A DNA stretch of 64,000 nt from Trichoplax sp. H2 (taxonomy: Eukaryota): positions 124,001 to 188,000 of the forward strand of contig NOWV01000148.1 in NCBI GenBank assembly GCA_003344405.1, given 5' to 3'. The position numbers and the translations under genes were made by a program. Every line of letters begins with the position of its first letter. The first letter of the stretch is position 1. Below, in pieces: positions 1 to 64,000 of the stretch. A model generated the notes under the pieces. The model did no database searches. It had not been told where the DNA came from and worked only from the letters and a program-made list of their open reading frames with translations.

Positions 1-1856
1 TGGAAAAAGCTGAGATCTAATGTAAAATCTTTGCGTAGAAGGTGTTTCAATTATTTGAATATGTATCTTTTCAATAGCTGAACTTACTATATAATAAATA
101 AAAAAATTTATAATATCTCAAGGTTTAAAACTTACTCCTAAATAAATAATAATTCTAGATCATAAAATTACTTGCTTTCAGAATAGGACCTTATGTGCAT
201 CGAACTTTTGCGTTTTTTTGCTTAATCAAATTGTTACTTGATACTATATACTAATGAATATCATTATGGTTGCTACAAACTAGAGTTGTTGTGAGGCATT
301 TTGACTAGTCAGAAGAGAATATTGAATCTATTTTTATATCCAGACAGTAAAAAATCTCATAGCAGAGACGAATTAAATTCTTTTTGTGAAATAGATTTAA
401 CTTATACCTAAGGCATCTTTCAATAATAAAAGCCAGTAGAGGGTATATGATAAATACTGTATGTTGTGATATAATGACGCAAACAGATCAAAAACTCATT
501 GTTAGTAGGTCCGTGAAAGGATATATCTTTTTTAGCCGTGAATACCAGGTGCTTATACTCTAATGATTGAATCAAGTAGAATTTTATGTCTGGATAGAAA
601 TATTTGACCGATACATTTTTAAATCTTAGGCCATTAGTAGATCTATGATATTAATAGGTCAAAGATTCAATCTTAGTCAATCCAGCAATTGTCTCATCAA
701 GTATCATAGTATTATATCAAGATTCTTCTTTCTATATAGCATTGCCTAAAAATCGTGGAACCATTTATGAAGTAGATATGCTTCAGATAATCAGCAATAA
801 TCTTATTTCCATCAGTGTCTCCTATGCCGTTATTGAGCGTTCACATTTGCAGTAGTCTGTCTAAGATTGATTTGAATTTAAAGTAGGGTAAAACATCCCT
901 TAAAAACCGCATTAGTAAAATTGAAAGAAAAGTGCTGCCTAGAAAGATTCTTATCTCTATTCCTCTCCACTAAAATAATGTATCGGTAAAAGCACCTTAT
1001 TCTTATTTTATACAATGAGTTAGGAACAAGTAATTGTAATATTGAATCTCCTTAGGCATATCTCTAATAAGGAGTGCGATACGCTACATATTTTCATTTA
1101 TGAATGATTTTATAGGAGTCTGATTTCGGAATATCATAGAATAGATGGTTGATTAATGATGTAATTATTATGCAAACTTTTTCTATATGAGTAATTAATG
1201 AAAATAATAGAGATTTATGTCGATCTATTTTGTATTAAATATCGTAATTTTATTAAGCAATTGTGCAAAGTTGATGTAACTTAAAATGATTATTACGAAC
1301 CAAATAGAATCAACTAAAAACAGTCATGTTATCAGATATTTATTAATTGATGTTCTGTACAGATTTGAAACAGAGTAGCATAAAAGCAGTTGGATTACTA
1401 TACTTATAGATCAACATGAATTATTGTAATTGTAACAAAATAACTTTTACCCCTATCTTAACTTGTTTATTTGAACGGATAAAGAATCGATTGTAAAAGT
1501 TGGATCATGAAGCTTTTATCGTCTCAAATTTTTAAGGCAAATATCAATAGTCTCCAACTAACGTAAAATAATTTTAATATTAGTTATTGTAATGCTAAAT
1601 AAGAGGTAGCCTATAAACATTATAACGTTATTGCCACAAAGTATCGATGGGGTATTTAACGGCTAAATATCGGTAAATTTAAATTTAGTAGTGCATTAAC
1701 TTCCTTCTCTATTGATCGACATTAATGTGGCTGTCGCATTCGTTTATGCTAACGTGATCGGATGGTATATAGTTTAAATAAATAAGTAAATTTAGGATAA
1801 TTTTCCTCTTTTCGTTATTGTTCTTCATTTTTGAATATTAATTAAAGGTACTAAAA

Positions 1857-3474
1857 TTATTTTATGTGCTTATTATGAAAGTAATTGGCGAATTCTTCGC
1901 GAATTTTGACCGCTTTCACAGAAGCATTACTTCCTTGCTTTTTCAACGGTTTTAGACCAGCAGGTTTATCAAACATTCGCCAATTACCTTGCAGTGGAAC
2001 TTTAAAGCCTTGATCCTTTATTACTCTATCAAATGTTCCCTTTGGTGAATAAATTTCCTTGGCTGTAGTATTTCGTCTCATGAAATTATGCAAAACAACA
2101 CACGCTAAAGCTGCTCTTTTAGCGTCTTGCATACTTAAATGAATAGGTTGCTGAAAAATTCGAAATACAGCTGCCATAATTCCAATAGTGTTTTCAATCA
2201 TTGCTCTTACCCTAACAATGTGATAATTGAATAATTTCTCTTTCATACTTAGACCACAACGCCGATGATAAGGCTTCATTAGGTGGACACTTAGCGGAAA
2301 TGCATCTTCAGCTACAACTACATATGGTACAATATTGTGTCCACCAGGCAATGGTACCTGCTGAGGAAATTGCAATCCATTTCGCGATAGATTTTGATAT
2401 AAACTACTGCCTTTAAATGCACCGCCTTCGGAAGGCTTTCCCCAATTGCCGATATCTACTGCCATAAAGTTATAATCGGCATCGATCATGGCCAAGAATA
2501 CAAAATTATCAGAATTGTTCGTATTTACACTATTAGCTTTTCCTTCAACATTAGGGTCAACAATAATATGCCTTCCACCAATTGCCCCAATACAGTGGCA
2601 AAATTTCCATTGACGATGAAATTCACTTTCTATCTCCAGCCATTCTCGATCAGTGATAGGAGTCTATAGTTTATTAAATTTATTCAATTCATTAATTAGC
2701 TAGGTAGATAGCGTTGCGGACCTTCTCGATTGATCAGATAGTCCTATGGACTTTTAGATGCTCAAGCTTTTTAGTAGATTTTAGTATCCGCGTCCTAGTA
2801 ATTATATGGTGCACTATAAGGAGGCTAATTACCTTATCTAATTCTTTATTAAATAAATAAATATCAATTTACTAGTATATGGGTACGGTAACCAAATCAA
2901 ATGTATCACTTAATTATTAGTCGATAAAAATACATAACAATAATTTTGCGGCTAATAATGATATTTATTATAATAAAATAAAACTTGTAAGCGTTACTGA
3001 GCTAAGCTAACCATCTCACTAAGCGATGTCAGCGATTTATTATCATTATCATCAATGTTTTACTACAATTACATGTTTATTTATCTTACTAACCCGAAGA
3101 TAGCAAGCCAGAACTTTAGGAATAGCCTCACAGACTTTGCTGATTATTTGATACATACTAGTTTGCGATATCTTATATTGATATCGAATACTATCATAAG
3201 TATCACCAGTGACCAAAAATCGAAGTGTTAACATAACTTGTACAGGTGGGCTGATAGCAATGCCATCTTGATTTGGATTTTCCTGCTCTAATTCAGGTGC
3301 TAACAAAGCCGATAAGTAACGAAAATCTTCAGGCGAAAGTCGCATCATATTTTGAAATGTTGTTTTGTCATCCAATAATAATTGACAGCATGACATGTAA
3401 GATTCTTCTATACGAGGGTTAGACCTACAATTGTAAATACCCGTGCACGTATCGCATTTAATAAGCAATTTCAT
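1857..3474 (-). CDS. PIF/Harbinger transposase-derived protein (HARBI1/ALP1-like, DDE_Tnp_4 fold); at least 2 exons (~3476-3094, 2663-1857), possibly further short 5' exons up to an ATG at 5417
   Basis: Spliced translation (CGG|gttagt ... actatag|ACT) gives FQNMMRLSPEDFRYLSALL...QVMLTLRFLVTGDTYDSIRYQYKISQTS (HTH), then W..IESEFHRQWKFCHCIGAIGGRHI, LAMIDADYNF, DAFPL..HLMKPY, FNY..R.RAMIENTIG and ACVVLHNF. These are typical Harbinger transposase motifs. Confidence 0.85.
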
Positions 3475-5540
3475 CCCTTACTAATAAACAAACCAAACAT
3501 TTCAATTCATTCATGCTTTTAAACATAATCGCCATGTTACGTAATCTTTGGAAAGCCTTGAAGAGGCTTACTAAATTATTTTACTATTTAACATAGATGT
3601 AGTTGAAAAATTCTTTAAATATTCTATTTCGTAGGGTTGAGCGCTGAATATATTGGATAAGAAAATTTGTATTATAATTAATTAATTTAAATTTTATTAG
3701 ATTTAGCCAAATTTAAGGTTAATCTGCTATTGGCTATTAAACGCATTACATTACAGAAATAAGCTAAAGATTATTTACGTTCATTGAGGCTGATGTCAAT
3801 ATATATATACAGTCTATTGAGCTTATAAAAGAACTCAAAATTTTCTTTCTGATGCAATAGTGCTTACAACAATATCTGATTCATTTATCTATTTATATAG
3901 AGCATTGTCGAGTATATTTTAGTTCGTTAATTAACAACGGACACTAATTTTCCTGTACGTTACTTCATATACCAAAATAACTAACTTAACGTAGACAACT
4001 CAACTCAAAAAATGCTCATATCTAAACGTAAGGTTTTACATCTTTAAAGAATTAATATGAGCGAATCTTTTGTCTTTAATTAAAGCTATACATAAGTATT
4101 TGCAAGAAAATTACAGTATAATGTTACAAATCTTAAAAGCATTATGTTAAGGAGGTAAAACAGATATAACAGATATATGAATATTAGCAGTTTAGGGTAA
4201 CAGCTAAAAAGTAATATCATAAGCTTAAATCATATCACCATGACCTACCGTAAAATGTAGGATCCCCCAAAAAAGACATATCAGGTTTTAAAATAATTGT
4301 TAGCTACGCTACTACTAAGACAATTCTAGGATCAATTTTAAAATTTACTAAATTAATTTACCCAACGTATTAAAATAAAAAAATAAAATAGCGTGTTGAA
4401 TTTACTGGTGCCGTCATTAAATGATATCAATACGTAAAATCGATTACCTGGTAGAAATGGTTGCTTGATCTACTGTTTGGCTCGATGACTCGACGTAAGA
4501 TTTATTCCTAGCTTCATCATCTACATTGTATTTGATGAAAGCATTAGGATGAGCTATTGGCTATTCTTCGATATGAACATGACAGTACTATACAAGTCTA
4601 TAGCACAGACCTAATTCAAGCTTTTTCTTAGCTTTGGTTGGCGTTTGTTGTTTTCTCTTCTTCCCTCGAATTTGACTATTTAAGATGAATAGGTATAATA
4701 GTAAGACGATTTTAATTTCATAATTGAACATGTTTCCACGAGCCAATATGAAGCTAATTAGCAAAGCATTCAAGATTAAATGGAACAGTAAAGGAAAATA
4801 ATTTTTTCAATAGGCAAGCCAGCTGAATCGACTGATGTAGGATGCTACTCTGTAATAGGATTACCTTCCATCAGTTGAACTACTATCCTGTACCGCAGAT
4901 TGCATCCTTTGGCATCGGTCTAGACACTAGTATAGTACAGAACAGGAGCATCTACACAAATTGTGTTTTATTTGTCTGGCTGTATTTGCAGGTATAATAC
5001 GCGTATACTGTACAACTGTATATCTAGTGTACAAGGGTTAACGTAGTGCTAAGATATCCATGCCTTTGCACGGCGAATCAGTATTATTTGGATCAATTTA
5101 CTTTATGTTATAATAACAAGTGGATAAACTGTGCTACAGTACTAAGCAAACTGGATGGCTTGTGAAAATACCGTGGTGAATTGATAAAAGCAGATATACA
5201 CGTCGGTACATCATCACTGAGAAGGTAAAGAAACCTAGCAAGAGTACTTCATTCTATTACACGGTGCAGTAATAAAGAGGAAAAAGCTAATTTCCCACTT
5301 TCTCCATGTGATAGTGCATGTACACAGCACAAGCTAAACGACTTCATACAGCTCCCTGTTTATGAGTTAGCATACCTCTGCAGTAACCTCCTCATCGTTA
5401 TCTCCCTTTAGCGCCATTTTAAAAGGCTTCATGTTAGTAAAGTCAAGTTATCACCTTTTCGAGACTATAAAACATAAAGATTCTGACAGATAGATACATA
5501 GGTACCATATATAATTGGCTAGAACGGACAGTAAATTAAA

Positions 5541-6292
5541 GCAAGATGATCTCCAATCAAATCGTGCAAAATCAAATCATATCAATGCAAGCATAGCTTA
5601 AAATTGCAGTCTATTCCATTTCTTTTCTTCGGGCTTTGCCAGAATGTGAATGATTCTGCTATAAAATTACTTCCTTGTATCAAATAGTGTAAAAATTACA
5701 TCCTATGAATGCGCAATGTAACTTGAAATTGTACCAAACGTGTATTCCGCGAATTTCCACGGTTTTCTCTAGAACGTGAAAGATGCTGCAGCAAGATGAG
5801 CTCCTTCTATCAAATCATGTTAATGCGAATGTAACTTAAAACTGCGCTATATTTCATTTCATTCCTACAGATTTCACTGGAACGTTAACGATTCTGCTTC
5901 AAGATGATCTCCTTCTATCAAATAGTGCAACAATCACACCATATTAATGCGATTGTAACTCAAATATGCACTATACAATATTCCCGAATTTTTCCATGGG
6001 CTTCGCTAGAACGTGAAAGATACTGCTACAAGATGGAGCTCCTTGTTTCAAATCATATTAATGCAAATGTAGCTTAAACGTGCACTCTATTCTGCCGAAT
6101 TTCTAAGGGTTTCACTAGGATATGAAAGATATTGCTGCAAGATGACCTCCTTCTATCAAATAGTGCATAAATGACATGATATTAGTGCGAATGCAACTTA
6201 AAATTACTTTGTATTCCGCCGAATTTCCACGGTTGCTAGGACATGAAAGATACCGCTGCAAGATAACCTCCTTCTATCCAAATGATGCAAAA
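5541..6292. repeat. Degenerate tandem array, ~6.3 units of ~108-130 bp
   Basis: The motif caagatga(n)ctccttctatcaaat...aatgcgaatgtaacttaaa...ctagaacgtgaaagat recurs, with units starting near 5541, 5661, 5791, 5899, 6028, 6137 and 6258. Confidence 0.9.
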
Positions 6293-6838
6293 TAATGGTC
6301 GTTAAAAGGAAAGGAAGCTAATTTACTATTTTCTGAATGTGGTAGGGAATGTGCAGTTGTCATATTTTGTACTATTGCTATATTTAGGATGAGATCACTT
6401 CTCATTACACGATAGCTTATAAGTTCTACTAATTATGAAATAGTCATACTAAGTCATTCATTTGATTTCTCATAATAATCTGTAGATACTCTAAACTTGT
6501 TTACTTGTCAACAGGGTAAGAGAAGGCTATATAAATGAGCACATCTCTTACCCTAGATATCTTTCTAGTTGGTCCCTCCGACTATGCGCTATGTGCTTTG
6601 GATTTAAACGAACGTAGTTATTTAATTTCTTGTTTACCCTGTTCTCTGAGTTTATTAACCCTTGTTGCCATGACTGCCTAGTAGCAACAGTTCATTCAAT
6701 CAGCTACAACTTTTTCTTGCGTTAACTCTTGTTCGCTTATCTCTGCCACCATCTCTTCCAAGTTGCACAGCTTGTTTTTGCAGTCCTTGATGTTGGTCAA
6801 AGTAATTCTATTGCTATTTCAAAGCAGCTATGTCTGAA

Positions 6839-6928
6839 ATATATATATATATATGTTATATATATTAAATATATATAATAATATATACATATAAATATAT
6901 ATATAATATATATATATAATATTAATAT

Positions 6929-6960
<32 letters not shown>

Positions 6961-7040
6961 ATAAATATAACCTAATATATATGTACATCATATATAATCT
7001 ATATAACATATATATGATAATATATATATATATATATAAT
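6839..7040. repeat. Imperfect (TA)n microsatellite, ~200 bp
   Basis: An almost pure alternating A/T tract is visible. Confidence 0.95.
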
Positions 7041-7667
7041 TTCTTAAATATTTCTATTGTATTCCTTCAATTTCTTCATCATCTCTTCCTAGCTGCACAG
7101 CTTGTTTTTGCAGTTCTTAATGCTGGTCCCGTTAGCGTACCTCCGTTACCATATTCATCGCCATGGTAGTTGCAACTTCAACAGTACTTTGACGCTACGT
7201 CTGTCCTTGACTACTTCTTATTACACCAGTCGTTGTTAGCATATCTTACCTAGAAGGCTCTTAAGGATATAACTCGCCATTGAAGCTTTGATATCATTTC
7301 CTCTTAGGCTAGCTAATGCTTCAGTACTGTATTGAGCGCTTGAAGTCAACTAAGCCTTTGCTCATTGCAACTCTTGTTTAACCTCTCTAAATTATCCAAT
7401 TGCATACCAATTCCTTTAGCATTAAGTAACGTTTGCGTACCTCTCCTATCATAGTATCCATACTGCCATCCAGCCGTCCTCCAAGCCATCAGTTATTCGA
7501 AGGCGAATTGGAGTGGTGAGAGGAAATCTTGCAGTTGGCAAATCCAAAAGTGCATGTTAAGGGCCTTTAGTTAGCCTTTCCAACATCGATTAAGCTATGC
7601 ATCACTAACAGACTGTGCACTGGTTATTTTATGAGATTATCACCATCAATTCATGATTGAGGAGAAG

Positions 7668-9706
7668 ATGGGTAAGCCTTATCATCGTCGAAATCGAAAT
7701 ATGAAACATCATAAAATGCAAGCAGCAACGGCAGAGGACGAGCCAAGCTATCCCGGCGAAGGTTGTATATTGAAATTGAGCTAAATGACCAATTGTGGCG
7801 ATAAATGATCTTAATTGTGCATCAATGTTATCCCTGTAGACGTCGTTGATGAAGAAGAATCAGGATGGAATAAATTCCCGTTTCCTTTAGCCATGTGGGT
7901 AAGAGCACTGCAGCGATGATCAGTTCATGCAACTTGCAAATAGCATGTCACCATCTTCTTTTCTATCGCGTTGATATTATGGTGTTGACTGCTGATGCAA
8001 TACTAACTGTTAGTCTGAATTGTCAAGATATAGATACGACTCTTTATTGAGTGTAATTATTTCAATTAAGTAACTTGTACTAGATATACTGTAAGTACAT
8101 AAGAAAAGAGACAGTGTTGAAGGCTGTGCAAACTAGGCTAGAGGAAGAGAGTGAACGATGCGTGATTGCTTAGATCTCATCTTGTTACTCGTTGGTAACA
8201 ACATATCGCTACGCTGTTGATTGAGTTGATTTAGCTGTTGTTCCCTTACTCATTGGGAACTTTTATTCCCTAACGGAATAAATTAAATATAGCCAGATCT
8301 AAAGTCTGCTTGATTATTTATGACTACATCCCAACAGTTTGGATAGACTGTTGATGTGAATTCAAATAGAATATTATCATGGATTTAGTATGCATCATAA
8401 TGGTGCAAGGAGTTGATACATTACAATTTCATGCACTCTATTTGATTGCATTACATATAGGATTTTCAACATTGTGATCCGAAGAAATGCTCTGGCAGGA
8501 AATTAATGCGATTAGGCATAGTTCGCCAACTCAAAGTTTCAACGCGTTTTAATGGGATCGTTCTTAGTCCGGATGCATCACGTTATGTTTCACCAGAAGA
8601 CGCCACTTTGATTGAAAAATTTGGTATTGCTGTCATTGACTGCTCGTGGGCCAAATTGCATGAGGTGCCTTTCACCAGGATGCGTTTTAGTAACTCTCGC
8701 CTGTTGCCATACTTATTAGCGACCAATCCGATTAACTATGGAAGACCTTGTAAGTTGTCCTGTGTTGAAGCTTTCGCAGCGACAATGTATATTGCAGGTA
8801 AACGATTAACCAACACATGTAATTGTTGACAAGGTTGGACAATAGTTTATACATGATAGTCTATTAGGAGGATGATGACTGAAGATAGCTTATATTTGGA
8901 TAGGATTTAAAGATTTTGCAGAAAGAGTACTGATGCCCTTCAAGTGGGGGAAAAACTTTATTGTTTTAAACAAGTATGTTGAATGTAATCATTGTTTATT
9001 CATCCGCTGCTAATGTTGGTAATATTGCATAAGTAACGGTAGTGGAAAGACCTAGACTTGGCTATAGCATGGAATTGAATTTTTGTCGTAATATGATAGA
9101 GAATTATTAGAACAATATGCAAAATGTAAGACAGAAAAGGAGGTAGTCAAAGTACAGGAAAATTATATCCTGCAATGCGAGCAAGAACGCCGAGAACGGA
9201 AGAGTATTGGTACGTAAATTTCTCAAAAAGGACTTACAGGGTTATTTCAGTTTCCATTCTTTATTAGTAAAGTGTCTTTTGTTGTTACTTTATCCGTAAG
9301 CAGAATTGGCTATTTATTAAAATAAATACCCTTTTAAACGACAATAGATCCAATGGATATTGACTTGGATAAAGAATTTTGCAATCCTAACAGACCTGAA
9401 TTAGGAATGCCATCAGCGAGGTAGGCAGTAGATTTACATCTTTCTCGATTGTATTCATTTTAAGGTAGCACCCATTCTGTTATAACTGTATGAATCCCTC
9501 TTTTAATCTATAGTTATGAGCAGATGTAACGATCTTAAAATTGAATTGTTTAATTGGTGAAATTATTTTTTTGACATAATCTAATTTACATCAGCTCAAG
9601 CAGCGATGAAGAGATCAATGATGTCGCTGAAAAATTTGAAGGTGTTCTAGGCGAAAATTGTAAAAATGATTTGCCTGGTGCCGAAGCATCTGTAAATGAA
9701 AGTTAA
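7668..9706 (+). CDS. TSR3: 18S rRNA aminocarboxypropyltransferase TSR3; 7 exons (7668-7761, 7840-7898, 8461-8797, 8904-8973, 9100-9209, 9348-9420, 9595-9706)
   Basis: Spliced motifs [68 protein letters not shown] and NPNR. All introns are GT-AG and phase-compatible. Confidence 0.96.
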
Positions 9707-11340
9707 TAATACATAGCATGCTCGTATGTACATGTATATATCTCAAATTAACAAATTGCTTGGCTAGGAACACATTTTATTGTTGATGTAGCATTCAAGT
9801 ATGGAATCATACTATACTGTAAATTTTTTCTACATTAATCAGTCACACAGACTTTGTATTACCATGTCATGCGTGTTTCCAAGTTGATAAATATGTATCC
9901 CTGTCAGGCTACGAAAAAAAATCACTGCTACGATGCTTCTAAAGATCTAAACTTTCAATAGTTTGTCTAAATTTATTTCAATTCTTTCATTATTTTCCTG
10001 AATGATTGATTGATCTTGCAAAGATATATCATGCGTAGGACATTCATGGTTGAGAGATGAAACTGCCAGTAACGTATTCGAGCTTTAACTAGACTAGCAA
10101 TAAAACAATATCGAAAGAAGCTATGCTATGACACTTTTATTTATAGTTTTCACGATTACAATGCTTCCTTAATAACACTACCATTCAAGTCGCATGCATA
10201 CGTCTTCGTATGACATTCCGGAAAAAGACTGTCAAAAGTGCTGCTTAATGTCAAGTCTATCAAGTCTCCTATACTTAAATTAATCATTGAAGCTTGATAC
10301 GGTTTATTTTATTAATTCCCATCAGTATACAGAACACAATGTAAATTTGTAGTATGGTCTGATTTATTATAAGATAATGAAATAAATTGATTATTGCATC
10401 ACTGCAGATGACTCAAGATACAATCCATTTTAATATTCCTGTATAATTTCAATTTATGTAATAACTGAATCAACGGAAGTCTTTCAAGCGTACAACACCA
10501 ATCATATATATTATAGTTCATAGCAACCCGTTTGATATGTTATGTTAACATTTCAATGATTAATTAGTACAGTATGATATATGCGCTAACAATCATTTTA
10601 GTCTATTACAATTTTTAGCTCTATTTGAGTCATCTTGATATAACTTTTTAAGTTACTTTAAATTACTGCATCAAATTAAGGTCAATAAATTTAAGCGGCA
10701 CTTTTGCTACTGTCAATTGGAATGGAAGGATTATAATCCAGCTGGCTTGAAATGAAAGATATTAATTATTTTATGAACATATTTAGAAGTCATTGAAACA
10801 AGAGAAGCTCGCTATCAAGGTAACCATTTCATTTTAAATTTTAGATAGATCAAGGCAATGCAATAGCCTTATATGGAGGTAGTGACCTTCCAGTCAGCGT
10901 ATTTTAAAGTGTTTGTAAAGCATTTACATAGGTCTAACCATTTCAATTTCTCTGCATAATGTATAATATCTATTACATATGTCATAAAAGGGATGGGATA
11001 TAACGTACAACTTTATGTGTTTTGGAAAGTAGTGTACAATACAGAAAATTACGGTGTTAACGCTGAGATGGTAATTTTGTAAGTGTACATTCATGCACGC
11101 TAATCGCTAATAGATGAGATACATTATCAATCGATCGTTGAGTAAAAGGCCGCCAAATTAACTGTAGACGAGGAATAAATGTACTGGAAATCTCAGTTTT
11201 CATTCTTCTTAGTGGTATTGCCAATATTGAAATTGAAATACTCGTATGTACTGCACATAATTGCAAGGAGATGCTACTTGAAAGACCATTCGGAGTGTTT
11301 ATCATTTCTTGTACCCAGAAACAGCTAGCATCCCAGCCTT

Positions 11341-14300
11341 CTAATCTATTTTCTGCTTCTTAATACTCAAAGAAGCAAAATCAGCTAGTAACTGATTGAC
11401 ATGACTCACCTACAATAAATAGATATTTCGACAAAAGCGAAAACAGTCATTTGAAAAAGTATAAATTAAAAATACGATTTTCGTACAGCATCGCGATGTA
11501 CTGTACTGTATATCTTTCTATATTGTACGCCTTTAGTGAGCAACAAATGTGCAGCATTACCTCCTTCGCTGTCGTTGAAATACTAATACGATTCGTGAGC
11601 ATTTCAAGGTCATCTATATCTTTGTCGGTTGCATCTACATTCTTGGAGCTTTTAAGATAGTGCTTGAGCAATTTAACAACCTAAATTGGCGTGAATTCGT
11701 AAAGTATTTAGTGTTGTATTCCATCAACGCAAATAACATTCTATACTCGTACCTCCGTTAATTTTGCCTTTAATCCAGTTATATCGCATGAACAGCTTTC
11801 ATCTTCATCTAATATACGTAAGTGCGATAATGCCAAATGTAGTGGTGTTATACCGTTAAAATCTGTAGCATCCACGCTAGTTCCTGGAATGACATAGCAA
11901 AAGCATAAGACTGATCGTTTTCTTAGAACTACAGTAAAAATAGGTTTCATCAACTTTAGTATTTCATCGATAAAATTTGACCACGAACCTGCGCCCATCA
12001 ATGTAGTCAGAACTTCAATATTACTAGAGCAGGCAGCTGAAATTAACAATAGTGAGTTGTCTACTGTTCTCTTACATTAGTTATCGAAAGTATTTGACTT
12101 TAACAATTCCAATGGAGTGTATGATTTACCTAAATGTAAAGGTGTATTTCCGTTGCAATCACGTTGATGGACATCTGCCCCATTTTCGATTAATACCTTG
12201 ACTGTAAATTTCATTTACTGTTAATGTAAGTATAGCACACACCGTACGATAGCAGCTTAAGTATAAAATTGAACAATATCTATTTGATAATGTCGTAAAG
12301 TTATTAATACTCGTACTTTGTACTGTTTCAATCAATAATGTAATTTTAAAATGTAACAAGATGATGAGAGCCCCAAATTGGAGTCTATGAGAAACAATTT
12401 GATCACGAATAACGTATACAGAGTAGTAGTATGGAAGTGATAGCTTTTCAATTTAGCAAACTTGAGTAACAAGAGTAATTAAGTGAACAGATAGCTACGA
12501 TCTACAAGCTACTACTATAATAACACTTCCTCATATTTATATTACATCAATTTCATCAGCTACATGGTATAAACACAAGCATATTCCACCGCAAAGTTAG
12601 GATAAGACGATACCAATAGGATAGATTGGTTGCAATAGTCTTACCAATGCCATTATGGCCTAAATTGGCAGCGACGTGGAGGGCAGTTCTGCGTTTATCA
12701 TCAGCCGCTCTCACATTAACACCACGATGAATGAGTTGACAAACTACAGTCAAAGACAGACATATCAAGCAATATTTTAAGCAACTTCGGCTGAAAAGAC
12801 GTTGGATATACTGCAGTATAATCCAAAGTGACTATTGCTAATTGTACAATTACTTATAGATGGTTATTTACGGTAGGTTATTGCATTCCCTAATTTTAAT
12901 TTACTCTAAACTGAACTACAGAACAACTATTCTAGTCTAAGTTGCCCGAGTTTTAACCGCATCATCACTATCTTTACATTGATTTCTATTTCATCGATGA
13001 TACGATTCAATAACGATGCAATCACTTTACCTAGTTGAATATTTCCTTCAGTTGCAGCTCGTATTAGCCTTCTTTCCACTGTCAAAGTAAAAATGAATTC
13101 ATCCGATCATCTCTACAATATTGACAACATGTCGTTCAACAATTACTCCAGCAGATGGCTCTTTTATAGCCAATTTGAAATTATCTGCAGTAGTAATGGT
13201 AATGTACTGAAAGCTTTGATACTGATTTTGCAGTCATTTTACATCTGCTATACGAGTATGCTCTTAACTCTGTTCTCTATGACTACATGGGTATCGCTGA
13301 TTAGGCTGCTATTGACAATTTCGACTATTTGTATACGTAGAATAGCAGTCATGATCCATGATCATGACGCCTTTTACTGAATAAAATGATGGTAAGTGGT
13401 ACTGATTGCTAAGGTACGAGCTAGACTAAAGCGATATAAACTATCTACTGCACTTTCTATCAATGCTTTTATCTTGACGAGGAATCCTAGTTGTCGCAGA
13501 TTAGGCTGTTATTGACAATTTTGACTATTTGTACTCGTAGAATAGCGTTGATGATACAAGTTCTCGACGTCTTCTACTCGATAAATAGATGTTATATTGT
13601 ACTGAAAGTAAGGGTACAAACTACACCAAAGCTTTACAAAATGTCTACGCCATTTCAATCAAGATTTTGATATAGACGAAGAATGATGGGTGTTGACGAT
13701 CAGGACGTTATTGACAATTTTGACAACTGCATTTGTACTCAACATGTAGAATAGCATTCATGATACAAGTTCTTGACGCCTTTTGCTATGTCGTACTGAT
13801 ACAAACTGTCTACGTCACGTTCTATCAATAATTTGATATCGATGAGGAATGATGGGCTATTGTTGATTAAGACATTATTGACAATTTTGACTATTGGTAC
13901 ACGTAGAATAGTGTGATGCATGATACTACTAGCTCTTGACCCTTTTGCTATGTCCAACAGATACAATTGTATGTTCCACTTTCTATCCCTACTTTGATAT
14001 AGACGAGGAATGATGGATATCACTGATTAGGACATTATGGACAATTTTTGACTATTTGTATTCGTAGAATAGCATTCCTGATACAAACTCTTGACGCCTT
14101 CTACTAGATAAACGGATGCTATGTCGTCCTCCACTTCCTATCAATACTTTAATATAGACGAGAAATGATGGGTATTGCTGATTAGGACGCGTTATTGACA
14201 ATTTTGACTACTTGTACTCGTAGAATGGCGTTTCAGTCATGATACAAGTGCTTGACATCTTTTACTGGATAAACGAATGCTATATGGTCCTGCTACAAAC

Positions 14301-15189
14301 TTTCGGCTCCACTTGCCATCAATACTTTGATATGGACAAAGCGTGATGGGTATCGCTGATTAGGACGTTATTGACAACTTTGACTATTTGTACTGGTAGA
14401 ATAATGATACAACTGCTTGACATCTTTTACAGGATAAAGGAAGGCTATATCGTGCAGATACAAACTCTCTGCTCCACTTGCTATCAATACTTTGAAGTAG
14501 ACGAGAAATGATGGGTATTGCTGATTAGGACACGTTATTGACAATTTTGACTACTTGTACTCGAAGAATGGCGTTACAGTCATGATACAAGTACTTGACA
14601 TCTTTAACTGGATAAATCAAAGCTATATCGTCATGCTACAAGCTCTCTGCTCCACTTACTATCAATACTTTGATATGGACGAGAAATGATGGGTATTGCT
14701 GATTAGGACCCGTTATTGACAATTTTGACTACTTGTACTCATAGAATGGCATTACAGTCATGATGCAAGTGCTTGCCATCTTTTACTGGATAAACGAAAC
14801 CTATATCGTCCTGCTACAAACTCTCTGCTCCACTTGCTATCGATACTTTGATATAGACGAAGCATGATAGGTATCGCTGATTAGGACATTATTGACAACT
14901 TTGACTATTTGTACTCGTAGAATGGCATGACAGTCATGATACAAGTGCTTGATATCTTTTACTGGATAAATGGATGTTATATCGTAATGATTGATTGTAA
15001 AGGTAGGTGATAGAAGAAAGCAATCCAAACTATTTCCTCCACTTGCAACTTACTATCAATACTTTTATATGGACGTGGAATCTTGGATCGGCTGGTGACT
15101 TTGTACTTCCTCTTATAATATCGATCGTGCACTTGAATTTTGGTCAGGACTTCATAAGCCATATCTTCACCACTTGCCAGTTCGTCCAT
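11341..15189 (-). CDS. ANKRD54: Ankyrin repeat protein ANKRD54-like; 8 exons (exon 1 15189-15054, last exon 11409-11341)
   Basis: Spliced protein ERRLIRAATEGN...DDKRRTALHVAA...GADVHQRDCNGNTPLHLAACSSNIEVLTTLMGAGTSV...TPLHLALSHLRIL...EVVKLLKHYL...DIDDL...EVSHVNQLLADFASLSI matches the ANKRD54 layout. The exon 1 phase-1 donor GATA|gtaagt fits the acceptor tgacag|TG at ~13079. Confidence 0.88.
13270..15095. repeat. Tandem array of ~10 units (157-200 bp) filling ANKRD54 intron 1 and overlapping the end of exon 1
   Basis: The anchor attgacaa(t/c)tttgacta occurs at 13311, 13511, 13710, 13877, 14037, 14194, 14370, 14537, 14715 and 14891. Confidence 0.95.
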
Positions 15190-16265
15190 TCTCTATTATT
15201 TCAACTCCTCTAATTCCAATTCACTTTTCACACCAATAGCATCTACTCCGATAAGTGTTGAACCCTTCAAGATCTTTTCTCCTTGGCTGTAGACGATTAA
15301 TCTCCAATCTACTGTAGACTGCCTAAGTGCATCTGCAACAATATCAATCGTTTAAATACAATATTATAATTGCCGTTGAAAACTCATGGCTATAACTGTT
15401 GTAATAAGCCGATTTTCATCTCTCAATTAGCCCTTGCAGACACGATGACAATTAAGGAAATCAACTTGCAATTTTCTACTCCACATCAAGTCCAAAAAAT
15501 GCCTAAAATACCCCCAAAAGTCGCGACCACTGTCTAGGTCTAGGCGAGCACTGTCGCCATTTCCAGCGTTGCTAGGATAGTTGAAAGGATTGTTGCAGCC
15601 TAGTAGGCTATTTTTGATGACCCGTTCATGAGTGAGCATCGCATACTAATCCTAGTTGATTTATGATCGGCGGTCGTCGATGGTGGAATTTGTCCTTCGT
15701 AGGCAATGGAGCTTTAGCTTGGGCAAGGTTGTGTATAACTAATGTCGCAGATTGCGGCATAATAGCCAGTGTAAGATTTAGAATAGACATGGTTGTATAC
15801 GACATCTATTTTACTCGCTATTTTGCGAGCATAATCCTACATGAATTGCAATAAACTTATCATTCCTAATCATTCCAATCCATCAATATGAATGATACAG
15901 TAGGCTATTTAGGATTGATTGCAGCCATTGCAATCTTTCTAGCGGTTATACCATCATCATGCGGATTTTAAAGCTTTGCGGTCTGCATGCATGAAGACTG
16001 TGAGCTATCTAAGTACACTACTGACCACCACCCAGTGTTTCGACCACTATACTGTAGCATGGCCTAAACGACAACAGTTTGCAGGAAGCAGGATAACCTT
16101 AAGGTCAACTACCCAATCATGACTACTGCCCCTGGTAGATGGCAAGGGATAGAGGTTGGATTGCCATTTCAATATAGCGTTTCAGCATCGCTGAAATCAT
16201 TTGCAAATTTGCAAGCCTTCTCCCAACTTTTAACTTATTATTGGCAGCCATTGCATCGATGAAAG
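15190..16265. promoter_or_regulatory. Putative bidirectional promoter/5' UTR region between ANKRD54 (-) and GGT (+)
   Basis: The two start codons point away from each other ~1.08 kb apart. The region looks more GC/CpG-rich than flanking introns by eye. Confidence 0.45.
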
Positions 16266-19200
16266 ATGGAGTTTCATTCTCGACGTTCTCCAGTTATCTG
16301 TCGCCATGGATGTGTAGCAAGTAGTCAACCCCTTGCGAGTCAAGTAGGCTTGGAGATTCTACGCCAAGGTGGTAATGCTGCTGATGCTGCAGTTGGTGTG
16401 GCCGCGGCACTCAATGTCACCGAGCCTTGCAGTACTGGCATCGGAGGGGATTGCTTTTGCTTGTTTTATCATGCAGGCAAAAAGCAAGTGCTTGGATTAA
16501 ATGCCAGGTTAGGCTAATATTATTACATTGAGAGTACTGTAGAGAGAGAGTAGAACGTCTTGCAAGAAGACGTTCGATTTCGACTGCTATCCTTAAACCA
16601 TACGATGATTTATCTCTTCATCCAATGTCGTCTTGTGTTTTTTGCTGGTTGGATGACAAAGTATTTTTGCTTTTTGGATGATAATGATGCTAGCATAGAA
16701 TAGGAGTATAGTATATTTGCTAAGATGGTGCCACCTCCCTCTATAATGTCGTGTTGTATTTTTACTTGTTTGATGATAACGATCCTAGCATGGAAGAGGA
16801 GTAGTGTGAGATTGCTAGGATAGTGTCTAACATTCTTGCATTCAGCAAGGATAGCGCAACGTCTTAAGAAAGTGTCATCATTCTTACTCTACTCTTCTAC
16901 CACTAGACTTATTCAATAGGATGATCCACCTCCCTCTACAATGTCGTGTTGTATTTTTACTTGTTTGATGATAACGATCCTAGCATGGAAGAGGAGTAGT
17001 GTGCGATTGCTAGGATGGTGTCTAATATTCTTGCATTCAGCAAGGATAGTGTAACGTCTAGAGAAAGTGTCATCATTCTTACTCTACTCTTCTGCAACTA
17101 GACTTATTCAATAGGATGATCCATATCTCTCTACAATGTCGTGTTGTATTTTGGCTTGTTTGATGATGACGATGCTAGCATGGAATAGGAGTATAGTATT
17201 TTTGCTTGCTTGAAGCTAACGATGCTAGCATGGAATAGAAGTAGTGTGCGATTGCTAGGATGGTGTCTAACGTTCTTACATTCAGCAAGGATAGCGTAAC
17301 GTCTAGAGAAGGTGTCATCATTCTTACTCTACTCTTCTACAACTAGACTTACTCAATAGGATGATCCATATATCTCTACAATGTCGTGTTGTATTTTGGT
17401 TTGTTTGATGATGACGATGCTAGCATGGAATAGGAATAGCGTGCGACTGTTAAGATGCTATCCTAGATCAGGCTAACAATCTTGCATTCAGAATGGATAG
17501 CGTAACTTCTTGAGAAAGTATCATCATACTTACTCTACTCTTCTACATCTAGACCTATTCAGTAAGATAATCCATATCTCTCTACAATGTCGCATCGTAT
17601 TTTTGCTTGTTTAATGATAATGATGCTAGAATGGAACAGGAATAGCGTGCAAATGCTAAGATGGTGTCCTAGGTCGGGCTAACATTCTTGCATTCAGTAA
17701 AGATAGCATAACATCTTGAGAAAGTATCATCATTCTCACTCAACTCTTCTACACCTAGACCTATTCAATAAGATGATCCATAGCTCTCTACAATGTCGTG
17801 TTGTGTTTTAGCTTGTTTGATGATAATGACATTATAGTGGAATACAAGTAGCGTTCAATTGCTAAGATAGTGTCCTAGGCTTCCGTGTCTTAATTAAGTT
17901 AAGCCAACATCCTTGCATTCCGCTAGGGGAGCGGGATCAACATGGATCTGGAAGTTCTAGAGTCAAAAATAACTTAATATTGTAGGAGTCGGACATCCAT
18001 GCTGATCCGGATGATCCATCTCTCCATAGAATGTGTTTTGGCTTGTTTGATGATGTTGATTGACATTATAATGGAATAGGAGTAGCTTACGATTGCTAAG
18101 ATAGTGTCCTAGGTCTCCAAACAGTTAATATCCTGTACAGTACTGTAATAGTGCCATTTTAACTTTCAAAACCAATTACGACAGTATCTATAATTTATTT
18201 ATACGCCCCCCCCCATCTGCATAAGATTAATATACGAGTATTCGTATTTACTTTAGTGGTCGTTGTCCTGGTGGTCTAAACATCAATGTCTTGGCAGAAC
18301 AGGGCATTACCGACAAATTGCCATGGTTCAGTCCACATGCAATAACCGTTCCAGGCGCGGCTGCTGGATGGGTTGATACGGTAGAAAAATTTGGTAGCGG
18401 TAAGGTGAGTCAATGTGAAATGCTAATAGATCCATTAGACATCGAACACCCCTACCAGTAGCACAGTCAATAATGCTGAAATGACTGTTTACAATTCTTT
18501 AGACCACAATAGTATGTATATATAAATATAGTTATACTCTAAACTGCTGTACGTATTATGATAGAATGCAATTGATCATGATTATGGAATTGCAGCTCTA
18601 TGTTCAAAGATCCAAATCGATCGACACTCCACACACTGTACCAGACCAATCCACATGATTTCAAAGATGCTCACGACCTTCCTCGAACATGCTCATCCAT
18701 TTAGACTATGGAGGTCTACATCTTAGTTGAATAGTGATATTGTAACAAAATCAGTCCATCTTCATCGACATCTGGATTCAACAACTTACCTTACATAATG
18801 TTCTGAGTACAGTCACGACAATTGAATCGATAGTGATGCTATTCTTATGTGCTATTTATTTTTGAACTATAATTGCTATTAATATTTTGTACTACAATAT
18901 ATATACAATGGCTATGGTAATGAAAAATAAAATTGTTTGATTTATAGCTGGATTTGGGACAAATTTTACAGCCAGCTATCGAATTAGCAGAATATGGTTT
19001 TCCTGTTCATCCGGTCGCAGCGCATCATTGGCAGGTTGGAGCACCCTTATTGACTAATCCAAAAAATCGTTTTGGTTACGAAATGCTTTTGAACGGTAAA
19101 CCACCTAAGGCTGGCGAAATTATGAAAATGCCAAATCTTGCACGGACTTTTAGGGTTGGTTATGCTATGATAAGCAATAGTATTCATATCTATCATGCGA

Positions 19201-21921
19201 ATTTGTTTATGTGAATAGCAGTACTGTGACATCAAAGTTGGGTTTTGATCAATGAACGTTGCTGTAGGAGATCATTTCTTGCAGAATGGTAGTATTATAT
19301 ATGTCCATCAAAATATTTTAATCCTACAACTATATATGGAATAATGTACCAAATAACTTCTGATCGGTACATCTACAGTATAGGAAATCATTTGACACCT
19401 TATTAATTAATTAATAAGTTGATAAGTTTTGCCCCTAATACAAAATTAATATCAATCATATAGCCGCATATGGAATTCTGTTCACGGTACGGTATAAAGT
19501 TACTGAACCTCTCTTAAGTGAGCACATTATCGTAAACCGTCAGTAAAGCGACGGGAGCTTGCACTAATATATATATATATATATATATATATTATACAGT
19601 ATGAATGAGTGGGTAAGAGTGTTCCACATAGCTAAAAATGGAGAGTTACTGTAAGATTAGAGAAATGCGGTACGTATATCAGTATATGTCATACACTCTA
19701 CTACTACACAGTACACGGTATAAAGTTACTGAACCTCTGACAGGTCTACGACAAATGGTAATACTATCTGTTAAATGAGCACATTATCGTAAACCGTCAG
19801 CAAAGCGACGGGAGTTTGCACTAGTAATTCATGATTAGTGAAGCGTAGGAATTATTTAACTTCTTTTAGCAAGTTTTCTCTATCATAACATTTCAATCCT
19901 ACAAATGAAATATTGTTCAAGTTGATGCTTGATCAGTTTCTTGTTGGTAATTATTTGACTCTTTTATAGTCATTCAGTAAGATTTATCCCTATCATAATA
20001 TTAATTTTAACCTTGTATAGATTCAGCTTTAAGATGACTCTTGATTTGTACAGCGTAAGAAATCATTAAACTTTTATAGTATATAATAGTAAGATTGATT
20101 TATATCATAATATGTTATTATTATGAGTAGAATAATACCCGAGGTAATTCTTAATCATCAAATAGTATATCTTTCAATACTTACAGTAAATTGAATAAGA
20201 TTTATCTCGATCATATCATTGTAATTGTGTCTACAATTGAAAATAATACTTCTACGAGGTAATTCTCGATCAGCTAAGCTTAGGAAATTATTCAACTCCT
20301 TATTGTTAAGCGTTCATCTCCGCTAATTTTATCAAACATTTTCTTAATTAATATTACTATTAAATAGGAGCTAGCCACGCAAGGGAAAAATGGTTTTTAT
20401 AGCGGACGGATAGCTAATGCGATTGTTGACATTGTAAAAGAACACGGCGGTTTAATGACCCTCGACGACCTATCTAGTCATTATAATACTTTCGATGACC
20501 CCATATGTGTCAATTATAAAGGAATTAATGTATGGGAAATCCCGCCTAATGGTCAAGGCATTACTGCTTTGCTAGCGCTTAACTTGCTAAAAGGATACGA
20601 TTGGAATGGTATGCAATTTTAACTTCCAGTGTCTCAAAATAACGTCAATCTTGTTATATAATATCGATAAATATTATCATCCTTACATTTCCATATTTCA
20701 CCTTTGACTAGGTATCGAGCATAACAGTACTCAGTACTTACATACTTTAATCGAAGCAATGCGCATAAGTTTCGCTGACTCGTCGTGGTATGTCGCTGAT
20801 CCAGAACAAGTCAATATACCTATTAAGGAATTATTGTCCAATCGCTATGCTAATGAACGACGACAGCTAATAAAATCTGATCGGTTAGCAATCATTCAAT
20901 TAGGTGTAATAATAGCGTTATCGTAATGAAATTTTGTCGAGATAGGAGTAAAGTAAAATCGGTTTAAATTGCGTAACCTGAAGATGAAACAAACTTGGCT
21001 TATTATTTCTACTACTAAAAGCGAGGCTGTAAGTCTGTAACTAATACTGGATCATCGTTACATAAATTCTAGGGCTACAGTATCAGTTGAAAAAGGGAAA
21101 CCATTCAATTGTAGTGATACAGTTTATTTTGCAACAGCTGACAACGAAGGCAACGCATGTTCATTTATTAATAGCAATTACATGGGTTTTGGAACTGGCA
21201 TCATCCCGGAAGGTTGCGGCTTTACATTACAGGTTAGAAATTGGATATATTCCTTTTGATATTTCAACTCCATTGATGGAGTATTCATTTTCATTTAATA
21301 CTGATATTATTGGAATAATTCACTGTTGATGTCCTGTACAGAACCGTGGATCAAATTTTTCTTTAGAAAAAGATCACCCGAACATTTTAGCACCTCGGAA
21401 AAGACCTTATCACACAATCATTCCCGGAATGGCGACATGTGCATCTTCTGGTGATCTTTACGCTAGCTTTGGCGTGATGGGTGGCTTCATGCAGCCGCAA
21501 GGACACGTGCAGGTAGACAACGCTATATACCGCTTGTATCTGTATCATACATCTTTTTGACAGGATTGGGTTTTGGCAAAATTACATATATTTGCTCTTG
21601 TTCGCTACGAAATCTTAGGTAATGTTGAACATGATTGACTTCGATATGAACCCTCAACAGGCCTTGGATGCCGCAAGATTTTGCGTTGGAAGTGGGCATA
21701 AAGGAAGCGCCGGTGGAGTTAATTTAGAAAAAGGTTTACCGTGTGATACCCGTGATAATTTAGCGGATATGGGTCATGATGTAAGTGATCTAATCGAAGG
21801 GCATGGACGAGCGCTATTTGGCCGAGGACAAATCATCTTAAGGAAAGAGGATAGTAACGGTTGTCGCACCTGGTGGGCAGGCTCCGATCCAAGAGCGGAT
21901 GGATTAGCCATTGGCTATTAG
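16266..21921 (+). CDS. Gamma-glutamyltranspeptidase / glutathione hydrolase, YwrD-like; 8 exons (16266-16507, 18257-18404, 18948-19154, 20368-20608, 20712-20883, 21073-21232, 21342-21512, 21619-21921)
   Basis: Motifs [40 protein letters not shown], the autocleavage site SD|TVYF (catalytic Thr), [32 protein letters not shown] and GSDPRADG. Confidence 0.96.
16455..18115. repeat. Tandem array of ~8 units (~195-245 bp, one 121 bp) filling GGT intron 1 and overlapping the end of exon 1
   Basis: The anchor aatgtcgtgttgtatttt occurs at ~16624, 16745, 16940, 17135, 17380, 17586 and 17792, with a degenerate copy at 18031. Confidence 0.95.
19322..19824 (+). mobile_element. Non-autonomous Helitron-like element with duplicated 3' terminus, in GGT intron 3
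   Basis: The hairpin CCGTC(A)GC-AAA-GCGACGG at 19794-19811 is followed 9 nt later by CTAG|T (19821-19825). A second copy at 19537-19554 ends CTAA|T. Candidate A|TC 5' ends are at 19322 or 19372. Confidence 0.55.
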
Positions 21922-22861
21922 TACCTTCCTGATTAAACTCTTAGTTTAATTTATTTATAAAGGGAATCACTTGTATGATTTTAGGATCTAGCAACCCTAG
22001 AATATCCAATTAATCAACTCTTACATGCATTACACGAGTACTTTCTTCATTCTTAAATGAATATTACGTTTTTTTAATTTTATTTTTATAACTTATACAA
22101 TTTTAAGAATTACACTACCAGTTATCCTTCGTTTGAATATTATTTTAAAAAATAATAAAATTGCTAAAACTTGTTTTATCGCCGATAATGCGTGATTGAA
22201 GTTTTTCTTAGTATATTTTGATCAATTGATCTTAATTATAGCACGAACTTGAACTCTTTCATTGTTAATGCATGAACTATAAATTATTTCATTCACTTAG
22301 TATTACTACCTTAAATTGCTGCTAAAACCTGGGCTTAGTCAACCTTATCTCCATTCCATAGAAGCTTATATTTAAGTGCAATAAACATGTTGTAACAAGT
22401 GTAATTTATGCCAGAATTAACCTGACATAACAAAATTTTATCTTATTAGCCCAAGTTAGGTTTTTAACCAATAGCTGATCTACATGACCATGAAAGATAC
22501 AGCATATTTAAGAGTTTACGCAAGCTTACGAATATTACAATCATAAATGATTTACGCTGCTCTTAAATAATCATAGATGTCAGTATTGGTGATATGACAT
22601 AGTTGAACGCCATTAGTGCATAGACCGCAGAGTAATTTAAAAGAATTAAAATTTTTCTCTGTATGATAAATGTATCATTAATATGTAATTACCAAATCAC
22701 TTTTTATACGAGTATATAGGTCATAAGCAGAAAAATAATGTTACACATGATTTACATCCACAAAGTGTACAGTCTATCGTATCATTGACAACCTTTATGG
22801 CTTACGATAATAACACTATAGTAGAAAGATAAAATGGAGAAATATAACGTAATAAGTTGTT

Positions 22862-25800
22862 TTATAGGCATGAAAACGGTATGTTTTGAGGCATTTTGGA
22901 TAGCGTTAGAGTAAGATTGCTTCCACCCCGTCGGATAATAGCTAGTGCACTATGGACAAAAACAGAGACATTAATTTTACTCTAAAGTTCTATATACGAA
23001 TATAAGTTTTACTAGATAGTAAATAATTAGCTAGTTCGAAAAAGACCATGATGTATGCTCAATCTTATCTCTTAGGGTAAAATAAATTATTATATGAATA
23101 GGTAGTTTTCTTACAGAAGTAAATTACCTCGAATACTCGACGCCAGATAAACTGATGCCGTTAACAGCTATGATTTTATCACCGGAGCTTATACGATTAC
23201 CCTATTTAACAAATGGCATGTCAAATATTTCAATTTTACTCCCACATATACGACTCTAAATTTTAAATTATAGTAACATAGTAGCATATGATTTTATTAC
23301 TCTAAGAGTGATTCTAGGCAGTAGTGACTCTACTACATTCTCCCTGGTAGTAACAAAATCTTTCCAAATAGGTATCTGAAACTTTACCTACCGATGATGC
23401 AATTCCCTCTGGTTTAACCTCTGCAACAAAGACTCCCTCTTTACGAAATACGGATTTCTAATTATAAAATTAGATAAATGTAAAGTCTTATTGAACTACG
23501 TAAAATTATAGTCTATTAATTCATTTACTAGAAATAAGCAATTAGAATTATAGATTACTTACAGTCCCGTCTACAAGTCCTAAACCTAAATCACCATGCC
23601 TTTTGTGTAATATCACAGTAGTCACTTCACGATCCTCAATTAATTGATCTCGGACAATTAAATCGTGCTTGGACTGTGCTGACGAAATATCGTTTATTTC
23701 GCAATCGACGAATATTTCTTTGTCATCGCGAATTGGACTTTCATCAATCTCGGCAAAAATAATATCATCTATATCCGTCGAATTGGCGAATAAAGACGTA
23801 CTGTCTGATTTTAGCCACTGTTGTATTCTATTACTATTAATCTTAGGAGTAGATCCATCGCTGTCTGTTAACTACTCAAAGAATAATCCGAATTATGCGT
23901 ATGTTACGAAAAGCTATTAAAGATATGCACATCAATATCACTGAACTGATTACTCAAGATAATATACCTTTTTACTTTTGGTGACTTCTGGACGAGAATA
24001 CTTTGACTTTATTTTTTCACATCTTTTATCATTACAGTCTTTAGACACTTTAGATCCACCAACGATCACATTGCTATTTTGCAGTACGGTACTCTTATTA
24101 GTCTAGGAAATGGTTATAAAAGAAATGGTTAACATCTTTAATACTTCTACTGCCGCTTCACTATCAGAATAAGACAATCAGCAGTAGCTGATCAGATTAT
24201 TTTTATAAACGTGTTTACCGTTTTTGGGAAATACCTGTTTAATCATATCGGCATTTCTACAATCTTTTCGTCCATCATAAGAAACTTGCTCCAGGAACAT
24301 TTCCGGATCATACTCGTAAGAAGAGCGACGAGAGTTTGTATGCGTCAAATTATCACACATTTTCATTAAAGCATCAGTGATAGAGCTGAAGAATCAAAAA
24401 ATAATGTTACGGCTGCGATATTTTTTATATAAGTTATTAGCTATCGCAGAAAATTCCAGTTTTCAAAGATATGGATATGAGAGAAAACGCAGAAATGCTG
24501 CTCATAAGATAAGTATCTCGCTATATCTAAAGTAGTTTCTGAAGTTAAAATAAATTATAAATGCTACATAAGAGGAATAGAGAGCACTTATGTGTTTAGT
24601 TATAACATAAGTGATGAAACAGAGAAGCTTATTTTATGTAATTCTTTTCTAGTCGTAATTTACCTTTTGCACTTAATTGAAATTTTTCTACTTATTTTTT
24701 TCTCAATCTGATCCATAAATTTACTTTGATCCATGGATGATCTTCTTTCTGTTTCAATGAAACATTGGATTATTTAGCCGACAATTTAAATAAAACCAGA
24801 TGGAATAAAGCTATTGCATAAACAAATACGAAAATTTTAGAAGTAAAGTAATTACAATAATTACCTCGAGAAGCATTATTTAGGATTTGGATATTTTGAT
24901 ACAGCATCCCTTCTGGGGGATCACCATCTAGATTAACGATATAATCTTTGGCCGGTAATGAAAAGAATTCATTTATTTGCCATGGTGCCACAAGTTGAAC
25001 TATACACAAAAAGATAATTTTCGTTACAGATGCTGAAGAAAGCAAACATAGGATATAAACAATTATAAGAAACTGAAATGCTACCTCACCTGTGCTTAAG
25101 ACTTCTTGTGAGACATGCTGAGGTGGTAGCCAAAGCATAGGAGGAATGACATAGGAATTAAATTGATGCTTACTCATGAACCAATGCAGCTGTGGTGCGG
25201 TGAGTTTGTTATAGGTAGATGATAACTTCTCCCATGAAGACTTTTTACAATAGCAAATAACAAAAAAATCCGTCAAAATGCATTCATAATATCGTCATCG
25301 CTTGCATTTAACATTAATTTGTGGATAGTAACGATTAAATCAAAGTTCTATTTACTTGGGTATTTATTTAAAAGCCAAACAATTATACTCGTACAGCGTA
25401 TTGGAATGAAAACTATTACCTGAAAGAGATGTTGTGGTATTGAGGCTAATAAATGGGCAACTTGAATTGCAGATCCCATTTTATCCGTTGCCAAGTAATT
25501 AAGATCGACTTGATTAGTCCAGTTTAAAATGTTATTCAAATTTTGTTGCAAGGATATACCGTGAGATTGATCATAATTGCCGCTAACACCATATTTTATA
25601 GTAATGTCTAAAATCTTATAATTGAGGAATTCTAAGATGTTGGATAAACAAGCATTTCTTGCTTCAGGGTGTAAATCGTAGAGAGTGGATAAGTCATAAA
25701 CTGCATTAAGGATTGTAGCAATGGAAGAGAAAGAGATATTTCGAAAAATATCAATAACATTTCCAGTCAGGGAATTTTTTTCTGACGAATAATTAGCAGA

Positions 25801-28800
25801 TTCTGAAATACTTTTGCGCAAAATCTACAAAAGGAAAAGCAAACCTTTAATATTACTTTCAAAACAGATCAAATTATAGATGATTTCTGCCAAACTAAGT
25901 AATTATTATATGAAGAAATTGCTCAGCTCTATTGATTAAGCACTTACTTTGATTATGATGGAAACAATTTGCGATAAAGATTGTTGTGAAACATTAGTTA
26001 GCAAATGAAAATCATTGCTTTTAACTTCTTTAATAAGAGAATGTGTATTGACAAAGTGCAATACTTCTATGGTATTTGCTATCCATAAAACGAGATTGGA
26101 TAAAGTTGGTAGTACCGCATTTAATTTTTCAGTGGCATCTTTTCCTCTAAATGTGCGAAGGAATCAGAAATTTTAATTATCTGGCATTTCACAACTCAGC
26201 TTCTATATTCTAATCGATAATCAGCTATGAGCAATTTGAAGATTTTTGAGCCAGATGGTATGTTAGCGATATTATGATATTAAAAATTCGACTATAAAAC
26301 TTTGATATTTGCACCAGGCAACTTTCCAATTTAAATTTGTTGATATTTTGAGATAATTAACCACTATTGATATGTAATAGTTTTGAAGATACTGTGTAAT
26401 AACCTCACTGCGACTAGCATACATTATTGTATCCAAGCTATTACATACTGATGCTTTAATAGTTTTATATTATTATTCAGATATTCGGGAATCAAACCTT
26501 GGGAGAAGCTGAGATTTAAGAGTAGTTATGGCCTCCTGCAAAATAGAAGCGTGATAACATTTAATTTTCGTCATCTTGTTATGATATAGCAAAGCTATAG
26601 ATTGATTAATGGCTAATAATGTCTGTAGATGGTGCCAATCATTTCATCAATATCAAACGCTATTTAACGAAAGACATGAAAGTACGAAGTAGGAAAATAT
26701 AGCCTTGTACAGTTATAAAATTACCTCATTATTATTTTTTAGCATTTGATATATTTTGTCGGTAAACAGTATGGTGGATTCTTTGCCATGATTTTTAATG
26801 GAATACTCTAAGCTCATAGCAAGGACATATGCTGGTGCTAACTTAAACGTTTGAGTCATTGCCGGATCAGCTAAAATATTGATAGAAGATAATAGCTGAT
26901 TTTCCTGTTCTAGACCATATTCTAATTCCAGTCGGTTATCGTCCTTCGGTGATGAAGGTCCATTTTGGTTAATAAACGAAGGTATGTAGGCTTCGTTTTT
27001 TGTAAAAACGGAACCATCAAAATCTAATTCGTCTTCAAAATTCGTTTGAGTTTGGATGCTAACCTTGGGTATGATCTATAACGCAAATTGCAACGGGAAA
27101 AAAGCTATTAGCATAATTAATTTGGAAATTACTTCTAAGAAATTACTCTATATTAACCCTATTGGACAATACCTCTGAAGATGGATTAGACTGAGTTGGT
27201 GCGGGTGCTGGAATTGAATTTAGCCAAGAAATTTGCAATGCCGAATCTGAAACTTTTTTGGGATTTTTATAGATGAACAAATAGTAACGTCCGAAGCCAA
27301 TTAAATCCCCTGGCGTAAGTTTTGTTTCAGCAACAATCTTGACGTTATTAACAGTTACTAGGGCGCCTTCGAATGGACTCAGCCAGACATCAGTTACAGC
27401 CTCACTAGAATCCGAGTCTTGATCATCTGAAATCTAAGTAATAAGCTGCAAGTTAGCTAAATGCATTCTATACTATCCTGATTGGGTCGATTTAAACTTA
27501 AGCTACCTCGTGCTGATCTTCATTAACGGAACGATTGTAAATCCAGCAATGCTGTGGTAAGATATCAGGTGATCGAAGAAGAATTTCATTTTCGGTTGTA
27601 CAATCGCCACTGTAACGAAAGCAAACTAGTATAACGCGTTGTAATATATTATAAATATATTCATCTTCTTTTAATTCAAAGCCACGTATCATGACAAAAT
27701 GAGGACATTGGGAGGAGGATTTGGATAATTTACGCGAAGGTGGTGTTGGGGTTTCATCATCCGATTTTATACGATCGGATTGAATCCCTTCATCCTGCAG
27801 TTGTTCATGTCGTGCATGCTCTTGTTGCTGTTGCGTCGATAATTGAGCAGGATTAACCATTTCCAATACATTTTCATGCGAAGAGAAACTCTTTACCAGC
27901 CTTTTCCGTAAATTTTCCAATCCTGTAGAGGATTCGAAATCAGCTAGGTATGCTAAAGCATCGGTTTTCCATAACAGCTCAAAACGCCGTTCATACTCTG
28001 GTGCTACTTGCCAAAATGTTTGCAATGCTAGTGGCTGCTCATAGTCATCAAGTACTCTAAGGTAAAGGGGCTGAGATTGATCAGATTTACTACCACTGTT
28101 GCCTTTACTAAATCGCCGACTTGTCTTACGATCTTTAGCCGAATAGATTATTTCACATAAAGCGTAATACTTGCGATTAGTAATTTCTAATTTTAATCTT
28201 TCAATTGCTTCTTTAATCACTTTTTTAACATTCACACGATTTGAAATCATCAAGGGTTCGGGTCGAATGCCATTTGTCACATTAATGTTAGCATATAAGC
28301 GAAAGATTGAAGGATAAAATAGTGAATTATCACCTCCATATTCAGTTACTGGAGTCTTCTTGCAGTTAGAAGTAGCTTTGCTAGACATAGACATGGTTCT
28401 GCTGCTCTTAGAAAACAAGGCAGATAAAGATGATAGCCCTTTCTGCTTCCCTTTACTTTTCTTGCTGTTGAAACTGCCTTGATCCGTAAAGTAGCTTCCT
28501 TCTTCAGGCGATTTAAGAGTTGGTGAATCTGTTCCGGCATCTTCGGTGCTTCGAGTTCTAATTTTAATCGAACCGATGGAAATTGGACGACTACTTGATC
28601 TTACTCGTGAAATACTAGTCTGTTTCACAGCTGCGATAGCCTCTGCAGGCTTATTCGCATTAGGGTCGGACATACTTCTTAATCTCACTTCGCTATCTGG
28701 AAAGAATGAAACTTAAATTAAATGAAATTCTAATAGTTAAATTTATATTTTACCGACTCATTAGATTGATAGCTGATAGTTGACTTGACGAAAGAATGAT

Positions 28801-31800
28801 TCAATAAATAGTTGATCAAGTAAATAAATTTATTTGGTGTAATGAAGATCTACCATCTTGCCCAATAGAGATACATTCGGCCAGATCTCAATTTCTCAAT
28901 TTTATTTACACAGGTATAAAATATTGCGAGTATTTATAATTTCTGAGTATTGTGGTAGTGATAAAGTATATGCTATTATAAAATGCTATGCTGTATCTAG
29001 TCTAGCTAAGTTATTACGGTACTTACATTTAAAATTATCTATTGGTGAACTCTTCTGCTCGTCACTACTCGCTGTAGGCGTATAACCAGTCAATTGGAGT
29101 AGAAATTGAATCTCACTTTCAGCGCTAGTAGCTAAATCCAATGGATAGTCTTCAGACTGTAATGATGTTTTAGCTATAAAAGGAATGCAAAATGAAAGTA
29201 TTAGCAACAGCTTCCTTGCTGCTATTAATACTAGTTAGCGAGTTGATCAACTACATTAAGGCATAAATATTGTTATGATCAAATTTTTCGCTATTTTAAT
29301 TGACCACTGAGTTTAATTATATTGATTAAATATCTAATTTTCTGCAAATCTTTTCTTAATTATACCTCTTTTTTCGATATATTAGTATTCAAGTAACAGT
29401 TGACGTCAAAGTGTTATGATTTTAATTACAAAAGAATTAATAAATTCGTCAACTCTTGTCTATAACAATTCGCAAATCACTGTAGATAATATGATTTAAT
29501 TATAACAGTGGTTGACAAGCTTAATCATAGTTGAAAAGAGCTAATACCATCAATAAGATGAATCGACTACAGATAAATGGACCTGGTTTAGTCGTTAAAA
29601 CTTTGGATCATTTAAATAGTTTTGACAATATTTCTACTCCTACACTGCGGTAAAAGTAAAAATTTATATAACCTCAGCATTGGCTGGAATCTGAATGGTT
29701 TGTGTTGATGTAAAGGACAATTTAGTAGTTTTACTGCTACGATACATAATTGATTGAAAAGATAATTTCGGGTATAAATTGGTCAAGATGATCAACAATA
29801 AGCAATAAAAGGAAGACGTGATGCAATTTTCATGCTCAAATAAACTATATTAAATATGACCTTGATGATACAAAATTATTCCAAAGTTTTTTGTTAGCAC
29901 TAATCAAGTGGAAATGAAATGCCCAAGTATAATATGTGTAAAAATCTATTTTGAGAATAGAATTAAAAATCTGCAGTGAAAACAAATTAACTAAATCAGA
30001 ATTTACAGAAGGAAAACATTTTGTATTGACTAGTGGTTAATCTACCTTATGTTGTAATTTATTACTGCTTGTTATAATTTTTACATAGCTGAGAGCATAT
30101 CTATTTGGATAGCAGCTAATAAAGTACTTTAAAGAAATTATCAGTGCGTTTTTTTCGTCCCAGGTTCTTAACCAGAGTACCTCAACGTGTAGCTAACTGA
30201 AATACTAGTGCGAAATTACAACATTTTACTCTTTAAAAAATCAAATTATACGGTACAAAAAATTCTCGAATTTTCTTAATTTTGAGCTCCTTGTATTTTA
30301 TATCAATGCCTTGAAATCTTAATTGTAACAGAATTCGTATATTGAGATGGAATAACCTTTTATAAGACATAACCTAGGGAACATGATACAAATAATAAGC
30401 CAAATTTTCAATATCTATCGAGAATGAGGTGAATATAGTAACGACTGCATTTGCAATCTTTACTTTTTCTAACGAGTGATTCGAGATAAAAGATACCTAA
30501 CATTCAATATTAAAATCTAAAGAAGAGCTTTATGCTACGGAAAACATTAGATAAATTCGAAAATCAGAAAGTCAAGAGTTAAGATTCATACGACATTGGC
30601 AATTTTCATCTGATTCCGATGAAGATGCTAGATTAATTAGTAAAGACTATAACGCTACAGAAAGAAGGGATTTAGAAGGACTGCTCTGACCTAAATCCAT
30701 ATTATAATACGATAATTAGCCATAACGATTACCTTTGGATAGACGATAAATATGCATCTTTGTGAGCAAATATCCGTTAAATAGCTTGAAATTGTTCTAA
30801 ATACTACAGAAACTGATTCCTATAAGAAAATATTGTCTTGGTAACATAATCTGCATTATGATGACGACCTTAGTCAGCAAATCTACCAGAGGTGTTCTAC
30901 AAGTGATGTTTAGATGAATATTTAACGGGCTGCTAAGAAATATCTGCTTGAGTTTTGTCGGTATGATGTATCATAAAATAAAAAGTGGAATATTAATATA
31001 TTTTAAAGTATGATACTGTTATCGTCAATCCTAAGAATCGATCAATAACGGTACTACGTAGTTAATGTTTACTGCTAATCATTAATGTCATTGCAGTCTG
31101 ATCAGCATTGCTGTGCCATAAATTAAGCCAAAATTTGTCAAATAAAATAAAAAAATTAAAGCAAAAATATCAGAGTATACTGTCTTAAAAGAGAATATGA
31201 AGTAAATCATATTATGATGGTTTAATACTGATTAACCTCAGCTCTAATGGAGATAACACTTAGGGCAACCTTATTAACCCTATCTCTGTAACTAACAGTT
31301 GCGTTAGTAGTATATTAAGCTAGAAATTGTTAAATAAAGAAATGTTAAAGCAAACATTTCAGAGATCTACTTTCATAAAAGAATGCTAGCTAAATTGATA
31401 TCATGGTGGTTTAATATTGATCCCTTTCGGATCTAATGGTTATAACAAGTAGGGGTAATCTTATTATTCTACTCATATATTTTACCCATAATTCGCTATC
31501 ATCGAATAATTAATAGTGAAATTTTTAAAAGTTATTGCTATGCGATGATTATACGTACATACTTTCTACCGAACAAAAAATAAAATGTCTTTGCGATATA
31601 AAGCATCGCTAGCATCTTCTAGTCTTCTTAGACCAGAAATAAAGTGAAGTGATTATTTATCTATTATCATTGAACCAATAAATTAAGATATTTTAATAAA
31701 CCATTTCCATTTACCTTGAAGAAGAATTAACAAGTAGATATTATTACCGCTCCCGAGCTATAATTATATCTATGTAAACCTCATTCCAAATGTATTATGA

Positions 31801-34800
31801 TGTATCTTGTAAACGTTCTAGCTTTTCGATTTTTTCACATAGAATAGTTCACATGGGGGAAGAAAATGCAAAGCAGTAAATGGTAGTGTAACTCAATAGA
31901 TCTTAAACTAATGGTAAAAATGATATGGTGAGACTTATATTCAATCCATAGTAGATCGATATGTTTCAGCTGTTCTAAAGACTAACAATAAATTTTGTTT
32001 TTCTTCAGTCATACATAAATGATATTAATATGATTATATTACGGTATTCAGCGATGATCTGTTCTATCATTATGTGCAGAGCTTTGTGTAATCATGACCT
32101 CCATTGTCACTTTTATTTAATTTGTAATTACAATTTGAATGGGTTTTAATTTCTAAATAGTTTAGAAAGAAAACATCTGGTCTGAATTAGTAATAGACGA
32201 TAACCTTCATTTGTCTCGTTTAACAAGTATTGTTCACTACTTGACAATTATTCTCTAACAATATGATCCTTAGCATTCTAAATTTTAAATAAATTATGGC
32301 ACCTTTAGATTACGTTTACGGTAAATTGCGCTATTAAATAAATATAAAATTTTAAGGCGGGTATCCGTTATTTTTACTTTATTGACAGTTTGATAACGAT
32401 AATTATTACCGGATTTACTTGATAGAGTTAATTGTAACTTCATTATTTTGTAACCACCAAAAAACGTAAATAATAATTTGTTTTTGGTAGATATCAAGAT
32501 AGCAATAATCTCGTATAAGTACGTATAAGAGACTATGAATTAAGTATCGTTAATCTCGAAGGATTTCTATAATTTGAATTATGAGATACCCATTGAGTTA
32601 GATGTAATATTTAGCCTATCTATATTTAGGAATTTAGTTGATGCAAGTCACTTGCGATAGATGCATATAATTAAGACTATACGATCTTTCTTTCATTCGA
32701 TAAGGGCTATTACCCGTTTTAAGGACATCCATTATTTTTATTTTATTGACTGGTCGATAACGATACCTACAGTCGGATTAACTTGATGGAATTAATCGCA
32801 ACTTCATTATTTTTTAACCGCCATAAAACGTAAATAACTATAATCATTTGTTATTAGTTGATGCTGATATTAATACAGCAAATAAACTCGTACGGATAAG
32901 ACACTCTGAATTAAGTATCTTCAACTTCGAAGGATTTCTATAGTTTGGATTATGAGATACCCATTGAGTTAGATATTATATTTAGCCTATCTATATTTAG
33001 GACTTTAGTTAATGCAAGTCACTTGCGTTAGATGCATATAATTTAGACTGTGTGATCTTTTATTCAATAAGGGCTATTACCCATTTTAGGCTTCCATAAC
33101 TCAAAAATATGTACATAACTTCTTAATAAAATACCGATATCATTCGATAACAATTTGGACATCCTTTCACAGTGCAATTTATTATTCTTTAAAATAACAA
33201 CGTTTATAATTGTGGAAAATAGTATATTCGATTAATTTCATAATATTCGTAAATACTGAGTATAGTCCAGTTCCTAAGTAATCAGCCCTAATAATTATTA
33301 CGAAAATCGCTGTTACAGTTTAATATGGCGGTTTTACTTTAACTACGTAATATAAATGATAAAAATGATTAATATTATAACAGTAGCATATTTCTAATTC
33401 TTGATCATTATTTACCTCGGAAGGCTTATTTTGTAGTGTAGTACGAGTATATTTGCGCATAAGAAAAAGAAATTGCAAATGTTAAGAGGAATAGGTGATA
33501 ACGAATACCAGCGTACAATAAAACATTAATCATATACCGTAATTAATGAACGTAGTCGCGTTTTATAACTTGGAAAGAGGATATTTTAGCGCTTGGTTCT
33601 CTTTATTCAATACCTTTTATTGATTTAGCAATCTAATGAACCGCTGAAAAGTTTATTATAGTAGAAACAGAAAAACGTTATATAGTAATAATATAATTCC
33701 ATTATATCTTGCTCTTCATAGTAACAAGTTAAAGTTATTTTGATTTACGCAATAGCTATTGAACATTCTATTTGGAACAATGAAATGTATGTTACTGCTG
33801 AGTTAAAAATATTATAGTTCACTCCGCGGTGGCCGTAATAGCATAATCGAGTAGACATACGTGTCCATATTAGTATATCGATAAAGGCCGTATATTCTAT
33901 GAAATGCGAGGATCAAATAAATATCCGTGTGCAAAATATGAATAAAGACTGCAGATTTATATTGAAGATCATATTTCTAGAAGACTCCATTGCTTCCATC
34001 CATGATGCGAATTAATCACTAAGTTCGCAGATTTAATCGAAATTTTCAACGGAACATAAACAACTATCATGATATACACTTAAAATAAGATGCAAAAGGT
34101 TACATTTATACGGGGTTATCATGAAATTATAGAATCATCATGAGTTCTGATGATGCTAAATTGAATATGGCGGTATAGAAGTATTCAAAATAAAATTGTT
34201 GTATTTATTTTAGAATTTTGCTAAATTTGTTTTGTGTTGTAATTAGTATATTTAGGAAAAGTGATATTGTAATCAATATTTGAAGGGACTTTGCAAGCTA
34301 ACCCATTTCGGAGGATTCACCTTATCTTTTAAACACTTTGTCTCAAATTCTTTAGCTAGCGAATATACTGTAAAAACTTGTTTTAAGGTTACTTGTACAC
34401 CCCTCCCTTTGAGTGACTTAAGGAATGTCAACAATTCTCATAAACCGTTACAAGAGGGTCATGACAAAATTAACAATTTATACGTATTAGCTTGAGCTGA
34501 ATTATTTAACACGAAATGCTGTCTTATGGCCGCAATACCATCCATCAGTCGAATTACTGTTGCATAGTAACGGAGTTTGCAAACAGATTATTACAACGAT
34601 AAATTATAGCATAATATAAAAGTAAGTCACTATTACAAAGGTGATTATCAGCACAACTGGTATGGCATTCTGCAGAATAAGTAACTAAATTGAAACGGCT
34701 ATAAATTTTCTCAAGTGGGTCAAAGTCCCCTTGATCCTCAAATGTACTTGTTAAAATCATCCAGGTTCACTAAGTTGTTAATTAGGCTATGATTAAATAA

Positions 34801-37800
34801 TAACAGCAGGCTAGCAAAGTTCCTATCTAATATCATCAAAAGAATGCATTCAAAACAAAATATTGCCTAGTTTCAGACAAATTGGGTAAATAGCATGAGT
34901 AAATGCGAAATGTGATCACCGTTTACGCCCTTTCATTATATTTTACAAACAATAAATAACAAATAACGTAAAATCTTAATCAAATATTAATCGAACGTTC
35001 CTTTTACGGTGAATTAACTGGTTATAATTTAAACGTTTAGATAGATAAATGTGAAGCGTGGGCTAAATGTATTTGATCTAGTCATCTTTGTATTTTTAAT
35101 AGTCGCTTGGCGTGATCAGCATCATGACTGCTAAATTAAATTTACGCATTACTTTCAAGGTAAATAAGATAAAGCGACCAGTTAAATCGGTAAAGATATA
35201 ATTTAAGATAGTGATTCTATTTATACGATGCTTTCTAGCCTTTAGATCATAAAATATATACCATAGCGTCAAATTTGCGAGCAGAGGACATCTGTTATTT
35301 GCATGACTACGCTAATTTTAAAAAAATGCTTGCTTAAAGCTAGATGAGCTGTCAAGGTAAATTCACGTGCTAATATAAAGTCCATGGATTACATCATCCA
35401 TGGGATGATTGTCTAATATTTATGATGGGCTAATCTCTAATGAATGCTTACTTAGATACTGTATAATAGCAAAACAGATATAAAATATTAAGTAATAGGA
35501 TTCTAAACTAAGCACATAGAAATATTAAGTTTATACCGTAAATTAATCAAGCTGATAGCACATTCTAAGCTTACGATTAAATTTGATCTTCAGAAGCGGG
35601 ATAAATTGTTATTTGATGTGTTAATGCTAACTTACCTTAAATTACACTATAAGTGATAGAGTGGAAATTCCTATAGTTATTAGAGAAATTAGCTTATGAA
35701 CCGGCTATATTCATATCGTATTCAATTTGTAATGGATGAAATTATAGGATTGAAGTTACTATGAAAGGGTATGAGGTAGATTAATTATAACGCTTGTCAA
35801 ATATTGACGTTATATTTTAGTTGAATAAAAGAAATATGCACAATAGAGGAAATTACGATTTTTTTTGTTTTTGCCTACTACATTATTCTACTCAAGACAC
35901 GTTGGTAAGCAATTTCCAATGTTCTAATTTGCCAGACCATTGTATAAGAATTAAGTAAGCAATGATAATCCTAGAACGCTGGTTATATTAATATTTTCAG
36001 GATTGCGTTTCATTATTGTTAAATTATTTGACGAGCTAACCGATGTGATCGTGGTATTATATGTTAAAAGGAAACCTTAAAATACGCTGATACCAGTATT
36101 TACAATTTTCAATCCAGACAACAGTTTTTAAAGGCGAAATATTGCATACAAAAATTACTGTTTAAAAGCATTACCAAGTAATATTAGGTGCAAAAGATTA
36201 GTACATTGATTACCCATCAGTTTTTGCCGATATCTTACTAGACAATGAGCTGGACGATGCTGCTAACTGCGAAATACTACTAAAATGCTAACCTAATAAC
36301 TCAAGAATTTCTAGGAGTTTTTAAATTCGTCTTATATAAAATAAAAAAAAATGAAGTAGAATATCATTTCAAACTTTAGAATTCCCCATAATAACGATTG
36401 AAACACCACTTGAGCCTTAATCGAGGTCTGTAATTTTATAGCAATATTGACCATATTTGATGGAATAAATTATCTAGTCCAGAAACAAAGTAATAATTCT
36501 ATTGAATTAAGGAATAAATAATTAATTTAAAATTCTTCATCAATTCATTTTAAATCAATTATAAATGATGGCCAAAATGACAAATGTTTAAGAAATGACG
36601 AGAAACAACAACATTGTATTTAGATCAATCTCAAGAATTGAAATTTTTGGCCTCGTTGAAAAACAGATTGAAGAATATATTCGAGCAGCTAGACAATTGA
36701 GCATAACTAACACGCATAGACAGTATTTTTGTCTTCATGTATAAAAAGAAAAACTATTTGGATTTCTGTGATGACGGTATGATAAGAAGATTAATAACTT
36801 GTTGCATCGAGACTGATTAAGCAGAGCAAATTCGATAGGATAGATAATAATCTTCATAATGGGATAGATTGAATGTTTGACTGGTTACATATGTGGATGA
36901 CGTAATCTGAGATTAGTTAGTTATAAACCTTGATGTGATTCCGTTCCGTTATGAAATGCAATAAAAAATATTCCATACAATTTATAATATTTACAATGAT
37001 ATAATCCCGATTTCAATGCAACAATTTCTATAATTAAAGCCATAGTTGATACAGTAACTGTTTATCCCTCAAACAGAGCTTAGAAAGAAACCCTGCTTCA
37101 ATAGCTGTTGTTAAGGACTAATTCGATAACATAAGCACCCAATTAATTCACTAAATACATAAAACAGCAATTGATAGTTTTGATTAAAAGCACTGTCTAT
37201 GTCGTATTATGATTCTGATTCAATTACGTATTATTAGTTCACGATTCAGTTTAGAAGGGAAGACAATATAACAAATAGACCACCTTAGTTGTTACAGCCT
37301 TCGTCAAAAAATTATGTGGAGCCTTTATGCAGTTAATTTAGTTTATGGCCGATATTGTATTATATAAATGGGTAAGATAATACGTGTATTTTTTTACCAG
37401 GAAGATTAAAAGTAACTTACTTTCACCGCAAATCAAAAATAATTCTGCTTTTGGACTACTTGCTTGTGGATTAATTTTCATGCCGACTTTATTTAGCATA
37501 TTCGGAATAACTGTATTCACGGTCATGGTGCTGTGAATTTTAATCTTGTACGATTCACGCTCTGTCGATAAATTGGACGAATCCATTAGTTGTACATTGA
37601 ATGGCACAACACCTTCATATTCTAGATCCTTATTAAAATAAAAGAATATAGAGAATAACCTTGTGTGCAATCAGTATATGTATACAATGCTTCTTTGTTG
37701 TTCAATTCTAATACAATCTAATTTGATAGAAGCTTATATAGATGAGTAAATGACTGTAGATTATAACAAATAATATTGAATGATAATGGTAGGAGAAATA

Positions 37801-39991
37801 TTTAACTCAAAAATGTACGATTTCCTTTAAAAGTACATGAACTTTAAATGACAATTTTCAAGTTTCAAAGATATAACTATCAAGAGACTATTAGCGAACC
37901 ATTCATTAATGTTGCCCTCAAATATGAGTGTAAATAAAAATTATTGGAAATTTTATCTCTAATTTTAAATATCATTTTAATAGTGAGATGGGGTCAAATA
38001 TTTGCTTCCAAAAGATTAAGCAATCAATTTATTTAAAAAAGGAAATGTTCACCAATCGAAATATTATTAATAATTTCCCAAGAGTCAAGGAATAACATCA
38101 AAATGTTGAGATTTATATTGGTAATAAACATATGCGTTTCTAGAAATGCGTATCCGTATAACTATAAATTCCGATATACCGTAGTTAACTTTACTATCGT
38201 ACTAAATTTATTAAAGATATTTTGATCGACTTTGTTGTCTACTCACTGTTGATGGCAAATAATACTATTTTGCAAGGATCTTAAAGCTTAATTTTGCCTC
38301 GAGCAATGCCTAGTGTAAGGTTCTTAGTTTGATATTTATGAGTACTGTATGTACGCGTATAAGATGATTAGTTGGGTATACTTAAATTAAATTTTTCTGT
38401 ATCCCTGATGATTTTAGTTTGAGAATAGGTGTCTGCAATACGATTTAATTATTTTAATCACAGTTTAGTTCACAGTAGTGTATTAAAAATCGATGGTAAA
38501 TAAATAAACTTTTTGATCATTTCGTTATTGAATTCCAACGTAGGCAATATAATGATTATGTCGGCTATAACTGAAACAGTTCTTAGATATACAAGATGGA
38601 TTCGGAAAATAACTTCTCAATTAATCTATTTAGTAAAGCAATAAATAATAATATTACATTTTTAATTTTATTGAAAGGCGCTTGAAATGCAGTAAAAATA
38701 AAACTTGTAGACGTATTTGTTAATTGTGTCTGCTATTGGATTGATTGGATTATACGAAGAGATAAATAGGAATTAGAAGGGTTTAATGATCATATCAATG
38801 AAATTTAAAGAAAAATTATCATAAATAGATATTCAACGGCAGCAATTACTTAAAGTAATTTTAGGGATTGAATTTTAATTATTCAAAAACACGTTTCAAT
38901 ATAATTCTGATTTGAATTGTATGATTGTAATACTGTTTACCGGTTTATAGTACTGATTTCTAAATACGTCACAGTACATTAAACAAATAATGCTAATCCC
39001 CGTATTTCTTTCAGATATAAGTCTATCAACGACCGAAATAGAATGAAAGCTAAATTAGGTAGCAATGACTGAAACTAAATCATACAAGGAAATATTGCTA
39101 GACTGTGTTAGAGAAGCATTATGTGTCGTATTACAAATAATTTCATCTTGAACTGTTGCAACGGCTAATTTCTATTGGTTTTATGGATGCGAGAGAGTGT
39201 GTAAAGGCTGTACTGTGGGACGATGAAGAGAATTTTACAAGATCCCACAGAGCCTTAGATCGATGCATTTGAATAAATGAGCATATTTTAGTGAAATGAC
39301 AAACATTATTTGGGAATAAAAGAACTAAGTAAAAAAATATTACAAGGCTACTATATCTTGATTCTGTACTACGATATTACAAAATTATAATAAAGGCATC
39401 TGTTAAACCATCAGACAGTTGTTTTTATTTCGTAGCATGATGACATGTTATATCTTATAAAGAAACAGATTAAGGCATTAATATTGGTAACTATTAGGTA
39501 CGATTATTATTATAACGCTTCGCTTTTAATGCAGATATAGCCATATTATGCTGAAAAGGTGACGTTAAGTAAAGTTAGAGAAACCGATACTGCTTAATCT
39601 ACCATGAGTAAATCTCCTCATTAAAATGGGTGAATTATAATTGGAAATCAATTTTGAAGATACGATTAAATATAAGAAAGAAAGAATTACCAGTACGCGG
39701 TATGTTGTGAGTATTATATTGCTGTTATAAACTAACCTTAAATAAGCATATTTGAAATTCATTCTGTTGATTGTAACGATTTATTTTCTCTTCGATTTCA
39801 GCTCTAATAATACGTTCAATTGGTGTTGCATTATCTGCTGGTCTAACAACTTCTTCTTCTTCTATTGCTGCTGCTGAGACTTTTGCTAAATGGCTAATGA
39901 TATCGGGATCAAATAATATAGATACACGAGGCGATACTGATGGTTTGTCATGTTCGACAGAAAGAGAATCTTGCGATGCGAACGAACTCAT
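22862..39991 (-). CDS. RADIL: RADIL/afadin-family protein (RA-RA-FHA-DIL-PDZ), multi-exon, with an ~8.2-kb intron (29174-37420)
   Basis: RA domain (KKVIKEAIERL...YALCEII...LRVLDDYEQPLALQTFWQ...ERRFEL), FHA (LRSPDILPQHCWI...LTPGDLIGFGRYY), DIL region (FKLAPAYVL, LVLWIANT, SWEKLSSTYNKLTAPQLH) and C-terminal PDZ (GDLGLGLVDG...ISSGDKIIAVNGISL). The TAA stop is at 22864-22862. The 5' exons 39991-39737, 37628-37421 and 29173-29027 are phase-compatible. Confidence 0.82.
32349..33095. repeat. Tandem duplication of ~371 bp in the long RADIL intron
   Basis: gagatacccattgagttagat occurs at 32583 and 32954, with long matching flanks. Confidence 0.9.
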
Positions 39992-42900
39992 TTCAACTGT
40001 ATTAAGCGTCACTAATATTCTGAAATTAGTACATGGATAGCAGTAGGACCACCTTTTAAGATCAGTATGTTACAGTTATAATTTGGCATCAACTTATATA
40101 TACTATATATATATTATATCAATATAATAAAATGGCATAGGAGGGACTTCAATCGCTATATAACCAATAGTAGAAATTACGTTGTATTGGATATGTAAAT
40201 CATAGCGGATGCAGCGTAAGCAAATAAAACTAATGATGACTGTGAATAAATTGTTACTTAGCGAAATTAATTCATTTACCATATACGCAGTAGACTAAGA
40301 CTACTACTGAAATAAAACATTCAATAGTATGTCAATAACTATAATAGTTTTCGACATCCGAAAGGATTTATTTTATCTTCAGATTAATGAATTTGAATCT
40401 TCGGGAAGGGGAGTGTTTTAAACATCTGTAATCAGTATTTTGATTTATATTAGCCGGCAGAAAACGATTTTATAAGATTGAATGAGAAATGTGTTTGTTA
40501 TATATCTTTACTCAATTTATCACGAAAAGAATTCAATAAAAACAACCGTCTCTTGTTTTCTGGGACATCAATTGTTTACATAGGTCGATAACATTGTTAT
40601 GATAATATTGTTGGGAATGATAGGCGTATTTATTAGATTAATGGTTCTGATTAGAACGATATCAAATTAAAACGGAAAGTCAGGGAAACTAATTCACCTA
40701 CATCTTATATTTCCTTCTTCCTAATCATCGATAATGTTACTACAAGAGTAGTGAGAATGTTGATATCCAATTTTTTTATAAATGCTAGTTCTATGCTGTA
40801 AATGTACAGTATACAGGGAAAAATATGATTCAGATCATATTCCCAATTTCTGTGGATTGTAGATTAGCAGAGATAGCTCGTAGTAGAGACGAGATGTAAA
40901 TCTAGAAGCAAATTGATATTTTAAAACTGTATCAGTAGAATGTCAGTACATTTTTTTCTATTACAGTCAAGAATGATTTCATCACTATCAAACTAATCTT
41001 CAAGGCGGGCAAAAATTTAATTCGAATGAACATGGAGCACATGTTCACGTTGATAATTTACAATTTATTTGATTTGCTGGGATTAAAAACAAGATCAGTG
41101 TTAATATTCATGAAACGGTTAAGTAAACATCGTGTAAGTACAAGCTATTAAGCAGTAGCCTATTAAATTAATTTATTTATACTTCAAAGGATAGGCTACG
41201 ATTGAAGTAGGAGATCGGTTTAATATTATTTACGGGTTAGTATGAAAAATTTTTATATAAATAAATTATAAATTAAATCAGTTGAAATATTCATATTTGT
41301 AGTTGATCATTTGCTTTGATTTTATTCGGCTGGATGCCATACTGACATTTCTAAAGCTGAAAGCACAATAATATTTTCGCTTGTATTCAACCATTAATAC
41401 TAAGTAAAAAGAACTACTGGGGCCCCCGCAAATAGTATAGCATCACAAACACATATACGTGCTCATCAACTGTGCAGTTAGTTCATTATTATTCGATAAC
41501 CTGTTGCTATTCATTTTTGCATCATAATATGTAATTAAGCCCGTATGGTGATTCATATTGTATATTAATATATTCAGTAAAATCTTTTACGCTAATGTCA
41601 CCAATTAATACAATGTATTACGTAAAGAAAAATCAAATTGATGAAGTGATAAATACCGTATAAATAGCAGTATTAATGTTAATGACGTCTGAAAATCGAA
41701 CAGTTTTCTAATAAATTATTTTAGCGATTGCGATAGAGATACCGACTTTAGCTGTACTTATAATCCACAAGCATGAGATGACTCTAATTATATTATAGAC
41801 ATGGAATAAATGGAAAGAAATCATGTTTTAACTACGTTGGCATCAAAATAATATTGAATGTCAAACATAATTAAAGGTATAGTTTTTGACTAATGTGATA
41901 ATGCAATTTTTAAGGAGGATGATCTTTCTATTCTACTAAAGACTTCTCTATCCCAGTCAGGATTTTATCTGGAATGATTTTTATGCAAGATATTAAATAT
42001 CCAACTATACCTTAATTTTAAACTTATGGTCTGTTCTGATCAGTGGGATTAAATTAAAAATACATATAATAATACTTGACGTCTATACTTTAATTAGAAG
42101 GTATAATCTTTCCCTTAGAGCGAGTATGGAATCAGAAAGAGTGATCTTGTCATGAGTAGTATTAAATTTAATATTTTCCTATTGTTGGCATTTCAGTTAT
42201 ATTTTAATTGTCCCCTTTTATATGATTTAACTACGAATTTTATTTAAATTGGCTTATTGAATGTGCCAGTTTTTAAACATCATGATGTTATGCAAATGAA
42301 ATGTATCATTTATATTGGCATTTACAGTAGCAGGATAAAAACAACTTTCAGATCGCTTCTAATAGCTTGATATTAAATATGAAAAGCTATGATAGCATTT
42401 AAGCGTAGGCAACAATCTATTCACAGATAATTACTATAGCGGCTATGCTTCACTATACTAAATTATCTTGGTGTATAGATTTGGAGATAATTAATTTACT
42501 TGAGCTCTGATTTTTGCGGTGCAGCATTCCAACTAATATTACTTACAGAGACTACCATTAATTAAGCTTTGAGATACTAGATTACTGTCAATCTACTAAT
42601 CTCTAGTTATATAAATTGTGTCTAGCTTCGATTTTGTGATCGACAAAATATACGACTACATCACAATTTGATATCATCTATTTTGAACATAATATTGACT
42701 TTCGTTTAGGGTGCAAGCCTAAGATTGATTTCTAACCACCACCAAACAATTATCGTGGATAAAATTCCGTACGAAAGTCTTCTATGACCCATCATGATTT
42801 ACCACAAAACAATCTACCTTGACACTTTGTACATTCCTTGCATTAAGATAGCTATTAAATTAAGTGCGTAGCACTAGATTAGTGGTCGTTGTTAAAAGTC

Positions 42901-43343
42901 TACTATAATCAGAAATGCAGCATTAATACGGGCGAGTACTAGCACAATCCGCAGCATAGTTAGTATCAGATACACACTGGTTACGATGATTACTTAGTCT
43001 GATTCAAATTCATAGACAATAATCATGATCCAATCAGTTATAGCTCAAATGGGGATCTAATAGTATTGCAAACCAACAAAATCTGATCCTGTCTCATTGA
43101 AAATTGAATTCATTTTATGAATCCACGAGGGGTTACTTCATGTCGCAGCGAAGTTGAAGCCTAATGTTATAATAATACATAAATGTGTAGATATTGTTGC
43201 AGTCAAGATTTTATTATCTAAATGGTATATTTGGACATAAAATAGTCAACCAATCAAAATATGATCGCAGTCCCTGGCAGCATGTTGGTGCTGCATTTGG
43301 ATATCATTCACTAAAAGTACCGCTGGAGAGCTTACTGTAATCG

Positions 43344-44941
43344 CTACAATATATGTCCGAGCTCGTTGAAGCCGTCGTGGTCAGAGCAAGATTTATACCA
43401 TCTTTGAATATTATTGGGTAATGATCCTGCTATTCCAGATTGCTTGACAGCGGAAAATAGTACAATATCTGCTAGCGACACTCTATCACCAAGCAACCAT
43501 TGAGATTTGCCAATTTTAGCGTTGATGTTGCGAAGTGTTGCATTTTGTTCACGATTATTGCCATTGAGCAAGCTCGTTTCGATAGAATCGAGTAAGGAAT
43601 CAATTTCTGTTGACATCACAGCATCAGAATCATCGTATAAGATAGGAAGAAATAAGCGACATAGATAACGTGCAATATTTCCATCGCCTACGATTGCCGT
43701 ATGACTAACACCATCCACTTTCAAGATTGGACAGTCATCTGCGAAGAAAGATGACGATGTTAGTGAAAAGATACAATGTCCAATTTTAAGTTTGTAATCC
43801 TATCCAAGCTAAGCGTAGTTAAAAAATATGCTTGTATTGGTATTACATTGTCCATGTCATACGATGCATCGATTTTTTTAACTTACCGTTTGTTATCATG
43901 ACTGATATAAGAATCCCTTGTCGTCTGGTATGAACTCCGGTATTATATCTTGCTAGCCATTTGCATGTATTGCTTGGTATTGCGCTTGTGAAGGAAGAGT
44001 GCAAATGCGTGGAGAAAGTACATTGGCGGCCACGCTTGACTAATAACTTTTGTAATATGACGGTTGAAAGAGGTAAAGCATTGGGTGACGACGTAATGAC
44101 AACATTGACTGCCGCATTCTCCTAAAAGAGTGATGGTGATAATTTAAAATAGGTCAGTATCCAACGGCTTTCTATCCGTACAGACACCAAATGCACTTTA
44201 AGTGAAGGCAGGTTTATTACAAAGTGGTAGAAATTGAATTAGCAAGACAACGTACGATAAGCAACCAACGTAACGGTTACAACTATCACAATTTTACGGA
44301 CCATTGTCATGATTTGCATCTAAGATCATTACTATTTTTACCTCTGGCTCTGGAATCGTCACACCATGTTGTTGAGCGATCTTGTTGACTTTCAATTTTA
44401 AATCTTGAAGTTGAGCTAATAGATTCACTTGACGTTGTTCTAGCTGGCGTATATCCTCCATCATCTCCTATTGATTTCCGAGAATACCATGACTCAACCA
44501 ATGCATCAAGTTACATTTCTACAAAGTTAGCGTTAGACGTTGTACTCTAGCAACTATAAAAATACGCTTTATTGCATCCATGCCTCGTTAGTCAGTTGGT
44601 GTTTCTATGGAGATTGGAAGCTATCCAACACTACAAATGACTCACTCCCTATCGTACTACACTCGCTAAACACTATCCATTCATGTCAATACTTGGTTAA
44701 AGCCAACCAATGATACTGTTGTCATTTCAACGCGTTCTTACTTATCTACCGTCATCATCCTTCTATCTTGGCTATTTATATCACAACATACCTCTTCTTT
44801 TCCACTGTTTTCCTGCTTGCCGTGATGGCTATTCCTATGTTGATGATCGCTATAAAAGCTGTCCACCTTGTACATACAAGTCGGTAAATCGGTTGGTTGG
44901 GCGACCGATACTGGAGGATCAACTTCAAACATGGACGACAT
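43344..44941 (-). CDS. AIMP2: Aminoacyl-tRNA synthetase complex-interacting multifunctional protein 2; 4 exons (44941-44792, 44467-44342, 44121-43887, ~43738-43344)
   Basis: DLPTCMY motif, coiled coil LEQRQVNLLAQLQDLKLKV, VVITSSPNALPLS...STHLHSS, and GST-C-like IVGDGNIARYL...WLLGDRVSLADIVL...NIQRW. Confidence 0.93.
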
Positions 44942-46959
44942 ACTTAGCTTCAACCGGTTGATTCAGCGCGTGCTTCTAGCCAGTCAGTCTACAGCACGTC
45001 AGTCTACAGTACGGTACGTCCGTCGACGGTCAGATGCAGCGAGTGTCGTGAGATGCGGTTATAGTATGCGATGGTTATTGAGCATGAGCAGTACCAGATG
45101 CTTTCTGTCTCTAATCTCTCCAAGAGCATGCGTAATTATGTACTGGACTGATCTGGACCGTAACTGGACTGTTACTCAGTGACGCGACAGAATGAGAGTG
45201 CGTAGTTGCTCGTAAACGGCTAGACAGGAAGGTGCTTGCGTCATAGTGTGAAGAAAAAAACTTGAAAATGTTTTTTTCATTTTTTTTCCTCTATGGCTTG
45301 CGTACATATTGTGTTATTCCGTAATATTGTACATAGTACATTGTTAACACAAGGACCAAGATTTCTAGTACTGTAGTCCTTTATGTTATTTTGTGCTGGT
45401 TGCAGCTGATGTTATTGGTTAAAACATGGACTACGACTAGGAAAAATACCTCGATAAGAAGTCGTTATGAAATTTATCTGGACGGACGGGTGTTCTGCCT
45501 ACTTTGATAGTCTTTACCGCCTATTTCCTGATAATGGATCATAAGAATCAATTCCAAAATTGCAAATATAATTTCCAGGAAAGACTATCACTTTGTTGTA
45601 AACATCATTGAATTATTATAATTAAATTCTGTGATATCCAATTGATAAAGGTAAGAGAAAATATTAAATGCAGTACTTTTATAACGTCAGGCAATTGTTC
45701 ATCAATTGATTTTGATAATTATTTTACCTGATGCATACTAATAATTGTAATTACACATTCTAGATTAGCCATTGCTGTAAAAGTGCAGTTCGAGGTAGAA
45801 AATACGTAGTGCTCTATCATATTTTATGCCAATATTTTATATTATGCGTATATACGAATATTGACATAAAAATATACAAGTTAATGTCCTACTTCACTGT
45901 AATTTTTTCTCTTACAGTATGCTAAGGAGCTAAAGCACCTAAGTAAAATATACTATTGATATAGATTTTATCACGTAATACGTCATTAAGTTTTGTAATG
46001 TTACCATAATGTATATCTTAATCATGTATCATAATAGGATTGTACGCCTGCGAGATTCGTAACGGTATTAAAGGTAAAGTCCGTAAGCTATCCGTGAAGA
46101 TAATTATGAATAGCGTATGTTGGTTTTAAAGCTGATTGGCTGTTTGGCATATTTATCTAGGTAGTAACTTCTAATTCATATTAGGCTTGCTATACGGTTT
46201 TATTAAAATGCGTATCATAAAGCTGGTATGTTTAGCATAAATCTGAAGAAAGATTAATAGAACTAGAAAATAAATATTTATGACTTATAATAGCTAGAGT
46301 TGCATGTTGCTTTTGTGGAAAAGAAGTATCATACAAATTGTAAAAATGTGATAAAGTTCAGGCTAATAAAAATCTTTTTATAATTTAGTTCTTTAGTATG
46401 AACGCGTATTATTATAATGTATAAGTAATTCCTGTATATAATTTTTAGGAGGATAGATATGTTTCAAAACTTATCTGTACTTTACGATGACGGTTTAGTT
46501 GGAAAAAAGGAGGGCATTGTCATTCACGTTTTTATTTCTAATTTATGAATATAATGTTTTGTCTTTCATTTTATAGCTAGCTTATTATTTTCGATTATTT
46601 TCGTTGCTTACTGTTTCCAGCAGCATTAGTGAATGTAAACAGTTTGCAACTGTCTTTAAATGATTTATTAACCTCTTAACGTTTATGTCATTTACATCGT
46701 TGTAAGTAGTCAATTTTATGGATTTTGCTAGGAACTATTATTAAACACTTGGTAGATACCATTTTTTGAAATTTGCAGTAAAGGATGTCATTGCAATTTT
46801 TACAATTGTGTTAGCTTCTCTCAATCTAAAGATTTCTCATTGCATTTTCAATACGAAACCTTCATTTGGCTATGGATCGTAATTATTATCATAAAATTGA
46901 AATGATAAAGAGCATTATTAAGAGCAGATAGCATGATATAATTATGTATAGTCCAATAA

Positions 46960-47420
46960 ATGATCAACAATATTATTAGGTTTTGTTTTTACTTATCTAC
47001 TTTGCTAGCAACCATAACACTGGTATTTTATTTTATATTTCCAAAAGTTCAATTTGCTAAATTTGAGTTAGGTCATTTTTTACAATTGCTATACGTCGAA
47101 TTATGTAAGAAGGTATAATTTATTCTTATTGGTCTGCGGAATATTCTAGGAGTACTACAGTTAAGATGGCACAATAATTTTGTTGCTATAACACCTCGGC
47201 CAGATTTCTTCAGTGATTATTAGTAAAATAATACTCTAGATAGAAGTATTTAGCGTTGTCGAATAATATAAGTATTTGCATAGATATTTTACAGTCTTAG
47301 GTATCAAACATAATTATCAACTCTAGCGTAGCCTGGGGTGGTATCCAGCTTCAACTGATTTTCTAGTAAAGAGCTTACAATATGGAATGTAGTATTCTAT
47401 TGCATGATTTTGTAAGAAAT
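46960..47420 (+). pseudogene. Decayed multi-TM receptor remnant, class B/adhesion-GPCR-like
   Basis: Reads LSTLLATITLVFYFIFPKVQFAKFELGHFLQLLYVEL...(frameshift)TIILLL*HLGQISSVIISKIIL*IEVF...SVAWGG, with in-frame stops. Confidence 0.35.
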
Positions 47421-49102
47421 TGTGAGAGGTTAGAAATTAATTAAATCCAATTATCCGCTTTATCTTAGTCACTTTCGACTGCTCTTATTGGAAGGAAAAG
47501 TGATTATACGACGTGACAAGTCCAACTCTTAAAATATCCTATCATTACGACCTACTACGGTATCAAACTATTAAATAAAATTGAAACTTGTGAATATTAT
47601 TTCGTTCTGATGCAGTACAAGTCGGTGATTCACAGTCGCAATTACCGCTAAATCCGTTTCACTATTAATTTACTAGCAATACTTTTGCTATAGGGATCTT
47701 TGCAAAATTCCTAATTTAGATAGAGCATTGATCGCTAGTTTCGAATAGGAATTGCCACGATAGTATCATTTCTAGATGTGACGCGCTAAATGATCTAATA
47801 TGCTGAGTAATGTCACTACTCAAATGATAATAAATGGTAGTCAATTATTTTAATGAACTATTGAATAGCACTTCTTTTCTGATATCGAATAAGGTACAAT
47901 TGTGCTTTCGACAGATAATGGCATAAACTGCGATTTCTTGTAAAATTTTGCTTTACTACATTTACTTTGCTAGTCTTAATTAACATATACTAACAGCTTA
48001 TTCACTATAGCAATCTACAGTTACCTAAATGAAAGGCCTTCAACTACATAATATCATTAATATCACAATATCTACCAGCAGCGAGTTATTTCATTCAATT
48101 ATTGAATAGCTTACTTTTCCAATACTGTGTACTACATGATATCATTTATCTCATATTATTGTATCGTCTAGAAATAGGTATTTAGAGTCTTAAACTGATT
48201 TTGAGGTAGCATTATACATGGATTAGCCATCCAAATACTTTTCATAATAATCATATCACCGATGGCAGTATTTGTATTTCTTGCTTTCTAGTTTAGTTTA
48301 ATTGAAGGAATATATGCTGTTCATTTAACCTTCCCTTTATTCCAGATTAATTAACATGTGTAATGAAGATTGGTCAGTCATTTGCACTATATAGATAGAT
48401 TATTGACCTTATTATCTCTCGTATAGCTCTTTAAGTTTCTTAATCGTTGTTAGTACCAGCGCATCTTAAGAGTAAGATAAGCTAAGATTATAGTTCTGTA
48501 ATATACCTAAACGATTAAGCATAGGAACTTAAGATGATCACTTTATAGCGTTTGCCGATTTGCTATATTCTTTTTCAAATGACAATTGTGATAACTGTAA
48601 CCAAATTTTTGCAATTGCTATTGATTTATTCTATTTTCTTGAATTTTCAAATTAATTACATCAGGTATGAAACCCAATTTTTATGTTAAGTGCTATTACT
48701 ATTTCCATTAGTTTTAAAGTTTTAATCCAAGAATTGAATATCGGCGATAAAATCAACAAATATATTCATGGACTCATTCATACTGATTATGGTTAGTTAG
48801 ATACGAGTACTATCCATTAGCTTCAGAGCAACCCATAGAAAACTTCACTTCAAGTTACTAAACTCCAAATAGTATGCCACTTGTAAGCTATACAAGGTCA
48901 TACGCTCTTTTAGATCAGAAAATATGCAAACCCAACATTATTTATTCATAGTCTGTGCGTTACTGGTAAACAGTACGTACCGACGAAGTAAACAAAGAAG
49001 AAATGTTTTGTACTGTAAGCAAATATTTACCTTTCCGTTACTGTTTGAATTCGTAATTTTAAATACATAATATTTTTGAATACCTTCGATTGAATTCATC
49101 AA

Positions 49103-50164
49103 CTATGTAGTATTTAATCTGCCTCTTGATGTAACAATATCGCTACTAGGTGCAACCCCACGTCTTTTAGATTCAAAATTAGCACTTAAAACCATGAATA
49201 GAACTGGATTAACAGCCGCGTTCAGATATAGTAACAGGACCAAAGTAGGAAATAAATCAGTTTCTTCTGGCTTATAGTTTGGTATAAATTGGCCAAGAAT
49301 AGAAAATATCATGATAGGCAAATATGTAAATACATTGGTAAATACAACAGAAGCCAATATAAGACTAACACGTTTTTCAATGCGAGAAGATGAATTAGAT
49401 TTGAATAATGATCTGGATTGCTTCAATTTCATGCATATTATAATATACAATATCATTGATGTAGTATGCATGCTAAAGCCCAAAAATAATTCAATATACA
49501 AAACTGCTAGTACCATAAAGCCCTTTGAGGAATCGGTATTACAGAATTGTCCAAGTATGTCAAAACGAGTTGAGTGATGTACAGTTGCACCATGCGCTGA
49601 AAGTAGGCCAATCGTGAAAGCAACAATAAAACCTAAAAGCCAAAATATAGTAGCGACGACACGAGCATCTTTGATTGTAATTTTGCGACGACTATGGGGA
49701 AATACAACCAAGATATATCGATCAACTGCTACTATAAACGTCATTGAGATTGATATAACTAGGGACAGTTGGCTCAGAATTCTTTCCATCGTACATGTAG
49801 GGCTAATTATCCACTCATTTTCAATACTGGAATAATTAGGGTATGGTCCATACTTATTTCGATAGTGGTTTGTGTAAGAGCTATCGCTAATAGCCAAAAT
49901 TACTAAGTATAAACTGCTGACCAAGTCACCAAGGCTTAAATTAAACAGCAAAAAGATGGATGGATTTCGACTAATGAGAAGTCTATAGCGATTATTCACT
50001 ATTAAATATTTTGTAAAAATTGTCTTAGATTTATGGTAATTTAGTAGAAGTAATTCCGCAATAATGATAATATTGCAGGGCAAACTAACTAAACCTAACG
50101 ACCAACATAGTCCACGAACAATATTATAGTGAAGAAATACTGAATAAGAACTGTAATTCAACAT
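49103..50164 (-). CDS. Rhodopsin-class GPCR with an RXFP/LGR(GRL101)-like 7TM domain
   Basis: 353-aa ORF with 7 hydrophobic segments: NLSLGDL (TM2), W..SPTC, VDRYILVVFP (TM3), TYLP (TM6) and NAAVNPVLF (TM7). Confidence 0.9.
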   Translation of the reverse strand: MLNYSSYSVFLHYNIVRGLCWSLGLVSLPCNIIIIAELLLLNYHKSKTIFTKYLIVNNRYRLLISRNPSIFLLFNLSLGDLVSSLYLVILAISDSSYTNHYRNKYGPYPNYSSIENEWIISPTCTMERILSQLSLVISISMTFIVAVDRYILVVFPHSRRKITIKDARVVATIFWLLGFIVAFTIGLLSAHGATVHHSTRFDILGQFCNTDSSKGFMVLAVLYIELFLGFSMHTTSMILYIIICMKLKQSRSLFKSNSSSRIEKRVSLILASVVFTNVFTYLPIMIFSILGQFIPNYKPEETDLFPTLVLLLYLNAAVNPVLFMVLSANFESKRRGVAPSSDIVTSRGRLNTT

Positions 50165-50315
50165 TTTATCGTTATCGTTATTAAACTACTTATCGTTATG
50201 TTGATATTGCAGAAGATAGACAATGGTAAAACGATCAAACCAAAGTATTGCGTATCGAAAATGTCGTAAGTTAAGTTCTTTTCGGTAAATATAAAACAGT
50301 CCAGGATCAGAACAC

Positions 50316-50733
50316 TGTAAGACAGTGTAATATTGTATTCTAAGTTGATGATATATTTAGTAATGTCTACCGTAGGTGTTGTGTTCAACATGTGATAGAT
50401 ATACTCGTTAGAAGCTTAAGTATTAAATATAGCTAGCTTAGTAGCTGTAATCCTTTTGAAGAGGAGCGCTACAGTGCTCACACTAGAGCTTCACATGAAA
50501 GGTGTAAACTAGCCTGTATTTGAGATGCTAATACTGAAGTGTGTAGTAAGTAAGGTGCTAAGACTGTAAACGCGGAAAGGTATATAAGCGAGTAGTTTAG
50601 TATAGTAAGCTAGTTCTTTCTCGTTAGAGGTCCTCAGCTAATTGATTACGTTGTATCTTCATAAAGGAGGTTTTGTTCAATAAATCTTAATTTACTAAAG
50701 TTTTTTGAAGATTCTTGATCTATCAACCTCACA
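50316..50733 (+). mobile_element. Solo LTR (418 bp) with 5-bp target-site duplication AACAC
   Basis: Begins TGTAAG and ends CTCACA. AACAC lies at 50311-50315 and 50734-50738, and the empty site is visible at 51833-51837. TATATAA is at 50581 and AATAAA at 50679. Confidence 0.88.
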
Positions 50734-51334
50734 AACACCCAGCGCAAAATTCAGATAGATTGTCAAGTATCATATAATAAAATCTGACGGTAATCTTAAT
50801 CACTATTAGTAGTAGTAGTAGTAGCAGGTCAGCTATTTTATTAATGAGAAAGAAAAAAGGTGATGCCAATTTCGGAACTGTGATACATAAACAAAATTGC
50901 AAATAGATGCTTACTTCAAAGCTGTTACTCTTCAGATTTTTATGCTATAAATCGGACTGTATAAAATTTCAATCCAGGATTAATGCTTTTGATTCAATCA
51001 AGTCGACGTGTATTAAATCGACATACTGTAATAAGAAAAAGGTTGATAGATAAGATCTATAAATTAACAACAAATATCTGAATTGTCACTTTTTACTATA
51101 GCAACCTATAACTCACAATTTTGAATCTTTTTTCCAAACTGAATAGGCTATTCCAATAATTAATGAATACTTAATCAATTCATAAATTTATAAAAGGATG
51201 CTATTAATAATTAAAGAATAAAGACGTAAATTCTATTATTAATTAAATACTACCTAAGCTATTACTCTGAATTATCATCTTACATAATGACCTTTCCTAA
51301 GATTGAATGTATTAACGGTAAATGCATAGAAATA

Positions 51335-51354
51335 NNNNNNNNNNNNNNNNNNNN
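51335..51354. other. Assembly gap (20 N)
   Basis: Run of N. Confidence 1.
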
Positions 51355-52433
51355 TAATTAGGGTATGGTCCATACTTATTTCGATAGTGGTTTGTGTAAG
51401 AGCTATCGCTAATAGCCAAAATTACTAAGTATAAACTGCTGACCAAGTCACCAAGGCTTAAATTAAACAGCAAAAAGATGGATGGATTTCGACTAATGAG
51501 AAATCTATAGCGATTATTCACTATTAAATTTTTTGTAAAAATTGTCTTAGATTTATGGTAATTTAGTAGAAGTAATTCCGCAATAATGATAATATTGCAG
51601 GGCAAACTAACTAAACCTAACGACCAACATAGTCCACGAACAATATTATAGTGAAGAAATACTGAATAAGAACTGTAATTCAACATTTTATCGTTATCGT
51701 TATTAAACTACTTATCGTTATGTTGATATTGCAGAAGATAGACAATGGTAAAACGATCAAACCAAAGTATTGCGTATCGAAAATGTCGTAAGTTAAGTTT
51801 TTTTCGGTAAATATAAAACAGTCCAGGATCAGAACACCCAGCGCAAAATTCAGATAGATTGTCAAGTATCATATAATAAAATCTAACGATAATCTTAATC
51901 ACTATTAGTAGTAGTAGTAGTAGCAGGTCAGCTATTTTATTAATGAGAAAGAAAAAAGGTGATGCCAATTTCGGAACTGTGATACATAAACAAAATTGCA
52001 AATAGATGCTTACTTCAAAGCTGTTACTCTTCAGATTTTTATGCTATAAATCGGACTGTATAAAATTTCAATCCAGGATTAATGCTTTTGATTCAATCAA
52101 GTCGACGTGTATTAAATCGACATACTGTAATAAGAAAAAGGTTGATAGATAAGATCTATAAATTAACAACAAATATCTGAATTGTCACTTTTTACTATAG
52201 CAACCTATAACTCACAATTTTGAATCTTTTTTCCAAACTGAATAGGCTATTCCAATAATTAATGAATACTTAATCAATTCATAAATTTATAAAAGGATGC
52301 TATTAATAATTAAAGAATAAAGACGTAAATTCTATTATTAATTAAATACTACCTAAGCTATTACTCTGAATTATCATCTTACATAATGACCTTTCCTAAG
52401 ATTGAATGTATTAACGGTAAATGCATAGAAATA
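51355..52433. repeat. Near-identical second copy of 49833-51334 without the LTR insertion; probably the alternate haplotype, and includes the 5' part of the GPCR ORF
   Basis: The copy is 1079 bp, equal to 1502 bp minus 423 bp (LTR plus TSD). About five substitutions were seen. The copies abut the gap exactly. Confidence 0.9.
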
Positions 52434-54243
52434 TTACTTGGTTAAGTATTGACCATAATTTACCAATTATACTGTGATACTGATAGAAACGCAATAATAG
52501 CGCACAATATAATACGAGTACAGTCATCTTTATTAAATACTTCTGTCACTACTTGACATAAAATATAATATTTCTATCTTTAAAGGCGCTCATCGGTTAA
52601 GAATATCGAAAACTGCCACAATAGTCTATTATGCACTTATCCTATAAAAAGTATTACATGTTTTTATAATAACAGTGATAATTATCAGTGTTGAACAAAT
52701 TATTTATTCTATTTCTGGTTGATCTCATTGCCAACAGAAAGATAAGCAATTGAATTTTTATAAAAATAGAAAAATTAATTCCATAGCATACCATAAATTT
52801 TAATGCTTAGCCATTTAAATTATACATTAAAATTATCAATTTTAGACGAAGGTTAATCCAAGACTATCTATTCATAAATAATTCATAGCATGGTCAAATA
52901 AAATAATCTAACTTATGTTAAATTTTATATAACTGTAGCAAAACCCCGTTCTACTAACTGTAATTAAAGTGTAGCTCACAAAAGTAATTTTAGAATAGCG
53001 GATTTTATTACTGGTTCTCTATCTATTGAGATACTACGCATATTATAGTACAACAAGCTCTGACAGACAAGGAAAACTTCCTTTAACAGCAGATCTTAGA
53101 AAAGAAGGACTAAGATCGACAATGATAGAAAAGCGTAGCTGCTTAAATATATTATCTAACTTGCTTGCAATATGATAATTGCGAAAAACATAATTCAGCA
53201 GTGATAACGTGTCTTCTCAAAAATACAACACGAACTACAGTTTCTTGTAAACTTCACTTTATTAAATAAGATTAGAATCGTCTCATGACTACTAAGGACT
53301 ATCTAGCTTCAATAGGACTATCTCAGGACTATCTTTTACAGCGATAGCTCGCGGTTTATATATCCTTTGTTACAGAATAAATTATACATATTGCAATCAT
53401 ATCTTGCCAATTAAGTCGCAAAATAAGAGTTTATCATCGCGCGAGCTATTTCATTATTTACGTGCCTAACTAAAGCACCATATTCATAAAAACTATACTA
53501 ATCTTGTAGAACAGTCTTATCCCTGTGTGACCGTAAGTAGTATAGAACTACCATACAGTAGAACTCCAGGTGTAAAGGAGCAAAGCATAAGTAATCTATT
53601 AGTTTAGTGTAGTAGTTCGCAACATAAGTTTGTGATATTTACTCATAATATTTCCGAGCTTGACTTATACCCAGTAAACTTTCTGTAAACTCTGTATGTG
53701 TAATGCTATACGCTTTGTATGTACTTAACAATACGTAAGCCTTCGATCACGCAAAAAGTAATAGAATTCGTATCGCACAACTAATGTGCACGTTTTAGTC
53801 TTACTATAACGTAATCTCTAAGGGAATAAAGTCCATGGAAACAAGTTGCCTTACTTTTCTGAGTACAATAAATAGTGACTCAATGCGTCTAGGTAGTTGC
53901 AACTGAATGAATGTCTTTTGTCCGTTGGATTAGTAATTATCGTCAACCTATTGATTCTATCAGTAATTAAGTAGAATGATTGCCGTAAGATTTTTTATTT
54001 CTAGATTTAACGTGCGTGAGTAGAATCTTTAACGAGATAGTATTTGATATTTAGATGTGTCCCTTTCAGTTGGTCTCTTCATTTCATAGGACACATATAT
54101 TGGTTTACTTTTGACTTTTAGTTTAAAACTTAAAACTCATTCGCAGCGCTAATTTTAAAGGTTAAGTTACCATTCAGTAATACTAAACAAGCTCCAAAAA
54201 ATCTGCACTTTCTAAATTCAGCTGTAAAATTCATTCACTAATC

Positions 54244-57200
54244 ATGATGCTCTCACGAAAACGTGAAGACAATATATGCACCCAGATGGATGCAGTAGAA
54301 AAGAAAGGCAGCGATGATGGTAATTTATATCATAAGAAGTATTTTAAGCACTAGAGCAATGCTTGTATCATAATGCAGTTGTTAGAATTCAGTGAGCACA
54401 TGAAGAATGATGTTACGGTATTTGCTCTTACCTGAGCGAGACTGGATACCGTAATTTACTAAGAATAGTCACTAGTATAGTATTTTTAAAGTAGACAAAT
54501 AGCAATGATCTTTAAAATTCGTAGAATAGATTGTAGCTATTTACTTAATTGTCATTTCTTTTTTAAAACTTGCTAAAGAGCTCCTTCACAACAGTATAGA
54601 CCAATGTAAGGAATTTGTAGAATACGTATGATTTTTTTTATGATAATACGTGTTTTGCCATAGATTTAAAGTACATTTTGACATATAAATATTTTGAGCT
54701 GCAAAATAGTTCTATTTGAATGTTATTGCTAACTAACACTAAAATTGAATGTTATCCTCATTTCAGACCATCTTCAAAAGTTTACGATTGCTGACGTTAT
54801 CGAACACATTGGCTTTGGGCCTTTTCAAATACGGAGTCTTTTCGTTATAGGATTCATATGGGTATGTCATAAATGACGATCATAGATGCTATAAAAATAT
54901 GTAAATTTTAGTGAACCAACCAAACTATTAATTGCTGAGATAACGCACGATTATTTTAGACTTTTCTAGCCTTCTCTAAGTACAACTGCGCTATATTACC
55001 GAACTACATCACCTTTTATATGCTAAGTAGAGCGGCTGATAGTATTAGACTATCCAACTATCATTCTATAGTATTTCAAATTAAACTAGCAATCAAACTC
55101 ACACGATAAAATAAATTTTAGCCTAGACTCCCGAAAACTGCTAAATTAATAGTAAGTATAGTTTAGCTTTAAACTGTACATTTCTAGAGTATACACTTAG
55201 ACAAAATAAGAATCCCAGGTCAAATGTTTTGGGTTCATACTTTACGAAATTACTAAGTAACATTAATTTCTACATTAATTAATGATCAAAATCGGTACAC
55301 ATGAATTCTATTAACTAAATATATCGCTAGAATCACAAAATCATAATATCTAATTCTTAATAAAAATTATGCTACGGATTATTTTAAATTCTAATCTGGA
55401 TAAAGCAGTCGGGTTTACACAATACTAAGATACTAAGTAAAATCTTCTATTATAATTAACCAAATAAATCATATTTTTTAAAGCTAGAATACTCATCTTG
55501 ATATAAAAACTAAGCTAAAGTAACTACAATACAAGAACTTGAAGAAAAATTTTAAAAGTTAGCCCTCATTACAGATAGGTAGAATTTACTCTTTTCCATT
55601 ATTACTTTTATGTTGAGACATCTTATTTAATTGTAAACCCGAGTTATATCAAAGTAATCAAGATAAAACTGTTGTGACTTGAAGCTTTGTCAATGAGTAT
55701 TTGAGTACAATAAATAAAAATCTGTTGGGCGATTATAATTACTACATCCGCTTTATGAATGACATAGTTTTAGTTTGCTTAATAATTCGGACTTGAGAAA
55801 AAATTACCGAATAAATTTTGTTAGATTATGTTAATCCCCTATATTTTATATACAGCGTGTCATCAATAGCTTCTGCCATCAGCTTAATGTTAAATATTAT
55901 TATAAAATTTTACTGATCTAACATTAGCTTTGATAGCTGATTAACGGTGATAATAGAGGCTAATACTATTAATTGTGTATTTATGGATTCGTTAATAAAT
56001 TATTGTTTATTATTCAATAAGTTGTAATCTGCATGAACATTTTAAAGAAGTGATATAACAAAATTTACGTATCTTTTATTTAGTTAACTAGTATGATTCG
56101 ATTCTCAATGTTATCCATACTTGGGCCGCTGTTAGCCTGTGACTGGGGAATTACAAAGTCCGAGGAAGCCTTAATAAACGCTGTATGTAAAATTAGCTAA
56201 ATTTGACGGGATTAAGACATTATGGTTTAGAGACTTTAGCTATTTACAGTAGTAACATGGAGTAAGGTAAAGCTGGAAAGTCGAATAATTTGTTATATTT
56301 ACATTAGAGCATAATTGTGTGGTGACTATTATAATAAAAGGTTGTAATCATACCATTAAGAGGTTATAAAATTTATTCATAACATATTAACTTCCTTTAA
56401 AAATAGGAAATTAAAATTTATTAATAAGGTTAGTTTTTGTTGTCACTTTTTTGTATTTTTTACCTCATTAGTTGTCATTTGCCGGCGATATTTTGGGATC
56501 TATTTATTTTGGATGGTTTTGTGATCGTTATGGTCGAAAATTGGTACTACTAGAGCTCAGATATAGCAAATTTAATAGCTCGTATATTGCAGCGCTAAAT
56601 TCTCATAACATTATTACATTGTCAGTAGTGGTTGAAATTTTCAGCTACCTTTTTCTTCCCTACAATTAACATTGATAAAATAGAATTTAATGTTCTTTAA
56701 TAATCTAGGGCGTTATTTTCGGAATCTTAAGTACTAGCTATATGTCAATGATCTCAGGCTTATCATCTGGGATTGAAATGATGCTGTTATTGCGATTTGC
56801 GTGTGGATTCACAGAGGGTGCCACCATTCAGTGGTGATCTCATGTCTTCCTCAAATTAATGTTTTTTAATGTGCTGTAAATTCTGGGGTTGTGAAATTTG
56901 AAAGTACCGTATTACCTGATGATAATGCAGAACTTTATTGTATAAAAAAATCCAAGAAGTGAAATTTTTTAATAAGTAAAGACCTTCTATTAGCAAGAAA
57001 CGCGCAGTAGCTATTTCAGATAATTTAGTAGCTGTATTGAATTCGGTATTAAAATCAACTTATATTATTTCCCGATTTAGTGTGACAATGGTAATTGAAA
57101 TAGTTCCAGCCAAAGCTAGAGCTAAAACGATAGCTTCTTTACGAGTAAGTTATGGTAGCTTTAAGAATGATGAATTTAATAATGTTAGATATTGCACTGA

Positions 57201-59774
57201 CTTAGGAAATTGTTAACAGTTTGTTTTATTAATAGGCATTCAATTTCATCGGTATAGCAGTGGAAGGCATAATAGCTTATCTTTTCCTATGCAAGTTTGA
57301 CTGGCGTATGCTAATTTATGCTACAGCAGTTCTCTATTTAATATCCATGCCTTTAACCTCGGTAGTAATATAGAAACGTTACGGTCGTTAGCTGTCTAAT
57401 TATTAAAAGAAAGATAATGAAAGGCCACAAACATTTTTGTTTATGATACAAATTTATTACCAAAAATACTAATTTATGTATGCAGATCCTTGTAGAATCT
57501 CCACGCTATTTGCTATTACATGGATTCTATAAAGAAGCAAGTAATATCATGAAAAATGCCGCAAAGCTGAATAATAAACCCGCACCAGAAGGAAAGCTAG
57601 TTGCTTCAGTTAAAGTATGAATTGTAATAGCCAAACAGTATATTTGTATGCATAGTGAAAATAGATTTGGTGATAGGCTGTCTAATAACCTAATATTACC
57701 TGTCATCTCTATCTTAAAGATAGAAAAATAAATTATATCTTGATCACGTTTCTTTTAATTTTGAAGATTAAATCATGTTTCATAAAACCTTTTAACTTAG
57801 ATAAGTGGCGGAACTGTTAAGGATCTATTTAAGCCTGCTTATAGAAGAATAACATTAATAGTTTGGCTTATAACGTAAATGCAATATTATAAAATTTATA
57901 ATATACGTAGTAGAATGGCATATTTCCATGTTTATCAAGGCGTTAACTACTAAGCACGTTCCTCAGATTTACCATTACCACAATGTATTTTGGCACCATC
58001 TGGATGGTTCCTTTATTAGTAAATGTCGATCGATGCAGTGAGTAATTAAGCAATACGATCGAATATTCCATATAAAGATATACCGCACTATTTCCCTTTA
58101 GAGATGCTTTAGCTAGAAGAAACTATGCATTCGTCTATCTTTAGTACTGAAAATTAATTTTTACTGCAGATAATTTAGCCGACTTTTTAAGGCTGAATAG
58201 TCCGATTTAGAATACCAGTATCAATAAAATTACTATAAATGAACGTAAGTTTATTTGCTATACTGTAGGTCTAGCTAAAGGACCAGCGAGGTATGCTTGT
58301 CGATGCAAGGTAATAAAAACCGCTAATATCATCGGAATTATTACTGGAGGTCTTGGAGAGCCAATAGGTATATTTAATGTTAAAAATTGATTTTTTCCCT
58401 ATAATTTAGCGCATGAGTAAAAGTTTCATTTTATAATATTTTAATACGTACAGAGAGTATAAATTTTGCGCATTTCTAATATTTTTACCAAAAGTATTCT
58501 ATATAGAAGTCAAATAGATTGGATATTAATTATATAGTCAATAGAACGGAAAAATTTGAAGGGTGACTGAATATAATTTTCGTTAAACGTTTCCTTTCAA
58601 TTGAAAATTTTAGGAGCCTTGATAGCTTTTACTTTGATTGACAGGCTCGGAAGAAAGAGATCTTTAATCTTGGGATTTTTTGTAACGGGAATCTCTTTCG
58701 TTCTACTTATGCTATGTACCAGTAGGCATGTTAATGGATCTTATAGAATCCGTCAAATCATTGCTGTAACATACTCTACAATTGTTAAATTTTTCTTGCT
58801 TTACTATGATTAGGTTACGTCACTATCATCACAAACTCAAAGTCGCGTGATAATTTCAATTTAATATCCTTGGCTTTGTTCTGTTATAGAGGAATTAGAT
58901 ACGCTTTGATCTTGTTAATAAGATCCTGCAATTGCTATTTACTTGATATATCTTATATATATATTTCCGAAGTGAGTGATTTCGAGGAATTAATTTCAGT
59001 AATCATCACTTTTGTGATCACAGGAACTATTAACATTTACTTATTATGAACTTAGATCTATCCTAACAAATTCCGAGCAACAGGTCTAGGTACCGCTAGA
59101 GCATTCGCTGGGTTGGGTAATGTATTATCATCTTTTATTGGCCAAGTAAGTTAGATCAAATGGTACCAAATTCAGTGTTGAAGAATTTTTCTAACTAAAT
59201 AGGAGTATAGTTTTTTTAGCTAAATGTAAGTTTGCGGCCAATTACGGATATTGGCCGCAACAGTAATATGCTATATGAAATTTATGTAATCTGAAACATA
59301 AAATAAGATTTGTTCATCATACCAAATAAATTTTAAATGATGGAATCACTTCATATCTTAGGCACTATTTTTAGCATCTGATATTGCAGCTTTAGCCACT
59401 TTTACTGGATTATCACTAGTAGGGCTTATGTGCAGCTTAACGATTACCGTTGAAACAAAAGGACGCTTGCTAAAAGTCAGTTAAATTATAAGCGAGTATG
59501 GCAGAATTTTATGATTTTATTACTGCGTCAGTTAATAAATTCATAATTTTATGAATACTCAAACTATCGATATTTTATACTTTAAACTTCATGATGAAAC
59601 AAAGGAAACCGATTGATATTAAGAACAGAAATACTTTTAAGGTATATCTCCGAGTAGATCTTTGATACATAAGTGTTATGTTCGTACCAGACATTAGCAT
59701 ACTCATATTTTACTATTAATATAATAGTTTTGCACAACATTTAGGGCCTACTCACGAATAATCCAGATTTGTAG
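54244..59774 (+). CDS. SVOP-like major facilitator superfamily transporter; ~16 exons, terminal exon uncertain
   Basis: FTIADVIEHIGFGPFQ, LSILGPLLACDW, CDRYGRK, EIVPAKAR, DWR, ESPRYL, KDLFKPAYRRIT, IDRLGRKRSL, E|IYPNKFRATGLG and ETKGRLL, read across spliced exons. Confidence 0.9.
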
Positions 59775-60889
59775 CTGATTAATTTAAGAAACTAAATATG
59801 CCGTAAAATTAAATGCATTTACACGTCCGATATCATGAAGATAATTTTCGATGTAGCATAATGTTATTGATTTTGTTACTTTTATTATATATTTCAATTT
59901 CTGAATATTACCGGAACAGTAGTTTATATGTAAATAAGAGCCATCGTTGTTATTCTCCATTGAAACAATTTATAGTAAGACTTATTTAAATCTTCAAAAA
60001 TTTAGAAGTAGTTTATCTTGCCAACAGCGATTAGGTTGATCGACTTAACGAAATGCAGCGACTTGAAGAATCAACCCGAATTCAATTTTAGATTATTTCG
60101 CTAGATCAGCACTTATCCTATTTTCAATAAATTTCGATAATTAGTGCTTAATCGTTTTATTTTAGTATGCATGTACTATGTGAATTTAATGGAATAAAAT
60201 GTTGCAAATACAACATAATTTGTGTTATCTTACTATTGAAGATAGGTTGCATAGTAGATTATGTTTGCATCAACTCCTATAATGTGCTAGTACTGCATTC
60301 GCATCGACAAAATGTCCAATTCCATTTCTTGCTAGGTTTTAGCATCAATTTTTGACAAACCTGAGAATGTTGTTTCCCTTATATTTAACGTAATAATTTA
60401 AGGTTTATGATATTATAAATAACTGTTAAATAGAGTCATATATGAATAATTTGTTTATTTATGGATGACTGAATAATATTTCATTAATTTTAAATCTAGT
60501 AATCGTCTTAATTGAAGAATAGAAATGAATAAATCAGTGCAATGCACTTATTCTAAAATGCGTAGTATTTTAGATTTAGCATGTTACAACACGAATAAAT
60601 ATGAGACAGTAATAGCTAATTACCCAAGACTCATTACCGTAATACTTGTATAAATAAATTGAAGTAATTGAAATAGATTACCGAACTTGATAAACTTGTT
60701 TGCTACTATCGCAAATTGAAATTTAAAAATAGTATAGAAATTAATAATCTATCAATTTCCACTTTATAGTATGAACTTAATCATAATGAACCTGACCAAG
60801 AAACCTCATCAAAATTTTTTTTTCATATCTCAACAGATTAGTCAAATATACCTTAATATTACTGACAAGATCAAGTACTTGTTTTTTAA

Positions 60890-61495
60890 CGAATGCCTTT
60901 GGGCTATATATTACCGAAGTGTGTAATCAACTTGTTGACACTAATGATATAAAAGGTTTTTTAAAACTTTATAAATAATCATAACTTGTCTAATTCTAAT
61001 TTAGATCTACCGAACCAAATTTAGAGCAATTGCTCTTGCAGCTGCTTGATCTATTGGTGGTCTAGGCATGTTCTATCGTCATTTCTTGCTCAGGTCTAGT
61101 CTATGAAAATTGCTTTATTCTATTTTTTCTTTTTGAACGTGAAATGATCAGACAGGATTACTGTAAATCGATGTATACAATGCATGACGCCTTTGCGGTC
61201 GTTTTCAGGTAATTGCTTTCTTTTTAGGTACTATTTACTAATTCAGACATCACGGCGTTAGCTACTTTTATAGGATTCGGAGTTTTACCAATAGTTTGTA
61301 GCATGATGACGTATTGAGACCAAAGGAACCTTGCTCAAAGTAAGTCCTATGCAGAGTAGGAATTTTATTTAGAATTACGTTCAACTATCAACAAGATGAG
61401 CTACTTGTGATACTAATTCGTCCGTAATTTCTTTGAAGGATTTAAAGATACGGACTGAAAACGAAAATGGAGATACGAATTATACTGTCTTCTAG
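60890..61495 (+). pseudogene. Pseudogenised 3' fragment of an SVOP-like paralogue (exons 61005-61093, 61228-61339, 61439-61495)
   Basis: IYRTKFRAIALAAA* (TGA at 61047-61049) plus frameshifts. VLFTNSDITALATFIG...ETKGTLLK parallels the upstream gene, with the same intron positions. Confidence 0.8.
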
Positions 61496-64000
61496 GTAAT
61501 TACTAGTTTTCTGAGTTGCTAACTAGTACATTGAACAGTCCAAATTTGATCGACTGTTCAACATTCATGTCAATTATATTAGCTCAGTTCTATTTTTCAT
61601 GACAAACTGGAAAGGAATGCCTACGAGTTTTTGCTGCAGAGTACATAATAAATTAATCCATCTAGCCAGAGTGTCAGGTATTGTCATCCCTACTTCAACA
61701 AGTTTTTACTTTTAAGTCTTTAGACTATTGAGAGATATGCATTCGTGATGTTTCATTCAATGAGAGAATAATAAGGTAGATTTGCTCAATATGATATCTT
61801 TGTCAATCTTTACTAATAGTACAAACTGATCATCGGTTATCAAAATTGAAGAAATTAACTGCAATGAAGAGTATTAATTGTTAAATTACTTCATTAATAA
61901 TATATCTTATATATAGATACTGCTATGAAAACCACTGTTTGATTAAACATTTACTTTATTTGCAGAATAATTTACTTTGATTTATCAGTACCGTAAAGAA
62001 ACAAAAATATTCATTAATTATATAGGTAAAATACGAAATTTTACATAATGTTATTTGTCACTTATGGGTATGAAAATAATTTAAATAATCCAACCATTCA
62101 AGCATGGTTAAATAGCCAAAATGATCATTTTTATCCTGAATCTGTCCATACCTGAACCAACAGTAAATCCAGATTGTTATAAAATATAACAAATGCAGTG
62201 GTAATAAAGCAGATAATCTACTATGGTTGCCACGACATGATTCATTTTTAAAATTCCTACATTGTTATGAACGATTATTAAATGGATAATATTAATCAAT
62301 TAGTTTGATAACAATTACAGCCTTCATTTCATGTAATATCGTATTGTATGTGAATAAAAATTGGAACAGACGCAGGATAACCTGTGGAGCTGCTTTGGCA
62401 AAAATATCGAATTCTTAAAGATTATTGGCATGGCAGTCATTTACTAACCTAATTTGACGCCTTTCTGTGAACTAATGCTAGCCATAATTTAATTTTTGAT
62501 GGAATGCTACTAAGAAAGTTTATTAGATTGATTCGAAATCGTTCGTATCTAAAACCTTTAAAATCGAAATAAATGATAATAAACGTGAATTAATTATTGG
62601 ATGATTCAATAAACTATCATAACCTTTCTCCAGTAAACACTATATGTAATAACGGAGTTCGCAGGCAAATTTTATTTTGTTCTAAAATTAATTAATATTT
62701 GCTGATGCTACAGCTGTGGAAAAATTGTTGGTACATTCGAAGATAAACTAAGTACATTTGAACGTGTAATAAGATAGGGCAAGTGTAAACTATTCTCTAG
62801 TATTTAAGACTGTGGTGTCTAGTTGAGTTCTGTATAATACTATAATAAATTTCAATTAATAAAATCGAATCCTAATAAAGGACTGAAAATGGAGTCCTTT
62901 ATGGTCTCTAAGCAGTAGAATAGTGTTACTTTACGATAAAAACAGCATTGAAATTACTAGAATTGGTTATCTTACATAGTCAAGTCGATACTTCGCCATC
63001 ATTTCCTTTTCTTTTTTCGTAAGGTTTCTATACAGCAAACGATAGATACATTACTATAGAAAATTTTTTATATCGATTTTTGTCATAAAAATGATACGTC
63101 AGGGTTACTGTAAGTCTACTATTGGGACTGCATGCTAAATTGCATGCATTTTATCCTTTGCGTAGAAGACTAAAATTTAATTTTATATATTTTCTTCTTC
63201 TTATAGAATCTCTTGGCATCCTGATAATACCAATGTCATCCTATTGTAAAAAATAATTCATTTATTGAACTAGCCAGGCCACTTGGGATTTAAGAAACTT
63301 GCAATTAAGATGATTAATTCTCCAAGGTAGTATTCAATAAAGAATGTTGAATAAAACAACAATTAAATCTTCTATTGCTAATATTCCGTACTTTTAGAGC
63401 TTGATATAAAGATCATTAAATCAACTAAAACCGTTCACTTCATTAAATCTGATTTAAAAGAGTTTTTCTTTTAGGCTACGGAAGAGAGTTGGTAATAAAC
63501 TTATTCACAACGATCTATCTTGACGCAAACTTTTCTGGATTTAGTATAATCTAAGGCAGTTTTGAACATCGTTTGAAAACTTTTTCTTTTAACTCGATCG
63601 TCAAGCATTATGCCCTTCGCTAAAGATGAAGAGAAAATAGTGCTTCGGTGGCCAAAACAAAATAACGAAGGTAGCTTTATTAATAAGAATTATCGTTCTG
63701 TATTGCCAAATATTTGATTAGGACTGAGGCTGAGGTTGAAACAATTTAAAAAGCGATACTAGTATGATATATTTGACATATATGATGTCGCTAGAACAGA
63801 TTGAATTAGTAAATTCCTAATTTTGTTTTCTTCTCCTTTGATTTGATTATGTTAACTAAGAAGGATGTTCTACAGCATTTTAGCAAAACTTTATAGAAAG
63901 TCAACTTATACAGATTGACATATTAACACTGTTTAATTATAATACAAGCCAACTCATTTAGTTAATAAAATCATGTTTATAACGTATTCGTGCCGATATT

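Follow-up and report, generated by a model that had tools for sequence, protein, structure and literature searches.

A single-copy Harbinger-derived gene with a broken catalytic site in Trichoplax sp. H2, a candidate domesticated transposase

The DNA analyzed (the window) is a 64,000-nt stretch of the Trichoplax sp. H2 genome (contig NOWV01000148.1, positions 124,001 to 188,000), and all coordinates are those of the window. Near its start, a two-exon gene is encoded on the minus strand. Exon 1 (3094..3474, 127 aa), recognized by its homologue matches, begins with an ATG at 3474, one codon past an in-frame stop, and specifies the helical N-terminal region, whose counterpart in the family is HTH-like. 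Exon 2 (1860..2663, 268 aa) holds an uninterrupted frame for the DDE_Tnp_4 (RNase H-like) catalytic core and is closed by the stop codon TAA at 1857..1859. The exons are joined by a 430-nt GT-AG intron (2664..3093, GTTAGT...TATAG, 28.4% G+C), whose junction aligns with homologues: YLR/TPITDREW, with the slash marking the splice, matches YLQMPNTEDEW of full-length proteins. The product has 395 aa. Its G+C contents at successive codon positions (0.42-0.50, 0.36-0.37 and 0.28-0.30) are like those of host exons within the window, and the flanks of the frame are 30% G+C. The intact, spliced frame that a preliminary description had proposed from the letters of the sequence was thereby recovered. In many homologues the ORF itself begins at the exon 2 boundary, so splicing is not in itself evidence of domestication.

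The preliminary description had also extended the gene to 5417, and this part was abandoned. None of 224 tblastn match rows (169 homologues) fell in 3481-5417, and the protein beginning at the Met at 3474 is already colinear with full-length PIF/Harbinger homologues of 400-420 aa. The minus strand of 3478..5417 had no Pfam match. Candidate upstream exons in 3478-5417 were rejected, given that they had no homologue match and that no consistent frame could be traced by eye; contigs at 4464-4686 were colinear with the genome across a guessed donor site of the proposed upstream exon. The two-exon model is without the basic N-terminal stretch that is present in many aligned homologues. Of the head-to-head arrangement with TSR3, the divergent orientation held and the closeness did not. 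The TSR3 coding sequence starts near 7668, which puts ca. 4.2 kb between the two start codons, and the link between the two genes is loose for that reason.

Descent from a Harbinger transposase was confirmed by both exons. Exon 2 matched Pfam DDE_Tnp_4 (PF13359) over profile positions 15-158 of 158 with 63.8 bits (gathering cut-off 24.8, E=1.9e-17). Compared by blastp with 169 homologue proteins, exon 1 gave 66 match rows with a best E of 2e-17, and these matches together with the colinear alignment establish that the N-terminal region is homologous to that of full-length transposases; its match to Pfam HTH_Tnp_4 was weak (14.1 bits, below the 27-bit cut-off). For an AlphaFold2 model of exon 2 (pLDDT 92.5, pTM 0.89), the top structural matches were transposases and integrases of the DDE type; Tn5 came first, with Z 7.1 and an rmsd of 5.0 over 184 residues. 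The exon 1 region was modeled with lower pLDDT (76.5) and with helices at 76-122; its HTH matches in Foldseek were weak (E >=0.6). Foldseek returned no match at E <=0.001 in the PDB for either model, and no solved relative was found by sequence at E <=1 with a single-protein or a profile query.

All of the motif readings that had been given for the active-site region were correct letter for letter: CIGAIGGRH (2568..2594), VNTNNSD (2508..2528), GKPSE (2427..2441), VVAEDAFP (2295..2318) and RAMIE (2193..2207), all on the minus strand. Conservation was counted in an alignment with 155 homologues, using non-gap sequences only. Gly29 (GGT, 2577..2579) occupies the position of the first catalytic Asp of the family (D in 139/147), Glu119 (GAA, 2307..2309) that of the second (D in 151/155), and Glu157 (GAA, 2193..2195) is the retained catalytic Glu (E in 149/155). 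In addition, Glu79 sits where 148 of 154 homologues have a conserved Asp, so that the four aligned residues read G/E/E/E in place of the family D/D/D/E. The triad is accordingly broken, with G/E/E instead of D/D/E, as had been claimed. In the exon 2 model, G29 lies on strand 1, E119 directly after the strand 115-118, and E157 on the helix 140-167. Contigs from two DNA runs span the first of these positions, and no difference at 2577-2579 was present among those listed, which comprise all but 1 of 10 in run X1 and all but 2 of 23 in run X4. In run X4, Glu157 is encoded synonymously by GAG.

The alterations are not confined to catalytic residues. Of 53 columns conserved in the family at >=85%, 17 are altered, and these are clustered at residues 22-56, 79, 119 and 148-160; they include structural positions, e.g. 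P22C, P38N and G42K. Retention of conserved columns was 0.68 (median 0.94), and in a comparison of 152 sequences it was 0.673 (median 0.943) and ranked third lowest, whereas identity in 225 variable columns was ordinary, at 0.270 (median 0.297), and ranked 19th lowest. The residual was -0.21, or 3.6 sd.

A Gly at the first catalytic position is unable to bind metal. This bears directly on the possibility that an autonomous Harbinger element of ca. 2 kb (approximately 1661-3708), with a single ORF, still has in this protein a functional transposase with a non-canonical active site. An inverted pair, GGCTAAAT.../...ATTTAGCC, does bracket the gene at 1661-1690 and 3679-3708, and it is 77% complementary over 30 nt. 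However, 34 of 300 shuffles and 1 of 33 real-sequence controls scored at least as high as the best candidate pair (1661-1685 with 3684-3708), and it was rejected as a TIR candidate on grounds of non-significance, in agreement with the earlier report of no TIRs. Its flanking triplets differ (AAC and AAA), i.e. there is no 3-bp target-site duplication, and loose contig ends at 1570, 1601, 1619 and 3701 do not coincide with the boundaries of such an element. Nor did any of the 51 ORFs of at least 40 aa in 1-8400 match Myb, MADF or SANT domains, as had been noted before. The gene was found once in the window, and the contigs of the two DNA runs, on which the locus has unique depth, likewise contained no other copy at >=80% identity (no other listed piece at that identity exceeded 36 nt inside the coding exons). 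A homologous transposase with DDE_Tnp_4 and an N-terminal HTH-like region is shared with autonomous PIF/Harbinger transposons; unlike those, the Trichoplax gene has a dead active site and was found with no D-D-E triad, no TIR/TSD, no further copies and no second Myb/SANT/MADF gene in 1-8400. The working-transposase interpretation is close to refuted. In the rice PIF element PING, a single triad mutation drastically lowers transposition, according to work cited in the available text of PMC4671723.

According to the accessible text of a published census (PMC2871265), Trichoplax is among the most TE-poor of animal genomes (0.13% TE), with 139 TE matches in total, only 3 of which are Harbinger/PIF (2479 bp altogether). 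Given this scarcity, an intact transposase-derived frame is unlikely to be noise. The TEs are described there as inactive relics, most of which have frequent stops or frameshifts; complete ORFs are listed in that text only for hAT and mariner, and no TE-like sequence is reported among 14,572 ESTs.

Homologues of the protein were abundant and distant. A total of 9557 library proteins matched it at E <=0.001; the top matches, among 1.84 billion cluster representatives, were 37-44% identical, and none closer than 42% identity turned up among 5.8 billion proteins in a word-indexed search. No orthologue in another species was found in these protein searches (best 37-44% identity), and a scan of metagenomes for close relatives produced 92 pattern matches, 0 of them confirmed. 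Among named sequences, the closest relatives come from insects and tunicates. In a database that holds the annotated T. adhaerens TSR3 neighbor at 100% identity, there is no protein of 147-2000 aa identical to the gene product, and the gene therefore appears to be unannotated in T. adhaerens.

In a tree of 152 sequences, the Trichoplax protein had the longest root-to-tip path, which is compatible with relaxed constraint too. Its sister, P0019, is a 257-aa ORF in which the first catalytic Asp is likewise replaced by Gly, a residue found at this position in only 2 of 147 homologues. The clade of P0019, P0020, P0074, P0100, P0059 and P0122 was considered as a set of orthologues and rejected, because the pairwise identities are only 0.30-0.48; the loose grouping with these degenerate ORFs at 30-40% identity may have arisen from long-branch attraction. 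It is very unlikely, in our estimation, that the gene is the Trichoplax member of an old, fast-evolving, nuclease-dead Harbinger family, possibly acting as a sequence-specific DNA-binding or architectural factor; if that were true, PIF/Harbinger domestication would be shown for the first time in an organism that is neither bilaterian nor plant. In placozoans, promoter hubs are anchored on transposon-derived motifs, the binding proteins of which are given as unknown in the accessible text of PMC12221973.

Whether selection has maintained the frame was approached with a substitution-only neutral model. With ca. 29% of residues changed, the frame was open in 0.0005 of 2000 runs; with 17.5% changed, it was open in 0.005. 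The model is rough; it starts from the present sequence and assumes that the losses at conserved columns postdate insertion. Within it, an open frame would be unlikely under neutral decay (P <0.001 at ca. 29% change). Within-species differences showed neither a clear nor a consistent signal of purifying selection: the six coding differences listed from the two DNA runs are 3 synonymous (2193, 2418 and 3226) and 3 non-synonymous (2201, 2244 and 2290). In run X1, 4 of 10 differences lay in the coding 22% of the contig, i.e. with no depletion; in run X4, 4 of 21-23 lay in the coding 36% (P=0.05-0.08). A contig of run X4, which bears a different organism label, carries this locus too; it differs at 23 places over 3326 nt, and the differences listed include no coding-sequence indel. 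At only 0.7% divergence, this locus is too close to count as an orthologue from a distant species. Runs X19 and X20, guessed to be RNA but possibly DNA, contributed short, low-depth contigs at 1299-1463, 1542-1704, 1907-2077, 2451-2604 and 4464-5474. Those at 4464-5474 were unspliced, no splice-joined contig was found in either run, and exon 1 and the intron were uncovered; these contigs are evidence neither for nor against expression.

Several of these results would also be expected of a dead relic, i.e. a stranded Harbinger gene that drifts neutrally and whose frame is still open owing to recent inactivation or to a source lineage that was already defective. The gene appears unannotated and has no orthologue in the protein searches, the TEs of this genome are inactive relics with none among the 14,572 ESTs (PMC2871265, as far as its available text goes), the listed polymorphisms are evenly divided with 4 of the 10 X1 differences coding, and the root-to-tip path is the longest of 152, with structural as well as catalytic columns lost. 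The loose grouping with degenerate ORFs at 30-40% identity points the same way. Against such drift, in an AT-rich setting the frame is unbroken over 395 codons and both splice sites survive, the G+C periodicity of codon positions is kept, and the neutral model gives P <=0.005 for an open frame once at least 17% of residues have changed. Moreover, the columns hit by loss are chiefly those conserved in the family, with normal identity at the variable ones, and most Trichoplax TE relics, in the census text cited (PMC2871265), carry frequent stops or frameshifts. A relic must be regarded as a serious possibility, albeit one that we would not favor.

Judged on its sequence, the gene is descended from a PIF/Harbinger transposase, has lost key catalytic residues, and keeps a 395-codon frame. 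That it is a single-copy, non-cutting gene kept by selection, i.e. a domesticated or domesticating transposase, has in our judgment about an even chance of being correct; the status is plausible but unproven. Under domestication, a Harbinger transposase gene would have become fixed as a single copy at one Trichoplax locus. DNA cutting would have been lost through replacement of the first Asp by Gly and of both the second Asp and the conserved neighboring Asp by Glu; the surroundings of the active site, its framing loops and helix, are rewritten as well. What has been retained is the frame in its full length, the two splice sites and the helical, HTH-like region at the N-terminus. From this retention despite a dead site, we infer that selection preserved the protein in a full-length and folded but non-catalytic state, up to recent times at the least. 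Its remaining parts would most likely serve in DNA binding and/or in protein binding by the RNase H-like scaffold, not in transposition.

Plants, vertebrates and insects have repeatedly acquired host genes from Harbinger transposases, and the Trichoplax gene is a fresh candidate for this known phenomenon. To our knowledge, no Harbinger domestication has been described in a non-bilaterian animal. Vertebrate HARBI1, likewise a host gene from a Harbinger transposase, keeps its nuclease motifs, whereas the Trichoplax triad is broken and no Myb-type gene lies nearby (51 ORFs, 1-8400). HARBI1 and its Myb partner NAIF1 interact, as cited in the available text of PMC4671723. The structural features by which domesticated PIF genes are recognized in the accessible text of PMC9710019 (no TIRs, no related copies and an intact frame) were all observed here, as far as the window and, for copies at >=80% identity, the contigs of two DNA runs extend. 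The insect genes described there (DPLG1-7, APLG, LPLG and BPLG) are similarly single-copy, of ca. 400 aa, intact in frame and free of TIRs/TSDs, and BPLG2 further resembles the Trichoplax gene in having two exons and in lacking a neighboring MADF gene. They differ in that their synteny extends across distant species with dN/dS of 0.04-0.33 (PMC9710019, same text), whereas the Trichoplax gene is known from one placozoan locus. No description of the gene was found in the accessible parts of the Trichoplax Harbinger literature searched, and a search of full-text literature returned nothing on HARBI1 in placozoa or on a domesticated transposase in Trichoplax. If orthologues and expression were confirmed, the gene would independently exemplify the loss of catalysis with the scaffold retained, and would provide a candidate regulator of TE origin from an early-branching animal; otherwise, it would be one more fossil transposase.

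A special case of domestication is an ALP1-type role, in which the nuclease-dead protein would act in PRC2 or another chromatin complex. The analogy lies in the substituted triad, which is DGA for DDE in Arabidopsis ALP1 (according to the available text of PMC4671723) and GEE in the Trichoplax protein. In that same text, ALP1 belongs to a land-plant lineage, co-purifies with PRC2 and has mutant phenotypes, whereas the nearest named relatives of the Trichoplax protein are from insects and tunicates, and none of the 51 ORFs in 1-8400 is a Myb-type partner. There is no sign of common descent with ALP1 beyond the superfamily; the PRC2 analogy is speculation, and a role of this kind is most unlikely. 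One of the best homologues, from Ischnura elegans, bears the automatic name 'protein ALP1-like'.

The analysis drew on the 64-kb window (32.4% G+C), protein libraries, four sequencing runs and published papers. A stop-to-stop scan yielded two minus-strand frames, 1857..2663 and 3052..3477, that hold the two exons of the Harbinger-derived gene. Exon 1 (3474..3094; 127 aa) starts at an ATG one codon past an in-frame stop and ends at 3094 with the donor CGG/GTTAGT. A 430-nt intron (donor GTTAGT, acceptor TATAG) separates it from exon 2 (2663..1860; 268 aa), which starts at 2663 (TATAG/ACT) and is followed by a TAA stop codon at 1859..1857. The joined exons comprise 395 codons with zero internal stops. 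Exon 2 matched Pfam DDE_Tnp_4 (E=1.9e-17; 63.8 bits against a cut-off of 24.8 bits), and the sole Pfam match of exon 1 was a sub-threshold one to HTH_Tnp_4. Exon 1 gave 66 hit rows when compared by blastp to 169 homologue proteins (best E=2e-17). In the alignment, it was colinear with the N-termini of homologues of 400–420 aa, and the splice junction YLR/TPITDREW lay opposite YLQMPNTEDEW in these proteins.

The same 169 proteins were compared to the window using tblastn. The 224 hit rows fell on exon 2 (167 rows, 17 of which extended slightly beyond the exon edges) or exon 1 (57 rows), and none fell in 3481–5417 or the remainder of the window. The upstream exons of the preliminary description, which had carried the gene to 5417, are therefore unsupported, and a start at 3474 is sufficient. 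A basic N-terminal stretch found in many homologues is absent from the two-exon protein. Two runs whose RNA origin is a guess yielded short, joint-less contigs at 4464–4648, 4528–4686, 4806–5057, 5000–5203, 5015–5216 and 5312–5474; this region (4464–5474) had no Pfam or homologue match, and the contigs may represent an unannotated transcript or DNA carry-over.

The motifs quoted in the preliminary description were all found where it had placed them, and codon 2579..2577 is GGT, as it had reported. Homologues were sought exhaustively with HMMER among 1.84 billion cluster representatives; 9557 proteins had E ≤0.001, and 150 of these, plus five from a protein search, were aligned to exon 2. By comparison with the family motifs, the aligned D/D/E columns are taken to be the catalytic triad. 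The window protein has G at the first Asp column (D in 139 of 147 homologues) and E at the second (D in 151 of 155), but it retains the catalytic Glu (E in 149 of 155). The Asp of GxxSD is also E (D in 148 of 154). An AlphaFold2 model of exon 2 (pLDDT 92.5, pTM 0.89) placed G29 in strand 1, E119 immediately after strand 115–118 and E157 within helix 140–167, a predicted arrangement that fits the triad assignment. In a wide structural scan with this model, the top 32 rows were all DDE transposases or integrases; Tn5 led with a Z of 7.1 and an rmsd of 5.0 across 184 residues, although each single Z was middling. Among 53 columns conserved at ≥85%, 17 were altered, grouped at residues 22–56, 79, 119 and 148–160. 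The resulting retention (36/53, or 0.68) compares to a median of 0.94 over 149 homologues, only two of which were lower.

The hallmarks of a mobile element were sought around the gene. The best inverted pair (1661–1685/3684–3708) was equalled or exceeded in 34 of 300 dinucleotide shuffles and, among 33 real-sequence controls with matching geometry, in one; this is in keeping with the reported lack of TIRs. The lack of a nearby partner ORF likewise held: none of 51 further ORFs of at least 40 aa in 1–8400 matched the Myb, SANT or MADF families. There was no second copy within the window. The locus lay on ordinary-depth contigs in two DNA runs, X1 (covering 1–5290, 10 differences from the window) and X4 (labelled as a different organism; 503–3828, 23 differences). 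Pieces on other contigs of these runs at ≥80% identity were 21–36 nt each among those listed. Two short AT-rich segments (4327–4362 and 3653–3684) recurred on additional contigs from a single DNA run and look like small dispersed repeats; an insertion difference was located at 4346–4348 in a DNA-run contig. The preliminary description was sound in its motifs, frame and absent TE hallmarks, but not in its 5' extent. Judged by its sequence, the gene is a putatively nuclease-dead, single-copy derivative of a Harbinger transposase.

Domestication is the best single reading of this candidate, held at about even confidence. A young or lucky transposon relic is a serious rival, held as less likely than not, and the evidence for selection on the frame was divided. 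In a neutral model limited to substitutions, with mutation biased toward AT (2000 runs starting from the present coding sequence), the share of runs with an open frame was 0.13 once 7.5% of residues had changed, against 0.005 for 17.5% and 0.0005 for 28.8%; excess loss at conserved columns in the window protein was ~28%. The low open-frame share was counted for selection. So was the unevenness of loss: retention at conserved columns was third lowest of 152 (residual 3.6 sd), whereas identity at 225 variable columns was normal (0.270, with the median at 0.297; 19th from the bottom among 152). Codon-position G+C resembling that of host exons was also counted for it. Counted against selection were a root-to-tip path longer than that of any other among the 152 sequences; the coding differences listed for X1 and X4 (three synonymous, three non-synonymous); and a depletion of differences in the coding part that was marginal in X4 (P=0.05–0.08) and absent in X1. 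On the same side, nothing in the protein libraries exceeded 44% identity, a metagenome scan contained no close relative, and the gene was seemingly absent from an annotated set of proteins (≥147 aa) that includes the TSR3 neighbour.

Among named homologues, the closest are of beetle, damselfly and tunicate origin; one close homologue bears the automatic name “ALP1-like”. Because many homologues are ORFs that begin exactly at the exon 2 start, the intron was probably inherited from the transposon and is uninformative on domestication. The partner of the window protein in a FastTree phylogeny was P0019 (support 0.825), a 257-aa library ORF that is 36% identical to it and likewise has Gly at the first Asp. 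Further degenerate ORFs surrounded this pair at identities of only 0.30–0.48, and the grouping could fairly be explained by long-branch attraction instead of a true clade. Five exon-sized, Harbinger-like library ORFs with degenerate catalytic motifs (P0019, P0059, P0100, P0020 and P0074) grouped loosely with the window protein; the first Asp is Gly in two and Val in one, and these ORFs may represent further copies that are inactive or were domesticated.

A whole-genome census of Trichoplax lists three Harbinger/PIF matches (2479 bp in total) and reports no active TEs, with stops being frequent in most of the relics and complete TE ORFs limited to hAT and mariner elements; no TE-like sequences occurred among 14,572 ESTs (PMC2871265). 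In insects, domesticated PIF genes are recognized by the lack of TIRs and related copies, an intact frame, and evolutionary criteria, namely synteny between distantly related species and a dN/dS ratio under 1 (PMC9710019). The present gene resembles those genes in lacking TIRs and related copies and in its intact frame. In the plant protein ALP1, DGA replaces DDE and PRC2 is bound (PMC4671723); the likeness to the window protein is catalytic loss only, and a chromatin or PRC2 role proposed by such analogy is unsupported. No description of a Harbinger-derived host gene in placozoans was found in the literature, which was only partly covered. The gene stands as a new candidate within a well-known kind.

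Other features of the window were also noted. A TSR3 exon (8461–8829) matches TRIADDRAFT_62139, an annotated protein of Trichoplax adhaerens, at 100% identity. Between TSR3 and the Harbinger-derived gene lies a tandem array (5571–6290) of three ~238-nt copies (73% identity) containing a 46-nt sub-repeat that occurs six times at a spacing of 108–130 nt. A 52-nt direct repeat (6747–6798/7077–7128; 88% identical) stands on either side of an AT-rich, microsatellite-like block (~6838–7060). Finally, two frames at 49103–50185 and 51312–51707 (-) share a nearly identical receptor-like N-terminus (FNNDNDKMLNYSSYS); the latter extends into the window's N block, and the pair reflects either tandem duplication or faulty assembly at the gap.
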